A stretch of DNA of 64,000 nucleotides. Origin: an uncultured archaeon (lineage in GTDB: Archaea > Thermoplasmatota > Thermoplasmata > Thermoplasmatales > Thermoplasmataceae). The stretch's first letter is position 1; every line of letters begins with the position of its first letter. The stretch is from assembly GCA_000965745.1 (NCBI GenBank), contig CP009479.1, positions 1,760,001-1,824,000 on the forward strand, read 5' to 3'. The position numbers were made by a program, and so were the translations under genes. This document shows positions 1-64,000 of the stretch, in pieces. The notes beneath the pieces are model-generated. The model was not told where the DNA came from. It saw only the letters and a program-made list of their open reading frames with translations, and ran no database searches.

Positions 1-2
1 TC

Positions 3-452
3 AAGCTCTACGGAAAATTATACGGGCTCAAATACTACATACTGAAATTTTATAATATATATGGTGAAGGAAGTCGGAAAGGTGCTGTTTACCTTTTTAC
101 AAAAGCAGCACTAAATGGCGGTGATATTGTAGTATATGGAGACGGGGACCATATCAGGGACTTCTTCAACGTTAAAGACGTAGTGCGTGGATGCATGAAG
201 ATAATAGGCAATGAAATACATCCAGGCGAGTACGAATTCGGAAGCGGGATAGGAACTTCAGTCAAAGAATTGATAGCCAAGGTACAGGAAGAAACAGGCA
301 AGTTTCTCAAAATAGAGAAGAAAGAGTATATACTGCCAGAAGCGGAGAGGCTGGTAGCTTCTAATCCAATAATCTCTGACCCCCTACCTCTTTCAGAAGG
401 TATAAGACAGGTTAAGGCATTCGTCGAAAAAGAAAGTAGCGATTCTGCTTGA
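3..452 (+). CDS. NAD-dependent epimerase/dehydratase, 5'-truncated by the window edge
   Basis: Frame is open from base 3 and reads KFYNIYGEG...VVYGDGDHIRDFFNVKDVV, typical extended-SDR C-terminal motifs. Confidence 0.85.
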   Translation, partial: KLYGKLYGLKYYILKFYNIYGEGSRKGAVYLFTKAALNGGDIVVYGDGDHIRDFFNVKDVVRGCMKIIGNEIHPGEYEFGSGIGTSVKELIAKVQEETGKFLKIEKKEYILPEAERLVASNPIISDPLPLSEGIRQVKAFVEKESSDSA

Positions 453-534
453 TCCATTAGGTTTATGAAAAACATTATTATCGGAGGGTGATTATGTATA
501 TTCAAGTAAAGAGGAGGAATACGACGGGGTTGGC

Positions 535-1362
535 ATGACTGTCTGTATTGAAATTGTTGTCCTTAATGACCAGAGAATTTTCAAATGTCTTGAATCACTT
601 AGAAACCAGGAAATGGTGCCAGATAGGATTCTGATAGCTGATGGAGGCTCGACAAGTGAATTTCTCAACGGTATCAAGAAAGAATTTTCCGATTTGCCGA
701 TCGATATTAAGGACCTGCCTGGACTTCCCGTCGAAACACGGTATAAATCTTTGAGATATTTGTCTGAAGACATAACTGTATTTCTGGATTCTGATCAGTA
801 TGCTCCCAAGGAGTGGTTGAAGCTTATCATTTCACCGTTCTCATCATACAATCAAAATCTCGCCTACACGGGAGGGCCAACAAAGCCCTATAAGAAGCCG
901 ACCAGCAAAATTGAAGAGTACCTCGCGTTGCTGGAGGAGCACATTTACGGAGACGATATCTCAAAAAGCTTGACATATATTCCGCTTGGTAACACTGCTT
1001 GGCGCACGGAAGTGCTTCTAAACCTCAAATTTGACAAAAGACTCAAATTCGAGGCAGAAGATAACGATTTGGAAACACGCGCATACAATTCCGGTTATCA
1101 TGGGAAATTTGTCAAAGAGGCTTGGGTGTGGCATGACAAAACCATCGATAAGAGTGTTTACAGGGCAATGAAAAAGAGGTATCGTTACTTAGTCGGCGCA
1201 GCCACGGTATTTTTAAAAAATGGAACCATTGGTCAAAGAAGTAAAGAGAGGAGGAAAATGATTAGGCACGCTTACGCCGTGTTGGAGTTATTACTGAAGC
1301 CCATTGCTTTCCTTCATGCTTTCGTGAGATGGAACATCCACATTAAGAAAATTGAAGAATAA
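535..1362 (+). CDS. GT2 glycosyltransferase
   Basis: IADGGS and FLDSD (DxD) motifs; EDNDL. Confidence 0.9.
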   Translation: MTVCIEIVVLNDQRIFKCLESLRNQEMVPDRILIADGGSTSEFLNGIKKEFSDLPIDIKDLPGLPVETRYKSLRYLSEDITVFLDSDQYAPKEWLKLIISPFSSYNQNLAYTGGPTKPYKKPTSKIEEYLALLEEHIYGDDISKSLTYIPLGNTAWRTEVLLNLKFDKRLKFEAEDNDLETRAYNSGYHGKFVKEAWVWHDKTIDKSVYRAMKKRYRYLVGAATVFLKNGTIGQRSKERRKMIRHAYAVLELLLKPIAFLHAFVRWNIHIKKIEE

Positions 1363-1376
1363 GATTCCACTGTCTG

Positions 1377-2786
1377 TCACGCCTTCGGTGGTTTGATAGG
1401 ATCTGACGGGAATAGAAATTCGCTGTTTCCGGCAAAAATCATCAGCTCATCAAGAAGAGTTTGGGCGATCTCGAGATTCTCACTTATTTCGACAGGGTTG
1501 CAATGATGGGAAAATTCCTCAATTGTTCCTCTGGAGCCGTTGACAGTCAAACTATAGCCGTTTTGGGACCAAACCCTTTTTCTTATTTCAGGAGGATATT
1601 CCTTGGCCATATCCCCAAGAAATAGGTTCCATTTAGGTTCGTTGTATCCGAACGCCTCAGAGAATACATAGTCATGCAAAGCCATTCCACTGGATCCATC
1701 CTTTGCGACACCAAGAATAAAGTCGTAAATGTCCACCGTGTTTACGTAGTCATCCACAGTTGAAGGGGATTTCCCTGGTATTTTTATCAACAGAGGCACA
1801 TTGACGACCGCATCATTCAACTTGTACTCGTGACCTATGTAAAGATTCTCACCCATGGACTGTCCATGATCCGAAGTCACAACAATTATGCTATCGTCGT
1901 ATGAACCAGATGACTTCAAGTACTGAACCAATGAACCAATAAACTCGTCTACCAATTGCACTTCGTTCAGGAGAGCTTCCCTGGCACTTTCGAGCGTAGA
2001 TGAATGTTTTTCAGCTCCCTCCAAGTTTCCTGTGAAACTAGCTCTAAAATAGCTTCGTCTGGCTATTTCAAATGGGTCCCTGCTGTCGAAAAATTTCATT
2101 TTACTTCGGCGAAAATTATAGGGCTCATGCATTTCAATGCAATTCAGAACAGCAAGGAATGGAGATTTGGGATTGGAATTTATGAATTCCTGCAACACAT
2201 CTTTATGGCCTTTATAGTGTGGAAACCCTATTCTTCTATTGTACAACCTCCTTCTGACTCCTAGGCTGATAATTTTTAAGAGATTTGAAGTCCCAATCAA
2301 CTTTCTGAGTTCAAATAACTTGCCTATACTCTGGTACTTGTTCAGTGGTTCCCCGTTTGATAGGGCATGCTGCTGTCTTGAATATTCCATTTGCTTTACG
2401 ACCGGGCCAACGTTTACAACCTGGTCAAAGCCCTGCTGAAATGCGGTGTCTTTGCCAACAAGGATGTTTGCGGATACCAGGATTGTTTTGTATCCTTCTG
2501 CTCTAAGTTTTTCCTGGAAAGTCTTATTCTGTTGTGGGAATGAGGAAATGGCACGCACCATTTCACTGTCATTAAACCTCATGGTCATACCATGTTCAGA
2601 GGGGTATAAGCCAGTAAAAATGGACGCATGGGTTGGGATTGTCCAGGGGGATGGTGAAACTGCATTTCTGTAAACAGTAGACTCTGAAGCCAGTTTTTTA
2701 AGATTGGGCAGTTTATCAAGATTGTTGTAGAGAGTATCTCTCCTGAGCGTGTCAAGCACGATCAGTAGCACGTTGCTCTTCTTCAT
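1377..2786 (-). CDS. Sulfatase/alkaline-phosphatase-superfamily protein (possible transferase)
   Basis: LIVLDTLR, SPWTIPTHASIFTG, HEPY, TSDHG; ATG at 2786 overlaps the upstream stop (TGATG). Confidence 0.85.
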   Translation of the reverse strand: MKKSNVLLIVLDTLRRDTLYNNLDKLPNLKKLASESTVYRNAVSPSPWTIPTHASIFTGLYPSEHGMTMRFNDSEMVRAISSFPQQNKTFQEKLRAEGYKTILVSANILVGKDTAFQQGFDQVVNVGPVVKQMEYSRQQHALSNGEPLNKYQSIGKLFELRKLIGTSNLLKIISLGVRRRLYNRRIGFPHYKGHKDVLQEFINSNPKSPFLAVLNCIEMHEPYNFRRSKMKFFDSRDPFEIARRSYFRASFTGNLEGAEKHSSTLESAREALLNEVQLVDEFIGSLVQYLKSSGSYDDSIIVVTSDHGQSMGENLYIGHEYKLNDAVVNVPLLIKIPGKSPSTVDDYVNTVDIYDFILGVAKDGSSGMALHDYVFSEAFGYNEPKWNLFLGDMAKEYPPEIRKRVWSQNGYSLTVNGSRGTIEEFSHHCNPVEISENLEIAQTLLDELMIFAGNSEFLFPSDPIKPPKA

Positions 2787-3586
2787 CACATGTAACCCAT
2801 TGATCTTAATTTTTCCATCATGCCTTCTTTGTCCTGAGACCTACCAGCTCTTTCCCCGGTGTTCTCAAGATCTTGTTCCCAGGCTGGGAGATCAGACTGT
2901 TTTGTTGAATCGTGAATGCCATCAATGGATCTGAATCCTTCTTTGTATTTCGGATGGATGGGAAGATTGTTGTCGAAAATATATGTCCAAACATCCTTCT
3001 CCATGAATGGCAGTATAGGCTGGACCCTTACATGCTCGGGATTTTCCCTTGAGGAGATGAACACTTCGGTTGACCTCGCCGTGTTCTCGTCCCATCTTAC
3101 ACCGGTAACCAGGGCATTGAATCTATACCTCGCAATCGCGTTGTTCATGGCAACTGTCTTGAGAAGGTGATTTCCCACTTGTGTGTCAAGCGAGTACTCA
3201 AAGGAATCTTCCTCAAAACCTATTCTCCTTGCTTCACTCCTGTTCTGTTCATTCAGATCAGCAAGCTTAATCACTCCGTCCTTGACGTTGTTTATAACAT
3301 CGTCATTCCTCGCCATGATGACTTTGAATCCCCAATCCTCACTTATCTTCTTTAACATATCTAAGGTTTCCTGGAAGTGGTCACCGTGGTCTATAAACAT
3401 CGCCGGAGGTAGCTTCATGTTGAGTTCGTCAGTGACTTTCTTGACAAGATGCAGTGCTACCGTACTATCCTTGCCTGCACTCCACACAACAGTTGGCCTG
3501 TTGAATTTTTTAAAGGCTCCCTTTATCACTATCTTTGAAATTTCCTCTTTGAATTCTATGTCCAGTATGCTTTCCTTTCTTGTCAT
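2786..3586 (-). CDS. PAPS-reductase-family PP-loop protein, CysD (sulfate adenylyltransferase subunit 2)-like
   Basis: WSAGKDS PP-loop, TGVRWDE, C-terminal ERAGRSQDK...SMGYM resembling CysD; start moved to ATG 3586. Confidence 0.8.
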   Translation of the reverse strand: MTRKESILDIEFKEEISKIVIKGAFKKFNRPTVVWSAGKDSTVALHLVKKVTDELNMKLPPAMFIDHGDHFQETLDMLKKISEDWGFKVIMARNDDVINNVKDGVIKLADLNEQNRSEARRIGFEEDSFEYSLDTQVGNHLLKTVAMNNAIARYRFNALVTGVRWDENTARSTEVFISSRENPEHVRVQPILPFMEKDVWTYIFDNNLPIHPKYKEGFRSIDGIHDSTKQSDLPAWEQDLENTGERAGRSQDKEGMMEKLRSMGYM

Positions 3587-3776
3587 TGGTGAGAGTAGAT
3601 TATATAATTGTTCTAATAGTCTTTTCCATTGGTATCTCAAGATACAAAAACCCGAAAAAGGGAGGAGAACCATACATTTTATAGATAAATGGAACACTTT
3701 GGCGGCTACTGAATTTTCAGTTGTATTCCGGAGAAAGTACAATAGGTCTTAAATATCCTGGCAGAATCGCAGGTTA

Positions 3777-4856
3777 TTGTCCATCGAAGTGGAAAAGACT
3801 TCGTTAAAGTCAAGTGCAGGGAACTCATCCGATCTCACGAATGGATATGACATAAGTGTGGTAATAATATCCCATTCAAGAAAAGAATTCATTCTAGATG
3901 CTTTCAGATCTGTCATTGAACAGACTTTTCCGCGAGATAGATTCGAGGTAGTTGTTGTCAAGAATTACGAAGATGAAGAGATCGACGGCGAGCTGCAGGC
4001 TAATCAAGCTAAACTTGTGTTGGAACTCAAAGAGAGCTTTGGGGCCAAAATAGCTTCAGGAATCGAAAACTCGACTGGGCGTACAATATGCTTTCTCGAT
4101 GACGATGACATCTGGAGCAAAGAAAAACTTGAGACCGTTTACACTTTATTTCAGAGCCCAGATGTCGTCTACTATCATAACAGCCAGTTATTCGTCGATT
4201 CAGAATTAAAACCCCTGGAGAAAGATCTGCTTCCTTCGGAACTTGGAAAAATGAATGAGATTGGGCGCCTCGAGATTTCAAAAGACTCAGGGAAACGGAA
4301 ACTTGGCCTCATCTATTCGGCATCCTCAGATTTCAATCTAAGCTCCATATCCGTCAGTAGGGAGTTCATCCAGAAATTCAACAGTGTGATTGGGGCATTC
4401 GACTCGACTCTGGATTCCCTGATATTCTATCTTGCTTTTGGTTCTGGCAGCAAACTGATCTTGGATTCAAGACAGCTGACAAGCTACAGAAAGCATCAAA
4501 ATAACATATCAAAAATTGCGCTATCCGGGACAGACAAAGGTTCAGACATAAGAAAGAATTTTATTTTGAGACAGGCAAGAGGTTTTGCAGAAATCTGTGA
4601 TTATTTCAAGAGAAATGGAGACTCAAAAACTTATAGGACAGTTTGCCCTGTAGCAATAGGTCTCGAGATGATCGCCAACCTCCAGGACGGTCATCTGGGC
4701 AGATCAAGGCTTCTTGCAAAGCTTCTGAAATTCATAGCTACTGCAGGCATAGACCTCATGATGGCAAGGAAAGATTTTGCGTTCTACGGTCTTCTGCAGA
4801 TAATATCGCCCAGAAAAGCCAAATCAGTTTATGTTGAACGCAGCGGGAACCTGTAA
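3777..4856 (+). CDS. GT2 glycosyltransferase
   Basis: ISVVIISHSR, EVVVVKN, CFLDDDD. Confidence 0.9.
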   Translation: MSIEVEKTSLKSSAGNSSDLTNGYDISVVIISHSRKEFILDAFRSVIEQTFPRDRFEVVVVKNYEDEEIDGELQANQAKLVLELKESFGAKIASGIENSTGRTICFLDDDDIWSKEKLETVYTLFQSPDVVYYHNSQLFVDSELKPLEKDLLPSELGKMNEIGRLEISKDSGKRKLGLIYSASSDFNLSSISVSREFIQKFNSVIGAFDSTLDSLIFYLAFGSGSKLILDSRQLTSYRKHQNNISKIALSGTDKGSDIRKNFILRQARGFAEICDYFKRNGDSKTYRTVCPVAIGLEMIANLQDGHLGRSRLLAKLLKFIATAGIDLMMARKDFAFYGLLQIISPRKAKSVYVERSGNL

Positions 4857-4868
4857 TTTTTATTCGGG

Positions 4869-4888
4869 TTGCAACCGCAAGGTTGCAA
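4869..4888. terminator. Hairpin between convergent GT genes
   Basis: TTGCAACC-GCAA-GGTTGCAA: perfect 8-bp stem with GNRA loop. Confidence 0.45.
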
Positions 4889-4907
4889 ACACCGTGAAGT
4901 AGAAACA

Positions 4908-6002
4908 TCAATGGCTGGTCGGCATACCTTCATCATTGCCCGCACCCACCGAGAGGGCTATCTGGGCTCTTCTATCCATATATGATTTCCTGGCCTTCTC
5001 AGGGTTAATGGCAGCAAGGAACGAGTAATAGACCACATCCTTCCTGTGTATTATCTCTGAGATTCTGGAGTGTGCGAGATAGCTGAACACGTTAATAAGG
5101 TTACTGAGTCTCCCGGAACGTCTGTTTATGATGTTATGGAAAATGAGCGAAATGAAGTAATAATGGGCTGTTGACCGGATGAGATCTTTTGCATCCGTAT
5201 CCTTGGCAAGATCGTAAAACGCCTTTCTGTTCTCATACATCATTTCCATTGTATTCCCTATACGCTCGACCCATCCTTCTGAGTTCACTGCAGAATCAAG
5301 GGACGTATTCTGTTGATGGAATCTGAAGGAGCTTGATTTGACGGCGTCCACCATTATAACTCCCTTCATTCTTACCGCAAGGATGTACATTATCGTGTCC
5401 ATACCAAGCTTGAGTGAGGATATGATTTCGGAATTCTCGCTCACAAGGCGACGCCGGACAGCTATGGCTGACAGGTTGTACGTCGCTGTATCGAATTCCC
5501 TGTACGGGTTGTGCCTCTCCCCCCCTGAATAACTGTATCTAATGGTTCCAATTCTTTCGACTGACCTTATGAATTGTTCAATAACCGGCCTTCCCGCAAT
5601 CTCATTACCGTCCCCATCGATGAAATTGGTGAGGTTATGATAATAGATCAGGTCCCCGTCACTCATGAATGCTTCTTGAACCCTCTGTAGCTTGTCACTC
5701 CTGAAAATATCATCATCCTCAAGGAAAGCTATCACATTTCCACTGGCAATGGAGAGACCCTCCATTATTTTTTTACCCTGGCTTTCTTCCGCGCTTTTCA
5801 GCCACTTGACCATGTTCGCGTTGAGGTATTCTTCCAAGTTAGCGTTCATGTAGTTGGATACAAGGATGATCTCGTAGTGCTCTCTGCTAAGAGTCTGGTT
5901 GAGAGTGCTCTCTATGGCCTCCATGAGGAACGGGCGCTCTTTGTATGCGGTGATTATGACAGAGATCTCAACGCTCATGTCTGCTAAAGTAATCTTATTC
6001 AT
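4908..6002 (-). CDS. GT2 glycosyltransferase
   Basis: ISVIITAYKER, AFLEDDD; paralogue of 3777; true start may be MSVEIS. Confidence 0.9.
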   Translation of the reverse strand: MNKITLADMSVEISVIITAYKERPFLMEAIESTLNQTLSREHYEIILVSNYMNANLEEYLNANMVKWLKSAEESQGKKIMEGLSIASGNVIAFLEDDDIFRSDKLQRVQEAFMSDGDLIYYHNLTNFIDGDGNEIAGRPVIEQFIRSVERIGTIRYSYSGGERHNPYREFDTATYNLSAIAVRRRLVSENSEIISSLKLGMDTIMYILAVRMKGVIMVDAVKSSSFRFHQQNTSLDSAVNSEGWVERIGNTMEMMYENRKAFYDLAKDTDAKDLIRSTAHYYFISLIFHNIINRRSGRLSNLINVFSYLAHSRISEIIHRKDVVYYSFLAAINPEKARKSYMDRRAQIALSVGAGNDEGMPTSH

Positions 6003-6168
6003 ATCTAATTAATGTCTCTTTTCTGACCCCATTATTCCACCTAGAAACTAATAGCATTGGCAGTGGGTATCTTTCACGATTCTGGCAACCATTAGAGATT
6101 TCAAGACACACATACCTACATAAATACCTAGAAAAAAGGGATATTAGAAAGAACAGAGATTCAACTTC

Positions 6169-7062
6169 GTGGAACAGGTAACATTTATAAATAGAAAAGA
6201 GCAGGAATCTACAGTTTCATCACCCGCAATGGATTACCTGAATATCTTTGTGCGAGGAAACAGACTTGCGAAGAAAATGATCTGGAAGAACAGGTACTTC
6301 AGGGACCTGGGTGATATTTACTCGAGAAGGATCAGTTTTAGTGAGAAGATAAGGGATATACTTTCAACAGAGGTCAAGAAATCAAACTTTAAAGAGTGGT
6401 CAGATTTCCCGAAGAAGATCGCGAGGGAGCACTATGGGATTGAGTTTCCACATGAGACGCCGAGTCTCGCACTGCAGGAAGTCTTCATGGCCAACATCTA
6501 TTTCTCATTCCCAGAATTCATCCCTGAAAAAGGTGAAACAGTCGTTGACGCAGGATCGCAGTACGGGGATTATTCTCTCCTGTGTTCCAAAGTTTACGGG
6601 GCCGGAAAGGTGATATCCTTCGAGCCTCTGGAGCACATATACGATGCATTTGTGCGGGCAGTTCAGATGAACTCGGTCAACAACATCGAGATACACAACG
6701 CTGCTGTATCTTCCTCTGATTCCACGGTAGAGATACACAATTTCGATGGACAGATGGGCTCAAAATTCGGCAATTCTCCTACAAAGGCAGTAAAATCGGT
6801 CAAGCTTGATTCGGTTGTTTCCGGGCAGGTGGATATTCTCAAGATAGACGTCGAGGGTTTCGAGATAGATGCACTGGAAGGTGCTAGACGAATCATCAAG
6901 GAGAATCATCCAAAGATTATCATAGAAGTCCATTCTAGGGATCTCAAGAGAAAGACTCTGAATCTACTGGAGGAATACGAGTACATCGTTATACATGAGG
7001 GAAGGAAAGCTTACAGCACTTCAGGGCACATCGATATGATCCAAAACCTGTACCTTTACTGA
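6169..7062 (+). CDS. FkbM-family methyltransferase
   Basis: VVDAGSQYG, SFEP, LKIDVEGFE. Confidence 0.9.
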   Translation: MEQVTFINRKEQESTVSSPAMDYLNIFVRGNRLAKKMIWKNRYFRDLGDIYSRRISFSEKIRDILSTEVKKSNFKEWSDFPKKIAREHYGIEFPHETPSLALQEVFMANIYFSFPEFIPEKGETVVDAGSQYGDYSLLCSKVYGAGKVISFEPLEHIYDAFVRAVQMNSVNNIEIHNAAVSSSDSTVEIHNFDGQMGSKFGNSPTKAVKSVKLDSVVSGQVDILKIDVEGFEIDALEGARRIIKENHPKIIIEVHSRDLKRKTLNLLEEYEYIVIHEGRKAYSTSGHIDMIQNLYLY

Positions 7063-7289
7063 CCTTTTTTTTGGCCTTGAATTTAAGGTAGGACGCAACA
7101 CTTCTGGAGGATAAACTTTTTAACTTTTATGCTGGTGTGTGAGGATAGTAAACACACTTCATATTCTACTGGATATGTCGTGTTGACTGATTATCGCCTA
7201 TGGACTTCCGGAATTCGGTTATCTGAATTACCGGGATTGTGCTGAAAGCTGGGCACTGGGAGCCGACTTAATAAAAAGAGAGAGGAGGA

Positions 7290-8342
7290 TCAGTCTTGAG
7301 CATTCCTCTTCATTCTGATTTCTGTCAGACTCTTCCACTGATTTGATACTCTTATCCATTCAAATACTGCGAAGATTCTCCTCGACAGTCCGGGTGAAAT
7401 AAGGTAAACAACAAAAATGGCTATGAAGAAGGGAGGCAGTCTCTCACTTGTTTTTGATACGTCCCTCAGATAGTCTCTGCCAAGTTTAAAGAGCTTCTTT
7501 CTGTCAGCCGCCGGATTCCTGATGACAGATTCTATCACGATCCAGGAATTGATCTTCCAGAAATTCTTCTTTATGACCGGGTCGGTGATCGAGTTAAATA
7601 TGAATTCCCTGTCACGGGCAGCAAGATTTGAAAAGGACTTCCTTTTGCTATATACATGACTAAAGTTGCCAATCATCCTGCTGGCGCTACTGGCGTACCA
7701 CCTCATCCGGGTGAGTTCCTCCATATCCGTCAGGATGCTTTTTCCTGGTGCGAGCGAAGAGTAAAAGATGAAGAGGTCGGGCGCTCTCTCTATCCTCGCA
7801 AGATCCTGAAGCTTCCCCTCAATCATTTCCCTACGGATGGCCATGCAGCTTACGTTGAAGGGAAGTCTTGTGGTGAGCAGGTGGCCAAGCCTGCGGAAAA
7901 TCTCTTGCGAATCACTGAAGTCAATCGGTTCACCGAACTTCTCTCTGTTTATGTATGAAAGCTCGGATCCATTCTCCAATACTACTGTTTCTGGGTTCCT
8001 GTACAGTGTGAGGTTCGGGTATCGGGCGAAAAGAGAACTCAGGTGTTCCAGTTTCTTTGCAGTGAATTCGTCATCGTCCTCCAGAAAGGCTATGATATCT
8101 CCGGAGCTGTTTTTTATTCCGATAGCGAGTTTTGAACCGACCGGAACTTCGTCGGTATAAATCCCGGAGATCCCATGCTCTTCGATGTAGGAGTCCAGTT
8201 CCGGGTCGCGGAAATTCTTCACCACAACGACCTCGTAAGAATTTCTATCCAGGCTCTGAGAAAGAACGGAATCTATGGCACTCCTAAGAAACTCCCTCCT
8301 GTTGTGTGCCACAACGATCACAGAAACATGAGGATTCAGCAC
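7290..8342 (-). CDS. GT2 glycosyltransferase
   Basis: VSVIVVAHNRR, EVVVVKN, AFLEDDD. Confidence 0.9.
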   Translation of the reverse strand: MLNPHVSVIVVAHNRREFLRSAIDSVLSQSLDRNSYEVVVVKNFRDPELDSYIEEHGISGIYTDEVPVGSKLAIGIKNSSGDIIAFLEDDDEFTAKKLEHLSSLFARYPNLTLYRNPETVVLENGSELSYINREKFGEPIDFSDSQEIFRRLGHLLTTRLPFNVSCMAIRREMIEGKLQDLARIERAPDLFIFYSSLAPGKSILTDMEELTRMRWYASSASRMIGNFSHVYSKRKSFSNLAARDREFIFNSITDPVIKKNFWKINSWIVIESVIRNPAADRKKLFKLGRDYLRDVSKTSERLPPFFIAIFVVYLISPGLSRRIFAVFEWIRVSNQWKSLTEIRMKRNAQD

Positions 8343-8619
8343 TTAAGGTTATCAGTAGTGTAATTTAAGTATTTATCGGTCTACAAGAATATTCTTCATA
8401 TATGCCTTTGATACCCTTTGAAAGGACTTCTACAACATAAGTATTACACGTATTCTACTTAAATTATCAAGTGCATTAATTACTTGCCTAAGTCTAGTTA
8501 CTTGTATTAATACACTTATTATCATTATATCAGTTTATCTGAAATCAAAGCACAGATATGGCAGCATCAAGAGAGTTCAGAGCAACAAGATTAAATCAAA
8601 GACATTAATCAAATGGGAG

Positions 8620-9186
8620 ATGGATACAAGAGAGGTTGAACAGTATATTCAGGAAGGCTTGGAAGCGAGAAGGCTTATAGATGTGGAACAGGTCGTCAGA
8701 ATAGGGAAGGTGATTTCGGAGGCTTACAGGAAGGGGAGGAAGACCATGTTTTTTGGAAACGGCGGCAGTGCAGCTGATTCACAACACATAGCCGCGGAAT
8801 TTGTCGGTCGTTTTGAGAAGGAAAGGAAACCTCTGCCTTCGCTCGCACTTTCTGTTAACTCTTCATCGGTGACTGCAATCTCTAACGATTATTCATACAA
8901 CAATGTCTTTGAGAGGCAGGTCAGGGCTTTCTCCGTTGAAGGTGATGTTGCTGTGGGTCTTTCCACAAGCGGAAATTCCACGAACGTTGTAAACGCCCTA
9001 CGCGCCGCACGGACTATTGGTTGCTACTGCGTGGCCATGACCGGTTCGAAGGGAGGGAAGGTCGAAGAATATGCCCACGAGGTGATAAGAGTTGGAAGCT
9101 CCAGAACGTCTATAATACAGGAAGTGCATATTGCCGTTGGACACATACTCTCAAAGATCGTAGAGGAAGATATCTTCGGACAGTAA
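8620..9186 (+). CDS. gmhA: D-sedoheptulose-7-phosphate isomerase
   Basis: GNGGSAADSQHIAAEFVGRF, STSGNS, IQEVH. Confidence 0.95.
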   Translation: MDTREVEQYIQEGLEARRLIDVEQVVRIGKVISEAYRKGRKTMFFGNGGSAADSQHIAAEFVGRFEKERKPLPSLALSVNSSSVTAISNDYSYNNVFERQVRAFSVEGDVAVGLSTSGNSTNVVNALRAARTIGCYCVAMTGSKGGKVEEYAHEVIRVGSSRTSIIQEVHIAVGHILSKIVEEDIFGQ

Positions 9187-9243
9187 TTCACCTTCTCTCA
9201 AGACTTCTAGATAAACGGAGCGCCAGGCCCAAGAGACTATTTC

Positions 9244-9885
9244 CTACTCGCCGGCTGCTTTCGTATTCTCTTCTTTATGGGCACCAGAACGGGGAAGTGC
9301 ACTAATGAAGGCTTGTACATCCTTCCCATAGAATTTGTCGATTACTCCAGCCAATTCATTTCTGTCAAGCTCCCACCATCTGGATTCGAGGAGGAGACTG
9401 ATCTCACTCTCGCTGAACCTTTCCTTGATAACGCGCGCGGGATTGCCTCCGACCACGGAATAGGGAGGGACATTCTTAGTCACCACTGCGTCACCGGCAA
9501 TTATGGCACCGTGCCCTATCTCGACACCATCGGTAATCATGGCGTTCATCCCGATCCAGACGTCATTGCCAATCTTCACCGGACGTATCGGTCTGTTTTC
9601 CTCTTCTACACTGAGCCCCTGGAATCTGACTTTCATAGGGTACGTAGTTATGCCCATGCTGTGATTTCCACCCAGTATTATTGTTATGGTTCCTATTGAG
9701 GAGTAACGCCCAATTGTTATTCTGCCGCCCTCCTGGTAAGAAAACACATCTATCTTGCCGTAGGAATAGTCTCCGACGGTGCATTCCACATCCCTGAGAT
9801 GCATCAGGAACCTGACATCATTCACAACTCTGACGTTGTAAGATAATTCTTCCAGCTTCTTGCGGAAGAAGCGTTTGAAGTTCAT
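9244..9885 (-). CDS. CatB/xenobiotic-type hexapeptide O-acetyltransferase
   Basis: [34 protein letters not shown]; start reset to ATG 9885 to avoid overlap with the divergent gene. Confidence 0.9.
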
Positions 9886-10003
9886 CGGAATTCGAGATGC
9901 ATGGCTGATAATAAACTTCGCTCCATAGAGTTCAGATAGGGTAAATTTACACGCAGGATTTACGAAAGCAAACATATAATATTTCATATGATAACCACTA
10001 CGA

Positions 10004-10909
10004 ATGGAAACTAAGAACATCATCATCACCGGCGGGGCCGGGTTCATCGGGAGCAACCTTGCAGAAGCGTTAAAGGACCACAACCTGACAATTATCGACA
10101 ATCTCCACACTGGAACAGAGGAAAACATCAGGTCTGCCGAATCTGGGGCTACTTTCAAGAAAATGGACGTCAAAGATATTGGTTCACAGACCGGTGACTT
10201 TGACAGCATTTACCATCTGGGGTTCTACTCGGCGTCGCCAATGTACCGTGACAATCCCAATCTGGTATCGGAGGTCATAGCGGGGATGATAGCTGTTCTG
10301 GAGTTCAGTGTAAAGAATTCCAGCCCCCTCGTGTTCTCATCTACTTCCTCAATCTACAACGGAATCCCCGTCCCACACAGGGAGGATATAATTCCCAAGG
10401 TCTCCGATTTCTACACTGAAGCAAGAATCGCTTCCGAGAGGCTGGCCGGACTTTATGCCAAACTTCATGGAGTGAACGTTGCGGCGATGCGATTCTTCTC
10501 AGTCTATGGATATCACGAAAAGGCCAAGGGCGGGTACGCCAACCTCGCGACCCAGTTCCTGTGGGAAATGATGGGGGACAGAAGCCCTGTTGTCTATGGC
10601 GACGGCACACAGAGGCGTGACTTTGTTTTTGTCACCGATGTTGTGGATGCGCTCATCAAAGCATCTTCGATCAGAGGATATGATGTCTTCAACGTGGGAT
10701 ATGGCAAGAACTATGATCTGAATGAACTTGTGTCGAAATTGAACTCTCTTTTGGGAAAGAATATCGCGCCGAAGTACATCGAGATGCCAGTAAAGAACTA
10801 CGTCATGGAAACTCTCGCCGATGTTTCTAACGCATCCGCCAAACTTGGGTTCCGGGCCAAGATCGACCTGGACAAGGGTTTGAGATTGATACACGATTAC
10901 TACAGGTGA
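10004..10909 (+). CDS. NDP-sugar (heptose?) epimerase/dehydratase, extended SDR
   Basis: [29 protein letters not shown]; lies directly upstream of hddA. Confidence 0.9.
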
Positions 10910-10913
10910 ATTT

Positions 10914-11903
10914 ATGAAAGAAAGGATGATTATGTCCAGGACGCCGCTGAGGATCACTTTTGTAGGCGGTGGAAGCGACCTTCCTTCCTTTTATCGCAGC
11001 GGCGGACCCGGGGCAGTTGTTTCGGCAACCATCAACCGTTACATATACGTGATCGTGAACAAGAAATTTGACAACAGGATAAGGGTCAGCTACTCCAGAA
11101 CTGAAATTGTTGACAGGGTCGAACAGATAGAGCACCCTACTATTAGAGAGGCACTCAAGCTGCTTCAAATCGATGGAGGAATAGAGATCGTAAGCATATC
11201 CGATATCCCTTCATCTGGAACGGGTCTGGGATCTAGCAGCACATTCCTCGTGGGACTTCTTAATGCGCTCCATGCCTACAAGGGAGAATTCGCACCCGCG
11301 AAGCAGCTCGCCGAGGAAGCGGTGATGATTGAACGCAGTATCCTCAACGAACCCGGTGGAAAGCAGGACCAGTATGCCGCCGCTTTCGGGGGGATGAACC
11401 TGTTTGAGTTTTACCCGGACGAATCCGTTTCCGTGAACCCGCTGATCACAAGGGAAGAGAACAGAAAAGCTCTCCAGGACTCCATGTTGCTTCTGTACAC
11501 AGGTATCAACAGAATGTCTGCAGACATCCACAGGAATCAGTCAGCCTACATTTCGGATAAGATGTCAACTTACAGGAAGATGGCCGAAATGGCCCACAGC
11601 TCTTTTAACGCAGTCAGGGAAGGCGATATGGCCACACTCGGCAAATTTATGCACGAGAACTGGAACCTCAAGAAGACCTTAGCCAATGGCATATCTTCAG
11701 GATACATAGACGACAGGTACAGGTCATCAATTGATGCGGGCGCATTTGGAGGGAAACTGGTAGGTGCAGGCGGAGGAGGCTTTCTCCTCCTGCTCGTCCC
11801 GCCAGAAAGAAGATCCGCTGTTGTCTTTGCTGCAGCACCATTCAAGGAAGAGAGCATATCCCTGGAATATGCTGGAAGCAGGATTCTGTTTGTCGGAGAA
11901 TAA
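10914..11903 (+). CDS. hddA: D-glycero-alpha-D-manno-heptose-7-phosphate kinase (GHMP family)
   Basis: RTPLRITFVGGGSD, GTGLGSSS, GGKQDQY, GAGGGGF. Confidence 0.9.
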   Translation: MKERMIMSRTPLRITFVGGGSDLPSFYRSGGPGAVVSATINRYIYVIVNKKFDNRIRVSYSRTEIVDRVEQIEHPTIREALKLLQIDGGIEIVSISDIPSSGTGLGSSSTFLVGLLNALHAYKGEFAPAKQLAEEAVMIERSILNEPGGKQDQYAAAFGGMNLFEFYPDESVSVNPLITREENRKALQDSMLLLYTGINRMSADIHRNQSAYISDKMSTYRKMAEMAHSSFNAVREGDMATLGKFMHENWNLKKTLANGISSGYIDDRYRSSIDAGAFGGKLVGAGGGGFLLLLVPPERRSAVVFAAAPFKEESISLEYAGSRILFVGE

Positions 11904-11945
11904 TTGTGAAGAAACGAGGGTTTGAGTCTTCAGACCTTCTTCCCC

Positions 11946-12965
11946 TCAAAGTAAAATTCTAGATTTGTCAAGATAAAGGCCCTTTTTTTCAGTGCCCAAC
12001 AGGTATTTGTATCGTTCCATGGTGTGTGTCTCGGGATAATCGCCCAATGAGTTGTTTTCAAGCTTCTCCTTTATTTCCATTACGCCATCTTCGATCGTCA
12101 CTGTGGTGTTGTAGCCCAGTACAGACTCTATCTTGCTGAAGGAGGCTCTGTAGGATCTCGTATCAGGGTCCCCGTACCAGAATATCTCGGAGTCCTTATT
12201 CACAGCATTCTTGACGGTCTCAGCTAGATCCTTCAACTTAACATTCAAGGTGGAAGACCCAACGTTGAATACCTCGCCGTTCACAAGCTCCTCATCACTT
12301 TCCAGGGCCGTCTCAATAGCTCTGGAGATGTCGACAACGTGCACGAATGGCCGATATTGCTCGCCATCTCTCATCAGTCCCAACTTTCCTTTCTTCTGGG
12401 CATTCAGGGCCATAGCGTTGATGGCAAGGTCAAACCTCATCCGCTTTGAGAAGCCGAATGCGGTCGCCAGCCTGAGCGCAACCGAGGTAAACTTTGAATC
12501 ACCAAGCCTCAGGTTGTCTTTTTCGACCTCGACATTGGCCTGTGCATAAGTGGTAAGTGGGTTAACCGTAGATTTCTCATCCGCTACGTAGTCCCTGAAC
12601 CCATAGACGCTGCAGGATGATGATACAAGGTACTTTTTCACACCGAGCTTCTTGGAAAGCCTGGCTACCCTAACCCTTCCGATGTAGTTTATGTCCCAGG
12701 TCTTCATCGGATCGAGATCCCCTGCCGGGTCATTGGACAGCGCGGCAAGGTCCACAACAGCATCGTGGTCCCTGAGCAACGATGGATCAAAATATCTGAT
12801 GTCATCCCTGATGAGGTTGCATCCAAGGTCTTTATATTCAGACTCTACGTCATCGTAGTTTAGAAACATCCTGTCGAGCACCGTAACTTCATGACCATGC
12901 TCGACAAGCATTGGGACTAGGACTCTTCCAATATAGCCCGTACCTCCTGTGACAAATATCTTCAA
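11946..12965 (-). CDS. NAD-dependent sugar epimerase/dehydratase
   Basis: VTGGTGYIG, LAALSND, SSCSVYG, MRFDL, RPFVHV. Confidence 0.9.
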   Translation of the reverse strand: MKIFVTGGTGYIGRVLVPMLVEHGHEVTVLDRMFLNYDDVESEYKDLGCNLIRDDIRYFDPSLLRDHDAVVDLAALSNDPAGDLDPMKTWDINYIGRVRVARLSKKLGVKKYLVSSSCSVYGFRDYVADEKSTVNPLTTYAQANVEVEKDNLRLGDSKFTSVALRLATAFGFSKRMRFDLAINAMALNAQKKGKLGLMRDGEQYRPFVHVVDISRAIETALESDEELVNGEVFNVGSSTLNVKLKDLAETVKNAVNKDSEIFWYGDPDTRSYRASFSKIESVLGYNTTVTIEDGVMEIKEKLENNSLGDYPETHTMERYKYLLGTEKKGLYLDKSRILL

Positions 12966-12966
12966 T

Positions 12967-13530
12967 TTATCGACCTCTTTTGTAGATGAATGGTGACTTC
13001 AACTCACTAATGGTCGGCCACTCCTCATCCTTGGGCGAAAGCTGAACATCCTTGGAAGGCGAGGGTATGCCCAGCTCAGGGTCGTTCCATAACAGCCCGC
13101 CTTCTGATTCCTTGTTGTACTCACCTGTAACCTTGTAGTGTACGAGGCTTTCTGTGAGTGTAAGAAACCCATGGGCAAACCCAGGAGGAATCCATAGCAT
13201 CTTCATGTCTTCCCCACTCAGGACTTCGGAGACCCATTTTCCGTATGTTGGCGAGCCTTTTCTGACATCCACGGCCACGTCGAGGATCTTTCCATTAATG
13301 GTTCGTACCAGTTTACCTTGATCGTAGGGTGGTGCCTGAAAGTGAAGCCCTCTAATAACGTTTCCATCTGAGAAAGATGTATTGTCCTGCACAAAATCGT
13401 ATTCTATCCCATTATTGAGAAAATCAGATTTCTTGTAGTTCTCGAAGAAGTATCCTCTGTCATCCGAGAATGCTTTTGGCTCGATCAGGATAACATCGGC
13501 AATCTCCTTTGGTGTGAATTTGAATGGCAT
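12967..13530 (-). CDS. rfbC: dTDP-4-dehydrorhamnose 3,5-epimerase
   Basis: DDRGYFFE, RGLHFQ, QGKLVR, GFAHGF. Confidence 0.95.
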   Translation of the reverse strand: MPFKFTPKEIADVILIEPKAFSDDRGYFFENYKKSDFLNNGIEYDFVQDNTSFSDGNVIRGLHFQAPPYDQGKLVRTINGKILDVAVDVRKGSPTYGKWVSEVLSGEDMKMLWIPPGFAHGFLTLTESLVHYKVTGEYNKESEGGLLWNDPELGIPSPSKDVQLSPKDEEWPTISELKSPFIYKRGR

Positions 13531-13562
13531 CCAAGACAGAATATCCCATTGCTATTTTAATT

Positions 13563-14411
13563 TCATTCTCTCAGTAATCCAAGCGTCTCCTTCATAGCTG
13601 CTATGTTTGAGTCTATTGAGGAAAAGTCTTTCTTGATCAAGGAAAGGGCCTTAGTGGAATCTAGTGAAGAGTCGAATGGCCTTTTTGCCATCATTGAGGC
13701 TACATCATCGGCCTTATTCACAAGGGAGCGTTGAAGTGAGAAGGCATCAGCAATCCTCAGAGCAAAGTCGTATCGTGAGATTCTTTCACCAGCTACATTT
13801 ATGAGGCCTTTTTCTTCCCTAACAACCAACTCCGATATTGCATTGGCAAGATTTGCAGCGTGTATTGGCGAGTAATATCCATGTATTGCTTTAACTTGCT
13901 TTCCCTCTTTCAGTGTGTCCAAAACAAACATCGGAAAATTCTTTGTGTAGCCAAAAACACCGGATGTTCTTACTACGAGGGAGTTAGGATATAGAAGCAC
14001 CTGTACATCCCCAATTAGTTTTGATAATCCGTAGTAATTGATTGGATTTGGTATAGATTCCTCAGAATACCTGCCTAGAATCCCATCAAACACGTAATCT
14101 GTGGAAACGTGTACAATCTTGGCTCCAATGTCATTGCACACACGTGCCAAAATTCCAGGTGCCTCCCCATTCACGGCATAGGCAAGCACATGATTCTTTT
14201 CACACAAATCTACGTTTGCCAAGGCTGCTGCGTTAATCAAAACATCAGGCTCCTCTGAACTGACGATTTCTGAAAGTGTCGCATAGTCAGCGAAATCAAC
14301 AGAACGACCAAGCTTTGAAATGGAATGATAAACCTTAACAGAGTCAGGGTATAGCTTTACAAACTCTCTTCCTAGTTGACCACCCGCGCCAAGGATCATA
14401 ATTTTGCTCAT
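13563..14411 (-). CDS. rfbD: dTDP-4-dehydrorhamnose reductase
   Basis: GAGGQLG, STDYVFDG, YGLSK, RPFDSSL. Confidence 0.9.
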   Translation of the reverse strand: MSKIMILGAGGQLGREFVKLYPDSVKVYHSISKLGRSVDFADYATLSEIVSSEEPDVLINAAALANVDLCEKNHVLAYAVNGEAPGILARVCNDIGAKIVHVSTDYVFDGILGRYSEESIPNPINYYGLSKLIGDVQVLLYPNSLVVRTSGVFGYTKNFPMFVLDTLKEGKQVKAIHGYYSPIHAANLANAISELVVREEKGLINVAGERISRYDFALRIADAFSLQRSLVNKADDVASMMAKRPFDSSLDSTKALSLIKKDFSSIDSNIAAMKETLGLLRE

Positions 14412-14421
14412 TAAAACACAC

Positions 14422-15498
14422 TCATAGCTCCAACTTCGAGTCTCTTCCTACGATGAGACGAATAGTCCTGGATTTTGATTTTGTGGGCATTACAGAAACG
14501 TTTGATCCTATGAGACTACCGCATATCCTTACTCCGTCAGAAATCTCAAGACTGCTCCCATCCATTACAATAGAGTCCTCGATCTCCAAGGTCTTAAGAT
14601 GGCAGTTAACCCCTATTGATGTAAAAGGGCCTATGAAGGAGTCCTCTATCACTGATCTATCTCCTATGTAACATGGTCCCAGAACTTTAGTTGTACCTTT
14701 AAATTCTACATTCTTTCCTATATGAACCCTTCCTGAAATGTTCACAGAACTATATTCATAGTCCGTGGGAACATTAGAATCCAATTTGTCCAAAACCATT
14801 CTGTTGCAGTCCAGAAACTCATCTACCGTGCCTGTATCCTTCCACCATCCGGTGATAACCGAATACCCTATTGACATTTCCCGATCAAGCATTATCTGGA
14901 ATGCCTCAGTTATCTCAAGTTCATCCCTCCAGGAGGGTTTCAACCCGTCTATTATCGGAAAGATCGCAGGAGAAAGAAAGTATGCACCGGCTATTGCGAG
15001 GTCAGATCTGGGCTCCTTTGGTTTCTCTACCAGTGAGACTATTTTTCCATTACTCACTTCCGCAATTCCAAACTGTGAGGGATTGTTTACCTTCGTGAGT
15101 GCGATAAGGGTGTCGAAGCTCTTTGAACTAAACTTGTCGACCAACGACTTCAGGCCACTCTGGAAATAATTATCGCCAAGGACTACGACAAATCTGTCGT
15201 TCCCTACGAACCCTCTTGTCATACCTATAGCATGTGCAATTCCTAGTGGTTTTCCTTGATATGTATACGTTATGCTAACTCCCCAATTGGAGCCATCCCC
15301 ATAATATTCCTGCACCTCGCTCTTTCCAACGTCGCCTATAACGATATTTATCTCTTTTATTCCAATCTCGATCAGGTTCATGAGGGCGTACTCGCTGACA
15401 GGTCTGCCGGCCAACGGTAGTAGCTGCTTGACGTCAGTGTATGTAAGGGGTCGCAATCTGGTCCCATTGCCCCCATGAAGGATAACGCCTTTCATCAT
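14422..15498 (-). CDS. rfbA: Glucose-1-phosphate thymidylyltransferase (long form)
   Basis: GGNGTRLRPLT, KQLLP, EKP, LEIT, WWKDTG. Confidence 0.92.
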   Translation of the reverse strand: MMKGVILHGGNGTRLRPLTYTDVKQLLPLAGRPVSEYALMNLIEIGIKEINIVIGDVGKSEVQEYYGDGSNWGVSITYTYQGKPLGIAHAIGMTRGFVGNDRFVVVLGDNYFQSGLKSLVDKFSSKSFDTLIALTKVNNPSQFGIAEVSNGKIVSLVEKPKEPRSDLAIAGAYFLSPAIFPIIDGLKPSWRDELEITEAFQIMLDREMSIGYSVITGWWKDTGTVDEFLDCNRMVLDKLDSNVPTDYEYSSVNISGRVHIGKNVEFKGTTKVLGPCYIGDRSVIEDSFIGPFTSIGVNCHLKTLEIEDSIVMDGSSLEISDGVRICGSLIGSNVSVMPTKSKSRTIRLIVGRDSKLEL

Positions 15499-15678
15499 AT
15501 TCTGATCGATAAGTATGATATTATACTGATGGATGTGCCATATCCGTAATTAAATAAAGAACTCGGAATTGATCATAAAAGTTTTCGGTTCATATAAGGA
15601 GTCTACTCTGATATTCGCTACATCTAGACCAATATCGGGAAACACAAGTTGTATAGTTGGGATGACCTATCTTACAAA

Positions 15679-16464
15679 TCAATGTGAATTATAGTCCGCT
15701 TTTGTAAAGTCTCTCAGAACAATTCTAGCGTATATCTTCGCTGAAATCCTCCAATACCGTATTAACTCCATCATGTATTTAAGTAGAAACAAAAAATTCT
15801 TATCGACTATTTTTGAGGATCCCCTCTCCCTATCTACCATCGTGAATGGTACCTCTTCCACCGAAATTGACGGATTGGCGGCCATTATGTATAGGGCTAG
15901 CTTGTATGAGTCGGCATATGGAAACAGGCATGAAATGTATTTCACATCTGTCATAAAATACCCTGAGATCGGGTCTTTTACACCCCTCGTCGCTGGGAGG
16001 AAAATGTGCGACATGAATACAGCTCCTCGGCTAATGACTCCCCTCACCGGCGACCACGAATTAGAACCCCCCTTCATATATCTCGATGCGATGATTAATT
16101 CCGACTTACCACGTGACTTTTCTATCATCCTTGGGACCGCCTCAAGCGGGTGCTGAAGGTCCGAGTCCATCACAATGACCGTTCGATTGGAAGCCTGTTG
16201 TGAACCCGTTATGCACGCATTAACCATGCCCATCTTTTGCCATCTTTCGACGAGCTTGATCCTATAGCTATGGCCCGAATTCATGCTTCTCCTTATGATC
16301 TCTTTGGTAGAATCTGTACTACCATCATCCACAAAGACGAGTTCATTAATAGAATGAAGGTTGTTTTCGGAAATAATACGATCAAAGGAATCAAGCAATT
16401 CCTGTACATTGTCCTCCTCGTTGAGGACTCCCAATACTACGGATATGCCACCCACAGACAGCAT
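15679..16464 (-). CDS. Polyprenol-phosphate hexose synthase (DPM1-like GT2)
   Basis: VDDGSTD, MDSDLQHP, ASRY, DPISGY, RERGSSK. Confidence 0.88.
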   Translation of the reverse strand: MLSVGGISVVLGVLNEEDNVQELLDSFDRIISENNLHSINELVFVDDGSTDSTKEIIRRSMNSGHSYRIKLVERWQKMGMVNACITGSQQASNRTVIVMDSDLQHPLEAVPRMIEKSRGKSELIIASRYMKGGSNSWSPVRGVISRGAVFMSHIFLPATRGVKDPISGYFMTDVKYISCLFPYADSYKLALYIMAANPSISVEEVPFTMVDRERGSSKIVDKNFLFLLKYMMELIRYWRISAKIYARIVLRDFTKADYNSH

Positions 16465-16631
16465 CTGGAAGGTAATTCAAAAGGTTGGATATTAATCTAT
16501 GCCCCATATATGGTTACAAAGTTTCAAAAAATAGTTTTTTTCCTCAAAAATGGACGACTTTATCTTGCCGAACTGAAATCACTATTTGACAAATCTCCAT
16601 AAATCAAGTTTTAGGATCTTGAAAAGAAGTC

Positions 16632-18902
16632 TCAGACCCGCTCCAATTGTATATTATTCAGGACAATATCTGCATTGGGTGTACCATTGGAGTATGAGGT
16701 GAATCCTCTTATTTCTGAGTTTGGATATGGCTGGCTCAAATTAACTGTGTAGCTGAAAGTATAGTACCCCGGACCAGCAATCTTTGACATTGATATGTTT
16801 GAATTCAACAAGCTTATCGTATCAAAAACAATCCAGTCAACTGTGAGAATAGTGCTATTTTCAGAAAGATTGCCCTTTATAGAGTTGAATGAAACATTGA
16901 ATTTGAGCGAATATTTCCCGGGGAGAAAGGTGTAATAGGGGCCATACCAAATGTTTCCTGTGTCTATTCCTTCATTAAAGACATGCTTATTTTCAATAAG
17001 AACACTGGAAGCATTATTTGGATTAGGAATTTTTACCCCGAATTGCCCTGAACTGAGTTGTCTGCCATCCAGATTGAACAATGAAACATTTTGGTATGGG
17101 TAATAAGCAGAAGGGCTGTTCAATTTATATCCTTTCTCAAACAGATAGATTGATCCAGGGTACTGTGTCAGGGAGTATACGTAAGAGACCAGACCGTAAT
17201 CGGAGGTGTTAAATAGCGTTTCCTTCAAGAAATTGGGAATCAGGGAAAACTGTGAAGCATCGACTAAAACATAGGCTGGCAAATTGGATTGATTGAATGG
17301 AAAAAATGGAACCCTTTGGCTGTACTCACTTGGAGGGAACCATGCAAGTGAATATGAATTTGGATTATTCGCCACAAAGGGGAACAAGTTGTCTGAAGCA
17401 AGAACAGTAGCTTTCTGGGGAACGTCTTCAACTAATTTACCCATGAATTGGTATTCTGCGTTATACCCATATTTAAGCCAATAACCCGGTGAATTACTAT
17501 GCCCAAAATTGTTGGTGTTTAAAGGGGAAAGGGCGATATTCAAAACTAACAGAATACCGAGAAATGCTAACACTTTCCCTTTCGATATGGGTCTTGCCTT
17601 TGGGATTTTCCTTGCTAATTGATCCCTGATGATAGCGTACCTTTCACCTTTAGACGTTCCGCTCGGGTCAAACAGTATGACAAAGAAAAATATAAATGAC
17701 AATGAAAGAAAACCCACTACGTCTAATGGAATAGTCTCAACAATCTGCCAGGAATTATGTACAGTTAACACAAACAGAAGTAAAGCTATCAACGAAAACA
17801 TAAAAATGGGCACCCTATCAGATTTGATCTTTGATAGGCCGTTAACAGATGCAACTGCAATGGGTGGAGCAGCAACCAAGGAGTATTGAAAACCCAATGA
17901 GGCATATCCTTCATTTAGAAAAATAGTAAAGAAAAACCAGGGTAGCGCCAAAACAAAATGTTTCGGCGAAAGCAGACCAAGAAATCCAAACGATGCGTAA
18001 AGCATTAACCAATAAACAGAGGCATTCCCTATGAAGGGAAATGACAAGTTGATCAAGAAAAGACCCCGAACGGAAGCAGTTACTGAACCCGTTTGTGTGG
18101 TTCCACCTACTAAGTGAGGCAAGAGAATATACTGAATCGCCCTAATGGATATATATGATATAACAGAGATTACAAAAATAAGAGTTAATATTCTCCATTC
18201 CCTCACAAATATCATACTCTTAATATCCAGGAATCTGAGCCCAAATTTTGAAAATGAGGAAAATAGTATTATCCCCATCGCCAGAAAAGGAAACACTTCT
18301 AGTGTCGAGACTCCAATAATGAATGGTACTAATGAGAGGGCATATTTCTTCCTCTCAACCAAGTAAAACATGCTGAGAAATTCCAGTGGCAGGAAAGATT
18401 CCCAGTGGAAATCGTACATATATCCAGAGATCATAAGGAAGTTGAATAGATACAGTAAAATGAAGAGAAACAGAATTGTATTGTTTTCAATTTTATTTCT
18501 TGCAAGGAAATAAAGGGGAATAATGGAAGAAGATAAAACAGTAGCCTGGATTACAAACAGCGTTAGTGAGTAGGGCAGGAGACGATATATGTACGAGATC
18601 GGAAATGCAATATATGCACTGTGGATTTGAAGAAAGCTATGGACACCGAAGAATGTCAGATCACTAGTCTCAAACATCAAATAACCGTGAGTGGTAGTCC
18701 ACAGAGTTTGCATTGCTATTCCCAAATCCCAGTTAAGCGCAAGGAAATTTAAAACCCTGAGATAGGAAAGGTAGGAAAAGACGGCAGAATAGAGCAAAAT
18801 GATGATCATCAAAATAACATAATCTTTAAAATGAGGGCGCCTTTGCTTGATGCTCAAATTACTACCAACCTCTTCATCAATGCTGCCCTCTTTCACTTTC
18901 AT
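16632..18902 (-). CDS. DUF2079-like multi-pass membrane protein (GT-C-type glycosyltransferase candidate)
   Basis: WDLGI..Q, H...I, YDFH motifs; many TM helices and a C-terminal extracellular domain; adjacent to the DPM1-like gene. Confidence 0.75.
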   Translation of the reverse strand: MKVKEGSIDEEVGSNLSIKQRRPHFKDYVILMIIILLYSAVFSYLSYLRVLNFLALNWDLGIAMQTLWTTTHGYLMFETSDLTFFGVHSFLQIHSAYIAFPISYIYRLLPYSLTLFVIQATVLSSSIIPLYFLARNKIENNTILFLFILLYLFNFLMISGYMYDFHWESFLPLEFLSMFYLVERKKYALSLVPFIIGVSTLEVFPFLAMGIILFSSFSKFGLRFLDIKSMIFVREWRILTLIFVISVISYISIRAIQYILLPHLVGGTTQTGSVTASVRGLFLINLSFPFIGNASVYWLMLYASFGFLGLLSPKHFVLALPWFFFTIFLNEGYASLGFQYSLVAAPPIAVASVNGLSKIKSDRVPIFMFSLIALLLFVLTVHNSWQIVETIPLDVVGFLSLSFIFFFVILFDPSGTSKGERYAIIRDQLARKIPKARPISKGKVLAFLGILLVLNIALSPLNTNNFGHSNSPGYWLKYGYNAEYQFMGKLVEDVPQKATVLASDNLFPFVANNPNSYSLAWFPPSEYSQRVPFFPFNQSNLPAYVLVDASQFSLIPNFLKETLFNTSDYGLVSYVYSLTQYPGSIYLFEKGYKLNSPSAYYPYQNVSLFNLDGRQLSSGQFGVKIPNPNNASSVLIENKHVFNEGIDTGNIWYGPYYTFLPGKYSLKFNVSFNSIKGNLSENSTILTVDWIVFDTISLLNSNISMSKIAGPGYYTFSYTVNLSQPYPNSEIRGFTSYSNGTPNADIVLNNIQLERV

Positions 18903-20029
18903 ACCTCGGAAATGATCTTTTGAAAAACTTGCCTTACACGCCTGAGAAACTTCATTTGTGAATAATTATCAAACTGTCTGATTGATTTTTCTGCTGATTC
19001 CCTGTATAGATTAACGTCAAGAAGCTGTGTTATGCATTCGATCCACTGGACAGGGGAATCAAGCGGAACCAACTGACCAGCATCCCCAACTATCTCCTTC
19101 ATTGGTTCGATGTCATTGGCAATGATTGGAATTCCAAAGGCCATCGCTTCCACAAGTGGGATGCCAAAACCTTCGTAACGAGATGGATAAATTAGCACAT
19201 CAGTATTAGAGTAAACCTCTTCCATGTTCTCTGCGTTTTCAACGACGCAAAGATTCGGCAGTGTAAAAGAATTAAGTTGTTCTTTGGTTGACCTTTTCAG
19301 TTTTGATACTAAGATAAATTCTATTTTATTCCCCTGCAAATGAGCAATCTTTGCCAGTTCCAGAAAGAAAACTATGTTTTTGTGCGGTTTATCCTGAGCA
19401 ACGTAGGCTACGGTTATCTTTCCAGAGGACGTGATTCTGTCGGCCGATTCGGATATGTGAGATGGCGTCTTTTTAAACAAGGTACTTTCAATCACCACCT
19501 CAATTCTATCCTTTTCAAAACCGAATTCCAAAAGCTCTACTTTGGTCTTCATGCTTGGCACTATTAACAGAGATGATTCTTTAAGGTTTTTAAGAAGGTG
19601 GCGGTATATCAAAGTAGTCACTTTTCTGTCAGCATACTCAGTGAGAGGTCTCAAATCATGCACGAAAGTCACAGCCTTCACGTTTGGACCAAATGTCCTG
19701 ATTAACGTTGGATCGGATATAAATGCCAAATCGCACTCGGCAGACTTCATCTTCTGCTTGAAGCAAAATAGTCTGTTTATACCCATACTCAAGGTCTCCC
19801 CAAAAAATGTATTCCCTTGTATTTTGACTTCTCCAACCGGATATTGGCCTGGATCTTTTTTATCCATCAGCTGGAACCATTTGGAGCACAAACCAATATT
19901 TTGGAAAGCATTTTTGTACTGTAGCATAATATTAGTGATTCCAGCAAATCTCTCAGATGCGTTAATGATGCCAATGGTCTGCAAGTCTTTCGATGGGACA
20001 TCATTAGGTTCTATAAATTTTCCTGTCAA
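18899..20029 (-). CDS. GT4 glycosyltransferase
   Basis: HDL, HKN, PSRYEGFGIPLVEAMAFG. Confidence 0.92.
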   Translation of the reverse strand: MTGKFIEPNDVPSKDLQTIGIINASERFAGITNIMLQYKNAFQNIGLCSKWFQLMDKKDPGQYPVGEVKIQGNTFFGETLSMGINRLFCFKQKMKSAECDLAFISDPTLIRTFGPNVKAVTFVHDLRPLTEYADRKVTTLIYRHLLKNLKESSLLIVPSMKTKVELLEFGFEKDRIEVVIESTLFKKTPSHISESADRITSSGKITVAYVAQDKPHKNIVFFLELAKIAHLQGNKIEFILVSKLKRSTKEQLNSFTLPNLCVVENAENMEEVYSNTDVLIYPSRYEGFGIPLVEAMAFGIPIIANDIEPMKEIVGDAGQLVPLDSPVQWIECITQLLDVNLYRESAEKSIRQFDNYSQMKFLRRVRQVFQKIISEV

Positions 20030-20160
20030 AGGGGTTATTTACCGATATAAACCCTGCTTGATAAACGGAAGCCCTAATCACAGGTAATTCCTGAAGTGCC
20101 TGAAGCTTGGTCTGTCACAAGCGAACCATAGAATTAAATACGGGATAGGTAACATTTTCG

Positions 20161-21303
20161 TTACTCACTGATAGCACCTTCCAATAATACAATGATCTTC
20201 TCAATATTTCGTTCAATTGAGAACTGACTTGCCCTCATTATACAGTCACCTGGGGATAATAACGTCTTCCTGCTTTTCCACAGTTTCACCCCACACTGAA
20301 CAAAGGCGGTCTTAGACTCAGTTAACCATCCCGTAACTCCATTTATTACTGTTTCAGATGGGCCTTGCTTGTTATAGGTGAGAACCGGCGTGCCACATGC
20401 CATTGACTCTACCGGCACGTATCCAAAAGGCTCATCAGTAAATGGAAATGCAGTAAATAAAGCATTTGTATACAGATTGGCGAGAGACTTATCTGATATA
20501 TTCTCTTTGAATAATACTTGATTTCTAATCTCGTGATACTGCCTACTGGATATGTACTTGCTACCGAAAGCTACGATTTTCACTCCGTTCCATATCAAGT
20601 CCTTGATAGGTTCAAGATCTGTTTCCTTGCCTAGATACACCAAGACAAAATCTCTTGACGGAGCTGTGGTAGTAGGTTTAAAGGATGAAAAATCCTTCGT
20701 CGTATAGATTGTTGTATCAACATTAAACCCCATTGCATTATAAAGACTCTCCAGATGCTTTGAATTAGTCACTTTCTTCTTTGCATTTTTTTTGTATTTT
20801 GTGAGAGTACGTTTCTCAAGATGCAGAAGAATCTTTCCTAAAAGTAATCGAGTGATTTTCGCTGGAAGACTCGTCTCGGAATAATTCTTAATGGCGTGGT
20901 CTATTGGTGGTCCCTGGATCCACCACACATCTGACTTAACTGGGTTTGTCATTGATAGATTCAAAACCTTGACCGGAAAAGAGGCGTCAATCTCGCTTGA
21001 CAATTCCTGTGAATTTCTATACAATATATTCTCCCGAATCCAACCCTCTATCCAGAGTGTGGTTTCATTGCTGGCACCAAACAATGAAAGCAATCTGTTT
21101 AGGAGAAGCCCATTCTTTTTTCCAACTCTTACAGAAGCATTCAGTTCTTGAAGTTCCTGGACTGTCTCATTAGGCAGGTATGGGGAGAAGATAATGACTT
21201 CATACAAATTCCTTAGATGGGCTATCAAGGTCTTGATAAGCTGTAGTTGTACTGAAAATTTCGGAGAAATCGGATCTATTGCTATCATCAACTTATTGGT
21301 CAT
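20161..21303 (-). CDS. GT4 glycosyltransferase
   Basis: EPFGYVPVESMACGTPV. Confidence 0.9.
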   Translation of the reverse strand: MTNKLMIAIDPISPKFSVQLQLIKTLIAHLRNLYEVIIFSPYLPNETVQELQELNASVRVGKKNGLLLNRLLSLFGASNETTLWIEGWIRENILYRNSQELSSEIDASFPVKVLNLSMTNPVKSDVWWIQGPPIDHAIKNYSETSLPAKITRLLLGKILLHLEKRTLTKYKKNAKKKVTNSKHLESLYNAMGFNVDTTIYTTKDFSSFKPTTTAPSRDFVLVYLGKETDLEPIKDLIWNGVKIVAFGSKYISSRQYHEIRNQVLFKENISDKSLANLYTNALFTAFPFTDEPFGYVPVESMACGTPVLTYNKQGPSETVINGVTGWLTESKTAFVQCGVKLWKSRKTLLSPGDCIMRASQFSIERNIEKIIVLLEGAISE

Positions 21304-21467
21304 TAGATTACATGGGATTTCACGTTATGATATAAATTAGTTTTTTTGTCTTTGGGAGCCATTATTTACTCTATCAGACAATTAATTTACCCTGAAATTG
21401 CCCAATTCCATTCACAGATTCTTTAAAAAAAATATTACTATATCTTGGTATCATTGCGTTCAATACA

Positions 21468-22643
21468 ATGTACAGAAATAGGAGGAGACAGAATGATTCC
21501 TTTGATTATTTGTTCCTTCTTCCAGGAACACTCCCTTACCCAACTGGCGGGCACAAAGTGACTTATGAGCTCTGCCGCGGGCTCTCCAGAATGGGGTATA
21601 ATGTTGGGCTGGCTTTCATTAATGATGTGTACAAGGAAATCTACCTTGTGGACAAGGACCCATTGGTAAAATCCTTCCTCAAAAAGAGAAAATATGTATT
21701 TCGGCTTTATGAGACAATAGTCAACACTAAAATAGGCTTCAGAACAATCTTGCCGATTTTGCGCTTTCTGATGCGCATCGAATACAAGGAGGAGCTGGAT
21801 GATGTAAGGTTGTTTTTTAGCTTTAAACAGGTATCAAGACATTGTGTCGAGAGAGCTATTGCAGCATCATGGCAGACCTCTTTCCTATTAACGAATATGA
21901 ATGGAGCTAAGCGTAAATATTACTTGATACACCATCACGAGGACGAAATATCTTTCTCTGATTATGTCTTGCCGTTGGCTTCGAAGTCATATGGCCTTGA
22001 TCTCAAGAAAATAGTGATCAATGAGAAGACCTATGACAAGTTCAGGGACTCGAAGCCGATCAGGACTAGAATTGGACATGATATTGAAAAGTATCATTCG
22101 AATATACCTCCTGAAAACAGGATAGCTGACTTGGTTGTTTTTCCACTGCGTGAAGGGTTGGATAAGGGTTCTGAAATTGCATTGCAGGTTGCAGCAGGCG
22201 TTGCTGAGAAATTCCCTAACGCGAGGTTGGTTTCATTTGGAAATTACAGACCGAAGGATATTCCGAAAGGTGTCGAGCATCTTGGCTTTATCAATGATAA
22301 AGACCTAATCAAACTGTTGGGAAACGCTACTGTTTTTTTTCTCCCATCCTTAATCGAGGGGTTTTCTCTCATCGGAATTGAGGCTATGGCCGCAGGTGTG
22401 GCTGTCGTAAGTATTGACAATGGTGGTGTTAGAGAGTACCTTAACGACGGGCAAAATGGGATGCTCGTTTATGAGGATTACATAAATAACTCCATTAGCG
22501 TCATTTCAAGGCTATTGACTCAGAGGGACCTTAGAATAAAATTGGCCAAGGCTGGCTTTGAAACGGCGAAGTTATACTCCTTTGAGTATATGCATGAATC
22601 TTTCTTCAGAGCAATATCAGAATATGAAAGACAGTTAGGGTAA
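21468..22643 (+). CDS. GT4 glycosyltransferase
   Basis: PTGGHK, PSLIEGFSLIGIEAMAAG. Confidence 0.9.
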   Translation: MYRNRRRQNDSFDYLFLLPGTLPYPTGGHKVTYELCRGLSRMGYNVGLAFINDVYKEIYLVDKDPLVKSFLKKRKYVFRLYETIVNTKIGFRTILPILRFLMRIEYKEELDDVRLFFSFKQVSRHCVERAIAASWQTSFLLTNMNGAKRKYYLIHHHEDEISFSDYVLPLASKSYGLDLKKIVINEKTYDKFRDSKPIRTRIGHDIEKYHSNIPPENRIADLVVFPLREGLDKGSEIALQVAAGVAEKFPNARLVSFGNYRPKDIPKGVEHLGFINDKDLIKLLGNATVFFLPSLIEGFSLIGIEAMAAGVAVVSIDNGGVREYLNDGQNGMLVYEDYINNSISVISRLLTQRDLRIKLAKAGFETAKLYSFEYMHESFFRAISEYERQLG

Positions 22644-22684
22644 ATATTGAAACAAATATTTATCCGTCTTAAGTATAGGACAAC

Positions 22685-23710
22685 ATGGCTTCTATTGAGA
22701 TATCTGTCATAATAGTAGCTCATTCAAGAGAGGAGTATATCTTATCTGCAGTAGAGTCCGTTCTGCAACAAACGCTTCCAAGGGGCTTGTATGAAGTAAT
22801 TGTTGTAAAGAATTTTAAGAATCAAAAGATTGACGAGTATCTCAAGAAAGAAAAGGTTAGATCTATATACACTCAAAGCTCTAAGGTTGGAAGCAAATTC
22901 TCAGAAGGTATACTCTCAGCCAATGGAGACATAATTTGCTTCCTGGAGGATGATGATTTATTTTTTCCCGGGAAATTAAAATTCGTAAGGGATACATTTA
23001 TGGCAAATTCTCAACTCGTATTCCTACATAACTCGTTCCATACCATTGATTCAAGAGGTACAGTTCAACCTAATCCATATTATCTCCAATTGAAAAATAC
23101 GGTAGTTATAAGTAGATTAGACAAGAATGAAAGAGACATTTCAGGAATTCTTTCTCAACACGCTTTTCACAATATCAGCTCCATTAGTATCAGGAAAATG
23201 TTAATCAAGGGTAACGGCGATGAGTTCAGAGAAGTTTCTAAAATACCCGACTCATTCCTGTTTTTCCAATCTCTGGATAGCCCGTGGGAACTTATGTTTA
23301 CCTCAGAGTTATTGACATCATTCAGAGTTCATCAGAGTTTAAGCCATGCAAAAGTTTCAAACGTTCAAGAATTTTCAAAATGGATCTCGGGAACAAATGA
23401 GACATTGATTAGAGAAATGGCCAAGACAAGAGAAGTAACGTGTGGAAGTCTTACAAGAGATATACTGCAATTCTATATACTCGAGTACAAAATTCTAATG
23501 GGGCTGTCATCCAAGGGAAGAAACAAGTTGAGCTTAAAAGAACACTCAAATTATCTAAGTTTGTCGAAGAAATTAGGGCTAACGCATGGAAGAAGGATAT
23601 ACCTGGCAGGTATTCTAGGAAAGTTCTTGCCAGTACTGGTCAGCATAATATACTACTTCAGATATAAGAATTTTATGAACCCCTACTCACCTGAACTTGA
23701 TCCGAACTGA
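22685..23710 (+). CDS. GT2 glycosyltransferase
   Basis: ISVIIVAHSR, EVIVVKN, CFLEDDD. Confidence 0.9.
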   Translation: MASIEISVIIVAHSREEYILSAVESVLQQTLPRGLYEVIVVKNFKNQKIDEYLKKEKVRSIYTQSSKVGSKFSEGILSANGDIICFLEDDDLFFPGKLKFVRDTFMANSQLVFLHNSFHTIDSRGTVQPNPYYLQLKNTVVISRLDKNERDISGILSQHAFHNISSISIRKMLIKGNGDEFREVSKIPDSFLFFQSLDSPWELMFTSELLTSFRVHQSLSHAKVSNVQEFSKWISGTNETLIREMAKTREVTCGSLTRDILQFYILEYKILMGLSSKGRNKLSLKEHSNYLSLSKKLGLTHGRRIYLAGILGKFLPVLVSIIYYFRYKNFMNPYSPELDPN

Positions 23711-23798
23711 TGTGGATTCTATTTTCTGTTTTCGCATCCCTTATATAAATAACAATAGATTGCCACGCCACACATATAACATTCAATCCAAGCAGAAA

Positions 23799-25316
23799 TC
23801 AACCTGAGAGAATTCTCTGGATTTTTTCCCGGAGGCCCCGATAACGAGCTGGAAAAGCATCAGCTATTAATCTCGCATCATCTTTTGAAAGAATATGGCT
23901 TGCTCTTAGCAGTATGATATACATGAAAACGCCCAATGGTACGAGATATAATAACGAAAGTACTCCATCTCCCAAAATCAGTTCTACAAGTACAATTAAC
24001 GCGAGCATGATGAGACTTATGGCCCAGACCTTGAGTATTGGCAATGGCATGACATTGTACATTCCTTTCTTTTTAACATAAACATAGAGGATAATTGCCC
24101 TTATCGGAAGCATAAAGCCGAACCCAATGGAAGCACCAAGGATCCCAAGCGTGGGAATCAGAGCAACAGAGAGACCTATATTTGTTGCCAATGACAAAGG
24201 AGATGTAAGGTATGCAATTTTTGTCTGCCTCACGGAGGCAATAATAGCGGAAAGTATGATTGAGGGCAACGACATCGCAGTCAGAAGTAATAACAAATCA
24301 AGGGGGAGAATTGCACTACCGTAATCTGGCCCTCCAAGCAGGTAAACCAGGGGTTTCGAAACCGCAATTAAAAACAGGCTGACAGGTATATAAAGTGATG
24401 AGAGAATCCTCGAAGACCTGTCAACATTACTTTTAAGATCCTCTATGTCACCCCTGGCATAGATTTCTGAGAACTTAGGAATTAGGATCTGGTTAATTGT
24501 CCTGAAGGAACCAAACAAACCAGTAGATATCAGAAGCGATAGATTATAAATCCCAACGGAAGGTACGTTAAGAAAAAATGCGGTGATCAGTTTATCAACA
24601 TGATCTGATGCACTTCCCACCACTACCATCACAACAAAAGGGGCTGCATATTTTAACAGATCCATAGTGCGAATGCTTCTCTTTCCGCCTAAGTGACTTC
24701 TTGATTTCTGCGGGATGTCCGGTAGTAGTGAAATTATTATAAATACTTGGCCTGCAAGAAGACCAATAATAATCAGTGACAATCTATCGAAGAAAATGGC
24801 AAAAACTGTAGCGAGAGAAAATCCTATCACCGAAGAGATTGCATTGATTGAGCTCACTCTTCTGAACTTCTGCATTCCATAAGCCAAACCAGATACTATC
24901 TTAGCGAAGATAGACGCAGAAAGATACACTGATGCTATTCTAAGCACGGGCACATACGAATCACTGTGAAAGAACAGCATTGACAAAACTGGGGAAATTA
25001 AGTAGAGTAAAAGCAGGGAAATAATTGATAAAATGAGACCTATGACGGTGAAATTAGTAACAAGCCAGCTAATTTCTTGTTTATCATCTATGTAGTAAGA
25101 AATAAAATGCGAGGCTGCGTCATAAAATGGAACATAGAAAACTGACGAAAGAATCTGTGTAATCGTGATTACAAGAACTATACTTCCAACCAGCAGCGGC
25201 GTAAAAAGATGCATCAGAAAAGTGTAGAAGACTACTCCGGATACCAGTATTATTGCAGTCGAGACGTACTGGAATACCGCCCCTTGGGATGCAGAATCCC
25301 TGACGTTTATTTTCAA
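23799..25316 (-). CDS. Wzx/MATE-family oligosaccharide flippase
   Basis: ~13-14 hydrophobic segments, DKL..., VGIYN, LIPKFSE, LIPTLGILGA; located in a glycan cluster. Confidence 0.85.
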   Translation of the reverse strand: MKINVRDSASQGAVFQYVSTAIILVSGVVFYTFLMHLFTPLLVGSIVLVITITQILSSVFYVPFYDAASHFISYYIDDKQEISWLVTNFTVIGLILSIISLLLLYLISPVLSMLFFHSDSYVPVLRIASVYLSASIFAKIVSGLAYGMQKFRRVSSINAISSVIGFSLATVFAIFFDRLSLIIIGLLAGQVFIIISLLPDIPQKSRSHLGGKRSIRTMDLLKYAAPFVVMVVVGSASDHVDKLITAFFLNVPSVGIYNLSLLISTGLFGSFRTINQILIPKFSEIYARGDIEDLKSNVDRSSRILSSLYIPVSLFLIAVSKPLVYLLGGPDYGSAILPLDLLLLLTAMSLPSIILSAIIASVRQTKIAYLTSPLSLATNIGLSVALIPTLGILGASIGFGFMLPIRAIILYVYVKKKGMYNVMPLPILKVWAISLIMLALIVLVELILGDGVLSLLYLVPLGVFMYIILLRASHILSKDDARLIADAFPARYRGLREKIQRILSG

Positions 25317-25472
25317 CGCGGTTTTATCGCTAATATATAATTAATTCTTATGGCGCTACTGTTTTCCCCAATAAAGAACGTCCCTTGACCTGTCGGTATG
25401 TAGAATATCAGACTTCCTCCAGAAGCACGATTGATAGAAAACTTCAATAAGACAATAGTTTTTAATGATGAA

Positions 25473-26330
25473 ATGCCAACTTCTGAGGAGAAAGTCACAA
25501 ACTCCAACCCAGTAGTAAATGTCATTATACGTGCATTTAATGCCCAGGCATACATAGGAGCAGCTGTTGATTCCGTTTACAGTCAAGATTACCCTGGCAA
25601 TATACAAGTGCTTATACTCTTTGATGAAGGTACCTCAGACAATACTCTAGAAAAACTCAATCAATTTTTTTCAAAACAAATTTCCAATAGGACAATAGGT
25701 ATCATAAAGCACCCACACATGTCACCTTTCAGATCACTTTTTTACGGACTCAAAATCTCTCAGTCAGACTTTACGACCTTTCTGGATTACGATAACCTCT
25801 ATTCTACCGACTACATTCGTAAAATGATAGATTACTTTTCAGAAGGGAACTCTGACTTTGCTTTCAGTTCACCAGTCTTGATTGATACCTCGGGAAGGAG
25901 AACTGGTGGAAGGCTATATGAAATATCGAAAAATATTCGCCGTCTAAGGCTACGACAGATGTACAGTAATTCGATCGACATAAATACAATTTTTATTAAC
26001 AGGAAAGCGTCCAAGTTAATCTGCAAAAGATTTGAAAGACTCCCATTTCCAACATATGACTGGATTTATGAAGATTGGGTCATTGCAGTCATAGGCTTGT
26101 TCGAGTTAAACGTTGGGGTCATGTATGGAGATTACGTATTTTACAGGACCCATCCACAGAACATTACATACAATATGCACACTGTTCATCTTTCCTCGCC
26201 AGACTTGCATAGGAAAATAATATCCTTAATCGCTATAAGGAACGTTGAGGGCATGCAACTTTCTACACTTCATCTTATGATTCTTGCTATCTACAGTGTC
26301 TATAAGGTTACTATCTCATGGTTCCTGTGA
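25473..26330 (+). CDS. GT2 glycosyltransferase whose stop codon is supplied by the IS481 end
   Basis: VNVIIRAFN, FLDYDN, YEDW, YRTH. Confidence 0.85.
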   Translation: MPTSEEKVTNSNPVVNVIIRAFNAQAYIGAAVDSVYSQDYPGNIQVLILFDEGTSDNTLEKLNQFFSKQISNRTIGIIKHPHMSPFRSLFYGLKISQSDFTTFLDYDNLYSTDYIRKMIDYFSEGNSDFAFSSPVLIDTSGRRTGGRLYEISKNIRRLRLRQMYSNSIDINTIFINRKASKLICKRFERLPFPTYDWIYEDWVIAVIGLFELNVGVMYGDYVFYRTHPQNITYNMHTVHLSSPDLHRKIISLIAIRNVEGMQLSTLHLMILAIYSVYKVTISWFL

Positions 26331-27306
26331 TATCCTGAGTATTGTTTCTTTTTATACTGCCTCTTCTTCCTCACCATTGTTCATCTTCTCCTCATATGCC
26401 ATTGCTGGGGTCACAACAGGCCTCTCTTTATCACTGAGAGACATGTGCCTCCTCTCATTGTTGTAATAGTACACAACTTCCTCCCAGGTGCCGAAGTGCT
26501 TCCTCAATCCCTTCAGTGTACCGTTGAACCTCTCCAGCTTGCCGTTTGTCTGGGGATGCTTCACCCTTGCGAGGATGTGCCTTATTCCCTCTGATTCAAG
26601 GAATCTCTGGAACTCATTTGGACCTCCGGGCTCGCCGTTCTTCCCGTTTGAGAAGAACTGTGTACCATGATCTGTCATGATCTCCCTCGGCTTTCCGTGC
26701 TCTTCTATTGCCTTCCTGAGAACAATGAGGCTGTTCTCAGTGGTGGCAGAATCAAATGATCCAAATCCGACGATGTATCTGGAAGCATCATCCTCTATGA
26801 CGAGGAGCTGCTCTTCCCTGTACTCTGCCCAGTCCATGTGCCACAGTGAGTTTGAGTGCTTTCTTTCGTATCTTACCCATTTTCGTTGTTTCTTCTTGTT
26901 TGGATCTTCCATAGCCATACCCGATTCGATGAGTATTCTGTGTATCCTGTTGTGCGAAATCATTAGGCCATTCTCCATGAGGTAATTCTCAATGGCAATG
27001 GCACCCGCGTTGGGGTGCCTCTGCCTTGCCTCCATGACTGCCTGTATCTCAGCATCAGTGATCTGATGAGGTTTTGGGCCCTTCTCCCTCAGGGTTCTCT
27101 TTCCGATCTCCCTGTAATTCTTCCATATGCTGTTCACGTACTGCACTGTTACATGCATGGAACGTGCTATTTCGCTGCTTGATACACGCTTCTCCTTCTG
27201 ACTGATGATCCACTGTACCTTTCGATCATTGAGCTTCAATCCCGAGGGATCAAGCAATGATAAATCAAACCTGGGTATATATAGAAACTTTTCTCGGGAT
27301 ATTACA
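26326..27306 (-). mobile_element. IS481-family insertion sequence
   Basis: Imperfect 23-bp IRs TGTGATATCCTGAGTATTGTTTC / TGTAATATCCCGAGAAAAGTTTC; 13-bp direct repeat ATCTCATGGTTCC at 26313-26325 and 27307-27319. Confidence 0.9.
26352..27257 (-). CDS. IS481-family transposase
   Basis: N-terminal HTH; WHMDW, EDDASR, TDHGTQF, PQTNGKLER (DDE). Confidence 0.92.
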   Translation of the reverse strand: MLDPSGLKLNDRKVQWIISQKEKRVSSSEIARSMHVTVQYVNSIWKNYREIGKRTLREKGPKPHQITDAEIQAVMEARQRHPNAGAIAIENYLMENGLMISHNRIHRILIESGMAMEDPNKKKQRKWVRYERKHSNSLWHMDWAEYREEQLLVIEDDASRYIVGFGSFDSATTENSLIVLRKAIEEHGKPREIMTDHGTQFFSNGKNGEPGGPNEFQRFLESEGIRHILARVKHPQTNGKLERFNGTLKGLRKHFGTWEEVVYYYNNERRHMSLSDKERPVVTPAMAYEEKMNNGEEEEAV

Positions 27307-27445
27307 ATCTCATGGTTCCTCGGATAAGTGCCATTTTAAGGGCGTTTTTGATCCGATTGATGGTAAGTCTTACCAATAGACTTTATTGATCGGGCAATTT
27401 CTGGGTATTGGACAATTTAATAACTACTGACAAATCTCCAGTAGG

Positions 27446-28762
27446 ATGTATGATGTAGGAATTCTTGGAGGTGGCTGGGCAGGACTCCTTGCTGCAAGGA
27501 TGTTAAAAGAGCAAAACCCTGAAGCTAAGGTCGCAATCTTCGAAAAAGAGGATCTAAACAACATGGGTGGATTGTTGAGATCAGTAAAGAAGAAAGGTTT
27601 CACCTTTGATACTGGAGGACCTCACATATTGTTCAGCAAGGACCAACAAATTCTCGAGAATATTACATCATTACTTGGAGACAACATAAGAAAAGTAGAA
27701 AGGAAAGCTTTCGTTTTCTATGAAGGAAGATACATTCCGTATCCATTCGAGAACGGTATGTTTCTGCTTGAACCTCAGACAAGATCGGAAATCGGAAATG
27801 GAATCATAGAAAGAATGGTGGATATGGCAAGAACACGCGATTGGGTTCCAGCCGACTTCGAGGAGTGGATCTACGGTTTTTTTGGGCAATCTATGGCAAA
27901 TCGGTATATGATGCCATACAACAGGAAGATATGGAAAAGAGAGCCTAGTTCCATGGATGCCGATTGGGTGTTTTCGCCCGGTAGATTGCCGTTTCCAAAT
28001 TTGAAAGATATTATAGATTCAGTAGCAGGAATACCATCTACGGGGTACAAAGAACAGGCCTATTTCTTTTACCCGGCCGAAGGCGGAATCCAGTCTCTAT
28101 ATGATTCTCTATTGCACATCGTAGAATTATTGGGAGTTGATATTTACCCGTCGACTGAGGTCACAAACATCATTTCTGATCGAGATCAGTGGGGTATTAA
28201 CAATGCTCATAATTGCAGGCTACTTGTCAACACCCTGCCTCCTCAGGTGATTGCTCCAATGATCTTTTCACATGAAGATGATAGAAACTTAACAGAAAAG
28301 TTTGATTACAATAGCGTGGTGGTTGTTGGAATAGCCATAGACAAAGAAGCGCCATATCAACATGCAGTTTATGTTCCAGACCCACATGTCGTATTTCACA
28401 GGTATACTTGGATGAACAATCTGACTACGGATACCCCAGCTGGCAAATCCAATTTAATCGCCGAAGTGACTGTGCCAAAGTGGGAAAAGATAAATAAATC
28501 AACTGTCAGGGAAAAAGTCATTGAAGGACTATTTAAATTGCATATATTAGAGTCACGCGACGAGATCTTGTTCTCGGAAGCATGGGTTAATGAATTTGGG
28601 TACCCAATATACCTAAAAGGTCATGGAAAACTGAGGGATAAATTCCAACTTCAGTTAAAGAATCGAGGAATAACAAGTGTTGGAAGGTGGGGTTCTTGGC
28701 ATTACTGGAATACAGACAAGGTTTACCGGGCGGTTGAAAAGGAAATAAGCAGTATTATTTAG
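27446..28762 (+). CDS. FAD-dependent oxidoreductase, UDP-galactopyranose-mutase/PPO-like
   Basis: ILGGGWAGL, GGLLRS, FDTGGPH, PYNRKIW, GRWGSWHY; glycan-cluster context. Confidence 0.75.
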   Translation: MYDVGILGGGWAGLLAARMLKEQNPEAKVAIFEKEDLNNMGGLLRSVKKKGFTFDTGGPHILFSKDQQILENITSLLGDNIRKVERKAFVFYEGRYIPYPFENGMFLLEPQTRSEIGNGIIERMVDMARTRDWVPADFEEWIYGFFGQSMANRYMMPYNRKIWKREPSSMDADWVFSPGRLPFPNLKDIIDSVAGIPSTGYKEQAYFFYPAEGGIQSLYDSLLHIVELLGVDIYPSTEVTNIISDRDQWGINNAHNCRLLVNTLPPQVIAPMIFSHEDDRNLTEKFDYNSVVVVGIAIDKEAPYQHAVYVPDPHVVFHRYTWMNNLTTDTPAGKSNLIAEVTVPKWEKINKSTVREKVIEGLFKLHILESRDEILFSEAWVNEFGYPIYLKGHGKLRDKFQLQLKNRGITSVGRWGSWHYWNTDKVYRAVEKEISSII

Positions 28763-28981
28763 TCTTTAAAACGCCTGACTTCCCACCGTGTTAGACTTGA
28801 TAAGGGAATATTGATCAGTGTACGTGATGATTACCACAATAAATGCTGAAGATTAAGTGACCATCAAGTTGGCTTTTACTATTCATGTCGTATTTTATCC
28901 GCTTTCGAATATAGCAGGGATGAGACTATATGTCTAGAACAAAAATTCATATCACTTTAAGAATATTAACATCAGTAAACA

Positions 28982-29160
28982 TTGGAACCGCAAAATCTTT
29001 TCGAACAACAGCTTGAGCCTCCTGCTAATGTGTCAGTAATCATTCCAGCATACAACGAAGAAGAACGGATCGGGCCAGTTCTAAATGAAATCCTAGATTT
29101 TTGCAAACTAAATTCCTTGAATTTGCAAGTTATAGTATCCATCGACGGTGATGACAGCAC
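28982..29160 (+). pseudogene. GT2 N-terminal fragment cut by IS3
   Basis: VSVIIPAYNEEERI...VSIDGDDS, then the IS3 left IR begins at 29161. Confidence 0.85.
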
Positions 29161-29194
29161 TGATCTGCCCCACCGGAATTTGGAACACTTTTTC

Positions 29195-30070
29195 TCATTT
29201 TTCATCTAGTGCTACCTCCATTTCTTTCGATTCAAATCTTTCCCTGAATGCCTGATCATCCCGGAACTTCCTCCTGAACTCCCTTGGAGGAAGATAATCA
29301 ATGGATGAATGCGGCCTGCATTCATTGTAGTCGGTGAACGCCTTTTCTATTGTCCTGGATACTTCACTGAAATCCCTGAACTCGTTTGGCCAGATGTAAT
29401 CTGTCTTTATGCTGTTGTGGAAGGACTCAATGTTTCCGTTGTCCTCTGGAGTGTGTTTCTGGATATACTCCAGCCTTATCCCAAGGAGTTTCATGGCGTT
29501 CCTGAACTCATGGGATTGATACTGGGGGCCATTGTCAGTTCTCAGTACCAAGTTCTTTGGTACTGTACCATTGAAAGCAAGAAGAACAGCGTTTTCCACC
29601 GATCTTACGGCATCTTTTGCCATGCATGACCTGGAATAATGAAAACCCTGCCATTCCTTCGTGAAACAGTCCTTTATACACATCAGATAGGTCATTCCAG
29701 AATCAGTGGGAATATACGTGATATCAGTTTCCCAGAGTTGATCAGGACCATTTGGACGGAAGAGATTCCTGGACTTTGTTCTCCCTCTGTGTTTTGATGC
29801 AGGAAGGGAGAGATTGTTATCCTTCAGCACCTTCCTGACAGTTTTCTGGTTCACCTTCGTACCTTGGTTCCTCAGTATTGCCCATACTCTCCTGTATCCG
29901 TATGTTGGCCTTTCGGAAGCGATATCCCTGATCTTGCTCTGCACAGATAGATCAAGCCTCTGAATATGTCTCTTCCTGGGTGCGTAATAATATCCGGACA
30001 GTGAGATTCCGGATATTCTTGATGCGTTTCTCAGAGACATCATAGGTTTCAGATCTTCAAGAACCATCAT
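29195..30070 (-). CDS. IS3 transposase OrfB (integrase core)
   Basis: YGYRRV, WETDITY, TDNGPQY, NGNIESF, RPHSS. Confidence 0.93.
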   Translation of the reverse strand: MMVLEDLKPMMSLRNASRISGISLSGYYYAPRKRHIQRLDLSVQSKIRDIASERPTYGYRRVWAILRNQGTKVNQKTVRKVLKDNNLSLPASKHRGRTKSRNLFRPNGPDQLWETDITYIPTDSGMTYLMCIKDCFTKEWQGFHYSRSCMAKDAVRSVENAVLLAFNGTVPKNLVLRTDNGPQYQSHEFRNAMKLLGIRLEYIQKHTPEDNGNIESFHNSIKTDYIWPNEFRDFSEVSRTIEKAFTDYNECRPHSSIDYLPPREFRRKFRDDQAFRERFESKEMEVALDEK

Positions 30071-30345
30071 CTTGACCTCCCTTGTAGCCTTTTTTTAAAA
30101 GCATCTATCACCAGGCTCTGGTCTCCTATGATCTTCTTGAGGTCATCGATCTCCTCGTCCCTGCTGTCAGAATTCCTTCTCTGAGCCAGTGCAGATTTTC
30201 CTCCCTGGATGAACTGTTCTCTCCACTTGCTAAGTTGCACAGGATATATGCCGTGCCTCCGGCATATCTCCGCCTGTGTCACATTGTCTGAGAAGGATTC
30301 CATGACGATCTGGAACTTCTCCTCAGCCGAATATTTGGACTTCAT
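30067..30345 (-). CDS. IS3 transposase OrfA (HTH)
   Basis: KYSAEEKFQIV, ICRRHGI, W; A7G slippery site at 30089-30096. Confidence 0.9.
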   Translation of the reverse strand: MKSKYSAEEKFQIVMESFSDNVTQAEICRRHGIYPVQLSKWREQFIQGGKSALAQRRNSDSRDEEIDDLKKIIGDQSLVIDAFKKRLQGRSR

Positions 30346-30454
30346 GAAGAGACCTCCATGTTCCGGAAAACCACTTTTCGCATGCTCTTTATGTATCTGT
30401 TCTTGTCTATAATATTAATCATAGAGTGTTCCAGTCCTATGATGGTTCGGTTCA

Positions 30455-30669
30455 CCATCCACAAATGGATGTAGCCTTGTAATGCCCTCAAATACAACTG
30501 CAGCTTTAAGATAAATATCAGCATAATTTGCATATCCAAAAATATTGTCTTCCGCCTTTTCGAGAATGGAGCCAACTATATTTCTGTCTCTGAAGCCAGG
30601 TTCTATCCTATTTCTTTTAGACAGCTCCTCATGAATTTGAAAAACGGTTTCAGCGTTAAATGGCGTAAA
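30455..30669 (-). pseudogene. Doc/Fic toxin fragment truncated by IS3
   Basis: Manual translation: FNAETVFQIHEEL...PGFRDRNIVGSIL...KAAVVFEGITRLHPFVDG, ending at the IS end; no start codon in frame. Confidence 0.8.
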
Positions 30670-30675
30670 TTAAGT

Positions 30676-30774
30676 TTAAAGTTTTTCGAGCCTTTCATAA
30701 ACAATTTTACCGATTGGATCTATTTCTGTAAAGAATTCAACATTCTTCCTTACTCTCTCCTTTTCAGTTGCCAT
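30676..30774 (-). CDS. Small ORF (32 aa), possible antitoxin or detached N-terminus of the Doc gene
   Basis: MATEKERVRKNVEFFTEIDPIGKIVYERLEKL, directly upstream of and in frame with the Doc fragment, with a TATA-like TTTATA upstream. Confidence 0.45.
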   Translation of the reverse strand: MATEKERVRKNVEFFTEIDPIGKIVYERLEKL

Positions 30775-30893
30775 TTTATCACTAAACTGTTAGTTGAATG
30801 CTATCTATAAATCTTTCTTAGGTTATTATTAGTTTTCAAAAGGGAAAAACGTGCAATTCCAATATGGCCTAAAATATATCAAGGATAGTCTAC

Positions 30894-31154
30894 GTGACCT
30901 CCTCCCCTATCCTTCGAAAGGGGCTTCCTGCTTCCACGGTTACCAGCGGAACCTCCGCAGGCATGAATTCCCTCCGGCCCGGGGGTACTTTGCCCTCCAC
31001 ACTTAGCCATTCGACTTTACGGACACAGGAACGCATGGAGCTACATGTTATCCGACCCTTCTTCCATTCTGTCTGCTGGTGAGCCGCGTGTTATTTCTGG
31101 AAAAAAGAAAAAGATTTCGCTTTCTTCCCCCCCTTTCGGAAGGGGATTTCCCGC
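30894..31154 (-). mobile_element. Non-autonomous IS200/IS605-family mini-element with a probable TnpB omegaRNA/reRNA end
   Basis: Two related subterminal hairpins (CCCCTT-CCGA-AAGGGG; CCCCT-TTCGAAGGAT-AGGGG); minus strand ends ...GAAGCAGGAAGCCCC...GGAGGTCAC; TTGA precedes the other end; no transposase ORF. Confidence 0.7.
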
Positions 31155-31491
31155 TCAATTTTGTTAAAATTCTGATCCAAGGCTTGAGTTTCATATCCAT
31201 ATGCGAATTAACGTTTGGCTAATAGTCCGATATTGAGCTATTAGTTATTGTTTCTCTTTAAAGAGCTTTCATATTCCTCCAATCATACAATACTTGATCG
31301 GACATCTTAACGAGAATATGAAGTGGTGAGACTTAAAAGAGGTCGCTCAAAATTTGAAAAGGGGAAAGTAGAAGATTCAGGGGAAGGCGAATAATCTAAG
31401 GGATAGGATAACTTTGTCAATATAAATAGAATTGCACACTATTGGGATAACTTATATAGCAGGCTTAAAATCATCATATGTCTGATCCACT

Positions 31492-32235
31492 ATGATGATA
31501 AATGATATAGTTAACAGGGCAAAGATGATACTACTTGATATAGAGGGTACGACCACACCCATGGATTTCGTTCACAAGACTCTTTTCAACTATTCAAAAG
31601 AACACATGGACGAATTTATACAGAATAATTCCGATGCAAAAGAGGTGGCAGAGTCAATCAGGCAACTCATGGAACAATATGCCGAGGATGCAAGGAAACA
31701 CCTCGAATTGCCATCATGGTCTGATGTTCACGGACCGGGATACCTCAAATCTGCATCCACATATTCAAAGTGGCTTGTGGATCGGGATAGTAAACTAAGT
31801 TCTCTCAAGCACATTCAGGGCCTCATTTGGGAACGTGGGTTCTCCTCGGGTGGACTGAAAGGAAAAGTGTACGATGATGTCCCAGCGGCCTTGGAACGAT
31901 GGAGGAAATTCGGAAAGGACATATGCATTTACTCTTCCGGGAGTGAAATATCCCAGAAGCTCATATTCACCACAACCCCCCTAGGTGACTTGTCCAGATA
32001 TATCTCCTCGTTCTTTGACACTAGAATCGGCAGTAAACGTGACTCTGACAGCTATAGAAGGATAGCTGCATCTAAGACACTGCCGCCTTCAAGCATAATC
32101 TTCTTTTCGGATGTGCCTGAAGAGCTGGAGGCAGCTGATAAGGCTGGGCTTATGACGGGACTGGTTGACCGGGAGAAGAAGATTATGCCCGGCAGGGAAA
32201 AATTTGTTACCGTAACAGGCTTTGAAAACCTGTGA
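31492..32235 (+). CDS. mtnC: Enolase-phosphatase E1 / acireductone synthase (HAD)
   Basis: LLDIEGTTTP.DFVH..LF.Y, DSK...LK..QG.IW, YSSGS...QKL, FSDVPEELEAA. Confidence 0.9.
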   Translation: MMINDIVNRAKMILLDIEGTTTPMDFVHKTLFNYSKEHMDEFIQNNSDAKEVAESIRQLMEQYAEDARKHLELPSWSDVHGPGYLKSASTYSKWLVDRDSKLSSLKHIQGLIWERGFSSGGLKGKVYDDVPAALERWRKFGKDICIYSSGSEISQKLIFTTTPLGDLSRYISSFFDTRIGSKRDSDSYRRIAASKTLPPSSIIFFSDVPEELEAADKAGLMTGLVDREKKIMPGREKFVTVTGFENL

Positions 32236-32358
32236 AACCACTAAACTTATCGTTTTTACCTTAACACCAGTATATTTGAAATGGTGGCTTCAGCATCCGG
32301 CATCTGCTTTGTGGGAACATCACATAGGCAACAAGAGCTTTGATAATTCCTTTGCTGG

Positions 32359-32628
32359 TTGTCGGTTTATGACATTCAATCGTTAATTCATACTCACATA
32401 GAAGCGGCAAAAAGGAATGGACGATTGTTATTGGGCCTTTCTCTCTTGGCAGCAGGGTTAATCTCAATGATTTCCTCAAATTCTTTGACTGGGTTCTTAA
32501 ATCTAAAGCCTATATCGCTCCACAGTTCAACTAACCAGTTTATTCTGTTTAGCGGGTCAGGTATTCTGGTTGCTACGATTGGACTTTTTGTCGCCCTCTC
32601 CTCATTTGAAAAAGATGATGGGTACTAA
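32359..32628 (+). CDS. Small hypothetical 2-TM protein or gene remnant
   Basis: Two hydrophobic segments; weak TTG start. Confidence 0.3.
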   Translation: MSVYDIQSLIHTHIEAAKRNGRLLLGLSLLAAGLISMISSNSLTGFLNLKPISLHSSTNQFILFSGSGILVATIGLFVALSSFEKDDGY

Positions 32629-32737
32629 AATTTCTCTGAGGCTTTCTCATGCAGGCCTCGTCAGAACAAATCGAGTTTAAGGGCATTAATGGGTCGAAAT
32701 AATGTTGTATAATGATACACATCTGACATTAAATTTT

Positions 32738-33993
32738 GGTCATGTGCAGCAAGTGCTGTAAATTAAAGAGGGACTCCCCCACCGTGCAAATCCTCGATCC
32801 TCAAATACTTTCTCCCAGTGATCCATTCTTCATTCATGTCCATTAGAATGGAACCTGCTAACCTGATCAATGCTTTCTCAGATGGAAACGCACCCACTTT
32901 CTTCGTACGACGCTTGATCTCATAGTTCAACCGCTCCATCATGTTTGTTGTTCTTATCCTGCGCCAGTGCTGCTGTGGACAGGACTGATAGTTGTACAGT
33001 GAATCCGACCATCTATCGTACATCTCAGCAGCCCTGTCCATCCCATTATCGATCAAGGCCTGCTGTGCCAGCGGCATGAGTGAAGGATTTTCGAGAGATT
33101 CCTTCACTATGAGTGATACTGATCCCCACTTTTTCCTGGAGACCTTCTTCATCAGATTCCTGATGAAATGCACATGGCAGAACTGCCATGATGCACCCGG
33201 GAATGATCGGAGTACAGCCTCTCTTATGCCCTTATGGCCGTCGGATATGACGAGATCAAGGCCTTTCAGGCCACGATCCTTCAGATCATCGAAGAATGAT
33301 TCATAATCTATCTCTGTCTCAGAGTCATAAAGCCTTGCTCCCAGGATTTCCCTGTATCCATCCTCTCTCACGCCAGCTGCAATGTACAGCGCCATGCTTT
33401 TGTATCTGGAATCCTGTCTCACCTTTATGTATGTGGCATCCACATACATGTACCTGATCCCCTGTTCGATAGGACGCTCAAGGAATTCCTTCACCTTCTC
33501 ATCCAGCTCGGAGGAGAGTGATGAGACATATGACGGGGATACTTTTCGTATCCCAAGGGTCTCAACAATGCTCTTCACCTTCCTTGTTGAGACACCCTGT
33601 ATGTACGATTCCAGGGTTGCTGATTCAACTGCTCTCTCGACTCTGCTGTACCGGTCAAATACCTGTGTTTCGAATGGAAACTCACGTATCTGGGGCTTCT
33701 CCAGAGTGAGATCGCCGTCCGATGTCTTCAGTGATCTCTTCCTCTTGCCATTCCTGTGTGCTTTCCTCTGCTCAGATCTCTCGTACCATTTCGCCATGAT
33801 CTGATCCATCGCTTCCCTGTCCATGACTTCGTTCAGAAACCACTCGATCAGCTGTTTCTTCCCTTCCTGATTGTCATTCAGGAAAGTGCTTATTAATTCC
33901 TCTACCATGTTCAACTGGTCCTGCATTTTTGGTCCTCCTAATTCCAAATTTTGCGGGACCTCTTTAAAATTACATCACTTTATGCACACGATC
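32738..33993 (-). mobile_element. IS256-family insertion sequence
   Basis: IRs GGTCATGTGCAGCAAGTGCTGTAA.. / GATCGTGTGCATAAAGTGATGTAA..; 8-bp TSD TAAATTTT at 32730-32737 and 33994-34001. Confidence 0.93.
32763..33926 (-). CDS. IS256 transposase
   Basis: GVSTRKV, YVDAT, ISDGHKG, WQFCHVHF, RTTNMMERLN.EIKRR; GGAGG RBS before ATG 33926. Confidence 0.95.
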   Translation of the reverse strand: MQDQLNMVEELISTFLNDNQEGKKQLIEWFLNEVMDREAMDQIMAKWYERSEQRKAHRNGKRKRSLKTSDGDLTLEKPQIREFPFETQVFDRYSRVERAVESATLESYIQGVSTRKVKSIVETLGIRKVSPSYVSSLSSELDEKVKEFLERPIEQGIRYMYVDATYIKVRQDSRYKSMALYIAAGVREDGYREILGARLYDSETEIDYESFFDDLKDRGLKGLDLVISDGHKGIREAVLRSFPGASWQFCHVHFIRNLMKKVSRKKWGSVSLIVKESLENPSLMPLAQQALIDNGMDRAAEMYDRWSDSLYNYQSCPQQHWRRIRTTNMMERLNYEIKRRTKKVGAFPSEKALIRLAGSILMDMNEEWITGRKYLRIEDLHGGGVPL

Positions 33994-34135
33994 TAAATTT
34001 TCAGTTGCAGTTTGTCAGATTTTTGTTTTTTCCATCTAGTTCTCATTGGAAGGAGAAAAGGCAGCAATGGGATGAGTACAGGAGGTCGAGCATATCATGT
34101 AATTTCTTTGTGCTAGACCACATTGTTAATGCTTC

Positions 34136-34860
34136 CTATAATTGAGATGGGATCATGGCCAACATCTTTGATTGGAACTCATTCCATATTTCAATGGTCT
34201 TTGGGCTCCTCTTGAAGCCCATTCTGGACATTGAATCTTCATACATTTTAGTCCTGTGGACCTTCTCTACTGTTTTCTTAAGTTTCAGATCCAGTGATTT
34301 TGACGACACCTGCTTGAATAATTGCAAGACCTCTTGTTTGTTGATTTTATCTGCGAAATAGAAAAAAGGTCTGGGATATCCTGGTCTCTTCCAGATTGAG
34401 GTTTAAGTGCCCACATAACCTCTGGCCTTGCTATTTGTACAGGATTAGATGTTCTTCCTGTAATCGTGATCAATTGCTTCTTAATTGGTTGTCTGGTAAT
34501 CCAGGGTTCGAGGATATCTACCTTAGCCTCTCGGTCACGGACTGCACCTGCAAGTATGTCTAATGTCAACAAATCATTTGTTAGTCTGTAGACCCTTCCT
34601 GAATAATTCTGTGGATTAGGCATACTTGCCCTGTCTATTTCAAATTTAGAGCTTAGAAGCCAATTTATGATACGTTCTGATGATTCGAAGGGTATTACTA
34701 AGTCCAAGTCATTGGAGTATCTTGGCCTTCCGTAAGATGAGATTGCATATCCACCGATTACTGTTCCACCAAATTGCCAAGGCCATGAATCTAGCAAGTT
34801 AAGAGCCTGTCTCTCTCGAATTTCAGTATCAATCCTCAATAAGATCCTCAGCTCCTGCAT
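34136..34860 (-). pseudogene. AbiEii-like nucleotidyltransferase, frameshifted near 34355
   Basis: VIGGYA, RYSNDLDLV, K..SGRDQD..D; the C-terminus (ADKINKQEVLQLF...) continues in another frame to 34136. Confidence 0.7.
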
Positions 34861-35392
34861 AGATCCCTGGATGTTCGCGTATCAGCTTAATCGTCATCTC
34901 TTTGGAGATTACCGGTTCTCCTTCTATTTCAACATATTCCAGTTTATCAGCGGGATGAAGTTCCACGTATGCGCCTATACTCTTAGATCCTCTTGTTGAG
35001 ATGCCATGTGATTTGAGATAGTCCACCCAATTATTGTGATCAGAAGTCAGGACAACGAGATCAAAAGTGTGCGCAAATGCATTCGGATACACCCTATACT
35101 TTCCGTTTGTCCATAGCTCCACTGCGTTAGACCCGGTCCATGCCTTAGGCCAGGGCGCATTAAGCAATAGCCGGCTTACCCTATTCCATTCAGTCTTCCT
35201 AAAGTCAGGACGATCCTCAATTTTTAAGCACCTATAGGTTCCATGACCAACTCGTTCAACGATACCCCTGAACTTCAATTCTGAAAGCAACTTTCCAGGT
35301 CTGGAATTACCGGTCAGTTCTGTTACTTCCTTTGTTGTAAACTCGTCCTCGCCAAACGCATACGTTAAAACGTCGGCATAAGTCATGCCCAT
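34829..35392 (-). CDS. Probable AbiEi-like antitoxin (N-terminal wHTH)
   Basis: FTTKEV, LSELKFRGIVERVGHGTY; overlaps the downstream NTase. Confidence 0.65.
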   Translation of the reverse strand: MGMTYADVLTYAFGEDEFTTKEVTELTGNSRPGKLLSELKFRGIVERVGHGTYRCLKIEDRPDFRKTEWNRVSRLLLNAPWPKAWTGSNAVELWTNGKYRVYPNAFAHTFDLVVLTSDHNNWVDYLKSHGISTRGSKSIGAYVELHPADKLEYVEIEGEPVISKEMTIKLIREHPGIYAGAEDLIED

Positions 35393-35591
35393 ATTCCTAA
35401 TTATTCGGAACTTATACTTAAATATTATTATCTAAATGGCATCAGACATGTAGCCACTATTTTTCAATATTATACCTGGAAGCTGACTTTCTATAAGACG
35501 TGCAACTTCGCTAAAGCTCAACCAGGAAACGTGAAATTATAAAAAGAATGATCACCCGAATCAAGTTCGGAGGTATTAGTCAACAAATGAA

Positions 35592-36287
35592 TTAATGTTG
35601 CAGAACGGGAACAACCAAAGTAAAAACAAAGGCATAAACGATTAGATCTACTGGCATTAATACTACAAACCAAATAATCCCCCATTTCAATTTCCCATCT
35701 CTCCCCATAGGTAATGAGCTGTCCCAAGAGTTAAGAAAAGCGAAGACCACAGCGTTAAATATGGAGATCATGAAAATAACAATTAAGAGAAAAAGAAACG
35801 TGCGGGGCGTAATTTTTAGTGGAAAAGACAATAATGATGATGCGGCAAGGATGATCGCATATTCTATAAGACCATATTGCCAGTCATTAAATTTCGCGGC
35901 GGACTTACTGGGCGATTCATCCTTCTCTCCCACCTCACTCGAATGTTCAGTGGCAAGCTTTCCAATGGAACCTGGTGAAAATAGCATAGTCACTCTGTGC
36001 GAGTTTGATAATTCGCTGCCACAGTATGCGCAGTTCTGCTGATCTAATGCATTCAACGACATACAGCTTGTACACCTGATAAAGATCTCCTCATGAGATC
36101 CCCATAAGTCATGTGTTATTGGAACTCCAGGCTCGACAGCGTCATGACCATTACTTCTCTCACTGTTCACAGAAATTGTAGGCAGAGTGACCAGGTCGGA
36201 ATCAGACAGACCGGCACCACAGATATCACAAAGCCTGCGGTCTGTCTGGTTGAGGGTCATGCAATTTCCACATCTTCTGTATTCCAT
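35592..36287 (-). CDS. Membrane protein with two double-zinc-ribbon repeats
   Basis: CGNC..N......CDICG and CTSC..N......CAYCG; three C-terminal TM helices. Confidence 0.75.
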   Translation of the reverse strand: MEYRRCGNCMTLNQTDRRLCDICGAGLSDSDLVTLPTISVNSERSNGHDAVEPGVPITHDLWGSHEEIFIRCTSCMSLNALDQQNCAYCGSELSNSHRVTMLFSPGSIGKLATEHSSEVGEKDESPSKSAAKFNDWQYGLIEYAIILAASSLLSFPLKITPRTFLFLLIVIFMISIFNAVVFAFLNSWDSSLPMGRDGKLKWGIIWFVVLMPVDLIVYAFVFTLVVPVLQH

Positions 36288-36743
36288 TTAGCTTCAAACA
36301 TATCCTGGTAAATATACTTAAGAATTCTGATCCAGCTAGTTTTCATCTTATCAGAAAGCAAGTGATCACAGAGAATCGTGTTGAATTGATTCCAAGCTCA
36401 CATCTCAGTCTGATAGGGTAGTCAAGTCCTTAATAAAATTTGTAAACAAAATGATCAAAAGCCAAAAAATTATTAGTGAGGGAATGAATTGAACTCCCCG
36501 AGTGGCTATGGCCTGGAACAGCATCGCTCACTCTATGGAAATATTGGGATATCCAAAAAATGTCGTATAATCATGGTTATACAGCATTTTTATCCGGCCA
36601 AAAAGATTGACCGCGATTCCCGGCTTTATGTCAGTCTCATAACCTGTATTGCTGCTGGTCTTGACAAAATCATGCTAATCCGTACTTTCAATGTAGAATC
36701 AACCATGGTTATACTTTGTTATAACTTCAGTTGATCCAGTAGG

Positions 36744-37388
36744 ATTAAAATTCCAATAGCAAATCAACTCAAAAAGAGACATCAGGTCGAAATTGCGGAA
36801 TTGCAGGATGAAGTTATGTCAATAGCTTATAGCGTCTGTGAAGACATTGTTTTCCACGGAGGAACTGCGATATGGAGATGTTTCTCCGGGAAAAGATTTT
36901 CGGAAGACCTTGACTTCTATTCCCGTACTTTTCCCGATGCTTCTGAAGAATTTGTAAAAATGGTTAAATCACATGGTCTCACAATCAGCAAATTGAAAGA
37001 TACTGGCAACGTTATATGTCCTTCAATTTCCAACAGCAGAGCAACTGTTAAGATCGAAGTCAACCATGTTATTGATGTTAAGGGAGTGGAGACTGCATAT
37101 GAGCTAGTTGATGGATCCTCTATAGAGATTATATGCCTCTCTCCTGAAAATTTAGTTATTGAGAAAATTGCGGCATATCGTGATAGAAAGTTTATCCGGG
37201 ACCTTTATGATATTTACCATTTAACGGGCTATGGTGTAGAAATTGAAGCTGTAAAGAAGGAGCTTATAGAATTTCTTTCACATACCGACAAGCCTGTCGA
37301 CGAGGGAGTTCTTAAAAGCATTGTTTATCTTAGTCTGCCACCATCCTATGAGAAGATGATAAGCACCATACGCAGGAGGGTTTCATGA
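36744..37388 (+). CDS. AbiEii/AbiGii-family nucleotidyltransferase toxin
   Basis: FHGGTAIWRC, RFSEDLDF, EKIAAY, RDLYD; frame is open from ATT 36744 (alternative start TTG 36801). Confidence 0.85.
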   Translation: MKIPIANQLKKRHQVEIAELQDEVMSIAYSVCEDIVFHGGTAIWRCFSGKRFSEDLDFYSRTFPDASEEFVKMVKSHGLTISKLKDTGNVICPSISNSRATVKIEVNHVIDVKGVETAYELVDGSSIEIICLSPENLVIEKIAAYRDRKFIRDLYDIYHLTGYGVEIEAVKKELIEFLSHTDKPVDEGVLKSIVYLSLPPSYEKMISTIRRRVS

Positions 37389-37975
37389 GGTACATTAGTG
37401 ATTTTTTACATCATTTTTCTGAAAAGCCTGCGTTTAGTGCAAATGAAGCGAGACTTTTTCTTAAACGGAGGGGTGCATCCGAAGGTTACCACAAACTGCT
37501 TTTAGAGAAGTTATACTCTTCTGGAAGGATATACCGCATTACACGTGGGCATTACACGTTCTATGAAGAGGTTCAACACGTGGGTTTTGCCTTTTCGCCT
37601 TTTTATTATGGGCTTGAAGATGCGCTCTCTCTGTTGAATTTGTGGGAGCAGGAAACTAACCCAGTAGTCATTACCCCAAGAAAGGTCAGAAGTGGAATCC
37701 GAGAATTTCGCGGAAGAAATTACGTTGTCAGGAGGATAGATAGGTCGATGTTTTTCGGATATATTTATATCAAATATGAGAAATTCTACATCTCAGTATC
37801 TGCCCCTGAAAAGACCCTCATTGATCTCTTCTACTTCAGGACTTACATCGAGAATGACACATATGATGAGGTCTTTAAAAACATCGATGCCACAAGGTTC
37901 AAAGATTATCTTGAAAATGTTCCTGGATGGTTGAAATCCAAGTTGACAGGGGTTCTTGATGATTCTGGAGGTTGA
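37385..37975 (+). CDS. AbiEi-like antitoxin
   Basis: GRIYRITRGHY, YYGLEDAL, VSAPEKTLID; ATGA overlap with the toxin. Confidence 0.8.
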   Translation: MRYISDFLHHFSEKPAFSANEARLFLKRRGASEGYHKLLLEKLYSSGRIYRITRGHYTFYEEVQHVGFAFSPFYYGLEDALSLLNLWEQETNPVVITPRKVRSGIREFRGRNYVVRRIDRSMFFGYIYIKYEKFYISVSAPEKTLIDLFYFRTYIENDTYDEVFKNIDATRFKDYLENVPGWLKSKLTGVLDDSGG

Positions 37976-38738
37976 ACAGTCAAAACATTCTCTAATAATG
38001 AAGGATAAGATTGGCGATTACACCGACAATTCAATTGCATAAACTAGAACCAAGTCGGAATGGACGCTACCCTTTACTGAGAGAAATAACCGCTTCTTCC
38101 TCAACATAAGTAATTATACCTATAAAATGGTGATTAAAACTCTATCATAGCATTATTCTAATTATAACAACATGATGTTTGCAGTATATGTCATGTTACT
38201 ATGTGGTATTGAATCAAGGGAAAGAAAAATATCATAAGAAGTACTCATCATTGTATATTATATCTGAGGAATTTTAAAACAATTCTAGACTGTTATCTCA
38301 TGTATCAATGACTAAATGACCATGCCGGTCTGAATTTAAGAGGTGAATCTTCAATGAAATTACTAGTAAATAGTAATTACGTTGTACATACCTATTTACA
38401 CGGTATAATGGTTATTTCATCTGTAGTTATCATCGATTTCTAATTTCATCAGTGAAACAAACCATGAATAGTCTCTCTCTAATAGCGATATTATCTCTAT
38501 GATAGCGGAAATAAGATGATTAAAACTGCGACATATAGTAACTAATATTTTTTTTTCAAAATAACGATGAAAACTTATTCCCAGTGAGGTATCATTATCA
38601 ATAAACTCACCATGTTTTGGCTATACCTTGGAAAATGCTGCCTTACCATGGTACTGTTAGTGCTGCTCGTTTCAACAATACTCCTCTCTGCTTTGGCAAT
38701 GTCTGTGCATTCATACCCGAAGTACAGAATAATAATTA

Positions 38739-38997
38739 ATGCCTGATCTCCACGTGGTTGCCAGGATCACAGGTACTTGTTGAAAACGGGCCGTTACAGA
38801 AGACAAAGCTCTCGCTGCCTGCCGATATGGCTTACGACAAAATGGTTGTTTACATGAAATAGATGATGGAGAACAACCTTATACAGGAGAATGCCGCTCA
38901 CATCGACCTGAATGAAGATGGAGTAAGAACCTGTGAAGAGGTAGTTTCATGGATCGCGCAGTACGTGGGCAGACTGTGCTTTCCAAGGGAAAGATGA
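38739..38997 (+). pseudogene. Winged-helix (HTH_45/ArnR-like) regulator pseudogene
   Basis: MPDLHVVARI, then frameshift to ENGPLQKTKL...MAYDKMVVYMK*MMENNLI...; in-frame TAG at 38860-38862. Confidence 0.6.
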
Positions 38998-39086
38998 TGG
39001 CCATCTATAGAAAGAAAGCAAAACTTCACCCGGTCATTCATAAAAATTTGTTTATTAACTGTATAGGGATCATATCCTGTTGCTTC

Positions 39087-39485
39087 ATGAGTGCTGATGA
39101 TGGGGTCAAACTACTAATGCAGAGGTCAGAGAGATTTCTGGAGAATGTGAAACATAACTTTGAGATAGGATTTCTGGATATTGCGGCTTTCAGCCTCGAA
39201 CAATCGATCGAATTATTTCTCAAGTCAAAGGTACTTGAGAAGGCCGGAGATTTTCCTCATACGCAAAATATCAGAACACTAATGCAGACACTCTCTGAGC
39301 AATCAAGTCAGCGGTGCAGTGAGATCGTTAAATCCTATCTTGACAAGCATGGAATAATACTCGGGGCGATTCAGGATGCATATATTACATCAAGGTATTT
39401 TGCGATCAATATTGAAAAAAATGATCTGGACAAGATGATCCAGGTGGTTCAGGAGATAATCCATGACCTTAGACATGTTTGCTAG
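39087..39485 (+). CDS. HEPN domain protein
   Basis: AAFSLEQSIELFLK, AYITSRY; paired with MNT. Confidence 0.85.
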   Translation: MSADDGVKLLMQRSERFLENVKHNFEIGFLDIAAFSLEQSIELFLKSKVLEKAGDFPHTQNIRTLMQTLSEQSSQRCSEIVKSYLDKHGIILGAIQDAYITSRYFAINIEKNDLDKMIQVVQEIIHDLRHVC

Positions 39486-39783
39486 ATACTCGAAGCGACG
39501 CAAGGAAGCATTTAGTCGTCTCAATGAAAACCTCCAGAAAGTAAAATCTATTGTGGTAATGGAAGATCCATCAGCTAAAATCTATCTTTTCGGCTCCGTT
39601 GCCAGGGGAAACTACAATATGGCAAGCGATATAGATATACTCATAGTCTCCAGGGATTATGTCAAAGCAATACGCAAAGCCCTGATAGAAGCAGGTTTTG
39701 GGGAGCCGTACGAATTTCACATCAGGTCACCAAGAGATGCTCAAACATACTTTCGTCATGTAAAAGATATTAGGAAAATTTAG
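39463..39783 (+). CDS. Minimal nucleotidyltransferase (MNT)
   Basis: YLFGSVARG...SDIDIL. Confidence 0.9.
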   Translation: MTLDMFARYSKRRKEAFSRLNENLQKVKSIVVMEDPSAKIYLFGSVARGNYNMASDIDILIVSRDYVKAIRKALIEAGFGEPYEFHIRSPRDAQTYFRHVKDIRKI

Positions 39784-39903
39784 GTATGGCAGGATTTGTT
39801 TCCGTAGTGTTCCTGAATCTGCTTTGTTCCTCTATATACTGCCCCTTTACAGTGTAATCGAATGAGATGTAGCGTTTATTAATATCAAATGCAATTGTCA
39901 ATA

Positions 39904-41604
39904 ATGACCAACAGGGAGCTCGCATCACTTTTCCAGGACCTTGCTGATATGGAGGAGATAGAAGGGAACAGATGGGAATCTCTGGCCTATGGTAAAGTTG
40001 CTCTGAGTATTGCAACACTTGTAGAGGATGTGGGTGAGCTCAGGAAGAAGGACTCCCTCCGTAATATAGAGGGAGTAGGTGCTGCCATAGAGAAGAAGAT
40101 CATTGAGTATCTTGAAACGGGGCATATTGAAAAGCATGTCAAGATGAAGGAGAAATACCCGATTGACTTCCCATCACTCAGGAATATCCAGGGGCTCGGT
40201 CCTAAACGAATTGCGCTGCTCCACAGAGAACTTGGCATCAAGAACGTTGATGATCTTGAGAAAGCTCTGGAGGAGGGGGCAATATCTTCAGTGCCCGGAT
40301 TTGGAAAGAAATCGGAAGAGTCTCTCCGCAGATCGCTTGAAGTGCACAGGAGAACTGGCTCAAACCGCCTCTTTCTGGCACTTGTATACGATGATATCCA
40401 TAGGTTTCTCTCAAAGGTAAGGGATAACGGGTATTTCCTCAAGGCAGACATAGCGGGTTCCACCAGGAGAAACAGGGAAACGATAGGAGACATTGACATT
40501 CTTGCCGTATGCACTGACAATGCAAAATGCACAGAATTTTTCCTTTCTCTGGATGAAGTGGAGGACGTCGTTGTAAGAGGCGAGACAAAGGTATCGGTTC
40601 GCCTATCCTATGGCATCAACTGTGACCTCAGGATAGTGGACCCTGAGTCCTACGGGGCTGCGATGCAATATTTCACTGGAAGCAAGGAGCACAACATCAA
40701 GATGAGGGACCTGGCAATTGAGCAAAATCTCAAACTGAATGAATACGGGCTGTTCAGCGGCGAAAAAAGCGTTGCAGGAAAGACGGAAGAGGAGGTTTAT
40801 GAACACCTTGGCCTATCGTGGGTCCCCCCTGAGCTGCGTGAAAACATGGGAGAACTTGAAGCCGCCAGAGGCAGAAGCCTGCCTACTCTCATAGAACATC
40901 GTGATGTCAGGGGAGATTTCCATGCACACACAAATGCCAGCGATGGTACTGCAACATTGGAGGAAATGGTTGAGAAGGCCAAGTCGCTGGGGTATGATTA
41001 CATCGCACTGACGGAACACAGTGCAAGCCTGAGAATTGCAAACGGGCTTGACGAGAAAAGGTTCAATGAGCGGAATGTTGAGATCGATAAGATAAATGAG
41101 AGTGACAGATCCATCAGAATATTGAAGGGGGTTGAACTGGAAATAAGGAAGGATGGCACTCTTGACCTGCCTTATAAGCTTCTTGAGGAAATGGATGTGG
41201 TGGTGGGTGCACTTCATCAGTGGGTTGGCGACAACATAACTGAAAACACCAACAGAGTTGTTAAGGCACTCAATAGCGGCCACATTTTCACTCTGGCACA
41301 CCCTACTGGACGGCTCATAGGGGTGAGGGAGCCTTACAGGCTGGACTTTGAAAAGATCTTCCAGGCGTGTGAGGAAAACAATGTCTCACTTGAAATAAAT
41401 GGCTATCCTGAGAGATCAGACCTTCCTTACGACCTGGTGAAAAGGGCACGGGAATATGATCTCAAGTTTACGCTTGGAAGCGACTCTCACAGGACCGATC
41501 ATCTGAGATTTCTCAGGTTTGCCACTTCAATAGCAAGGCGTGGTTGGCTGGAAAAGAATGATGTAATGAATACCTCATCCTGTCATGAGCTTTTCGCCAA
41601 ATAG
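39904..41604 (+). CDS. polX: DNA polymerase X with PHP exonuclease domain
   Basis: HhH repeats, AGSTRR, GDIDIL, YFTGSKEHN, LNEYGL, DFHAHT, GSDSH. Confidence 0.95.
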   Translation: MTNRELASLFQDLADMEEIEGNRWESLAYGKVALSIATLVEDVGELRKKDSLRNIEGVGAAIEKKIIEYLETGHIEKHVKMKEKYPIDFPSLRNIQGLGPKRIALLHRELGIKNVDDLEKALEEGAISSVPGFGKKSEESLRRSLEVHRRTGSNRLFLALVYDDIHRFLSKVRDNGYFLKADIAGSTRRNRETIGDIDILAVCTDNAKCTEFFLSLDEVEDVVVRGETKVSVRLSYGINCDLRIVDPESYGAAMQYFTGSKEHNIKMRDLAIEQNLKLNEYGLFSGEKSVAGKTEEEVYEHLGLSWVPPELRENMGELEAARGRSLPTLIEHRDVRGDFHAHTNASDGTATLEEMVEKAKSLGYDYIALTEHSASLRIANGLDEKRFNERNVEIDKINESDRSIRILKGVELEIRKDGTLDLPYKLLEEMDVVVGALHQWVGDNITENTNRVVKALNSGHIFTLAHPTGRLIGVREPYRLDFEKIFQACEENNVSLEINGYPERSDLPYDLVKRAREYDLKFTLGSDSHRTDHLRFLRFATSIARRGWLEKNDVMNTSSCHELFAK

Positions 41605-41611
41605 GAGGGGA

Positions 41612-41920
41612 TCATCCTTTCCAGATGCCTATCCCCACTCCCACAACGAATAAGACGACCAGCAGGGAAAGGGAGCCTGCGTTCCCTATTGGAATTATGG
41701 ACGCTATTGAATGCAGGTTAGTAACGATATATGACACAGCTTTTGACAGGATGTTTGAAATTGATATCTTAGGGACAAAGGACAGGCCAACGTATCCCGA
41801 AAGAATGAAAGCAACTATGAGCAGCACGAAAGAGACTATTCCTTTCTTGACGGCGAGACCAAAGAGGAGCCCGTCAACGAAAGCGAGTATCAATAAAACT
41901 ATTCCACTTATATCCGGCAT
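41612..41920 (-). CDS. Small membrane protein (3 TM)
   Basis: Hydrophobic, Gly-rich helices; clean ATG start. Confidence 0.7.
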   Translation of the reverse strand: MPDISGIVLLILAFVDGLLFGLAVKKGIVSFVLLIVAFILSGYVGLSFVPKISISNILSKAVSYIVTNLHSIASIIPIGNAGSLSLLVVLFVVGVGIGIWKG

Positions 41921-42106
41921 TTTTTTAACCTGATTACAATTATATTAATTCTCCTTAAATTCTTTATGGTACGTTTCCGGTTATACATCCTGCAACTCAG
42001 TACGGAATCCAGGTAAAACGGAGAATGAATGTTAAAAACAGCGTGAAGAATATTAAAATATATAAAAAATAAATAAAAATAAATTACTTATTTTCATTTT
42101 TTAAAT

Positions 42107-42691
42107 TTAGCTAGAGATGTATGTCATGGATACTAGTATCTCACCATTCAGCGCAGCACCATCGTAGGGTGGCGTGAAGAATCCAATGTAAATCGTTGTG
42201 CTCCCGTCGACAGCGACTGAGTATGAGTCAGCCGATGTCAGAGAGAACGCCGTTACACCGGGGTTCACGACTGTGGGTATCTCGCCAGGGAGTCCCTGGT
42301 AATTGAAGTCGCTGAAGCTCAGTGGGGCCAGTGAGAAATACATGTATGATCCTGTAACGAACGGTGAACTCACGGTTGAGTTAAAGTAAAACATACCAGA
42401 CCCAAGAGTGGGTGCGAAGTTGATCTGCATCACGTTTATGATGAAGGTCGACTGGTTGCTTACTGTGCCAAACTGGAGATCGCCCATTGCGTTATGCGTT
42501 CCCGTGTATGGGTTCCATGAGATAGATCCGTCTGCTGTCTGGAAGTTGGATCCCGGTGCAAGCCAGAATGCGGCATTGTTATGGGTTCCATTTACTCCTA
42601 CCTGGCCTGTTATCATCACATCTGCTACGGCTACCGCTGGAAGGATGGCCGATACTGCTGCAATTAACAACAGGGTTAATCTTCTGTTCAT
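42107..42691 (-). CDS. Secreted beta-rich fibre-subunit-like protein, paralogue 3
   Basis: Class I signal peptide ending AVAVA|DVMITG; GGAGTG RBS. Confidence 0.8.
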   Translation of the reverse strand: MNRRLTLLLIAAVSAILPAVAVADVMITGQVGVNGTHNNAAFWLAPGSNFQTADGSISWNPYTGTHNAMGDLQFGTVSNQSTFIINVMQINFAPTLGSGMFYFNSTVSSPFVTGSYMYFSLAPLSFSDFNYQGLPGEIPTVVNPGVTAFSLTSADSYSVAVDGSTTIYIGFFTPPYDGAALNGEILVSMTYISS

Positions 42692-42712
42692 TTTATATCA
42701 CTCCTTGTTCCC

Positions 42713-43330
42713 TCATGATAGTGCCACGAATTGGCCCGTGAGCAGTGCGCTAGATCCTGCATAGTATCCAGGTGGCAGAACAAATCCAATGTAGAACGTC
42801 TGTGCCGGGCTGAAATTGGTTATCAGCAGGTGCGGGTTCTCACTGAGATCAACAGCTACTACGGTCGCAAGTGAAGATCCATCAACTGATATCGGTGTAC
42901 CGACATAGTGTGTTATGGCTGTCCCTATAAGAACTGCAAAGGTAATCGTGGAAGTCGAGATGACCATTTCAGTTCCGACCGGGAAGTTTGATGAAGACAC
43001 GTTAAGGTACAAACCCATGAACGACGATGGAGCTAAAGCATTACTAATAGTAATGTTCAGGTCAATCACGTTTATCATGGAGGTCTGCACGTAGTAACTT
43101 CCCTGGAGGTCCAGTGTTCCCATTTCTCCGCCAAGCACATCAGGCATCCATCCTATGGAGTTTGTTGCGTTGGCTGCGGCGTAGTTCGGTCCAGGCTGGA
43201 ATTCAAACGCAGTGTGATGATGTTTGTTCTCTAGTGAAATCTGTCCTGTTATCATTACGTCAGCCACAGCTACCGCTGGAAGCAGTGTTGCAATGGCTGC
43301 AACCAATAACAGTGTCAATTTTCTGTTCAT
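42713..43330 (-). CDS. Secreted beta-rich fibre-subunit-like protein, paralogue 2
   Basis: Same AVAVA|DVMITG N-terminus; AGGTGA RBS. Confidence 0.8.
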   Translation of the reverse strand: MNRKLTLLLVAAIATLLPAVAVADVMITGQISLENKHHHTAFEFQPGPNYAAANATNSIGWMPDVLGGEMGTLDLQGSYYVQTSMINVIDLNITISNALAPSSFMGLYLNVSSSNFPVGTEMVISTSTITFAVLIGTAITHYVGTPISVDGSSLATVVAVDLSENPHLLITNFSPAQTFYIGFVLPPGYYAGSSALLTGQFVALS

Positions 43331-43378
43331 TTTTTTTCACCTAACCAAAAATAATGGTGTTTTTTAGGACACCACTAT

Positions 43379-43954
43379 TTAATGCGCTATGAAAGTGCCA
43401 GTTATGGTACCAGTTGCTCCAGCATATGATCCAGGGGGCAGGTAGAAGCTCATGTAGTATGTTGTTGTTCCACCGGGGAATGGCCCGTTGAACTGGAAGC
43501 TTGCGCTGTTGATCGACTGTCCGCCGAGAAGACCTGGGAGTGAGTGCACATCAACCGTGTTGTTTGTAACCCAAACCATTGCTCCAGCGGGGAAGTTTCC
43601 AGTGAAGTTCACATACAGTGTTCCGGTAACTCCTGCGCCTATTGTCACGTTCAGGTCAAGAACATTTGCGAGTGCTGTTGTCTGGTTGTTTATGCCTTCA
43701 AGGTCGAATGATGCCATTGGTGCGAGTTGTCCGGGTTCTACTGATGCGGGCTGCATGGGGTTCCACGCAATGGCTCCGGCTGCGTAGGCTGCGGGGTAGT
43801 TAGGTCCTGGTTGGATCTCAAACACGGGTGTGTTCTGAGTACCAACAATGCTTACATTTCCTGTTATCATCACATCGGCTACAGCAACTGCGGGAAGAAT
43901 TGCTGCAACTGTTGCGAGTAACAACAGGGTCATCTTTCTATTCGTACTTTTCAC
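43379..43954 (-). CDS. Secreted beta-rich fibre-subunit-like protein, paralogue 1
   Basis: Same AVAVA|DVMITG N-terminus; GTG start. Confidence 0.8.
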   Translation of the reverse strand: MKSTNRKMTLLLLATVAAILPAVAVADVMITGNVSIVGTQNTPVFEIQPGPNYPAAYAAGAIAWNPMQPASVEPGQLAPMASFDLEGINNQTTALANVLDLNVTIGAGVTGTLYVNFTGNFPAGAMVWVTNNTVDVHSLPGLLGGQSINSASFQFNGPFPGGTTTYYMSFYLPPGSYAGATGTITGTFIAH

Positions 43955-44049
43955 CTCTCTATTTTTGGCTTAATGCCTGATTACATTATGAGCGGTGAAA
44001 TATATTTAATGGGTGGAATAAAAAATACATATAAGATCTTCTAATAGTT

Positions 44050-44072
44050 TGTAGGAATAAGAAATTCCTACA
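44050..44072. promoter_or_regulatory. Inverted repeat upstream of the fibre-gene array (candidate operator)
   Basis: TGTAGGAAT-AAGAA-ATTCCTACA, perfect 9-bp arms. Confidence 0.45.
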
Positions 44073-44147
44073 TCTTATATACCTGTAAAGTTGAAATGCC
44101 GGCCCGGGCTCCCGCTGGATTGAAAATAAATGGAAAAAGCAACCAGT

Positions 44148-44942
44148 TCACTGAAAAGCTGTTGTGAAGAGATTGAAAAACAGAATGAATGCGGTAATCC
44201 CATAGGAGGCGAATGACGTGTATGCAGACGCTGAAAATGCAGGCTTCCTTTTCATGTAAGTTGCTACGGTGTAGACGGCCATGCACACTATTACTACGGC
44301 AGAATATACAATCGCCAGGTGTATGAGGCCGTTTATGCCGGTGATCCATGACATGGAGGGCGCATAGAAGGCAGCAAACGTTAAGGCTCCTGCTGAAACG
44401 AGCATTATTGCCATCAATCTCTTGGTTACGCTTATCCTGCTCACGACTGTCGTCAGTACTGCTATGCCGAGGACTGCAGCCAGAATAACGTATATGGAAT
44501 AGGTTACTGTCGACGGAAGCGAAGGCAGCAGCAGGTTTAGTTTCTTGACCGGGGAAAGCAGGAGAGATACGAGTATCCACAAATCGAGTGTGAGGAGTAT
44601 GAGCTGAGTGTCCGCGACAATTCCTTTACCCCCCGTATTGTGGACGAAATCTGAGAAAGGGGCTGTTGCTATGCTTGGTTCTGCATCTGGGACAGAATTC
44701 TCTGAATTCTCAGGCAGAGTACTTTCCATTAACCCATCCAGGGTGGACCGTTCCCCCTCTTGATGCTCAATCCTGTCTTTTTCCAGCCCATCACCATGGC
44801 CACCGGGAGGGGCAAGCAGGAATTCAAGTTTTTCCTCTTCAGGGCTGAGCTTTCTGAATGTTATGAAAAAATATATGGCAACTACTCCACCTATTACAAA
44901 CTGTGGAAGAAAACTGATCAATGCAGCAAGATCGAATTGCAT
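44148..44942 (-). CDS. Hypothetical membrane protein (1 TM, acidic loop, ~5 TM)
   Basis: Hydropathy pattern; lies between the peptidase and the fibre genes. Confidence 0.75.
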   Translation of the reverse strand: MQFDLAALISFLPQFVIGGVVAIYFFITFRKLSPEEEKLEFLLAPPGGHGDGLEKDRIEHQEGERSTLDGLMESTLPENSENSVPDAEPSIATAPFSDFVHNTGGKGIVADTQLILLTLDLWILVSLLLSPVKKLNLLLPSLPSTVTYSIYVILAAVLGIAVLTTVVSRISVTKRLMAIMLVSAGALTFAAFYAPSMSWITGINGLIHLAIVYSAVVIVCMAVYTVATYMKRKPAFSASAYTSFASYGITAFILFFNLFTTAFQ

Positions 44943-45013
44943 AGCGAACGTTGATCATATCCCCAAGCCGGCATATAAACTATTCCAAAAAATTGAAAAA
45001 TATTTTGAAGCGG

Positions 45014-45808
45014 CTACTTCTTTTCCTTTTTGAACAACCTGTCATAAGGGAATACAGAAGCCGCGATGACAATCACAATAAGTATGCCCAGGTACAGGTA
45101 TGCGTTGTTTGGAACCTCGTTGTACTGGGTCCAGCTGCCACTGAATCTCAGTATATTAAGCTTTATCAGTCCGACCCATGGTATCTGACCGTAGGAGGTT
45201 CCCACGACCTTATCGGGCTGTACCGGGTTGAAGCCGAATACGTTCTGGTCTGAAGCACTGTATGCATTCTGGCTGGAATTGTAGAGGGGGCTGTGTGCAA
45301 GATTGTAATCGCCTACGGTTACGTAGCCGTCCTTGCCGACAAAGTGGTTCAGGTAGACGATGAGATTTCTGTGGGTAAAGCCAACATTATCGATGATCAC
45401 AGCGTTTGAAGTAATTTTGATCCAGCTTTGGCCATGATCACCTGCGACAATAGGAGTTGAACCGTTCCAGGACAGGTAAAACATGGCCCTGTGTATGATT
45501 ATCCTGCCATTCGGGTCATGGTAGAGTATAACGTTTCCAAACTCGCCATAGGTGCTGTAGCCTGAATCTCTTCCCTGAACATAAGTTACCACATCTCCGG
45601 TAGAGTTGTGGATATTCTTGGCGAAAACAATGTCCCCGGTGTTTATGGTCCCATAGGTCCAGTTCTGTGAATGTTCCATGCTCTCTGACTCCACAACATA
45701 CAGGGGGGGCCATACGTCAGAGTATGCAATGACAGAGGCAACGCTTGCCAGAACAACTACTGCAATTGCGATAGAGGCAATCTTTCTTGCTTTCACGGTA
45801 CATCGCAT
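45014..45808 (-). CDS. Signal peptidase I, S26B (Sec11/SipW type)
   Basis: VVESESMEH (Ser), GDIV, IIHR (His), TVGDYN, IPWVG; N- and C-terminal TM helices. Confidence 0.88.
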   Translation of the reverse strand: MRCTVKARKIASIAIAVVVLASVASVIAYSDVWPPLYVVESESMEHSQNWTYGTINTGDIVFAKNIHNSTGDVVTYVQGRDSGYSTYGEFGNVILYHDPNGRIIIHRAMFYLSWNGSTPIVAGDHGQSWIKITSNAVIIDNVGFTHRNLIVYLNHFVGKDGYVTVGDYNLAHSPLYNSSQNAYSASDQNVFGFNPVQPDKVVGTSYGQIPWVGLIKLNILRFSGSWTQYNEVPNNAYLYLGILIVIVIAASVFPYDRLFKKEKK

Positions 45809-45932
45809 TAATTTATGAGGGTTAATAAATATATCCGATTAACATTTATTTCAAACTCAAGCAGCATCCAGGTATTTTAAAAAGTATTGCTGGCAGCCAT
45901 TGTTCGAAAAAAAGGTTGGAACTGGAAGATAA

Positions 45933-46556
45933 TTATTCAACACTGAGTGTGGACTGGCGGTGTTTGCTGTAGTTATACTCGACATTTTCAAAGGCATTGT
46001 TTATTTTGCGAGCAGTAGTGAACAGGTCCACAAGTATCAGAAGCAGCACTGCCGAGAATATTATGGTTATACCGAAAACAATACCATCCAGCTGGAATAT
46101 GATGCTGTCGGTGAATGCAAACTGGGTAGCAGTAACCAGGACGTATTCAGTTATGGCTATCATTACTCCGTAGATTATCATGAGTTTCCTGATCATTGAT
46201 GAGTCATGCTTGACCCTCTCGAGGTCTCTGCTTGGCTGCAATGCGTTTTTGAGGGACGACTCGAGCTTTTCCATATCCTTCATGGACATCATTGGCATAT
46301 CGTCCGGTTTGGTCTCTTCACCCATTTCCTCCGCAATCTCCCTTTCACTGAAGAACAACTGCGTATTGAGAGAGCTGTTCCTCAGGAACATTGAAAGCAT
46401 GTTCTTGGTGAATACCATGTTTGAGAGTTTTTCGATAGTCTTGACCTTGCTTTCAAGTCGTGAAATGTAGTCCTTGAATCCTTTTCCGGATATGTTGTAT
46501 ATCAAGAATGATACGACAAGTATCAGGGTAGGGATTATGTAAAGATACAGCAACAT
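45933..46556 (-). CDS. Hypothetical membrane protein (3 TM with coiled loop)
   Basis: Hydropathy pattern; GGGGCTG RBS-like site. Confidence 0.75.
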   Translation of the reverse strand: MLLYLYIIPTLILVVSFLIYNISGKGFKDYISRLESKVKTIEKLSNMVFTKNMLSMFLRNSSLNTQLFFSEREIAEEMGEETKPDDMPMMSMKDMEKLESSLKNALQPSRDLERVKHDSSMIRKLMIIYGVMIAITEYVLVTATQFAFTDSIIFQLDGIVFGITIIFSAVLLLILVDLFTTARKINNAFENVEYNYSKHRQSTLSVE

Positions 46557-46607
46557 TTTATTCAGCCCCCCTTCCAGGATATTTCATCTGATCATTATCC
46601 ATGAATA

Positions 46608-47036
46608 TCATGTACCTGGCCTCCTGATCTGGCTCTTGATGGCCCATCTCCTTTCCATTGCCTGCTTCATCTTCTCCTTGTCGCCACGGAACTCAGGAAC
46701 ATCGGGGGAAAGGGGGGCATTTTTCGCGTTTCCTCTCTTTACCTCCGATCTTATTTTCTCAATGGTTTTCTGCCTCTCTAGAATTTCCTCGAACTCCTCT
46801 TCTTCCATGCTGTTCTTCTGGCCGGCAATGTCTTCAACTTTCTTCTCGAGATAATTGACCGTTCTCTTAAGCATCTGAAATTCAAAATTGTCGTACAGCG
46901 CCCTTCTGATAACGCTCAGGGTGCTCTCATTCGGTCTCCTGAGAAGTTCTATCAGGACAAGGTCCTCCCTGAACAGCTCAACGGTCAGTGACTTCAGTTC
47001 CTGATTTTTGTTCTCCGAAACGCTTTCATTTGCCAA
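46608..47036 (-). CDS. Hypothetical protein, RHH-like N-terminus plus coiled coil (ParR-like candidate)
   Basis: SLTVEL / EDLVLIELL / STLSVIRRAL strand-helix-helix pattern; directly downstream of the actin gene. Confidence 0.55.
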   Translation of the reverse strand: MANESVSENKNQELKSLTVELFREDLVLIELLRRPNESTLSVIRRALYDNFEFQMLKRTVNYLEKKVEDIAGQKNSMEEEEFEEILERQKTIEKIRSEVKRGNAKNAPLSPDVPEFRGDKEKMKQAMERRWAIKSQIRRPGT

Positions 47037-47101
47037 TTATCATCATCCACTCATAATATTAGATGGCGAAAAGAAAATAAAAAAGAAGGATTTTCCTCGC
47101 C

Positions 47102-48091
47102 TTATTGTCCTATTTCCCTCTTTGCTGCATCCTTGTAGCCAAGGGCGTTTGCAAAGGGAAGATCCTCTTCGGGAATTTTAATAAGTGCACCCGGAGCCAG
47201 TGATTCGAGCTTTTCGCCAATAAGGGCCGCTCCCCCGCCAACCGGTATGAGTGCAGTGACACGGTCAAGCTCACTTCTCAGGTTCGCCCTCATGTTATCC
47301 ACGATCCTGTCTGCAAGTTCCTGAAGGAATGGTGCAGCGAATTCCGGGCCACCCACTTCTCTCTGCTTGAACATGACGCTTTCCGATATCGACTCGCGTG
47401 CAACATCAGTCGGGACAACAAACCCGGTTTCCCTGGCGATGGCCTTTGCAATTTCTGAAACTGAGTCTCCGACTCCGGTTGTTATGCTGAACGACATCTG
47501 GAGAACAGGCTCCATGGTAGAAAGGTTCAATGTAAGAACATCAGTTGTTCTGGATCCCACATCAATTACTGTTGCAAGGCCCTTCTGCTGTTTCATTAGA
47601 CCTTTCTCTATCATATAGAGTGCAGCTCCTACTCCCTGTGGCCTCATGACAAGCCTGTCTATGGAAAGCTGCCTGACTTCCCCGGACAGTGAAGTGATCT
47701 TGATGCTCCTGCCTTCGAGAGCCTTTCTGGATTCGGCCAGTTCCTTGTCAAAGGTTCCCAGGGGAGTCCCGCTTCCAAGAACCACCTGGGTGGGAGATCC
47801 ATCAGCTCCTGCACCGCTTGCCCAAAGGGCTGCCCCGATAAGGGGGAGTGAAGCATTGTCTGCGAGTCTTCCATCGCCCAGAGGCTCCCTTGCATTTGGC
47901 CCATTCGCATCTTCTCCAAATGCAAAATGGTCTGTGCCGTCATCTACACTTAATATGGGAATATTCCCACCAATCCCCCACGATGTTCCATCATGCTTTG
48001 CCCACCGGGAAGGGAAGCTTATTCTCTCATCATTTACACTGATTACTTTTGTATCTCCATAACCAAGGTCTATACCAACAACTACTGACAA
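47102..48091 (-). CDS. ParM/StbA-like actin homologue (Ta0583 type)
   Basis: GIDLGYGDTK, RPQGVGA, IDVGSRTTD, VGGGA, ANALGY; GGAGGTG RBS before TTG 48091. Confidence 0.92.
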   Translation of the reverse strand: MSVVVGIDLGYGDTKVISVNDERISFPSRWAKHDGTSWGIGGNIPILSVDDGTDHFAFGEDANGPNAREPLGDGRLADNASLPLIGAALWASGAGADGSPTQVVLGSGTPLGTFDKELAESRKALEGRSIKITSLSGEVRQLSIDRLVMRPQGVGAALYMIEKGLMKQQKGLATVIDVGSRTTDVLTLNLSTMEPVLQMSFSITTGVGDSVSEIAKAIARETGFVVPTDVARESISESVMFKQREVGGPEFAAPFLQELADRIVDNMRANLRSELDRVTALIPVGGGAALIGEKLESLAPGALIKIPEEDLPFANALGYKDAAKREIGQ

Positions 48092-48348
48092 CTCTTTACA
48101 CCTCCAACTGGAAATATCTTCCACAACTCTTCCATAACTAGTTGAGTCACTTATTGACTATCAGAGCCTTTTCGTATTAAAATCTTTACATCGACTGCAG
48201 GCGAAATTTTTGTCTAGACACGTTGAAAACTGCGGTTTCCCGTGAAATTTTTTTTCTTCATGAAGCCGTGTTTATCTGATTCCCACATTATTAGCCTTTC
48301 TATTTTGATATTTTTAATAGTTTTGAAGCACTACCACAGGGAGGATAA

Positions 48349-49080
48349 TTGGCTGGGACTGGTCCAAAAGGGGAATTTTTCATAACCGGAAGGTTGGGTT
48401 CCAAGGATGATCAATTCAGGGGATCTTTTTCGGGAGACGGTGAGGTTGGCAGGTACGCCTTTGCAACTGCCTATCCTGATCAGCCGTTATCCGGGAAATG
48501 GGCTGAATCACTGGTGAGGTCATTCATCGGTTTCGAATACCCTGTGGAAAATAGCATTGATTTGGTAAAGGAGTTCCTCTCAGAGTCCAGGAAGATGTGG
48601 CTTGAATTACTGGACTGGGGCAACCTTAAATGGTATATCAGAAACAAATCAATGGATGGTGTTTATTCTTCCTTCTCCGGACTTTCAGTTGCATCCAGGG
48701 ATGGGTCAATCGAATGCAGGGGGTTTTCTTCAGGCTTTGACAGTTTTTTTGCCCTGGGCCCGTCAGATAAGATTTCCCGGATTGATTCTGCTGGCTCAGC
48801 ACCCGATATTCACGAATTCTGGAGTGGCTATCCTTCTTCAGCTTCACCTGTGTACAGGTGGGATGTTCCCCAGAATGTCTTTTTTAAGTGGATTGTCCCC
48901 ATAGATTCACGTATGGTCCTTGTAACCCCCAACGTATCGAGGTGGATCCTGAAAAATCCCGAAGTTAACCTGGTCACTGTCGTTAATAACAGCGACCCGG
49001 GAGTCCTGGTAAGGAATAAGATGAAGTCGGGGGATATAGATAACGCCGAATCAGTGGTTCTCCTTCTTGAAAGGCGATAG
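48349..49080 (+). CDS. Degenerate PP2C-like (TerY-P-type) protein, paralogue of 56457..57185
   Basis: Aligns by eye (WAESLVRSF; RKMW..LDW..LKWYIRNK; WSGYPS) but lacks the metal-binding Asp motifs. Confidence 0.7.
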   Translation: MAGTGPKGEFFITGRLGSKDDQFRGSFSGDGEVGRYAFATAYPDQPLSGKWAESLVRSFIGFEYPVENSIDLVKEFLSESRKMWLELLDWGNLKWYIRNKSMDGVYSSFSGLSVASRDGSIECRGFSSGFDSFFALGPSDKISRIDSAGSAPDIHEFWSGYPSSASPVYRWDVPQNVFFKWIVPIDSRMVLVTPNVSRWILKNPEVNLVTVVNNSDPGVLVRNKMKSGDIDNAESVVLLLERR

Positions 49081-49089
49081 TTAGAGCCC

Positions 49090-50943
49090 TCAGAACCTGC
49101 TTCTCACCGCGTTCAATATGGAAATTGCGTCCACTATTTCCTGAATTACCGCTCCGACTGCAGGCTCAATATACCCAACGGATGCAATAATCATGAAGAA
49201 TATGCTTAACCCCATCCCGGCGAATATACTCTGTTTCACAATGTCAAGAGTTCTTCTTCCTATCTTTATGGCATCGCCAACCTTCAGGACGTCGTCCACA
49301 GATATTATGACGTCGGCAGTTTCAGAAGAGATCTCCGACCCCTTTGCCCCCATGGCTATCCCCACTGTGGCAGATGCCAGCGCAGGAGCATCATTAATTC
49401 CGTCACCAACCATAACAACCGACAGTCCATCTTCAAGGGACCTTCTGACATAATTGGTCTTGTCCTCAGGCTTCAGGTCTGCCTTGTAATCTGATATCCC
49501 GGCCTCGCGCGAGATCCTGAAGGCGTTTTGCTCATTATCCCCTGTAAGCAGAACCGTCTTAGTTATTCCGGCTTTCTTCAGATCCAGGATCATGTTTTTC
49601 ACCCCGCCCCTCAGCAAATCTGAAAAGAGGATCATCCCCGCAAGGCTGCGGCCAACAGAAATGAAGCTTGCAACCATCTCCCTGTTCTCAGCCATTATGT
49701 CCTCTATGACCGATAGTTTTCCATAATCGGGTGCAAGCTCCATGCAGTATGTGAGAGTGCCAACACGCACTATTTCTCCGTCCACTTCCGCCTGTGTCCC
49801 CATTCCCGGGGATTCTAGAAAATTTTCAGGAAGGGGGAGGTCACCGACCCTTTCCCTTGCATAATCAGTTATCTCAACCGCAAGGGGGTGTGAGGAAAAG
49901 CTCTCTGCTATACCAATTATCCTGATAAGATCGACCTCATGATATTTGTCTATAGGCATTATCCTGTTTATGACAGGTTTACCGTGAGTCAGTGTTCCAG
50001 TCTTGTCGAATATGACAGTATCGCATCTTCCGAGCTCTTCAAGCGGTGTCCCTCCTTTGATTATAATTCCTTTTTCTGCTGCCTTGTTAAGTCCTCCCAT
50101 CATGCCAATTGGTGTGGCAAGGATCAGGGGGCAAGGAGTAGCGACAACCAGGACAGACAATATGGTGAGTGTTTCTCCGGTAATAAGCCAGCCGATAAAT
50201 GCAACAGAAAGAGTGACTGGAATCAGCAGTGCACCATACCTGTCTGCTATCCTCTGCACGGGTGCCCGGTCCTGCTGAGCCTGTTTGACAAGCTCAACTA
50301 TTCTTGAGTACTCGCTTTCACCGCTCGTCCTGTCAGCCCTTATCTCTAGAGTGCGTGAAATGTTGATTGTTCCGCTCATAACCGTGTCGCCCCTCTCCTT
50401 TACAACCGGCATGGGTTCGCCGGTGATCGATGATTCATCGACTTCAGAGTACCCACTTGTCACGGTACCGTCAACTGGTATCATGTCACCCTGTCGAACT
50501 ATCAGGACATCATTGATCGCCACTTGCTCCGCCCCTATATCCAACACGGTCCCGTTCAATTTCCTGTGCGCCACTTTTGGCGTTCTCTCAAGCAATTTCC
50601 TCGTATCACTGGTTGCTCTCGAAAAGGCGTAGTTCTCGAGTGATTCACCGCCCGACTGCATCAGGACTATTATCGAGCCGGCAAATGCCTGGTCCATCAC
50701 GAGCGCTGCGATAATGGCCATCATTGCCACAACATCGACTGAGAATTTCCCGCGGAGAAGGTTTCTGATGGTCTTATAGGATAACGGAACACCGCCGACT
50801 AGGAGAACCGACAGCCATATGTACCTGCTAAGGAACGGATGGAAATCTAAGAGGATCAGAACGGAACCCGTTATTATGCCAGCTATGGCAAAAAATGGCA
50901 GTGGGTATTTTCTGACAGTTCCAGAAAGTTTCCCAGCACTCAT
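49090..50943 (-). CDS. Heavy-metal P1B-type ATPase (P1B-5-like)
   Basis: TGE, TPCP, DKTGT, SHP, GDGINDAP, QEIVD. Confidence 0.92.
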   Translation of the reverse strand: MSAGKLSGTVRKYPLPFFAIAGIITGSVLILLDFHPFLSRYIWLSVLLVGGVPLSYKTIRNLLRGKFSVDVVAMMAIIAALVMDQAFAGSIIVLMQSGGESLENYAFSRATSDTRKLLERTPKVAHRKLNGTVLDIGAEQVAINDVLIVRQGDMIPVDGTVTSGYSEVDESSITGEPMPVVKERGDTVMSGTINISRTLEIRADRTSGESEYSRIVELVKQAQQDRAPVQRIADRYGALLIPVTLSVAFIGWLITGETLTILSVLVVATPCPLILATPIGMMGGLNKAAEKGIIIKGGTPLEELGRCDTVIFDKTGTLTHGKPVINRIMPIDKYHEVDLIRIIGIAESFSSHPLAVEITDYARERVGDLPLPENFLESPGMGTQAEVDGEIVRVGTLTYCMELAPDYGKLSVIEDIMAENREMVASFISVGRSLAGMILFSDLLRGGVKNMILDLKKAGITKTVLLTGDNEQNAFRISREAGISDYKADLKPEDKTNYVRRSLEDGLSVVMVGDGINDAPALASATVGIAMGAKGSEISSETADVIISVDDVLKVGDAIKIGRRTLDIVKQSIFAGMGLSIFFMIIASVGYIEPAVGAVIQEIVDAISILNAVRSRF

Positions 50944-51090
50944 TTACATGTCCCCGCATAAAGCCTATGGAATCATGTTCATGTAATTTATTCAGGCATT
51001 GCGTTAAAATAACCATCTGCTGTTCATACTAATAATACACGCCTAACAGATTATATTTTAAAATATTAATGATGTTCCCGCTATTATATT

Positions 51091-51855
51091 ATGGGAGATA
51101 CTCTAAGTGATAAGATTGCAGTTATTACTGGGGCTGGCTCCGGCATAGGACGGGAGATGGCAATTCTATTCCATGCCGAAGGGGCAAAAGTAGTGATTGT
51201 GGATATAGACGGAGAAAGGCTCAAGGAAACTGCCTCCTTATTGCATACAGATGATGAGGGAGTCCGTTCCATGACGCTGGACCTCATGAAGCCGGAGAAT
51301 ACAAAGAAGATGATAGACGACACTGTAAAGGCGTACGGGAGAATAAACATCCTGTGCAATAATGCAGGAATCATGGATGGCGTCAAGGCAGCGGCTGAGA
51401 CCTCAGATGAATTATGGGGCAAAGTCTTTGATATCAACGTTAACGCACCGTTCAGGGCGATCAGGGAAGTGATACCGCACATGCAGAACCAGGGCCATGG
51501 GGTCATTCTCAATACAGGGTCCATTGCAGGCCTGCATGGCGGGCGGGCAGGTGCGGCCTACACCGCTTCAAAGCATGCACTGCTTGGGCTTACAAAACAC
51601 ACAGCTGCCTTCTATGGCCCGGAGGGCATAAGATGCAACGCAATGGCCCTGGGGGCTGTGGAAACGAATATAGGGTACGGAGCCGAGAAACCATCTGAAG
51701 TCGGAATCCAGGTGATGCAGAAGACATTTCCAGCTATGCCTGCCCCGGCCAATCCGAAAGAGATTGCAAGGCTTGCATTGTTTTTGGTGTCAGATCAGTC
51801 ATCGTACGTCAACGGATCTATTGTCGTCGCAGATGGCGGTTGGACTTCCTACTGA
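51091..51855 (+). CDS. Short-chain dehydrogenase/reductase
   Basis: TGAGSGIG, NNAG, YTASK, DGG. Confidence 0.93.
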   Translation: MGDTLSDKIAVITGAGSGIGREMAILFHAEGAKVVIVDIDGERLKETASLLHTDDEGVRSMTLDLMKPENTKKMIDDTVKAYGRINILCNNAGIMDGVKAAAETSDELWGKVFDINVNAPFRAIREVIPHMQNQGHGVILNTGSIAGLHGGRAGAAYTASKHALLGLTKHTAAFYGPEGIRCNAMALGAVETNIGYGAEKPSEVGIQVMQKTFPAMPAPANPKEIARLALFLVSDQSSYVNGSIVVADGGWTSY

Positions 51856-51975
51856 CACTGGGCTGGTTTCAAATCAGCCACACCACTCATTTTTGACTGC
51901 ACTAATAATCTCTGGTACAACAGGGCAGATCCTAGATGTTATAAAAAAGTAAAAATAAAAAAAAAAATATACGGC

Positions 51976-54900
51976 TCATGTCGTGCTGTATGACAACAGG
52001 TTGTATAGCAACAGATATGTGTCGGCGATCATTGTATTCCCCTGGTAGTTGGTCATATCACTGCTGCTGATCTTTGAACTTATTGTCCAGTGGTTGTGCT
52101 GCTGCCCGATATACACACGCATTGTAGTGTTTACGGCCAGACCGTTTGTTACATGGAACCATTTCTTTGCCAGCGCTGGATTTGTCGAATTATCCGTTCC
52201 GTTGTTGTATGCGCTGATTATCTGCCCCATTTGCGCAGCCTCTGTCGTGTTGTGTATGTAAGCAGACATGTTCCCGACAAAATACGGCGTAAACTGGTCT
52301 GCGCCCATGAAGAGAGACCCGTTCGTTGGGAGGCTCAGCGGGAGCAGGTAATCCGTTGGGTATGGGTAGTCTGGGTACCATGCGGCCCATCCGACCGGCA
52401 TCGGGTTCTGGTTCTGTGCAGTATACGCAATCACGTCAGTAAATGGTATGCTTATCACAGGGAAACTGGCACCCGGCATTATCTGGGCAAGGTCCTTGCT
52501 CCATGTGGTGGCGCCGGCAAGCACGCTCGGGTAATTCGTTGGCACAAAGAGCGGGACAACAAGCTGCTTGTTGTTGTAAAGCACTTTACCGTTGGAATAC
52601 GTAACATTCATTAAATTTCCAACGTCAGTCTGGCCAGCAGTGGAGGTCCCATGCAGGAAGTAGTTCAGGTATTTCTTCGCCTGGCTGATCTGGAATGGCT
52701 CTTTGCCATTTGCGTTGATCACTGGGGTTCCTGAGCTGATCATCTGCTGCTCTGTCTGGTTATACAGCATTCCTGGCGGAAGCATTCCCACATACGGCGA
52801 GAAGAACGTTGTATTGTATATCTTGTTCCCAACCTGGTAGTCGAAATACTCAGAATAGTTGAATGCGTATGAGAAGGCTTTCCTGACATTGGGGTTCATG
52901 AAGAACGATGCCGGGAGGTTAGCCTGCGAATATATCGAGTGCAGAATTGAAGTATTCACAAACAGGTTGTATGTGAAGAAATATATTCCAAGGGTCGAGA
53001 AGCCGTAGGTGCTCAGCTGGCCACTGTTTACCATGTCCTGTGTCTGGTTCCAGTACTGTGTCGAAAGGACTGCGTTCTGTGCCTGTCCCGACTTCAGCAG
53101 TAGATATGCCTGCTGGTTCGAGGACGAATAGAGTATGTTTATCCTGCTGATTGAAGGTGTCGGGTACCAAGGCCCGGGTGAAACAAAGTCCGGGTTTGCT
53201 GCGAGCGTGACCTGTGATCCGGGCACAATGTATGAAATCTTGTAAGGACCGTCTGGCATCACGTGATTCTGCACGTATATGTTGTAGTTTGCCTGGTTTC
53301 CATACGCCTTGTAATCCTGGAATCCCTTTGGTGTCCAGTTAATTCCCGCACCGTGGGCTTCAAGCCACTTGGCATCCATTATTGAGGTTCCCGGGCCTTC
53401 AAATATCTGATAGACAAGTTCCTGGGACATTGGAGTCTGGAAATGGAACGTTATGCTGTTGGTTGAATTGTCTACTGTCATGTTCTGCGTTATGTTGTAG
53501 AATGTGTTTGACACGTACAGGTTACCCGGAAGCAGGTACTGGGCAATGATCCATCCCGGGGTTCCCGGGGACCCGGCAGCAAACAGTATGTCCCTTGTAA
53601 GGGAATACATCACGTCCCACGCAGTGGTATTGTCACCATTGGCGAATTTTGTATTGTTGTTGATGTAGAATGTGTAATTCGTGCCGGGAGCAACTGTATA
53701 ATTGTACTTTACGCCTGAAGGTGTTGTTAGCTGGTTAGGCTGACCCGGATTGGTGGACGAATTCTGCCAGTTGGTGTTCACGCCTCCGTTGGATGCTGAA
53801 GGGAGCTTGGCCGCAAGAAGCGGTATGAAGCTGCTTGTTGATGTGCCGTTGTATGTGTCGAGTGGCAGCAGGGTATTGTAGAGAATTTCGGAATCTGCTG
53901 TGTAATAAGCTACTGCAGGGTCTAGCGTGTTGTATCCGCCCGAATATTGTGGTTCTGCATTTGTGAATGAGGTGGATGTTGCTGTCTGCTGGCTCACCGA
54001 TGACACCACGGGGAAGTCTATGAAGTAAGTTGTTGTTATTGTCCTGGAGCTGTCATACTGCCCATTGTTGAGCGGTATGGTAGTAGTGCCTTCCAGCGTG
54101 TATGTCACACTGACATTGCTTGCAGCACTGATGAATTTTATGACTGTTCCATTGTCCACTGTCACGCTCGTGTTCGCCCCGTAGAACAGGGATGTTGTAT
54201 GGGTGTCATTGAGCTGAGTAGTAGTCTTCGTGTTGAAGGTGAGGTTTGTGCCCTTGACAAGTGAAAGTTCAGTTGACGCATTCAGGGTGGCCGTGTTTCC
54301 GGCTGTTACCTGAAATGTTGTGCCTGTCTCATTCTTGTAGGTTACAGTCCCGTTTTCAACGGTTATGTTTGCCATAGTTCCCAGATACAAGGTTGACGGA
54401 GTTGTGTAATTGACACCGGAACCAGCGGCATAGGTTACATTTGTCCTCAAAAACTGCATTTCTGCCATTGAGATATTGGCAAGCCTTGTTCCTGATGCTG
54501 CTGTATAATTCTGGTTGGCTGTGAAGTTCATGACAACATTCTTCTGCACAGTTGTGACAACAGTCTGTGTTGTATTCACCGGAGCTGTTGTTGTGTTTAC
54601 CTCAAGGGAATATATGCCTGTTTTGAGGCCACCGTAAGCGACGCTCTGTATCGGTATTACATATCCTTTGCTCTGGAGATTGTACACATAGGGGACGTTC
54701 TGCTGGGATACGGTGGAAGTACTGTTCGACATCGTAAGTGTCTGTTCAACTATCTGGTAGCTTCCACCACCAACAGCTGGAAGGAAGTCAAGCACCGTGT
54801 GCGAGCCCGGGGTGAATATGTTGGACAGGTTGTTGACTAGTTGCGGTGATGAACTTATTGGATCAACAGAGAGTGACCTGTATGCATACTGGGCATTTGG

Positions 54901-55344
54901 AAAGTCCGGATTGACTTTAACAGGTTCCATGAAGTAACCCTGGCTGGAGCCATAATTGATGTCTGCAAATATGTAATACTCGCCCGGGTTCTTGTAGACA
55001 TGTTTCACCTGGAGAGTATTGCTGCCGCTGTAGCTTAATAGCTCACTGGTGCCGTCTCCAAAATATACTGTTGCATTCTGGAAAGTCTTTGTTGCTGTTA
55101 TGTTCGTTGTGTATGTGCTGTTCTGGTTGATTGCGCCTAGCTGGCTTGACAGGGTTGCACTGGGGGGGCTGCTCTGTGGAGCAGTGTAATGTGTCGCAAG
55201 CACACCACCCAGAACACCGATCACTGCCAGAAGTGCAATTATAACAGCAATCCACTTACCCGAAGATTTGCCTCCAGCAGGCCTTTTCACAGGCCCCACG
55301 GAAGGCTCTACGGAGTTTTTTTCGTTATTTTCTTTGCCGTTCAA
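51976..55344 (-). CDS. Family 5 (peptide/oligosaccharide) ABC substrate-binding protein with PKD domain and N-terminal anchor
   Basis: N-terminal TM, FGDG...HVYKNPGEY (PKD), TLDPAVAY, FANGD, GPY, VRKAFSYAFN, WYPDYPYP. Confidence 0.85.
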   Translation of the reverse strand: MNGKENNEKNSVEPSVGPVKRPAGGKSSGKWIAVIIALLAVIGVLGGVLATHYTAPQSSPPSATLSSQLGAINQNSTYTTNITATKTFQNATVYFGDGTSELLSYSGSNTLQVKHVYKNPGEYYIFADINYGSSQGYFMEPVKVNPDFPNAQYAYRSLSVDPISSSPQLVNNLSNIFTPGSHTVLDFLPAVGGGSYQIVEQTLTMSNSTSTVSQQNVPYVYNLQSKGYVIPIQSVAYGGLKTGIYSLEVNTTTAPVNTTQTVVTTVQKNVVMNFTANQNYTAASGTRLANISMAEMQFLRTNVTYAAGSGVNYTTPSTLYLGTMANITVENGTVTYKNETGTTFQVTAGNTATLNASTELSLVKGTNLTFNTKTTTQLNDTHTTSLFYGANTSVTVDNGTVIKFISAASNVSVTYTLEGTTTIPLNNGQYDSSRTITTTYFIDFPVVSSVSQQTATSTSFTNAEPQYSGGYNTLDPAVAYYTADSEILYNTLLPLDTYNGTSTSSFIPLLAAKLPSASNGGVNTNWQNSSTNPGQPNQLTTPSGVKYNYTVAPGTNYTFYINNNTKFANGDNTTAWDVMYSLTRDILFAAGSPGTPGWIIAQYLLPGNLYVSNTFYNITQNMTVDNSTNSITFHFQTPMSQELVYQIFEGPGTSIMDAKWLEAHGAGINWTPKGFQDYKAYGNQANYNIYVQNHVMPDGPYKISYIVPGSQVTLAANPDFVSPGPWYPTPSISRINILYSSSNQQAYLLLKSGQAQNAVLSTQYWNQTQDMVNSGQLSTYGFSTLGIYFFTYNLFVNTSILHSIYSQANLPASFFMNPNVRKAFSYAFNYSEYFDYQVGNKIYNTTFFSPYVGMLPPGMLYNQTEQQMISSGTPVINANGKEPFQISQAKKYLNYFLHGTSTAGQTDVGNLMNVTYSNGKVLYNNKQLVVPLFVPTNYPSVLAGATTWSKDLAQIMPGASFPVISIPFTDVIAYTAQNQNPMPVGWAAWYPDYPYPTDYLLPLSLPTNGSLFMGADQFTPYFVGNMSAYIHNTTEAAQMGQIISAYNNGTDNSTNPALAKKWFHVTNGLAVNTTMRVYIGQQHNHWTISSKISSSDMTNYQGNTMIADTYLLLYNLLSYSTT

Positions 55345-55590
55345 GATAATTTTCCTCCATTAGAATTGAACATTGTTCGCACGTCGCATGCGAAACGTAC
55401 TAGTTAAATCTTTACTTCTCAATCCGGTTTTACAAAGGTTTTCCTGGAAGATTCATAGACATGTAGCACTATTATTATTTTCTTCTAATGTTTTTCATTC
55501 AATTGTCAGACAACACAGTTACCCGAGCTCACGAACTTGATAGATTGCAGCCTTGAAGCTAAATGTAATTATATTTTGCCTAAAATAAAT

Positions 55591-55601
55591 CTGTCTGACA
55601 G
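55591..55601. promoter_or_regulatory. Palindrome CTGTCTGACAG just upstream of the TATA-like box of the vWA gene
   Basis: Related copies at 55503-55513, 63434-63442 and 48211-48220. Confidence 0.4.
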
Positions 55602-55635
55602 CTAAGATTATATTGTTTCATTATTATGGGGTCGC

Positions 55636-56460
55636 ATGACCTATTCATCCGAAATAAGCAGGAAGAATCCTGGACTATTCATTTTTCTCATAGACCAGTC
55701 TAGATCGATGAGCCACAAGATTGGCGGCAGCGACAGGTCGAAAGCGATAGAAGCTGCTGATGCAATAAACAGGCAGTTGAACGAATTGATTAACAGATGC
55801 ACCAAATCCGAAGGAATCAGAGATTACTTTGAAATCGGCATCATAGGATATGGGGGTGCAAGAGGACAGGCGTTCTCACTTCTCAAGGATTCGACTCTTG
55901 TGCCGATCAGCGAACTTGAGTCCAGAATACTCAAAATGGAAAACAGGACACAGGTAATAGAAGACCAGGAGGTCGAATACGAACTGCCGATATGGTTTGA
56001 ACCCATTGCCGCAAGCGATACTCCAATGGTCAAGGGCCTTCAGTTGGCTGAGGAATGGGCCAAAGACTGGGCTGCAGAGCATCCTGAATCATTCCCGCCC
56101 ATAATTATAAACATTTCTGACGGGGAAGCTACAGATGGCAACCCAATGGACGTAGCGGGCAACATTTTCTCAATATCCACTTCAGATGGAGATGCAATGA
56201 TCTGGAACTGCCACCTTTCAAGCAACAAAATTGAGCCAGTTTCTTTTCCAAACGACTCATCCAGCCTTCCTGAGGACAGGTACGCCCAGACCATGTTCCA
56301 GATGTCCAGCACACTGCCGGACAACATGGTTGCCATTGCCAGAGAGGAATATACTGATGTTGAGGATGGTGCCAAGGGCTACGTATTTAACGCCCAGCTC
56401 GAGGACCTGATCAAACTTCTGGACATAGGAACAAGAGCAGTTTCCTCGCTGATGCGATGA
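55636..56460 (+). CDS. vWA-domain protein (TerY-like)
   Basis: MIDAS motif DQSRSM, DTPM, NISDGEATD. Confidence 0.88.
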   Translation: MTYSSEISRKNPGLFIFLIDQSRSMSHKIGGSDRSKAIEAADAINRQLNELINRCTKSEGIRDYFEIGIIGYGGARGQAFSLLKDSTLVPISELESRILKMENRTQVIEDQEVEYELPIWFEPIAASDTPMVKGLQLAEEWAKDWAAEHPESFPPIIINISDGEATDGNPMDVAGNIFSISTSDGDAMIWNCHLSSNKIEPVSFPNDSSSLPEDRYAQTMFQMSSTLPDNMVAIAREEYTDVEDGAKGYVFNAQLEDLIKLLDIGTRAVSSLMR

Positions 56461-57185
56461 TTTCCGTAAAGGAATTTCATCGCCCCAAACTGGGTAACAG
56501 CGATGATGAGTACGAAGATGCCTTTGCATGCAACTTTAAGAACAGGAGATTCGCCATAGCTGATGGTGCAAGCGACTCAATTTTTTCCAGTATATGGGCT
56601 AATGCCCTCGTTAAGGCGTTTTCAGACTCAACTCTTCCATTTTCCAGGGAAAGTGCCTTTCTGAGGAATATAATCTATATGGCCAGAAAGACCTGGTACA
56701 ATAATATCGAATGGGATTCCCTTAAGCTCTTTGTCAAGAACAAGGCACTCAAGGGGTCTTTTTCAACCTTCCTTGGTGTGCAGATAGACCCTTCAGGGCT
56801 CAACTACCATTACAGGGCAATAGCAGTCGGGGATTCATGCCTCTTCCTCAGGAACAATGATGATATCACAGGTTTCCCGATAAATGACCCTTCTAAGTTC
56901 AATATCACTCCAAAACTTATATGGAGTGGCTATGGAAGTCCGTTTCCTGAGGACTACAACACAAAACTTCCAGAGATAAAATACTACGAGGGCAAGATAA
57001 AGCCCGGCGAACAGATGCTTATGGCCACCGATGCCATTTCAAAATGGGTGCTTGAAAACTCTCCAAAGTCATTTGACCGGCTCTGCAGGATGGATGACCC
57101 TTACAGGTTCATTACGGGAATGCTTGAGGCCAGGGAGCTGAGAAATGATGATGTCACATTTTCCGCCATCACTTTAGAGATGTGA
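56457..57185 (+). CDS. PP2C-like phosphatase (TerY-P type)
   Basis: EDA, AIADGAS, VGDSC, ATDAI, RNDDVT; ATGA overlap with the vWA gene. Confidence 0.88.
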   Translation: MISVKEFHRPKLGNSDDEYEDAFACNFKNRRFAIADGASDSIFSSIWANALVKAFSDSTLPFSRESAFLRNIIYMARKTWYNNIEWDSLKLFVKNKALKGSFSTFLGVQIDPSGLNYHYRAIAVGDSCLFLRNNDDITGFPINDPSKFNITPKLIWSGYGSPFPEDYNTKLPEIKYYEGKIKPGEQMLMATDAISKWVLENSPKSFDRLCRMDDPYRFITGMLEARELRNDDVTFSAITLEM

Positions 57186-58545
57186 TTCTGCCAGGTGAAG
57201 CACCGTCCCAGAGTGGGTCTTTTCCCAATGCCTGATAGAGCAGCTTACCCAGTTTCCCGAGTTTTCCCTTCATTTTCATTATCTCTGCAAGAAGTTCCGA
57301 ATTGGAAGGATCCTTGAAGTCTGCGGCCGAAAAAATCAGCTTGTCCCCGTCACTGCCATTGTAATCCCAAAGGTCTGGCTTCTCATATAGTGCAAGCAGG
57401 GAGGTGTATATTACAAGGAGGGAAAAATTGTCAAGGGAGCTGGAAAAATGCTCATTTCTGCCTGGATGCTGAAAATTGTCATGCCCTTTCTCGGGGGCCT
57501 TCCTTTTGGAGAATGCAGGAACATACATGCCGTCGTAGTCGATGAGCATCAGGTTGCCTGAAGGTCCAACCAGAATATTGTCTCCGGAAAGGTCTCCGTG
57601 CGCAAGTCCGTTAGCCTGAAGATCAGTGACCATGCCTAGAACACTTTCAGCCGCATTCTTCAGTGCCTTCGAGTCATTCAGGCTCTCTGAAATAAATTCG
57701 TTAAGGCTTCTTCCGGTGATCCATTCCATCTTCAATACCGGATAATACTGTTTTGGATTGGTCAACAGGCGCACTGCACTCATAAGGTACTGGAAATCAA
57801 CTAGAAATGGAAGCTTCAGGGCAGCAATGTAATGGCCAATGTAATAATACCTTTCGGCAAGCCCCGTTGCAGCCCTTGTGAAGCATTTTATTGCGTAAGA
57901 CTTTCCATTGGCGTTCAATTTGAATACCGTTCCGAAATTACCTGATCCAAAGATGTATGACGTGTATTTGACGTTTGTATTCTTTTCCAGCTGTCCGTCC
58001 CTCAGTTCCATGTAATCTGGTGAAACGCTGAATTTAAGGTTCTGGAACGCTTGCGCGTAGGAACTTGAATTTGGCCATGATTTTATATCTTCGCCTTTGA
58101 ATTTTTCAGGGACCTTTGGCACCCTGATCTGCCTGGGCTTTCCTGCCTGGCTGCGGTCGGAAGCATGCCCTTTTCCATTGTTTTTCCTGGCAGGGCTGAC
58201 CACGTTAAATGATATGTCGTTAAGAACAGCATAACCCCTCCTTCCGTAAGCAGCGACTGATGCCATGTGCTGCCCTGCCTCCCTCGTGCTGAAGGTGACA
58301 AGGTATCCTCCGTTATTACGATCAGCTTTTATTATGCGGCTTCTGCCTGAGGGCTCGACTATAGCAACATCGATGCGGTTGAATATACCATCCTCTGATA
58401 AGGCGATCCTGACCTTTTGCAGATTGCTTATATTCACTTCCTTCAGGAACTCAATATCCACATTCCTGTTTTCAAGATGTTTCACCTTACCGGCTTTCTT
58501 TACCGGTTTTCTTGAAGTAGTGGGGCTCTTGGCTTTAGCAGGCAT
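57169..58545 (-). CDS. Ser/Thr protein kinase with N-terminal Ig/filamin-like domain
   Basis: GSGNFGTVFK, AIK, MEW, HGDLSGDN, IDYDG, FQHP; start reset to ATG 58545. Confidence 0.88.
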   Translation of the reverse strand: MPAKAKSPTTSRKPVKKAGKVKHLENRNVDIEFLKEVNISNLQKVRIALSEDGIFNRIDVAIVEPSGRSRIIKADRNNGGYLVTFSTREAGQHMASVAAYGRRGYAVLNDISFNVVSPARKNNGKGHASDRSQAGKPRQIRVPKVPEKFKGEDIKSWPNSSSYAQAFQNLKFSVSPDYMELRDGQLEKNTNVKYTSYIFGSGNFGTVFKLNANGKSYAIKCFTRAATGLAERYYYIGHYIAALKLPFLVDFQYLMSAVRLLTNPKQYYPVLKMEWITGRSLNEFISESLNDSKALKNAAESVLGMVTDLQANGLAHGDLSGDNILVGPSGNLMLIDYDGMYVPAFSKRKAPEKGHDNFQHPGRNEHFSSSLDNFSLLVIYTSLLALYEKPDLWDYNGSDGDKLIFSAADFKDPSNSELLAEIMKMKGKLGKLGKLLYQALGKDPLWDGASPGRITSLK

Positions 58546-58624
58546 CTGAATGGAGGTAGTATATACATAAAATATAAAACGTTCCTTTGTCCGGCATGAT
58601 TCGCATGTTCGGCCAATTACAAAT

Positions 58625-59170
58625 TCATGGTATTGAATAGCTAAAAGGGAAGTAGGTCGAAACAACAAATACTAGCACAATGAATGATAGCTGAAGGACG
58701 AGGAGATTAACGACATTCTTTTCAAGCACCACAAAATGTGCTATGCTCTGATTCTTGATCTTCTGTTCGAGTGAGGTGTATATCGACGAATACATGCCCA
58801 TTCTCGGCAGTAGCATACCCTCTCCCACGACGACGTACGCCACGATAATGAGGAGTTGGACCGTGAAAACATTCAAGGGGGAGAACCTTTCCAGAATCGC
58901 CAACGGAGATGCAAACGGGAAGAAAAATTCGGCAATGCCCATAATAACTGCCAGAATGCCCCAGCCCCTGATATAAAGCCTGCTTTTCCTGTAGATGCTG
59001 GCATTTGCAGTAACTCTAGTCTCTCCCTGGAACTGCCTGACAGCCGGAACCAAAACTATCAGCAGGAATATGATCGCCCCTGCCCAAGCCGCGAGGGATA
59101 TCGATTTCAGGATTCCAACTGCCAAGCTCAAGATGTGCAGGTCCATTAGCGGAGTCTTAATCGGATACAT
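58625..59170 (-). CDS. 4-TM membrane protein (CopD/DUF4149-like)
   Basis: AAWAGAIIF...VLVPA and four helices. Confidence 0.6.
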   Translation of the reverse strand: MYPIKTPLMDLHILSLAVGILKSISLAAWAGAIIFLLIVLVPAVRQFQGETRVTANASIYRKSRLYIRGWGILAVIMGIAEFFFPFASPLAILERFSPLNVFTVQLLIIVAYVVVGEGMLLPRMGMYSSIYTSLEQKIKNQSIAHFVVLEKNVVNLLVLQLSFIVLVFVVSTYFPFSYSIP

Positions 59171-59289
59171 ATAATAAAGGTTCGTCGCATTGAATCGATG
59201 AGAAGGCAGGCATTACAGTTTTGTGCACATAGTACAGCTACCAGCGCAAGAGCTTAATAGAATAATTATGATTAATGTCCTGTATCAAC

Positions 59290-59613
59290 ATGGGTACAAA
59301 GAAGAACGTGGCATTCATCATGGCATTCGCGCTGGCCATAGTCACTGTAGAGGTTGTAAATTTTTTCTTCATCTCATGGAAGGCAATATTGAGTTTCCCA
59401 ATGCTTTTCCTGCTTATCAGGCCCGTTGAGCAGGAGCGAAGGAGAAGGGAGAGACTTCTGCAATGGTGTGTCAATTGTGGCCACAAGATAAAGGCGTACC
59501 AGAACAGGTGGAAGCACTTTGACGGAAAGATAAGGACTCGGTTGTGCATGCACAAAGGGTGTGACTGCATGCTTCCGGAGTATGCGCAGCCCTACACGAC
59601 AATTGCAAGCTGA
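59290..59613 (+). CDS. Small membrane-anchored protein with Cys/His cluster
   Basis: Two TM helices, then CVNCGH...H...CMHKGCDC. Confidence 0.55.
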   Translation: MGTKKNVAFIMAFALAIVTVEVVNFFFISWKAILSFPMLFLLIRPVEQERRRRERLLQWCVNCGHKIKAYQNRWKHFDGKIRTRLCMHKGCDCMLPEYAQPYTTIAS

Positions 59614-59642
59614 CCGGAAATTTTTCGGAGGAAAAATAATCT

Positions 59643-60410
59643 CTATTTTACTGCAACCAGTATGCGGTCATTGGAATATTGCCACACGACGTCTATGAAC
59701 CTGAACCCTGCCTGTTTCAAGTAATCGATGTGCCTGTTCAGAGATACCATCTGGTTGTGATTATCCGGATTGGAGTATCTTCTAGCCCTCTCTTCAAGAA
59801 GGCCGTTGAATTTTTCATTATCCCTGATCTTTGACCACCACTGTTCCCAGTTCGGTGCCTTGTTCTCTGCAAATGAACGCTCACTCCATCTCTCATTCGC
59901 TTTGTGCACGAGATCGTGAACCCTGTCCACTCTTTCCTCAAGGATCATGTGGTCTCCATTCATGAATATCCCGCCCTCCTTGAGAACAGAATATATGTTC
60001 CTATACAGGTTCCTTAGGCTGTCAGCACCAAGCCAGTGCAGTGCCGTGGTGCTCATTGCACAATCAAACGGGCCGGGCGTTAACTCACCTGGCCAATCGT
60101 TCTTGCGAAGGTCTCCTTCAATCCAACTGACCCTGTCACCATATGCAGACATGGAGTTTCGGCCAATTGCCAGGAGTACAGGATCAAAGTCAACTGAGTT
60201 TACCCTTGATTCGGGAAACCTGTCCAACAGTCTTCTACTGAGAGATCCTGGGCCGCATGCTACGTCCAGGCCTTTAAAATCACCCCCAAAAGCCTGCTCA
60301 GCAATATCCAGCATTATGCCGAACCTTGTCTCCCTGAACCTGATGTGGGAGTTTTGCTGACTTTCCCAGCTGCTGACAAGCTGATTGAGGGTTTCGGGTT
60401 CAATTTCCAT
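59643..60410 (-). CDS. Class I SAM-dependent methyltransferase
   Basis: LDVACGPG, VDFDP, STTALHW, GGIFMNGDH. Confidence 0.9.
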   Translation of the reverse strand: MEIEPETLNQLVSSWESQQNSHIRFRETRFGIMLDIAEQAFGGDFKGLDVACGPGSLSRRLLDRFPESRVNSVDFDPVLLAIGRNSMSAYGDRVSWIEGDLRKNDWPGELTPGPFDCAMSTTALHWLGADSLRNLYRNIYSVLKEGGIFMNGDHMILEERVDRVHDLVHKANERWSERSFAENKAPNWEQWWSKIRDNEKFNGLLEERARRYSNPDNHNQMVSLNRHIDYLKQAGFRFIDVVWQYSNDRILVAVK

Positions 60411-60612
60411 TGCTTTGCTATACGATAGTTTGTGATGAATCTTGCCGTTGCCCGCTTTATAAATCCATATGAACAATTCCTCTAGAATTCAATTTCATAT
60501 GTCTAATTCGATCCGCTTTATAAAACGACTTGGGATATATATTCAGGACACCACAAGAAAGAGCAAGCTACGATCTACTGATGTCCTGAACACCCACGGG
60601 GTAAGGAAATTG

Positions 60613-61239
60613 ATGTCGAGAGGGAAATATGATGCAAGAAAGTATGCCATCCTAGGTGTAGCCATCTTAATCTCCTCGGCTATAATCCTGCCCTTGGCCA
60701 CAGGAGATGTTGTAGTTAATGGAAACCTTTCCATGACACAGACCTATGTGCCGCCCTCCATCACAGTTAACGAGACGAACCAGAGCTATAAGGGAGCAAC
60801 GTTTGTTTTTAATACTACAGTCCAGAACGGGACAACGATCTCCACCCTCCAGGTGCACCTCAATTTCAAGCTGAATGGCAGCCAGAATTTTACAACCCTG
60901 CTGCTGAATGTTCTGCAAGTTTTCAACACGGGCAACATAACCGGGAACTTCTCAGTCATAATAGAGAAGAGTGCCCAGGCAGGGACCAACAAGACCCTTA
61001 ACAGCACGTATACCGATGCGATGCACGTTTACATGAGCCATGCTTACCAGAACAGCAGCAACATGGGAACGCAATTGTATAACAACACGCTCTATTACTT
61101 CCCGTTCTATCCTTTCGATAACGTCATTCCCATGTATTACATAGGGATGAATTACACCGAGCCACCACTTCCTCCGTCTGGAACTGATATCAATTCAATC
61201 CAGCAGTTCATTACCTTCACCTTCACGGTTGTCAGTTGA
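60613..61239 (+). CDS. Secreted fibre-subunit-like protein, distant paralogue 4
   Basis: Signal peptide LPLATG|DVVVNG; NVLQV and YYIG...PP motifs shared with 42107-43954; many N-x-S/T sequons. Confidence 0.7.
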   Translation: MSRGKYDARKYAILGVAILISSAIILPLATGDVVVNGNLSMTQTYVPPSITVNETNQSYKGATFVFNTTVQNGTTISTLQVHLNFKLNGSQNFTTLLLNVLQVFNTGNITGNFSVIIEKSAQAGTNKTLNSTYTDAMHVYMSHAYQNSSNMGTQLYNNTLYYFPFYPFDNVIPMYYIGMNYTEPPLPPSGTDINSIQQFITFTFTVVS

Positions 61240-61312
61240 TTTACATCCTATCAACCACACATTCTTTTTACCGGAAAAAAATAATGAGCCGGCAAAAGAG
61301 GTTTGAAGAAAA

Positions 61313-62461
61313 TTATCTTCTTATGAGGAACATTCTGAATATTTCAGGATCCATTCCGTGCTCATGGGAGAATCCTTCAATCATCAGTTTTGAGAGCTCT
61401 TTTTCATTTGACAGTATCAGGTTTGGCGGAAGGTAATAGAATGCGCCTTTCCATGAGATAAATCCCTGGATCAGCCTCACAAGCTGAGCTAAATCAGAAT
61501 TGTTCAGCTTACTCACCTGGAAGAGATATCCTTCTTTGAGGCTGTCACCGCTCTGTTCATACATCTTGAGCATCTCAAGCATCTGGTTTTCCATTATTTG
61601 GCCCATTCCCGGTTCCTTGGACCGGTCTGACATTCTCCACATCTTGAAGGCCTCTATGTTATTGATCAGGGTCCACATTTCTGATGTGCCCATCCGTGCT
61701 ACCTCTCTGGTTATTGTAGAGAACCTTTCCTTCCTGGTCAGGTTGTCGATCACCTGCGGAATTTCATCCTTGGAGAAAACCATGTTGGAGTTTTCAGATA
61801 CTTTCTGGATAATTTCGTCCTTTTCTGCACCCTCCAGTATGTAGTCGAGTATTATTGCCCTTGAGTTTTCCTCCGCTTCATCTATTGCTTCCAGCAGCTC
61901 ACCCTCTCCCATCACCTGAAGCTTCGTAAATTCGTCAGAAGAGTCCACGAGCCCTTGACGCTCAAATTCCCTGGAAAGTTTCACGGTGTCGAACATTACG
62001 CCTTGCTCCCGCCTCTCCCGCATTGCAATAGAGATCTGCTCTTCACGGACAATCCGGTTGAGTTCATAATTGAAGTAGTCGTATCGTGAAAGAAGCTGGT
62101 TCATGTTAACTGAGTTGACAGACGGTATAGGAACAGGGCAGTCAAGCGAATATTCACTCCAGTCCCTGATTTCCGAAAGTTTTCTGCTTTCCTTGAGCAT
62201 CTGCAGAATTTTCTCCTTCGATTCTGCCTTAACAGTGTAGAGAAGCTCCTCAATCTGTTCCTCCTCTGCCATATGTTCCATGGATGCCTTCTCCATGTCA
62301 GATTTGATCATATGTGGCGGGTATTCGTACGGAACACAATTCGAAAAATAACTCATAGTCTTGAACCTGTGCAGGATATAATTCCTGGATTTTTCATCCA
62401 TATGCATGTATTCGCCTCCGCTCTGTTTTGAACGCTGTCTCTTTTCCAGTTGAATCACCAA
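61313..62461 (-). CDS. Hypothetical acidic alpha-helical protein
   Basis: Long ORF rich in E/M/K/R; no recognised motif. Confidence 0.7.
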   Translation of the reverse strand: MVIQLEKRQRSKQSGGEYMHMDEKSRNYILHRFKTMSYFSNCVPYEYPPHMIKSDMEKASMEHMAEEEQIEELLYTVKAESKEKILQMLKESRKLSEIRDWSEYSLDCPVPIPSVNSVNMNQLLSRYDYFNYELNRIVREEQISIAMRERREQGVMFDTVKLSREFERQGLVDSSDEFTKLQVMGEGELLEAIDEAEENSRAIILDYILEGAEKDEIIQKVSENSNMVFSKDEIPQVIDNLTRKERFSTITREVARMGTSEMWTLINNIEAFKMWRMSDRSKEPGMGQIMENQMLEMLKMYEQSGDSLKEGYLFQVSKLNNSDLAQLVRLIQGFISWKGAFYYLPPNLILSNEKELSKLMIEGFSHEHGMDPEIFRMFLIRR

Positions 62462-62595
62462 ACAGATTGTTGTTGTGATATTGTAGCCTAAGGGTGTTGT
62501 ATGCTATACCAGTAAAAAAATGGGCATAAAGTGACGCGAATCAAAAATATGAATAAATTATACTTTTGCTGAAGTGGGAAAAGAATATTGGGAAT

Positions 62596-63339
62596 TCAGA
62601 GATTTATGTAGAATTGAAGTCTTTCCAGCATCTTTCTTCCCCTGTCTGTCATTTCGTATCTTTTGCCTATTGAGCTGTACTCGACTATCTTGAGAAGGTC
62701 CTTTGAAATCATTTCATTCAGCAGATTTTTTGCAGATTTGTAATTGAGGTTGCATTTGTATATAAGCTGCGTAATGCTCGCGCTCTTCATGTAGAGGACA
62801 CTTTCAAGGACATCCTGGATGATCTTGGTTCTGTCCCTGTTCTTTCTCCTGAATATTTTGGGCTTTTCTGAAAAGATTTCGTCATTGGCATTTCTCCTCA
62901 CCGTCTCCGTTACATCATAGAAAGCGTTGTGGAAGCGGTCCGATATCAATCTTCCATTCTGAAACTGCCCGACGTTGATGACTTTGAGGTGTGACATTTC
63001 AGAAAGTATCCTGTCCTTTGGTTCCATGGGAAAGTCTGTCAATACATAACTCAGGTTTGCAGAAACATCGTCCGACTTGACTTTGTGCAGCATGATCTTA
63101 CTGGCCTTGTTTTCATCGGTGGACCTTAGAAAAAGAATCGGGGCAAGCGCCTTGTTCGTTTCTGATTCCATCACGAGGTCAAAGTAGTGGAGAATCTGAG
63201 ATTTTCCCCTTATTGTACCCCTGAAAACTATCCTCCACTCCGTTGGATCTATCCCGAGAATTTCGGACATTCTTGTGGCAGTCTCGGGATCATCATTATT
63301 TAATTCGCTTTTAAAAGCTACAATGGCTGTCATATACAC
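62596..63339 (-). CDS. Regulator: restriction-endonuclease-fold-like N-domain plus C-terminal HTH_45 winged helix
   Basis: GKSQILHYFDL; RDRTKIIQDVL...ITQLIYKCNLNY...YEMTDRGR. Confidence 0.75.
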   Translation of the reverse strand: MYMTAIVAFKSELNNDDPETATRMSEILGIDPTEWRIVFRGTIRGKSQILHYFDLVMESETNKALAPILFLRSTDENKASKIMLHKVKSDDVSANLSYVLTDFPMEPKDRILSEMSHLKVINVGQFQNGRLISDRFHNAFYDVTETVRRNANDEIFSEKPKIFRRKNRDRTKIIQDVLESVLYMKSASITQLIYKCNLNYKSAKNLLNEMISKDLLKIVEYSSIGKRYEMTDRGRKMLERLQFYINL

Positions 63340-63527
63340 TCCCCAGTGATTTAAAGCCTTCCAGCGAAGGGTTCATTTATAACACAAATTCCGGGGATAT
63401 AAACGTATTGGTAACGCCGGAAGTAGCATACAATGTCTGACAAGCTGTTTCACAACATACCATTATCCAGCATGTCTGCCCTGTGCATCAGGGGGCAATA
63501 CTTTATATTGCCGTATATTAACAGAAT

Positions 63528-64000
63528 ATGGAACTAAAAGAACATTGGGGATCTTTTTATTCAGAAAACAAATCTGTAGATTCTTTCTTCTGCTCCCCGG
63601 GCATAGTGCCCGACAAGAAGCCTGCAATAATACTCATTCAGGAGATATGGGGAGTTGATGAGCACATACAGGACATGGCCAGGAGATATGCCAGTGCAGG
63701 ATATTTTGTTGCGGCTCCCGATCTCTATTCCAAGGGTGGCAAGGATGCTGCAAGATCACCGGGAAGGATTACAGAACTCAAGGATTTTCTGGACAGGGCC
63801 CCTATGAGTGTCATCATGAACGAGGATGAGAGGAAGAAGTTTGTTGAACGGGAAGGTCCGGACAGGGCAAGGAGGCTCGTAGAAACCATGGAGTCAATAT
63901 TCAAGGGAAGAGACATGGATGGTATGGTCAAAACGCTTAATGACACGGTATCTCTATTGAAAGGAGACATGGGTGCAACATCGGTTGGAACAGTCGGATA
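63528..64000 (+). CDS. Dienelactone hydrolase family protein, 3'-truncated by the window edge
   Basis: Manual translation PAIILIQEIWGVDEHIQDMARRYASAGYFVAAPDLY...VGTVG. Confidence 0.9.
   Translation, partial: MELKEHWGSFYSENKSVDSFFCSPGIVPDKKPAIILIQEIWGVDEHIQDMARRYASAGYFVAAPDLYSKGGKDAARSPGRITELKDFLDRAPMSVIMNEDERKKFVEREGPDRARRLVETMESIFKGRDMDGMVKTLNDTVSLLKGDMGATSVGTVG

Follow-up and report, generated by a model that had tools for sequence, protein, structure and literature searches.

Within the window, the 64,000-nucleotide stretch of archaeal DNA analysed here, a run of minus-strand genes between positions 41612 and 45808 encodes a signal peptidase paralogue, a polytopic membrane protein, three related secreted proteins designated subA, subB and subC, and a small membrane protein. 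The open reading frames lie where the original prediction had placed them, with the membrane protein and the S26-type peptidase upstream of the secreted paralogues on the same strand. The genes were taken from the list of open reading frames and the two non-coding features from a reading of the sequence.

45014-45808, minus strand: locus-linked S26 (Sec11/SipW-type) signal peptidase paralogue, 264 aa
44148-44942, minus strand: mem264, polytopic membrane protein, 264 aa
43955-44147, minus strand: intergenic region 5' of subA, 193 nt, AT-rich with TATA-like stretches
43379-43954, minus strand: subA, predicted secreted jelly-roll subunit precursor, 191 aa, GTG start
42713-43330, minus strand: subB, second subunit paralogue, 205 aa, same leader and mature N-terminus as subA
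42107-42691, minus strand: subC, third subunit paralogue, 194 aa, same leader and mature N-terminus as subA
42046-42106, minus strand: T-rich tract 3' of subC, likely end of the subunit transcript
41612-41920, minus strand: mem102, small membrane protein with several hydrophobic segments, 102 aa, 3' of subC

The gap preceding subA, which contains a perfect 9-bp inverted repeat at 44050-44072, probably has a promoter or regulatory role. Oligo-T terminators are known from archaea, and the oligo-T tract that follows the subC stop codon is likely to be one, closing the subunit transcript. The mem102 gene lies downstream of this tract with an AT-rich upstream region of its own and is found near the cluster only in the closest relatives (L013, L016 and L020); its membership in the system is uncertain.

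Three secreted paralogues with a common N-terminus

The three subunit sequences are mutually 37-41% identical, and their paralogy is far above chance when they are compared with all of the genome in which they lie (E 1e-25 and 1.5e-19). Alignment reveals an invariant LPAVAVADVMITG block together with a series of spaced motifs kept in all three (PG.N[YF], I.W.P, T...NV and Y..F..PP). Each begins with the same Sec-type leader and mature start, LPAVAVA-DVMITG (the hyphen marks the predicted cut), a leader motif confined to these three genes within the 2.23 Mb genome; in subA the leader is MKSTNRKMTLLLLATVAAILPAVAVA and the predicted mature protein starts at DVMITG. As read from the alignments, the layout is that of a textbook signal-peptidase-I substrate, with an n-region MNRK, a 13-residue h-region, Pro at -6 and Ala at -3 and -1, and this points to a cleavable Sec/SPI leader. 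No C-terminal hydrophobic segment was found in homologous subunits of related loci by a hydrophobicity scan, or in the window's own three by reading their translations; the single hydrophobic segment is N-terminal and the subunits therefore lack a C-terminal anchor. Alignment, genome search and hydrophobicity scan thus bear out the original prediction of three paralogues with a shared leader, spaced motifs and no C-terminal anchor.

The constraint on the N-terminus is exerted at the level of the protein. Of the 20 leader positions at which all three genes specify the same residue, 13 have codons that differ at synonymous sites, so the invariance of the leader reflects selection on the protein and not recent gene conversion. 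Not just the cleavage site but the whole hydrophobic segment is almost invariant across the aligned DVMITG subfamily, and its LLP...A pattern is kept even in distant relatives. The approximately 17 residues that follow the predicted cut (DVMITGxVxIxGT) form an N-terminal extension in which hydrophobic residues alternate as in a strand. The mature parts carry 3-5 N-x-S/T sequons and few charges (4-7% of residues, with 0-1 Lys/Arg), a composition that would be expected of proteins exposed by an acidophile.

No Pfam or NCBIfam model matches the subunits, and their family is small, with 98 cluster representatives in a set of 1.84 billion proteins. Orthologues of subA are 64-75% identical in ten loci, the A, B and C orthogroups receive tree support of 99%, 98-99% and 95-96%, respectively, and all three occur in a fixed order across genera. 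Judged from the tree and gene order, subA, subB and subC are old, distinct orthogroups, which contradicts the earlier suggestion that the subunits are interchangeable copies.

A duplicated signal peptidase and the spread of the cluster

The locus peptidase is one of two S26 paralogues, beyond which a genome search recovered no further S24/S26 candidates. The second copy lies 0.67 Mb away at genome positions 1,137,855-1,138,679 and is 53% identical to the locus copy. In the peptidase tree, this distant copy clusters with the enzymes of related genera that possess only one copy, and the locus-linked copies form their own clades apart from the housekeeping copies, indicating that the locus peptidase is not the housekeeping enzyme; it is also not the sole S26 enzyme of the cell, a point on which the original prediction partly turned. 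The boxes SxSMxH, IHRA, GDxN and ADQN are kept in locus-linked copies and read VVESESMEHS, IIHRA, GDYN and SDQN in the window copy (ADQN in most copies). The S-x-S-M serine box, which lies close to the N-terminal membrane helix, is kept by every one of the 42 Thermoplasmatales copies aligned. From archaeal Sec11, we take the H-R box, with His rather than Lys as general base, and the Asp boxes to be catalytic. The aromatic GD[YF]N substitution in the duplicated Sec11 is a candidate specificity determinant. Relatives of the locus peptidase carry the NCBI name 'S26 family signal peptidase'; the enzyme itself has no match to PF00717 or PF10502 and aligns with TIGR02228 over residues 10-79, a region that takes in the serine box, at 20.8 bits (E 2.8e-4) against a cut-off of 51.85, the whole Thermoplasmatales clade being equally divergent.

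The peptidase, membrane protein and subunits recur jointly in the Thermoplasmataceae in differing gene orders. They include Thermoplasma acidophilum, in which the cluster corresponds to four genes annotated as hypothetical (UniProt Q9HL53, Q9HL51, Q9HL48 and Q9HL47), the Thermoplasma arrangement being another gene order than that of the window. Two full S26 copies are present in 11 of the 121 genomes of the order; strong subunit matches occur in 12 genomes, nine of which belong to these 11, and in eight one S26 copy adjoins the subunit genes (at least three genera, two gene orders). The anticipated linkage of peptidase, membrane protein and subunits therefore holds in other genomes and across genera. 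The dedicated peptidase is nonetheless dispensable, since some relatives (L010, L011, L012 and L015; genomes G099 and G117) keep mem264 and A-B-C but lack a linked peptidase and yielded a single S26 gene.

Across loci, the subunits are accompanied most constantly by mem264, which lies directly upstream of them in L010-L018 and L020, adjoins them in L025 and is present in the Thermoplasma loci. The protein belongs to no Pfam or NCBIfam family and consists of one N-terminal helix, a variable linker and five further helices; its AF2 model likewise has six helices, at a pLDDT of only 55. Eight residues are invariant (P13, G19, W122, P140, R169, P195, M197 and W199). We regard mem264 as a putative anchor or assembly platform.

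Predicted subunit fold and a possible strand-donation fibre

The AF2 model of subA has nine strands and a pLDDT of 81.9 overall, exceeding 90 in the core (residues 44-191), which is predicted to be a jelly-roll beta-sandwich. The family is most conserved at residues 27-39, which lie outside the modelled core; the monomer model assigns them no structure and a pLDDT below 50, and an unplaced N-terminus of this kind fits strand donation without establishing it. The top Foldseek match in the PDB was the Pyrobaculum bundling pilin AbpA (7ueg, E 2.2e-4), and the FimG-containing entries 6e14_G and 3jwn_G were among the weak matches. In a structural search of 48,161 chains, the top nine include four archaeal donor-strand filaments at Z 6.4-7.2, namely the cannula 9h8b (Z 7.2, rmsd 2.8 over 108), 9bac (Z 7.1), 7ueg (Z 6.9) and the thread 7pnb (Z 6.4). 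All fold matches are middling (Z <8), and the same model matches an Epf adhesin domain at Z 7.8 and CBM27, CBM61 and CBM4 at Z 6.3-6.9, with capsid jelly rolls also on a par; the fold alone does not indicate a filament. TasA itself is absent from the top 50 matches. The predicted structural kinship with filament subunits thus stood in part: AbpA is the best Foldseek match and the Sulfolobus thread and Pyrodictium cannula rank high, but a Z of about 7 is shared with carbohydrate-binding modules.

On balance, we lean slightly towards reading the locus as the genes for a fibre of the cell surface or matrix that is distinct from type IV pili and shares its building principle with TasA, bundling pili, cannulae, threads and tafi. 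SubA, SubB and SubC would be exported via the Sec pathway, and the locus S26 paralogue, which we infer removes the conserved leader, would cut after LPAVAVA to free the N-terminal extension of about 17 residues. This extension, lying outside the jelly-roll core, would then enter the next subunit as a donor strand; polymerisation through DVMITG, as originally predicted, is a plausible hypothesis. The three subunit types may be specialised, for example as major subunit, adaptor, and tip or terminator, and could be joined into one polymer because one donor strand is common to all, with mem264 anchoring or nucleating the fibre at the membrane. The fullest form of this proposal is one that we advance only tentatively and consider rather doubtful as a whole: that Thermoplasmatales assemble a donor-strand fibre anchored in the membrane, that its three specialised subunits belong to a family with no sequence relationship to TasA, AbpA, CanX, thread or DUF1102 proteins, and that the duplicated Sec11 is the fibre's own processing enzyme and a new six-helix protein its base.

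The structural ties with Epf and the carbohydrate-binding modules, which fit the model as well as filament subunits do, would also be accounted for if the subunits were secreted or surface glycoproteins that do not polymerise. In that case they would act as sugar-binding or adhesive jelly-roll modules or as a loose coat, the N-terminus serving for peptidase recognition or docking to the membrane protein. The lack of any profile link to known filament families and the existence of distant family members as single genes without peptidase or membrane partner are in keeping with this explanation, which we nevertheless judge unlikely. Signal peptidase I does not as a rule constrain six or more residues past the cut, and the conserved extension is strand-like in its alternation and unplaced in the model. 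Moreover, three orthogroups with one N-terminus and a dedicated peptidase mirror the tafi and TasA loci, and the four filaments among the top nine chains are drawn from the few archaeal donor-strand filaments that have been solved.

The near-invariance of the whole hydrophobic segment, which is unusual for a discarded leader, raises the question of whether the N-terminus is instead an uncleaved signal anchor that tethers the jelly-roll domains to the membrane as a surface protein coat. Relatives without a cell wall exist among these organisms, and a single membrane has been reported for Ca. Scheffleriplasma (PMC8975820). However, the short h-region, Pro -6 and Ala-x-Ala constitute a classic cleavable layout and the peptidase paralogue travels with the subunit genes. 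SipW-dependent leaders in Bacillus are likewise conserved as a class (NCBIfam TIGR04088), and we consider a signal anchor very improbable. Least credible, and already disfavoured, is a coincidental adjacency of an ordinary Sec11 serving all secreted proteins with paralogues that are unrelated cargo: the locus peptidase does keep all general catalytic boxes and the linked copy is missing in some species, but a separate copy of housekeeping affinity lies elsewhere in the genome and the second copy is largely confined to subunit-bearing genomes, where it repeatedly adjoins the subunits.

Strand-donation fibres (TasA, bundling pili, cannulae, threads and tafi) have only lately been recognised as widespread archaeal matrix or adhesive filaments, and we found no report of them in Thermoplasmatales in literature surveys using known profiles. 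If the fibre proposal is true, it would add a new family of archaeal surface filament, extend the strand-donation principle to extreme acidophiles and make the locus peptidase the second in archaea, following TafD, to have been recruited to a single fibre. In many Thermoplasmatales the membrane is the sole envelope, and in such organisms lacking a cell wall the fibre would therefore be held by the membrane alone. The proposal may be relevant, too, to unidentified filaments that were observed between a related host and its Micrarchaeon, and the cluster is directly testable in T. acidophilum through its four hypothetical genes.

Comparison with known filament systems

Sequence comparisons did not connect the subunits to described filament families. 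PF12389 (TasA) and DUF1102 (PF06510) had no match in the proteins or the genome, DUF5305/TafG (PF17231) was not found in the genome, and profile searches of PDB sequences recovered none of AbpA, CanX, the 0406 subunit or PF12389. With hhalign, an eight-sequence TasA-like alignment reached a probability of 11% over the C-terminal hairpin only and DUF1102 alignments 0.15% and 1.7%, none of which is significant; the alignments compared for the TasA superfamily were shallow, so a distant homology to it may exist. Language-model feature similarity to DUF1102/TafA-like proteins was 0.92.

Type IV pilins and archaellins were considered and rejected: no short charged propeptide with a terminal Gly/Ala precedes the helix of the leader, and the small-residue site comes after that helix. 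In the AF2 model the core is all-beta, and the mature part keeps no N-terminal helix. Chaperone-usher and type V pili share with the proposed fibre the donor-strand principle and an N-terminal extension with alternating hydrophobic residues, but here there is no chaperone, usher or outer membrane, and the subunit is a jelly-roll in place of an incomplete Ig fold.

Members of the TasA superfamily (Bacillus tapA-sipW-tasA, Pyrobaculum AbpA 7ueg, Pyrodictium CanX/CanA 9h8b, Sulfolobus 0406 threads 7pnb and AbpX; PMC9245690; PMC9674648; 10.1101/2024.12.30.630787) provide best or near-best structural matches to the subunit model. They resemble the subunits in having a jelly-roll core, a Sec/SPI leader and, as is predicted here, an N-terminal strand that cleavage exposes. 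In contrast to that superfamily, the subunits have no PF12389 match and no TapA- or AbpB-like gene was recognised. The AbpA, cannula and thread loci also differ from the present cluster in having no dedicated peptidase, although archaeal AbpX/TasA-like genes often lie beside a signal peptidase I (10.1101/2024.12.30.630787). Bacillus SipW is a dedicated S26B peptidase, as we propose for the locus enzyme.

The haloarchaeal tat-fimbriae, or tafi, comprise TafA/C/E subunits with the signal peptidase TafD, and tafi-like DUF1102 clusters occur in Thermococcus, Pyrococcus and Archaeoglobus (PMC11821415). In Haloarcula, deletion of tafD blocks TafA processing and fibre formation, and donor-strand exchange is the proposed assembly route (PMC11821415). 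Unlike tafi, the cluster described here has subunits without a DUF1102 match in a genome without DUF5305 (TafG), a two-helix Thermoplasmatales-type peptidase where TafD has four helices and two domains, an unrelated six-helix membrane protein as constant partner, and one identical N-terminus common to all three subunits. The general plan is nonetheless the same, with a dedicated S26 peptidase encoded beside two or three secreted paralogues, each 150-200 aa long and starting with a Sec-type leader, and with other membrane or secreted proteins as partners in the cluster.

Gene organization and the three secreted paralogues

Six co-oriented genes make up positions 41612-45808 of the window:

41612-41920, minus strand, ORF for the 102-aa membrane protein mem102
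42107-42691, minus strand, ORF for the secreted subunit subC
42713-43330, minus strand, ORF for the secreted subunit subB
43379-43954, minus strand, ORF for the secreted subunit subA
44148-44942, minus strand, ORF for the 264-aa membrane protein mem264
45014-45808, minus strand, ORF for the S26-like peptidase (the linked copy)

As the original prediction proposed, the subunits are true paralogues with a common leader and mature start, since alignment gives 37-41% identity, searches against the single-contig genome of the organism (2.23 Mb) give E-values of 1e-25 and 1.5e-19, and all three contain the invariant block LPAVAVADVMITG, which occurs nowhere else in that genome. The spaced motifs described for them are likewise present in all three. 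Of the 20 leader codons specifying one residue in subA, subB and subC alike, 13 differ at synonymous sites, so selection on the protein, rather than gene conversion, keeps the leader invariant. Each mature subunit has 3-5 N-glycosylation sequons, 0-1 Lys/Arg, 4-7% charged residues and 43-48% Ser/Thr/Asn/Gly/Ala, a composition that fits exposure in an acidophile. The subunits have no C-terminal hydrophobic segment, in agreement with the anchorless proteins originally described.

An oligo-T tract lies 3' of subC and an AT-rich gap of 193 nt lies 5' of subA. The interval between mem264 and subA also contains a perfect inverted repeat (9 bp, 5-nt loop; 44050-44072), which could be a terminator of the upstream genes or a regulator site. 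Promoters and terminators of bacterial type were predicted no more often than in shuffled sequence. The minus-strand stretch immediately upstream of the cluster (45933-48124) encodes an actin-like ATPase (PF21522 and PF17989, E 6e-42), a coiled-coil protein of 142 aa and a membrane protein of 207 aa (mem207). These three adjoin the cluster in only three related loci (L013, L016 and L020) and, like mem102 downstream, are its neighbours only in the closest genus; none of the four is counted among the parts of the system. On the plus strand (38949-39783), beyond a PolX gene, overlapping ORFs for a HEPN-like protein of 178 aa and a nucleotidyltransferase-like one of 106 aa (with a GSxxxGxxxxxSDxD-type motif) look like a HEPN/MNT toxin-antitoxin pair; the same place in L013 and L020 holds a fourth, more distant subunit paralogue.

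Recurrence of the cluster and duplication of its peptidase

The subunits match no Pfam or NCBIfam model, and scans of nine neighbouring proteins and 50 distant family members against both collections returned no family for the subunits or mem264. Relatives number 58 in a search of 5.8 billion clustered proteins, and a profile search of 1.84 billion representatives recovered 98 family members, 53 of them with E up to 1e-10. All named sources are Thermoplasmata, comprising many MAGs, Oxyplasma meridianum, Thermogymnomonas acidicola and Thermoplasma. Matches occur in 31 of 121 sampled genomes of the order, and 12 of the 31 carry the close DVMITG type. The leader is almost invariant even among members about 30% identical overall, and distant members share the plan LLP..V.A followed by a strand-like VVI (hhalign probability 99.9%). 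Some distant family members are solitary genes without partners.

The original prediction held the subunits to be interchangeable, a view contradicted by the tree of mature parts. A, B and C form three orthogroups (support 95-99%) and the order A-B-C is kept in two genera; thus the triplication is old and the copies are specialised. A fourth clade comprises genes of Thermoplasma, Oxyplasma and Thermogymnomonas. Elsewhere, a Thermoplasmata MAG (WH5.bin35, L021 4364-10791) carries five subunit genes within 6.5 kb, two nearly identical at their start, a lineage-specific expansion of a single-type clade. Relatives encode, beside the cluster, another secreted protein, about 200-230 aa long, for which the window has no gene; its leader ends in G or A, followed by D/E-[IV]-[LM]-[IV], and it may be an additional subunit type:

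L010 9983-10606, looser start (GDISAQG/GDILGQG)
L012 9906-10601, looser start (GDISAQG/GDILGQG)
L014 10059-10673, looser start (GDISAQG/GDILGQG)
L018 5441-6106, minus strand, start GDILVTG
L080 8514-9119, Thermoplasma, where starts EVMVVS and DVMIIS occur
L081 6008-6637, Thermoplasma, where starts EVMVVS and DVMIIS occur

Synteny in related genomes supports the proposed grouping, as peptidase, mem264 and subunits recur together, in another order in Thermoplasma. Wherever the upstream flank of a triad locus was recovered (L010-L018 and L020), the gene immediately upstream of the subunits is mem264. The protein has one N-terminal helix, a variable linker, five more helices and a conserved PSMxW loop; an Atlas search returned only sub-threshold rows, and the AlphaFold2 model built with 11 orthologues was too poor for a fold search because its pLDDT is 55. 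The order in Thermoplasma sp. is subunit, peptidase, a second subunit type (leader end PAEG, mature start DVMIIS) and a homologue of mem264. T. acidophilum has the same genes (Q9HL53, Q9HL51, Q9HL48 and Q9HL47, all annotated hypothetical) scattered across 6 kb with extra ORFs between. Short ORFs at 4737-5084 and 7008-8030 of that locus (L080, T. acidophilum 400000-410000) separate the peptidase, subunit and membrane genes, and one has a transposase-like tail, which suggests that the cluster may have been split by insertions, in comparison with the compact Thermoplasma sp. locus L081.

The linked peptidase scores only 20.8 bits on TIGR02228; it keeps the boxes SxSMxH, IHRA, GDxN and ADQN, and its relatives are named S26 family signal peptidase by NCBI. 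A check for a separate housekeeping Sec11 yielded exactly one further candidate, 53% identical to the linked copy (genome positions 1,137,855-1,138,679), with no other S24/S26 match in the genome. Across the order the peptidase is present in 109 of 121 genomes, with two full copies in 11; nine of these 11 belong to the 12 genomes in which close subunit matches were found, and in eight of the nine one copy adjoins subunit genes. Linked copies form two clades of their own (starred in the tree), one from the window's genus and a second genus and the other from Thermoplasma, and unlinked copies fall with the single-copy enzymes of the same genus or of related ones. The linked enzyme is therefore neither the sole housekeeping Sec11 nor unlinked from the subunits in other genomes. 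In an alignment of 42 copies, the GDxN box is aromatic (GD[YF]N) in linked copies and GD[HN]N in their unlinked partners and most single-copy enzymes; an aromatic residue here is shared by both copies from Oxyplasma and a few of the single-copy enzymes. The position, next to a conserved Asp, may be a determinant of specificity. At four related loci mem264 and A-B-C are retained but another gene stands in the peptidase's place, and the two of these species covered by the genome search (G099 and G117) have only one S26 gene each, indicating that a dedicated copy is helpful rather than indispensable. The cultured relative Ca. Scheffleriplasma hospitalis (G051) has one S26 gene.

Subunit fold and candidate mode of assembly

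The AlphaFold2 model of SubA, built with the family alignment (mean pLDDT 81.9), has a core of nine strands (residues 44-191, pLDDT mostly above 90) preceded by an unstructured segment (residues 27-39, pLDDT below 50) comprising the invariant DVMITG and what follows. The predicted resemblance to known fibre subunits held in part: the best PDB hit by Foldseek was the Pyrobaculum bundling pilin AbpA (7ueg, E 2.2e-4), and the thread subunit of Sulfolobus came 13th; TasA structures were absent from the top 50 structural matches. The top nine of VIA, an independent structural search of 48,161 representative chains, include 9h8b, the cannula subunit of Pyrodictium (Z 7.2, with rmsd 2.8 across 108 residues), the cannula-like tube 9bac (Z 7.1), AbpA (Z 6.9) and thread 7pnb (Z 6.4), all of which assemble by donor-strand complementation and are grouped as the TasA superfamily (10.1101/2024.12.30.630787). 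Scores are middling, the modelled fold is a generic jelly roll, and the enrichment of filament subunits is suggestive, not decisive. Profile searches of PDB sequences with the family gave chance matches only. Complex prediction for three mature SubA copies with the family alignment scored 0.00 and, having no control runs, weighs neither way; mean-field coupling analysis (141 members, Neff 114) was dominated by indel columns, showed no strand ladder with the N-terminal extension and is uninformative.

The best reading, which we hold with moderate confidence, is that the subunits would be exported by Sec and cut after AVA by the linked peptidase, exposing a strand-like extension of about 17 residues through which they would polymerise by strand donation, with mem264 serving as the base at the membrane and a separate role for each of A, B and C. 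It is rather unlikely that they are instead non-polymerising, lectin-like or coat glycoproteins; the Epf adhesin domain, at Z 7.8, and carbohydrate-binding modules, at Z 6.3-6.9, score level with the filament subunits. Uncleaved coat proteins tethered to the membrane are improbable: the leader (MNRK, a hydrophobic core of 13 residues, Pro at -6, Ala at -3 and -1) looks like a typical substrate of signal peptidase I. A merely coincidental neighbourhood is scarcely credible: retention of peptidase, membrane protein and subunits in different orders argues for functional coupling.

Relationship to known fibre systems

In the literature searched, no paper connects Thermoplasma or Thermoplasmatales with such fibres, and presumed T. 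acidophilum locus tags of the cluster brought up no paper either. Filaments have been seen by cryo-ET between Ca. Scheffleriplasma hospitalis and its Micrarchaeon (PMC8975820), and three consecutive down-regulated hypothetical genes reported there proved a false lead. G051 belongs to another genus and has a single member of the subunit family, a distant one (C1:1629677-1630174); the filaments are therefore not explained by an A-B-C cluster. Canonical PF12389 TasA genes adjoin SipW-like peptidases carrying the usual SGSMEP box in two other Thermoplasmatota MAGs (L085 878-1456 and L087 850-1404), which confirms the classical pairing of TasA with SipW for other parts of the phylum; no such pairing was found among the Thermoplasmataceae sampled.

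The nearest counterparts of this cluster are the TasA superfamily (PMC9245690; 10.1101/2024.12.30.630787) and, with an S26 peptidase of their own, the tafi and DUF1102 clusters (PMC11821415). Sequence comparison does not place the window's cluster in either: the DUF1102 alignment matched the subunit profile with a probability of 0.15%, and an eight-sequence TasA-like alignment with 11% over the C-terminal hairpin only, neither being significant. Subunit family, peptidase lineage and membrane partner all differ from those of the known systems; the layout and the likely principle are alike.

Follow-up and report, generated by a model that had tools for sequence, protein, structure and literature searches.

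Gene content of the locus

The window analysed here is a stretch of 64,000 nucleotides (G000:C1:1760001-1824000) on a single 2.23-Mb contig of an archaeon of the family Thermoplasmataceae; unless stated otherwise, positions are those of the window. From 48091 to 41612 every gene lies on the minus strand, the peptidase and fibre genes thus being co-oriented with an actin gene at the head of the series. In order, these genes encode the actin, a 142-residue partner, a 207-residue protein with three transmembrane segments (3-TM), a signal-peptidase-like protein, a 264-residue membrane protein, three paralogous secreted proteins and a 102-residue membrane protein. An earlier reading of the same DNA, made without database searches (hereafter the sequence-only reading), had described an intact actin followed by a small protein and a 3-TM protein, all co-oriented with peptidase and fibre genes, and each of these open reading frames is present as it stated. 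It had further reported that genes for replication, integration or conjugation are absent nearby, and we likewise found none within ~10 kb of the actin locus, the closest mobile gene being a Mutator-family transposase at 32763-33947. Genes for AbiEii and HEPN proteins were also observed at 36.8-39.5 kb of the window.

The actin gene (47102-48091, minus strand) encodes a Ta0583-type, ParM-like ATPase of 329 residues when read from a TTG start at 48091, where the N-terminus agrees with those of its orthologues and a GGAGGTG stands just upstream; a longer frame opening with GTG at 48124 is probably unused. The protein matches the Pfam families ALP_N (1.7e-26) and MreB-like_C (6e-42), both above cut-off, aligns over its full length with Ta0583 (PDB 2fsj, E 1.3e-130) and gives a weak sequence match to PDB 8x1i (E 7e-4). 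The nucleotide-binding motifs are invariant across the actin alignment (D8, G10, G12, T14 and K15; D177, G179, T182 and T183; G285-G287), and by both its domains and its motifs the protein is a member of the Ta0583 subfamily of the ParM/Alp actin-fold ATPases. Nucleotide-dependent polymerisation into filaments is reported for Ta0583 itself, in work cited by PMC2651865.

A second actin paralogue, 57% identical to the first, lies on the same contig (contig positions 480806-481777), where it and its own partner form a pair between genes for an MFS transporter and a polysaccharide deacetylase. Replication, integrase and conjugation genes flank neither of the two actin copies of this genome, so that neither can be assigned to a plasmid or mobile element.

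The actin and its partner are co-inherited across the family

Among 201 genomes sampled from the class, the actin was confined to a single family, in which it occurs in 24 of 41 genomes and 12 of 20 genera. Searched with a profile of the partner (46608-47036, minus strand), these 41 genomes yielded it in 20 genomes and 10 of the 20 genera, with every match directly downstream of an actin and no genome holding a partner without one. Copy numbers of the two genes are equal, with two of each in the genus of this archaeon. The arrangement is found in this genus (for both paralogues), Thermoplasma, E-plasma, Oxyplasma and the genera designated g6, g82, g83, g84, g85 and g86. The partner varies considerably in size, from 102-106 residues in Thermoplasma to about 235 in g6, and the E-plasma version is divergent. 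In the Ferroplasma-like genus g3 and in Acidiplasma (g87) the partner was found nowhere in the genome, though the actin is intact, from which it appears that the actin can work without it. We also weighed a 213-residue gene that follows the actin in Ferroplasma-like genomes as a substitute for the partner, and rejected it because it has no Pfam match and is unlike the partner.

The partner is a rare, lineage-specific family that carries no annotation. It has 18 representatives among 1.84 billion proteins and forms 28 clusters in an index of 5.8 billion proteins, for which the sole source name is 'hypothetical protein'. No paper found in the literature searched names the gene downstream of Ta0583 or mentions a partner or cargo of this actin, which reviews group with ParM, and the family appears to be undescribed in the searchable literature.

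Comparison among the genomes of the genus gave dN values of 0.02-0.08 (actin) and 0.11-0.22 (partner), with dS saturated in both cases, and purifying selection acts on the two genes. Furthermore, in a phylogenetic tree the Thermoplasmataceae actins form a single clade (support 97/97) that lies beside clades from mobile elements and within which the genera for the most part hold together; a separate long branch is formed by paralogue b of this genus. These results bear on the suggestion that the pair is what is left of an integrated plasmid or ICE, in decay and with no host function. Such an origin would fit with the relatives on conjugative elements described below, with a pseudogenised copy that one Ferroplasma-like genome has beside a gene of the phage integrase family and with the variation among genera in the genes that flank the pair. 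Against it, both genes are intact in most carrier genomes, the clade largely follows the genera, dN is low relative to saturated dS, and the flanks of both copies in this genome hold no other mobile-element genes; of the readings considered here, we regard this as the least credible. The sequence-only reading had proposed a ParM/ParR-like pair resident on the chromosome, and the adjacency of the two genes across 10 genera, the predicted fold of the partner (see below) and surroundings free of plasmid genes all support it. A ParM/ParR-like pair is real and conserved in this family.

Predicted fold and terminal motif of the partner

A full-length AF2 model of the partner (pLDDT 78.7) comprises an extended segment, a helix at residues 23-32, a long helix at 39-102, a disordered stretch and a final helix at 120-137. 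When this model is used in fold searches, matches to the long helix dominate, and the N-terminal domain (residues 12-64) was instead modelled alone, giving a pLDDT of 93.5. Almost all of the ~35 top rows of a VIA-align comparison with this domain are ribbon-helix-helix (RHH) proteins, aligned over ~50 residues with Z-scores of 4-6 (maximum 6.1). They include TacA (TacA1 at Z 6.1), MazE, ParD (among them ParD2) and NikR, as well as PutA-RHH, TraM, AmrZ, Arc, omega, ParB-pCXC100 and ORF56. Foldseek similarly lists CopG, MazE and the N-terminal domain of SeqA, with non-significant E-values; modest structural scores (Z no higher than 6.1) and E-values of this kind are to be expected of a domain of ~50 residues. 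The nearest named Atlas clusters, which are protein-language-model neighbours and serve at the level of leads, are RHH_1, NikA-like, RepB-RCR_reg and DUF7557/VapB. We accept an RHH fold at the predicted level, and place the putative DNA-binding domain at residues 14-60 (46857-46997, minus strand) on the basis of the domain model and structure comparison. The strand-helix-helix N-terminus and coiled coil that had been read from the sequence agree with the full-length model, and the RHH-like fold proposed for the partner is borne out as a structure prediction.

Searches of Pfam and NCBIfam, with the single protein and with all 30 family members, and of the PDB, by phmmer and profile, returned nothing significant for the partner. 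Besides coiled-coil noise they gave faint hints of RHH families, namely PSK_trans_fac (0.024), DUF7557 and 2kke (E 1.1), and in these same databases the partner has no significant sequence match to a described ParR or RHH family. Alignments of the family display a consistent architecture, in which an alternating hydrophobic strand leads into two helices joined by a turn of the G-E-[ST] type, the second of which contains a conserved IRR. A linker that varies between about 30 and about 160 residues comes next. The C-terminal end carries the motif [LM]Kxx[LM]ExxW, which reads MKQAMERRW at residues 123-131 of this protein (46644-46670, minus strand) and falls within the helix at 120-137. Across 30 partners E128 and W131 never vary and K124 hardly does, and we consider this motif to be a candidate actin-binding peptide.

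Linkage to the membrane, peptidase and fibre genes

The gene that follows the partner (45933-46556, minus strand) encodes a coiled-coil membrane protein of 207 residues with three hydrophobic segments (residues 1-25, 124-144 and 151-185), and is succeeded by the signal-peptidase-like gene (45014-45808, minus strand), identified through a weak match to TIGR02228. The sequence-only reading had proposed that the actin pair, possibly tethered to the membrane, serves to position or build surface fibres or to shape a wall-less cell. Spelled out, the pair would be anchored through the 3-TM protein and would act in a single operon with the neighbouring SipW/TasA-like fibre genes. Within this genus the arrangement is consistent with such a role, since the genes are co-oriented with short spacers and their order, from the actin to the three fibre genes, is kept in all three genomes of the genus. 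A spacer of 51 nt, which holds no T-tract, separates the partner from the 3-TM gene, and the latter probably shares a transcript with the actin and partner here, a linkage that is found only in this genus. The next spacer (45809-45932, minus strand) holds a T7 tract followed by two TATA-like boxes, which together with the uninterrupted junction upstream suggests two units, one comprising the actin, partner and 3-TM genes and the other running from the peptidase onwards, and 45809-45932 is likely to be a transcription-unit boundary.

When ~30 actin loci were compared against all genes of the cluster in the window, the three genomes of this genus were the only ones in which the peptidase, fibre and membrane genes flank the actin. 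Five genomes, from Thermoplasma, Oxyplasma and three further genera, have homologues of the fibre and peptidase genes, which lie 70 kb to >1 Mb from the actin where they share a contig. Specifically, the actin is at 613 kb and the peptidase and fibre genes at 404-406 kb in Thermoplasma G106, with corresponding positions of 1405 and 252 kb in G148, 1410 and 490 kb in G208, and 204 and 1008 kb in Oxyplasma G204, while in G209 the actin is 74 kb from the fibre genes and the peptidase gene is on another contig. Nor does the second actin pair of the present genome have 3-TM, peptidase or fibre neighbours. Orthologues of the 3-TM protein in g81, g82, g84 and g85 similarly reside away from the actin, with the gene for a wHTH protein on one side and those for a DUF211 protein and a membrane protein on the other, a conserved context that is broken up in this genome. 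An Oxyplasma paralogue of the 3-TM gene was observed ~1 kb from a signal-peptidase homologue.

The sequence-only reading had itself set beforehand that actin orthologues unlinked to these genes elsewhere would refute it, and this is what the comparison revealed. The proposed role in positioning or building fibres relies on a gene linkage that exists only within one genus and gives way elsewhere to large distances, and the same applies to tethering through the 3-TM protein, whose gene adjoins the actin pair in these three genomes and in no other examined; neither proposal is supported. The Oxyplasma paralogue near a signal-peptidase homologue and the junction free of a T-tract speak for the fibre proposal; the separation of the genes in other genera, the differing surroundings of the second pair and the T7 tract with its TATA-like boxes weigh more heavily, and we judge it very unlikely. 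The actin pair is not a conserved component of a SipW/TasA-like fibre cluster, and its placement beside the genes for the 3-TM protein, peptidase and fibres stems from a rearrangement peculiar to this genus and does not represent a functional operon.

The upstream region and a search for a centromere

The region upstream of the actin (48092-48348) reads as a divergent promoter region. It includes a TATA-like box, TTTTAATA (48176-48183, minus strand), and a conserved 10-bp palindrome, TGTCTAGACA (48211-48220). Both elements are kept in two sister genomes, in one of which the palindrome has undergone a symmetric double change to TATCTAGATA; this change from TGTCTAGACA to TATCTAGATA suggests a putative dimeric binding site, although the palindrome may be that of a wHTH regulator encoded nearby. 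An iteron array of the parC type was found upstream of the actin in none of 14 Thermoplasmataceae loci, the mobile-element relatives serving as a positive control. The palindrome was also considered as a centromere and set aside, as TGTCTAGACA occurs twice genome-wide against 2.4 copies expected and is thus not enriched, and a local cluster of four TGTC-N1-2-GACA sites is not unique, tying with another region for the densest 20 kb of the genome. Two further candidates were rejected: an 11-nt tandem repeat, TCTTCCAYAAC (48117-48138), examined as an iteron pair and not kept in the sister genomes, and a GTCTAGA located ~120-131 nt upstream of both actin paralogues and not kept in the sister genomes of the second.

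One conserved palindrome in place of an iteron array speaks for another reading, in which the actin serves the cytoskeleton or the shape of wall-less cells and the partner is only an RHH autoregulator of the operon, as opposed to an adaptor between DNA and filaments. The retention of the actin without a partner in g3 and g87 points the same way, as does a comparison (PMC10354927) in which the actin occurs in wall-deficient genera and is absent from Picrophilus. However, a plain repressor would have no use for an invariant, tryptophan-bearing helix held beyond a variable linker at the C-terminus, the partners found on conjugative-element relatives share this architecture, and 8 of the 20 genera sampled have no actin. 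We therefore hold the autoregulator explanation to be unlikely, though not negligible.

Relatives on conjugative elements and plasmids

More distant relatives of the actin, at 39-47% identity, were identified on bacterial conjugative elements, in metagenomic contigs of 65-73% GC (L056, L058, L059 and L103-L105). All six of those with genomic context adjoin conjugation genes, including MobL or Replic_Relax relaxases, a VirD4-type coupling protein, TrbL and a VirB4-like ATPase. In all six the actin is followed by an open reading frame of 85-105 residues with an RHH-like N-terminus, and most of these proteins end in L..L[DEQ]..[WF]. An hhalign comparison of the archaeal and mobile-element partners aligned only this terminal motif, at a non-significant E-value of 0.39. 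Clear repeat arrays stand upstream of the actin in several of these loci, as exemplified by three 20-bp CTGTCCC-N6-GGGACAG palindromes in L103 and at least six GGGACAC half-sites in L056. Among plasmids in PLSDB the closest ParM is that of Sulfobacillus pY0017 (29% identity), which has the same gene order with an RHH-like frame after ParM. Viral contigs that were scanned yielded no relatives of the actin.

A two-gene module that may couple DNA to actin filaments

Together these findings lead us to propose, with a probability of about 0.62, that what is conserved is a module of two genes, fixed on the chromosome and of the ParM/ParR type, in which a Ta0583-type actin is followed by an RHH adaptor that couples DNA to its filaments. 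The N-terminal RHH dimer of the partner would bind DNA, at least in its own promoter region and possibly at other chromosomal sites, with the long helix serving to extend or oligomerise the dimer. The C-terminal [LM]Kxx[LM]ExxW helix would then dock onto the actin, as the C-terminus of ParR does onto ParM, and growing filaments could thereby be coupled to DNA for its segregation or positioning. By analogy with the logic of ParMRC systems (PMC12270681), we infer that coupling through an RHH domain and a C-terminal peptide is the most likely mode of action. The module itself probably goes back to a conjugative element, whose par locus it would once have been, to be inherited mainly vertically in the Thermoplasmataceae, with duplication in this genus and loss of the partner in two genera; such an origin would tie it to conjugative elements of co-habiting bacteria.

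A bolder version of this scenario, which we offer tentatively as a possibility, is that a conjugative ParMR machine has been turned into a host system. Here the RHH partner would occupy chromosomal sites and Ta0583-type filaments would, in cells that have no wall, push the chromosome or nucleoid or set its position, perhaps wired to the membrane in this genus through the 3-TM protein. If true, this would be the first case in archaea of chromosome segregation driven by an actin. The crystal structure of Ta0583 dates from 2006, and its role in the cell is still debated. For this debate, a co-inherited RHH partner with an invariant C-terminal motif provides a concrete handle, directing attention to a DNA cargo and to filament dynamics, while the tempting link between the actin and a fibre cluster is removed as unsupported.

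Comparison with known systems

The closest described counterpart of the locus is Ta0583 of Thermoplasma acidophilum (PDB 2FSJ/2FSK/2FSN), to which the actin is orthologous, with the same Pfam domains and a downstream partner gene of the same kind. The Thermoplasma orthologues share about 60% identity with the actin described here, which differs in belonging to another genus and to a genome with two paralogous pairs. Among plasmid systems, pSK41 ParM is reported to be the closest structural relative of Ta0583 (PMC4911067). As in the type II systems ParMRC of R1 and pSK41, an actin-fold ATPase precedes a small protein with an N-terminal RHH domain (predicted here) and a C-terminal peptide. In contrast to those systems, the present locus lies on a chromosome, plasmid genes are absent from its surroundings, an iteron-type parC was found upstream in none of the 14 loci searched, and the partner has a long helix (~39-102) after the RHH domain and no detectable sequence homology to known ParR proteins. 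The loci on L056, L058, L059, L103-L105 and pY0017 share the actin family and the gene order with the archaeal ones, and their partners likewise begin with an RHH-like domain and most end in a similar motif, whereas the mobile-element loci carry relaxase/T4SS genes and palindrome repeats upstream of the actin, both of which are lacking from the archaeal loci.

In its fixation on the chromosome the module resembles Dh-cParM1 and Cb-cParM, bacterial ParM/ParR cassettes that are conserved within a genus and for which roles beyond plasmid segregation have been suggested (PMC12270681); that study leaves Thermoplasma and Ta0583 unmentioned and uses 'archaea' solely in an author note. Compared with these bacterial cassettes, the one described here spans at least 10 genera of one archaeal family, and extends the recent idea of a genome-encoded ParM from bacteria to such a family.

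A second actin and partner pair is encoded elsewhere on the same 2.23-Mb contig (480806-482183, corresponding to 8804-10183 of locus L003), with an actin 57% identical to the Ta0583-type ParM-like actin of the window and its own partner of 121 aa. This pair is flanked by an MFS transporter and a polysaccharide deacetylase, and both pairs are present in all three genomes of this genus. In the actin tree the second actin forms a long branch apart, grouping weakly with the clade of Thermoplasma and genus g86. The partner gene is absent from the genomes of the Ferroplasma-like genus g3 and of Acidiplasma, although the actin is present; in one g3 genome (G134) the actin is a pseudogene with many stops (L023:2638-5107), and immediately upstream of it are a member of the phage-integrase family and an AbrB/MazE-like gene.

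The family of the 3-TM coiled-coil membrane protein may be loosely associated with SipW-type clusters in its own right, without the actin, since in Oxyplasma meridianum (G204, C1:1007754-1010102) a signal-peptidase homologue is followed ~1 kb downstream by a 3-TM paralogue. In the window, the fibre block ends with a PolX gene, just beyond which lie a Mutator-family transposase (32763-33947) and genes for an AbiEii-type nucleotidyltransferase and a HEPN protein (36801-39485). This stretch is plastic and defence-island-like, and may account for the local rearrangement.

In the window, four TGTC-N1-2-GACA palindromes, all intergenic, fall within 15 kb (48211-48220, 55504-55512, 55592-55600 and 63434-63442), a group that ties for the densest 20-kb stretch of the genome. 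They may be operators of the wHTH (HTH_45) regulator encoded at 62596-63339, because the last lies ~95 nt upstream of this gene, a homologue of the wHTH gene flanking the 3-TM orthologue in other genera.

Clear parC-like arrays were found upstream of Ta0583-family ParM genes on two metagenomic contigs of high-GC bacterial conjugative elements, comprising three 20-bp palindromes in one (L103:3783-3940) and at least six GGGACAC half-sites in the other (L056:4608-4985). Together with the RHH-like ORFs downstream, these arrays give the loci the appearance of a ParMRC clade from high-GC bacteria that has yet to be characterised.
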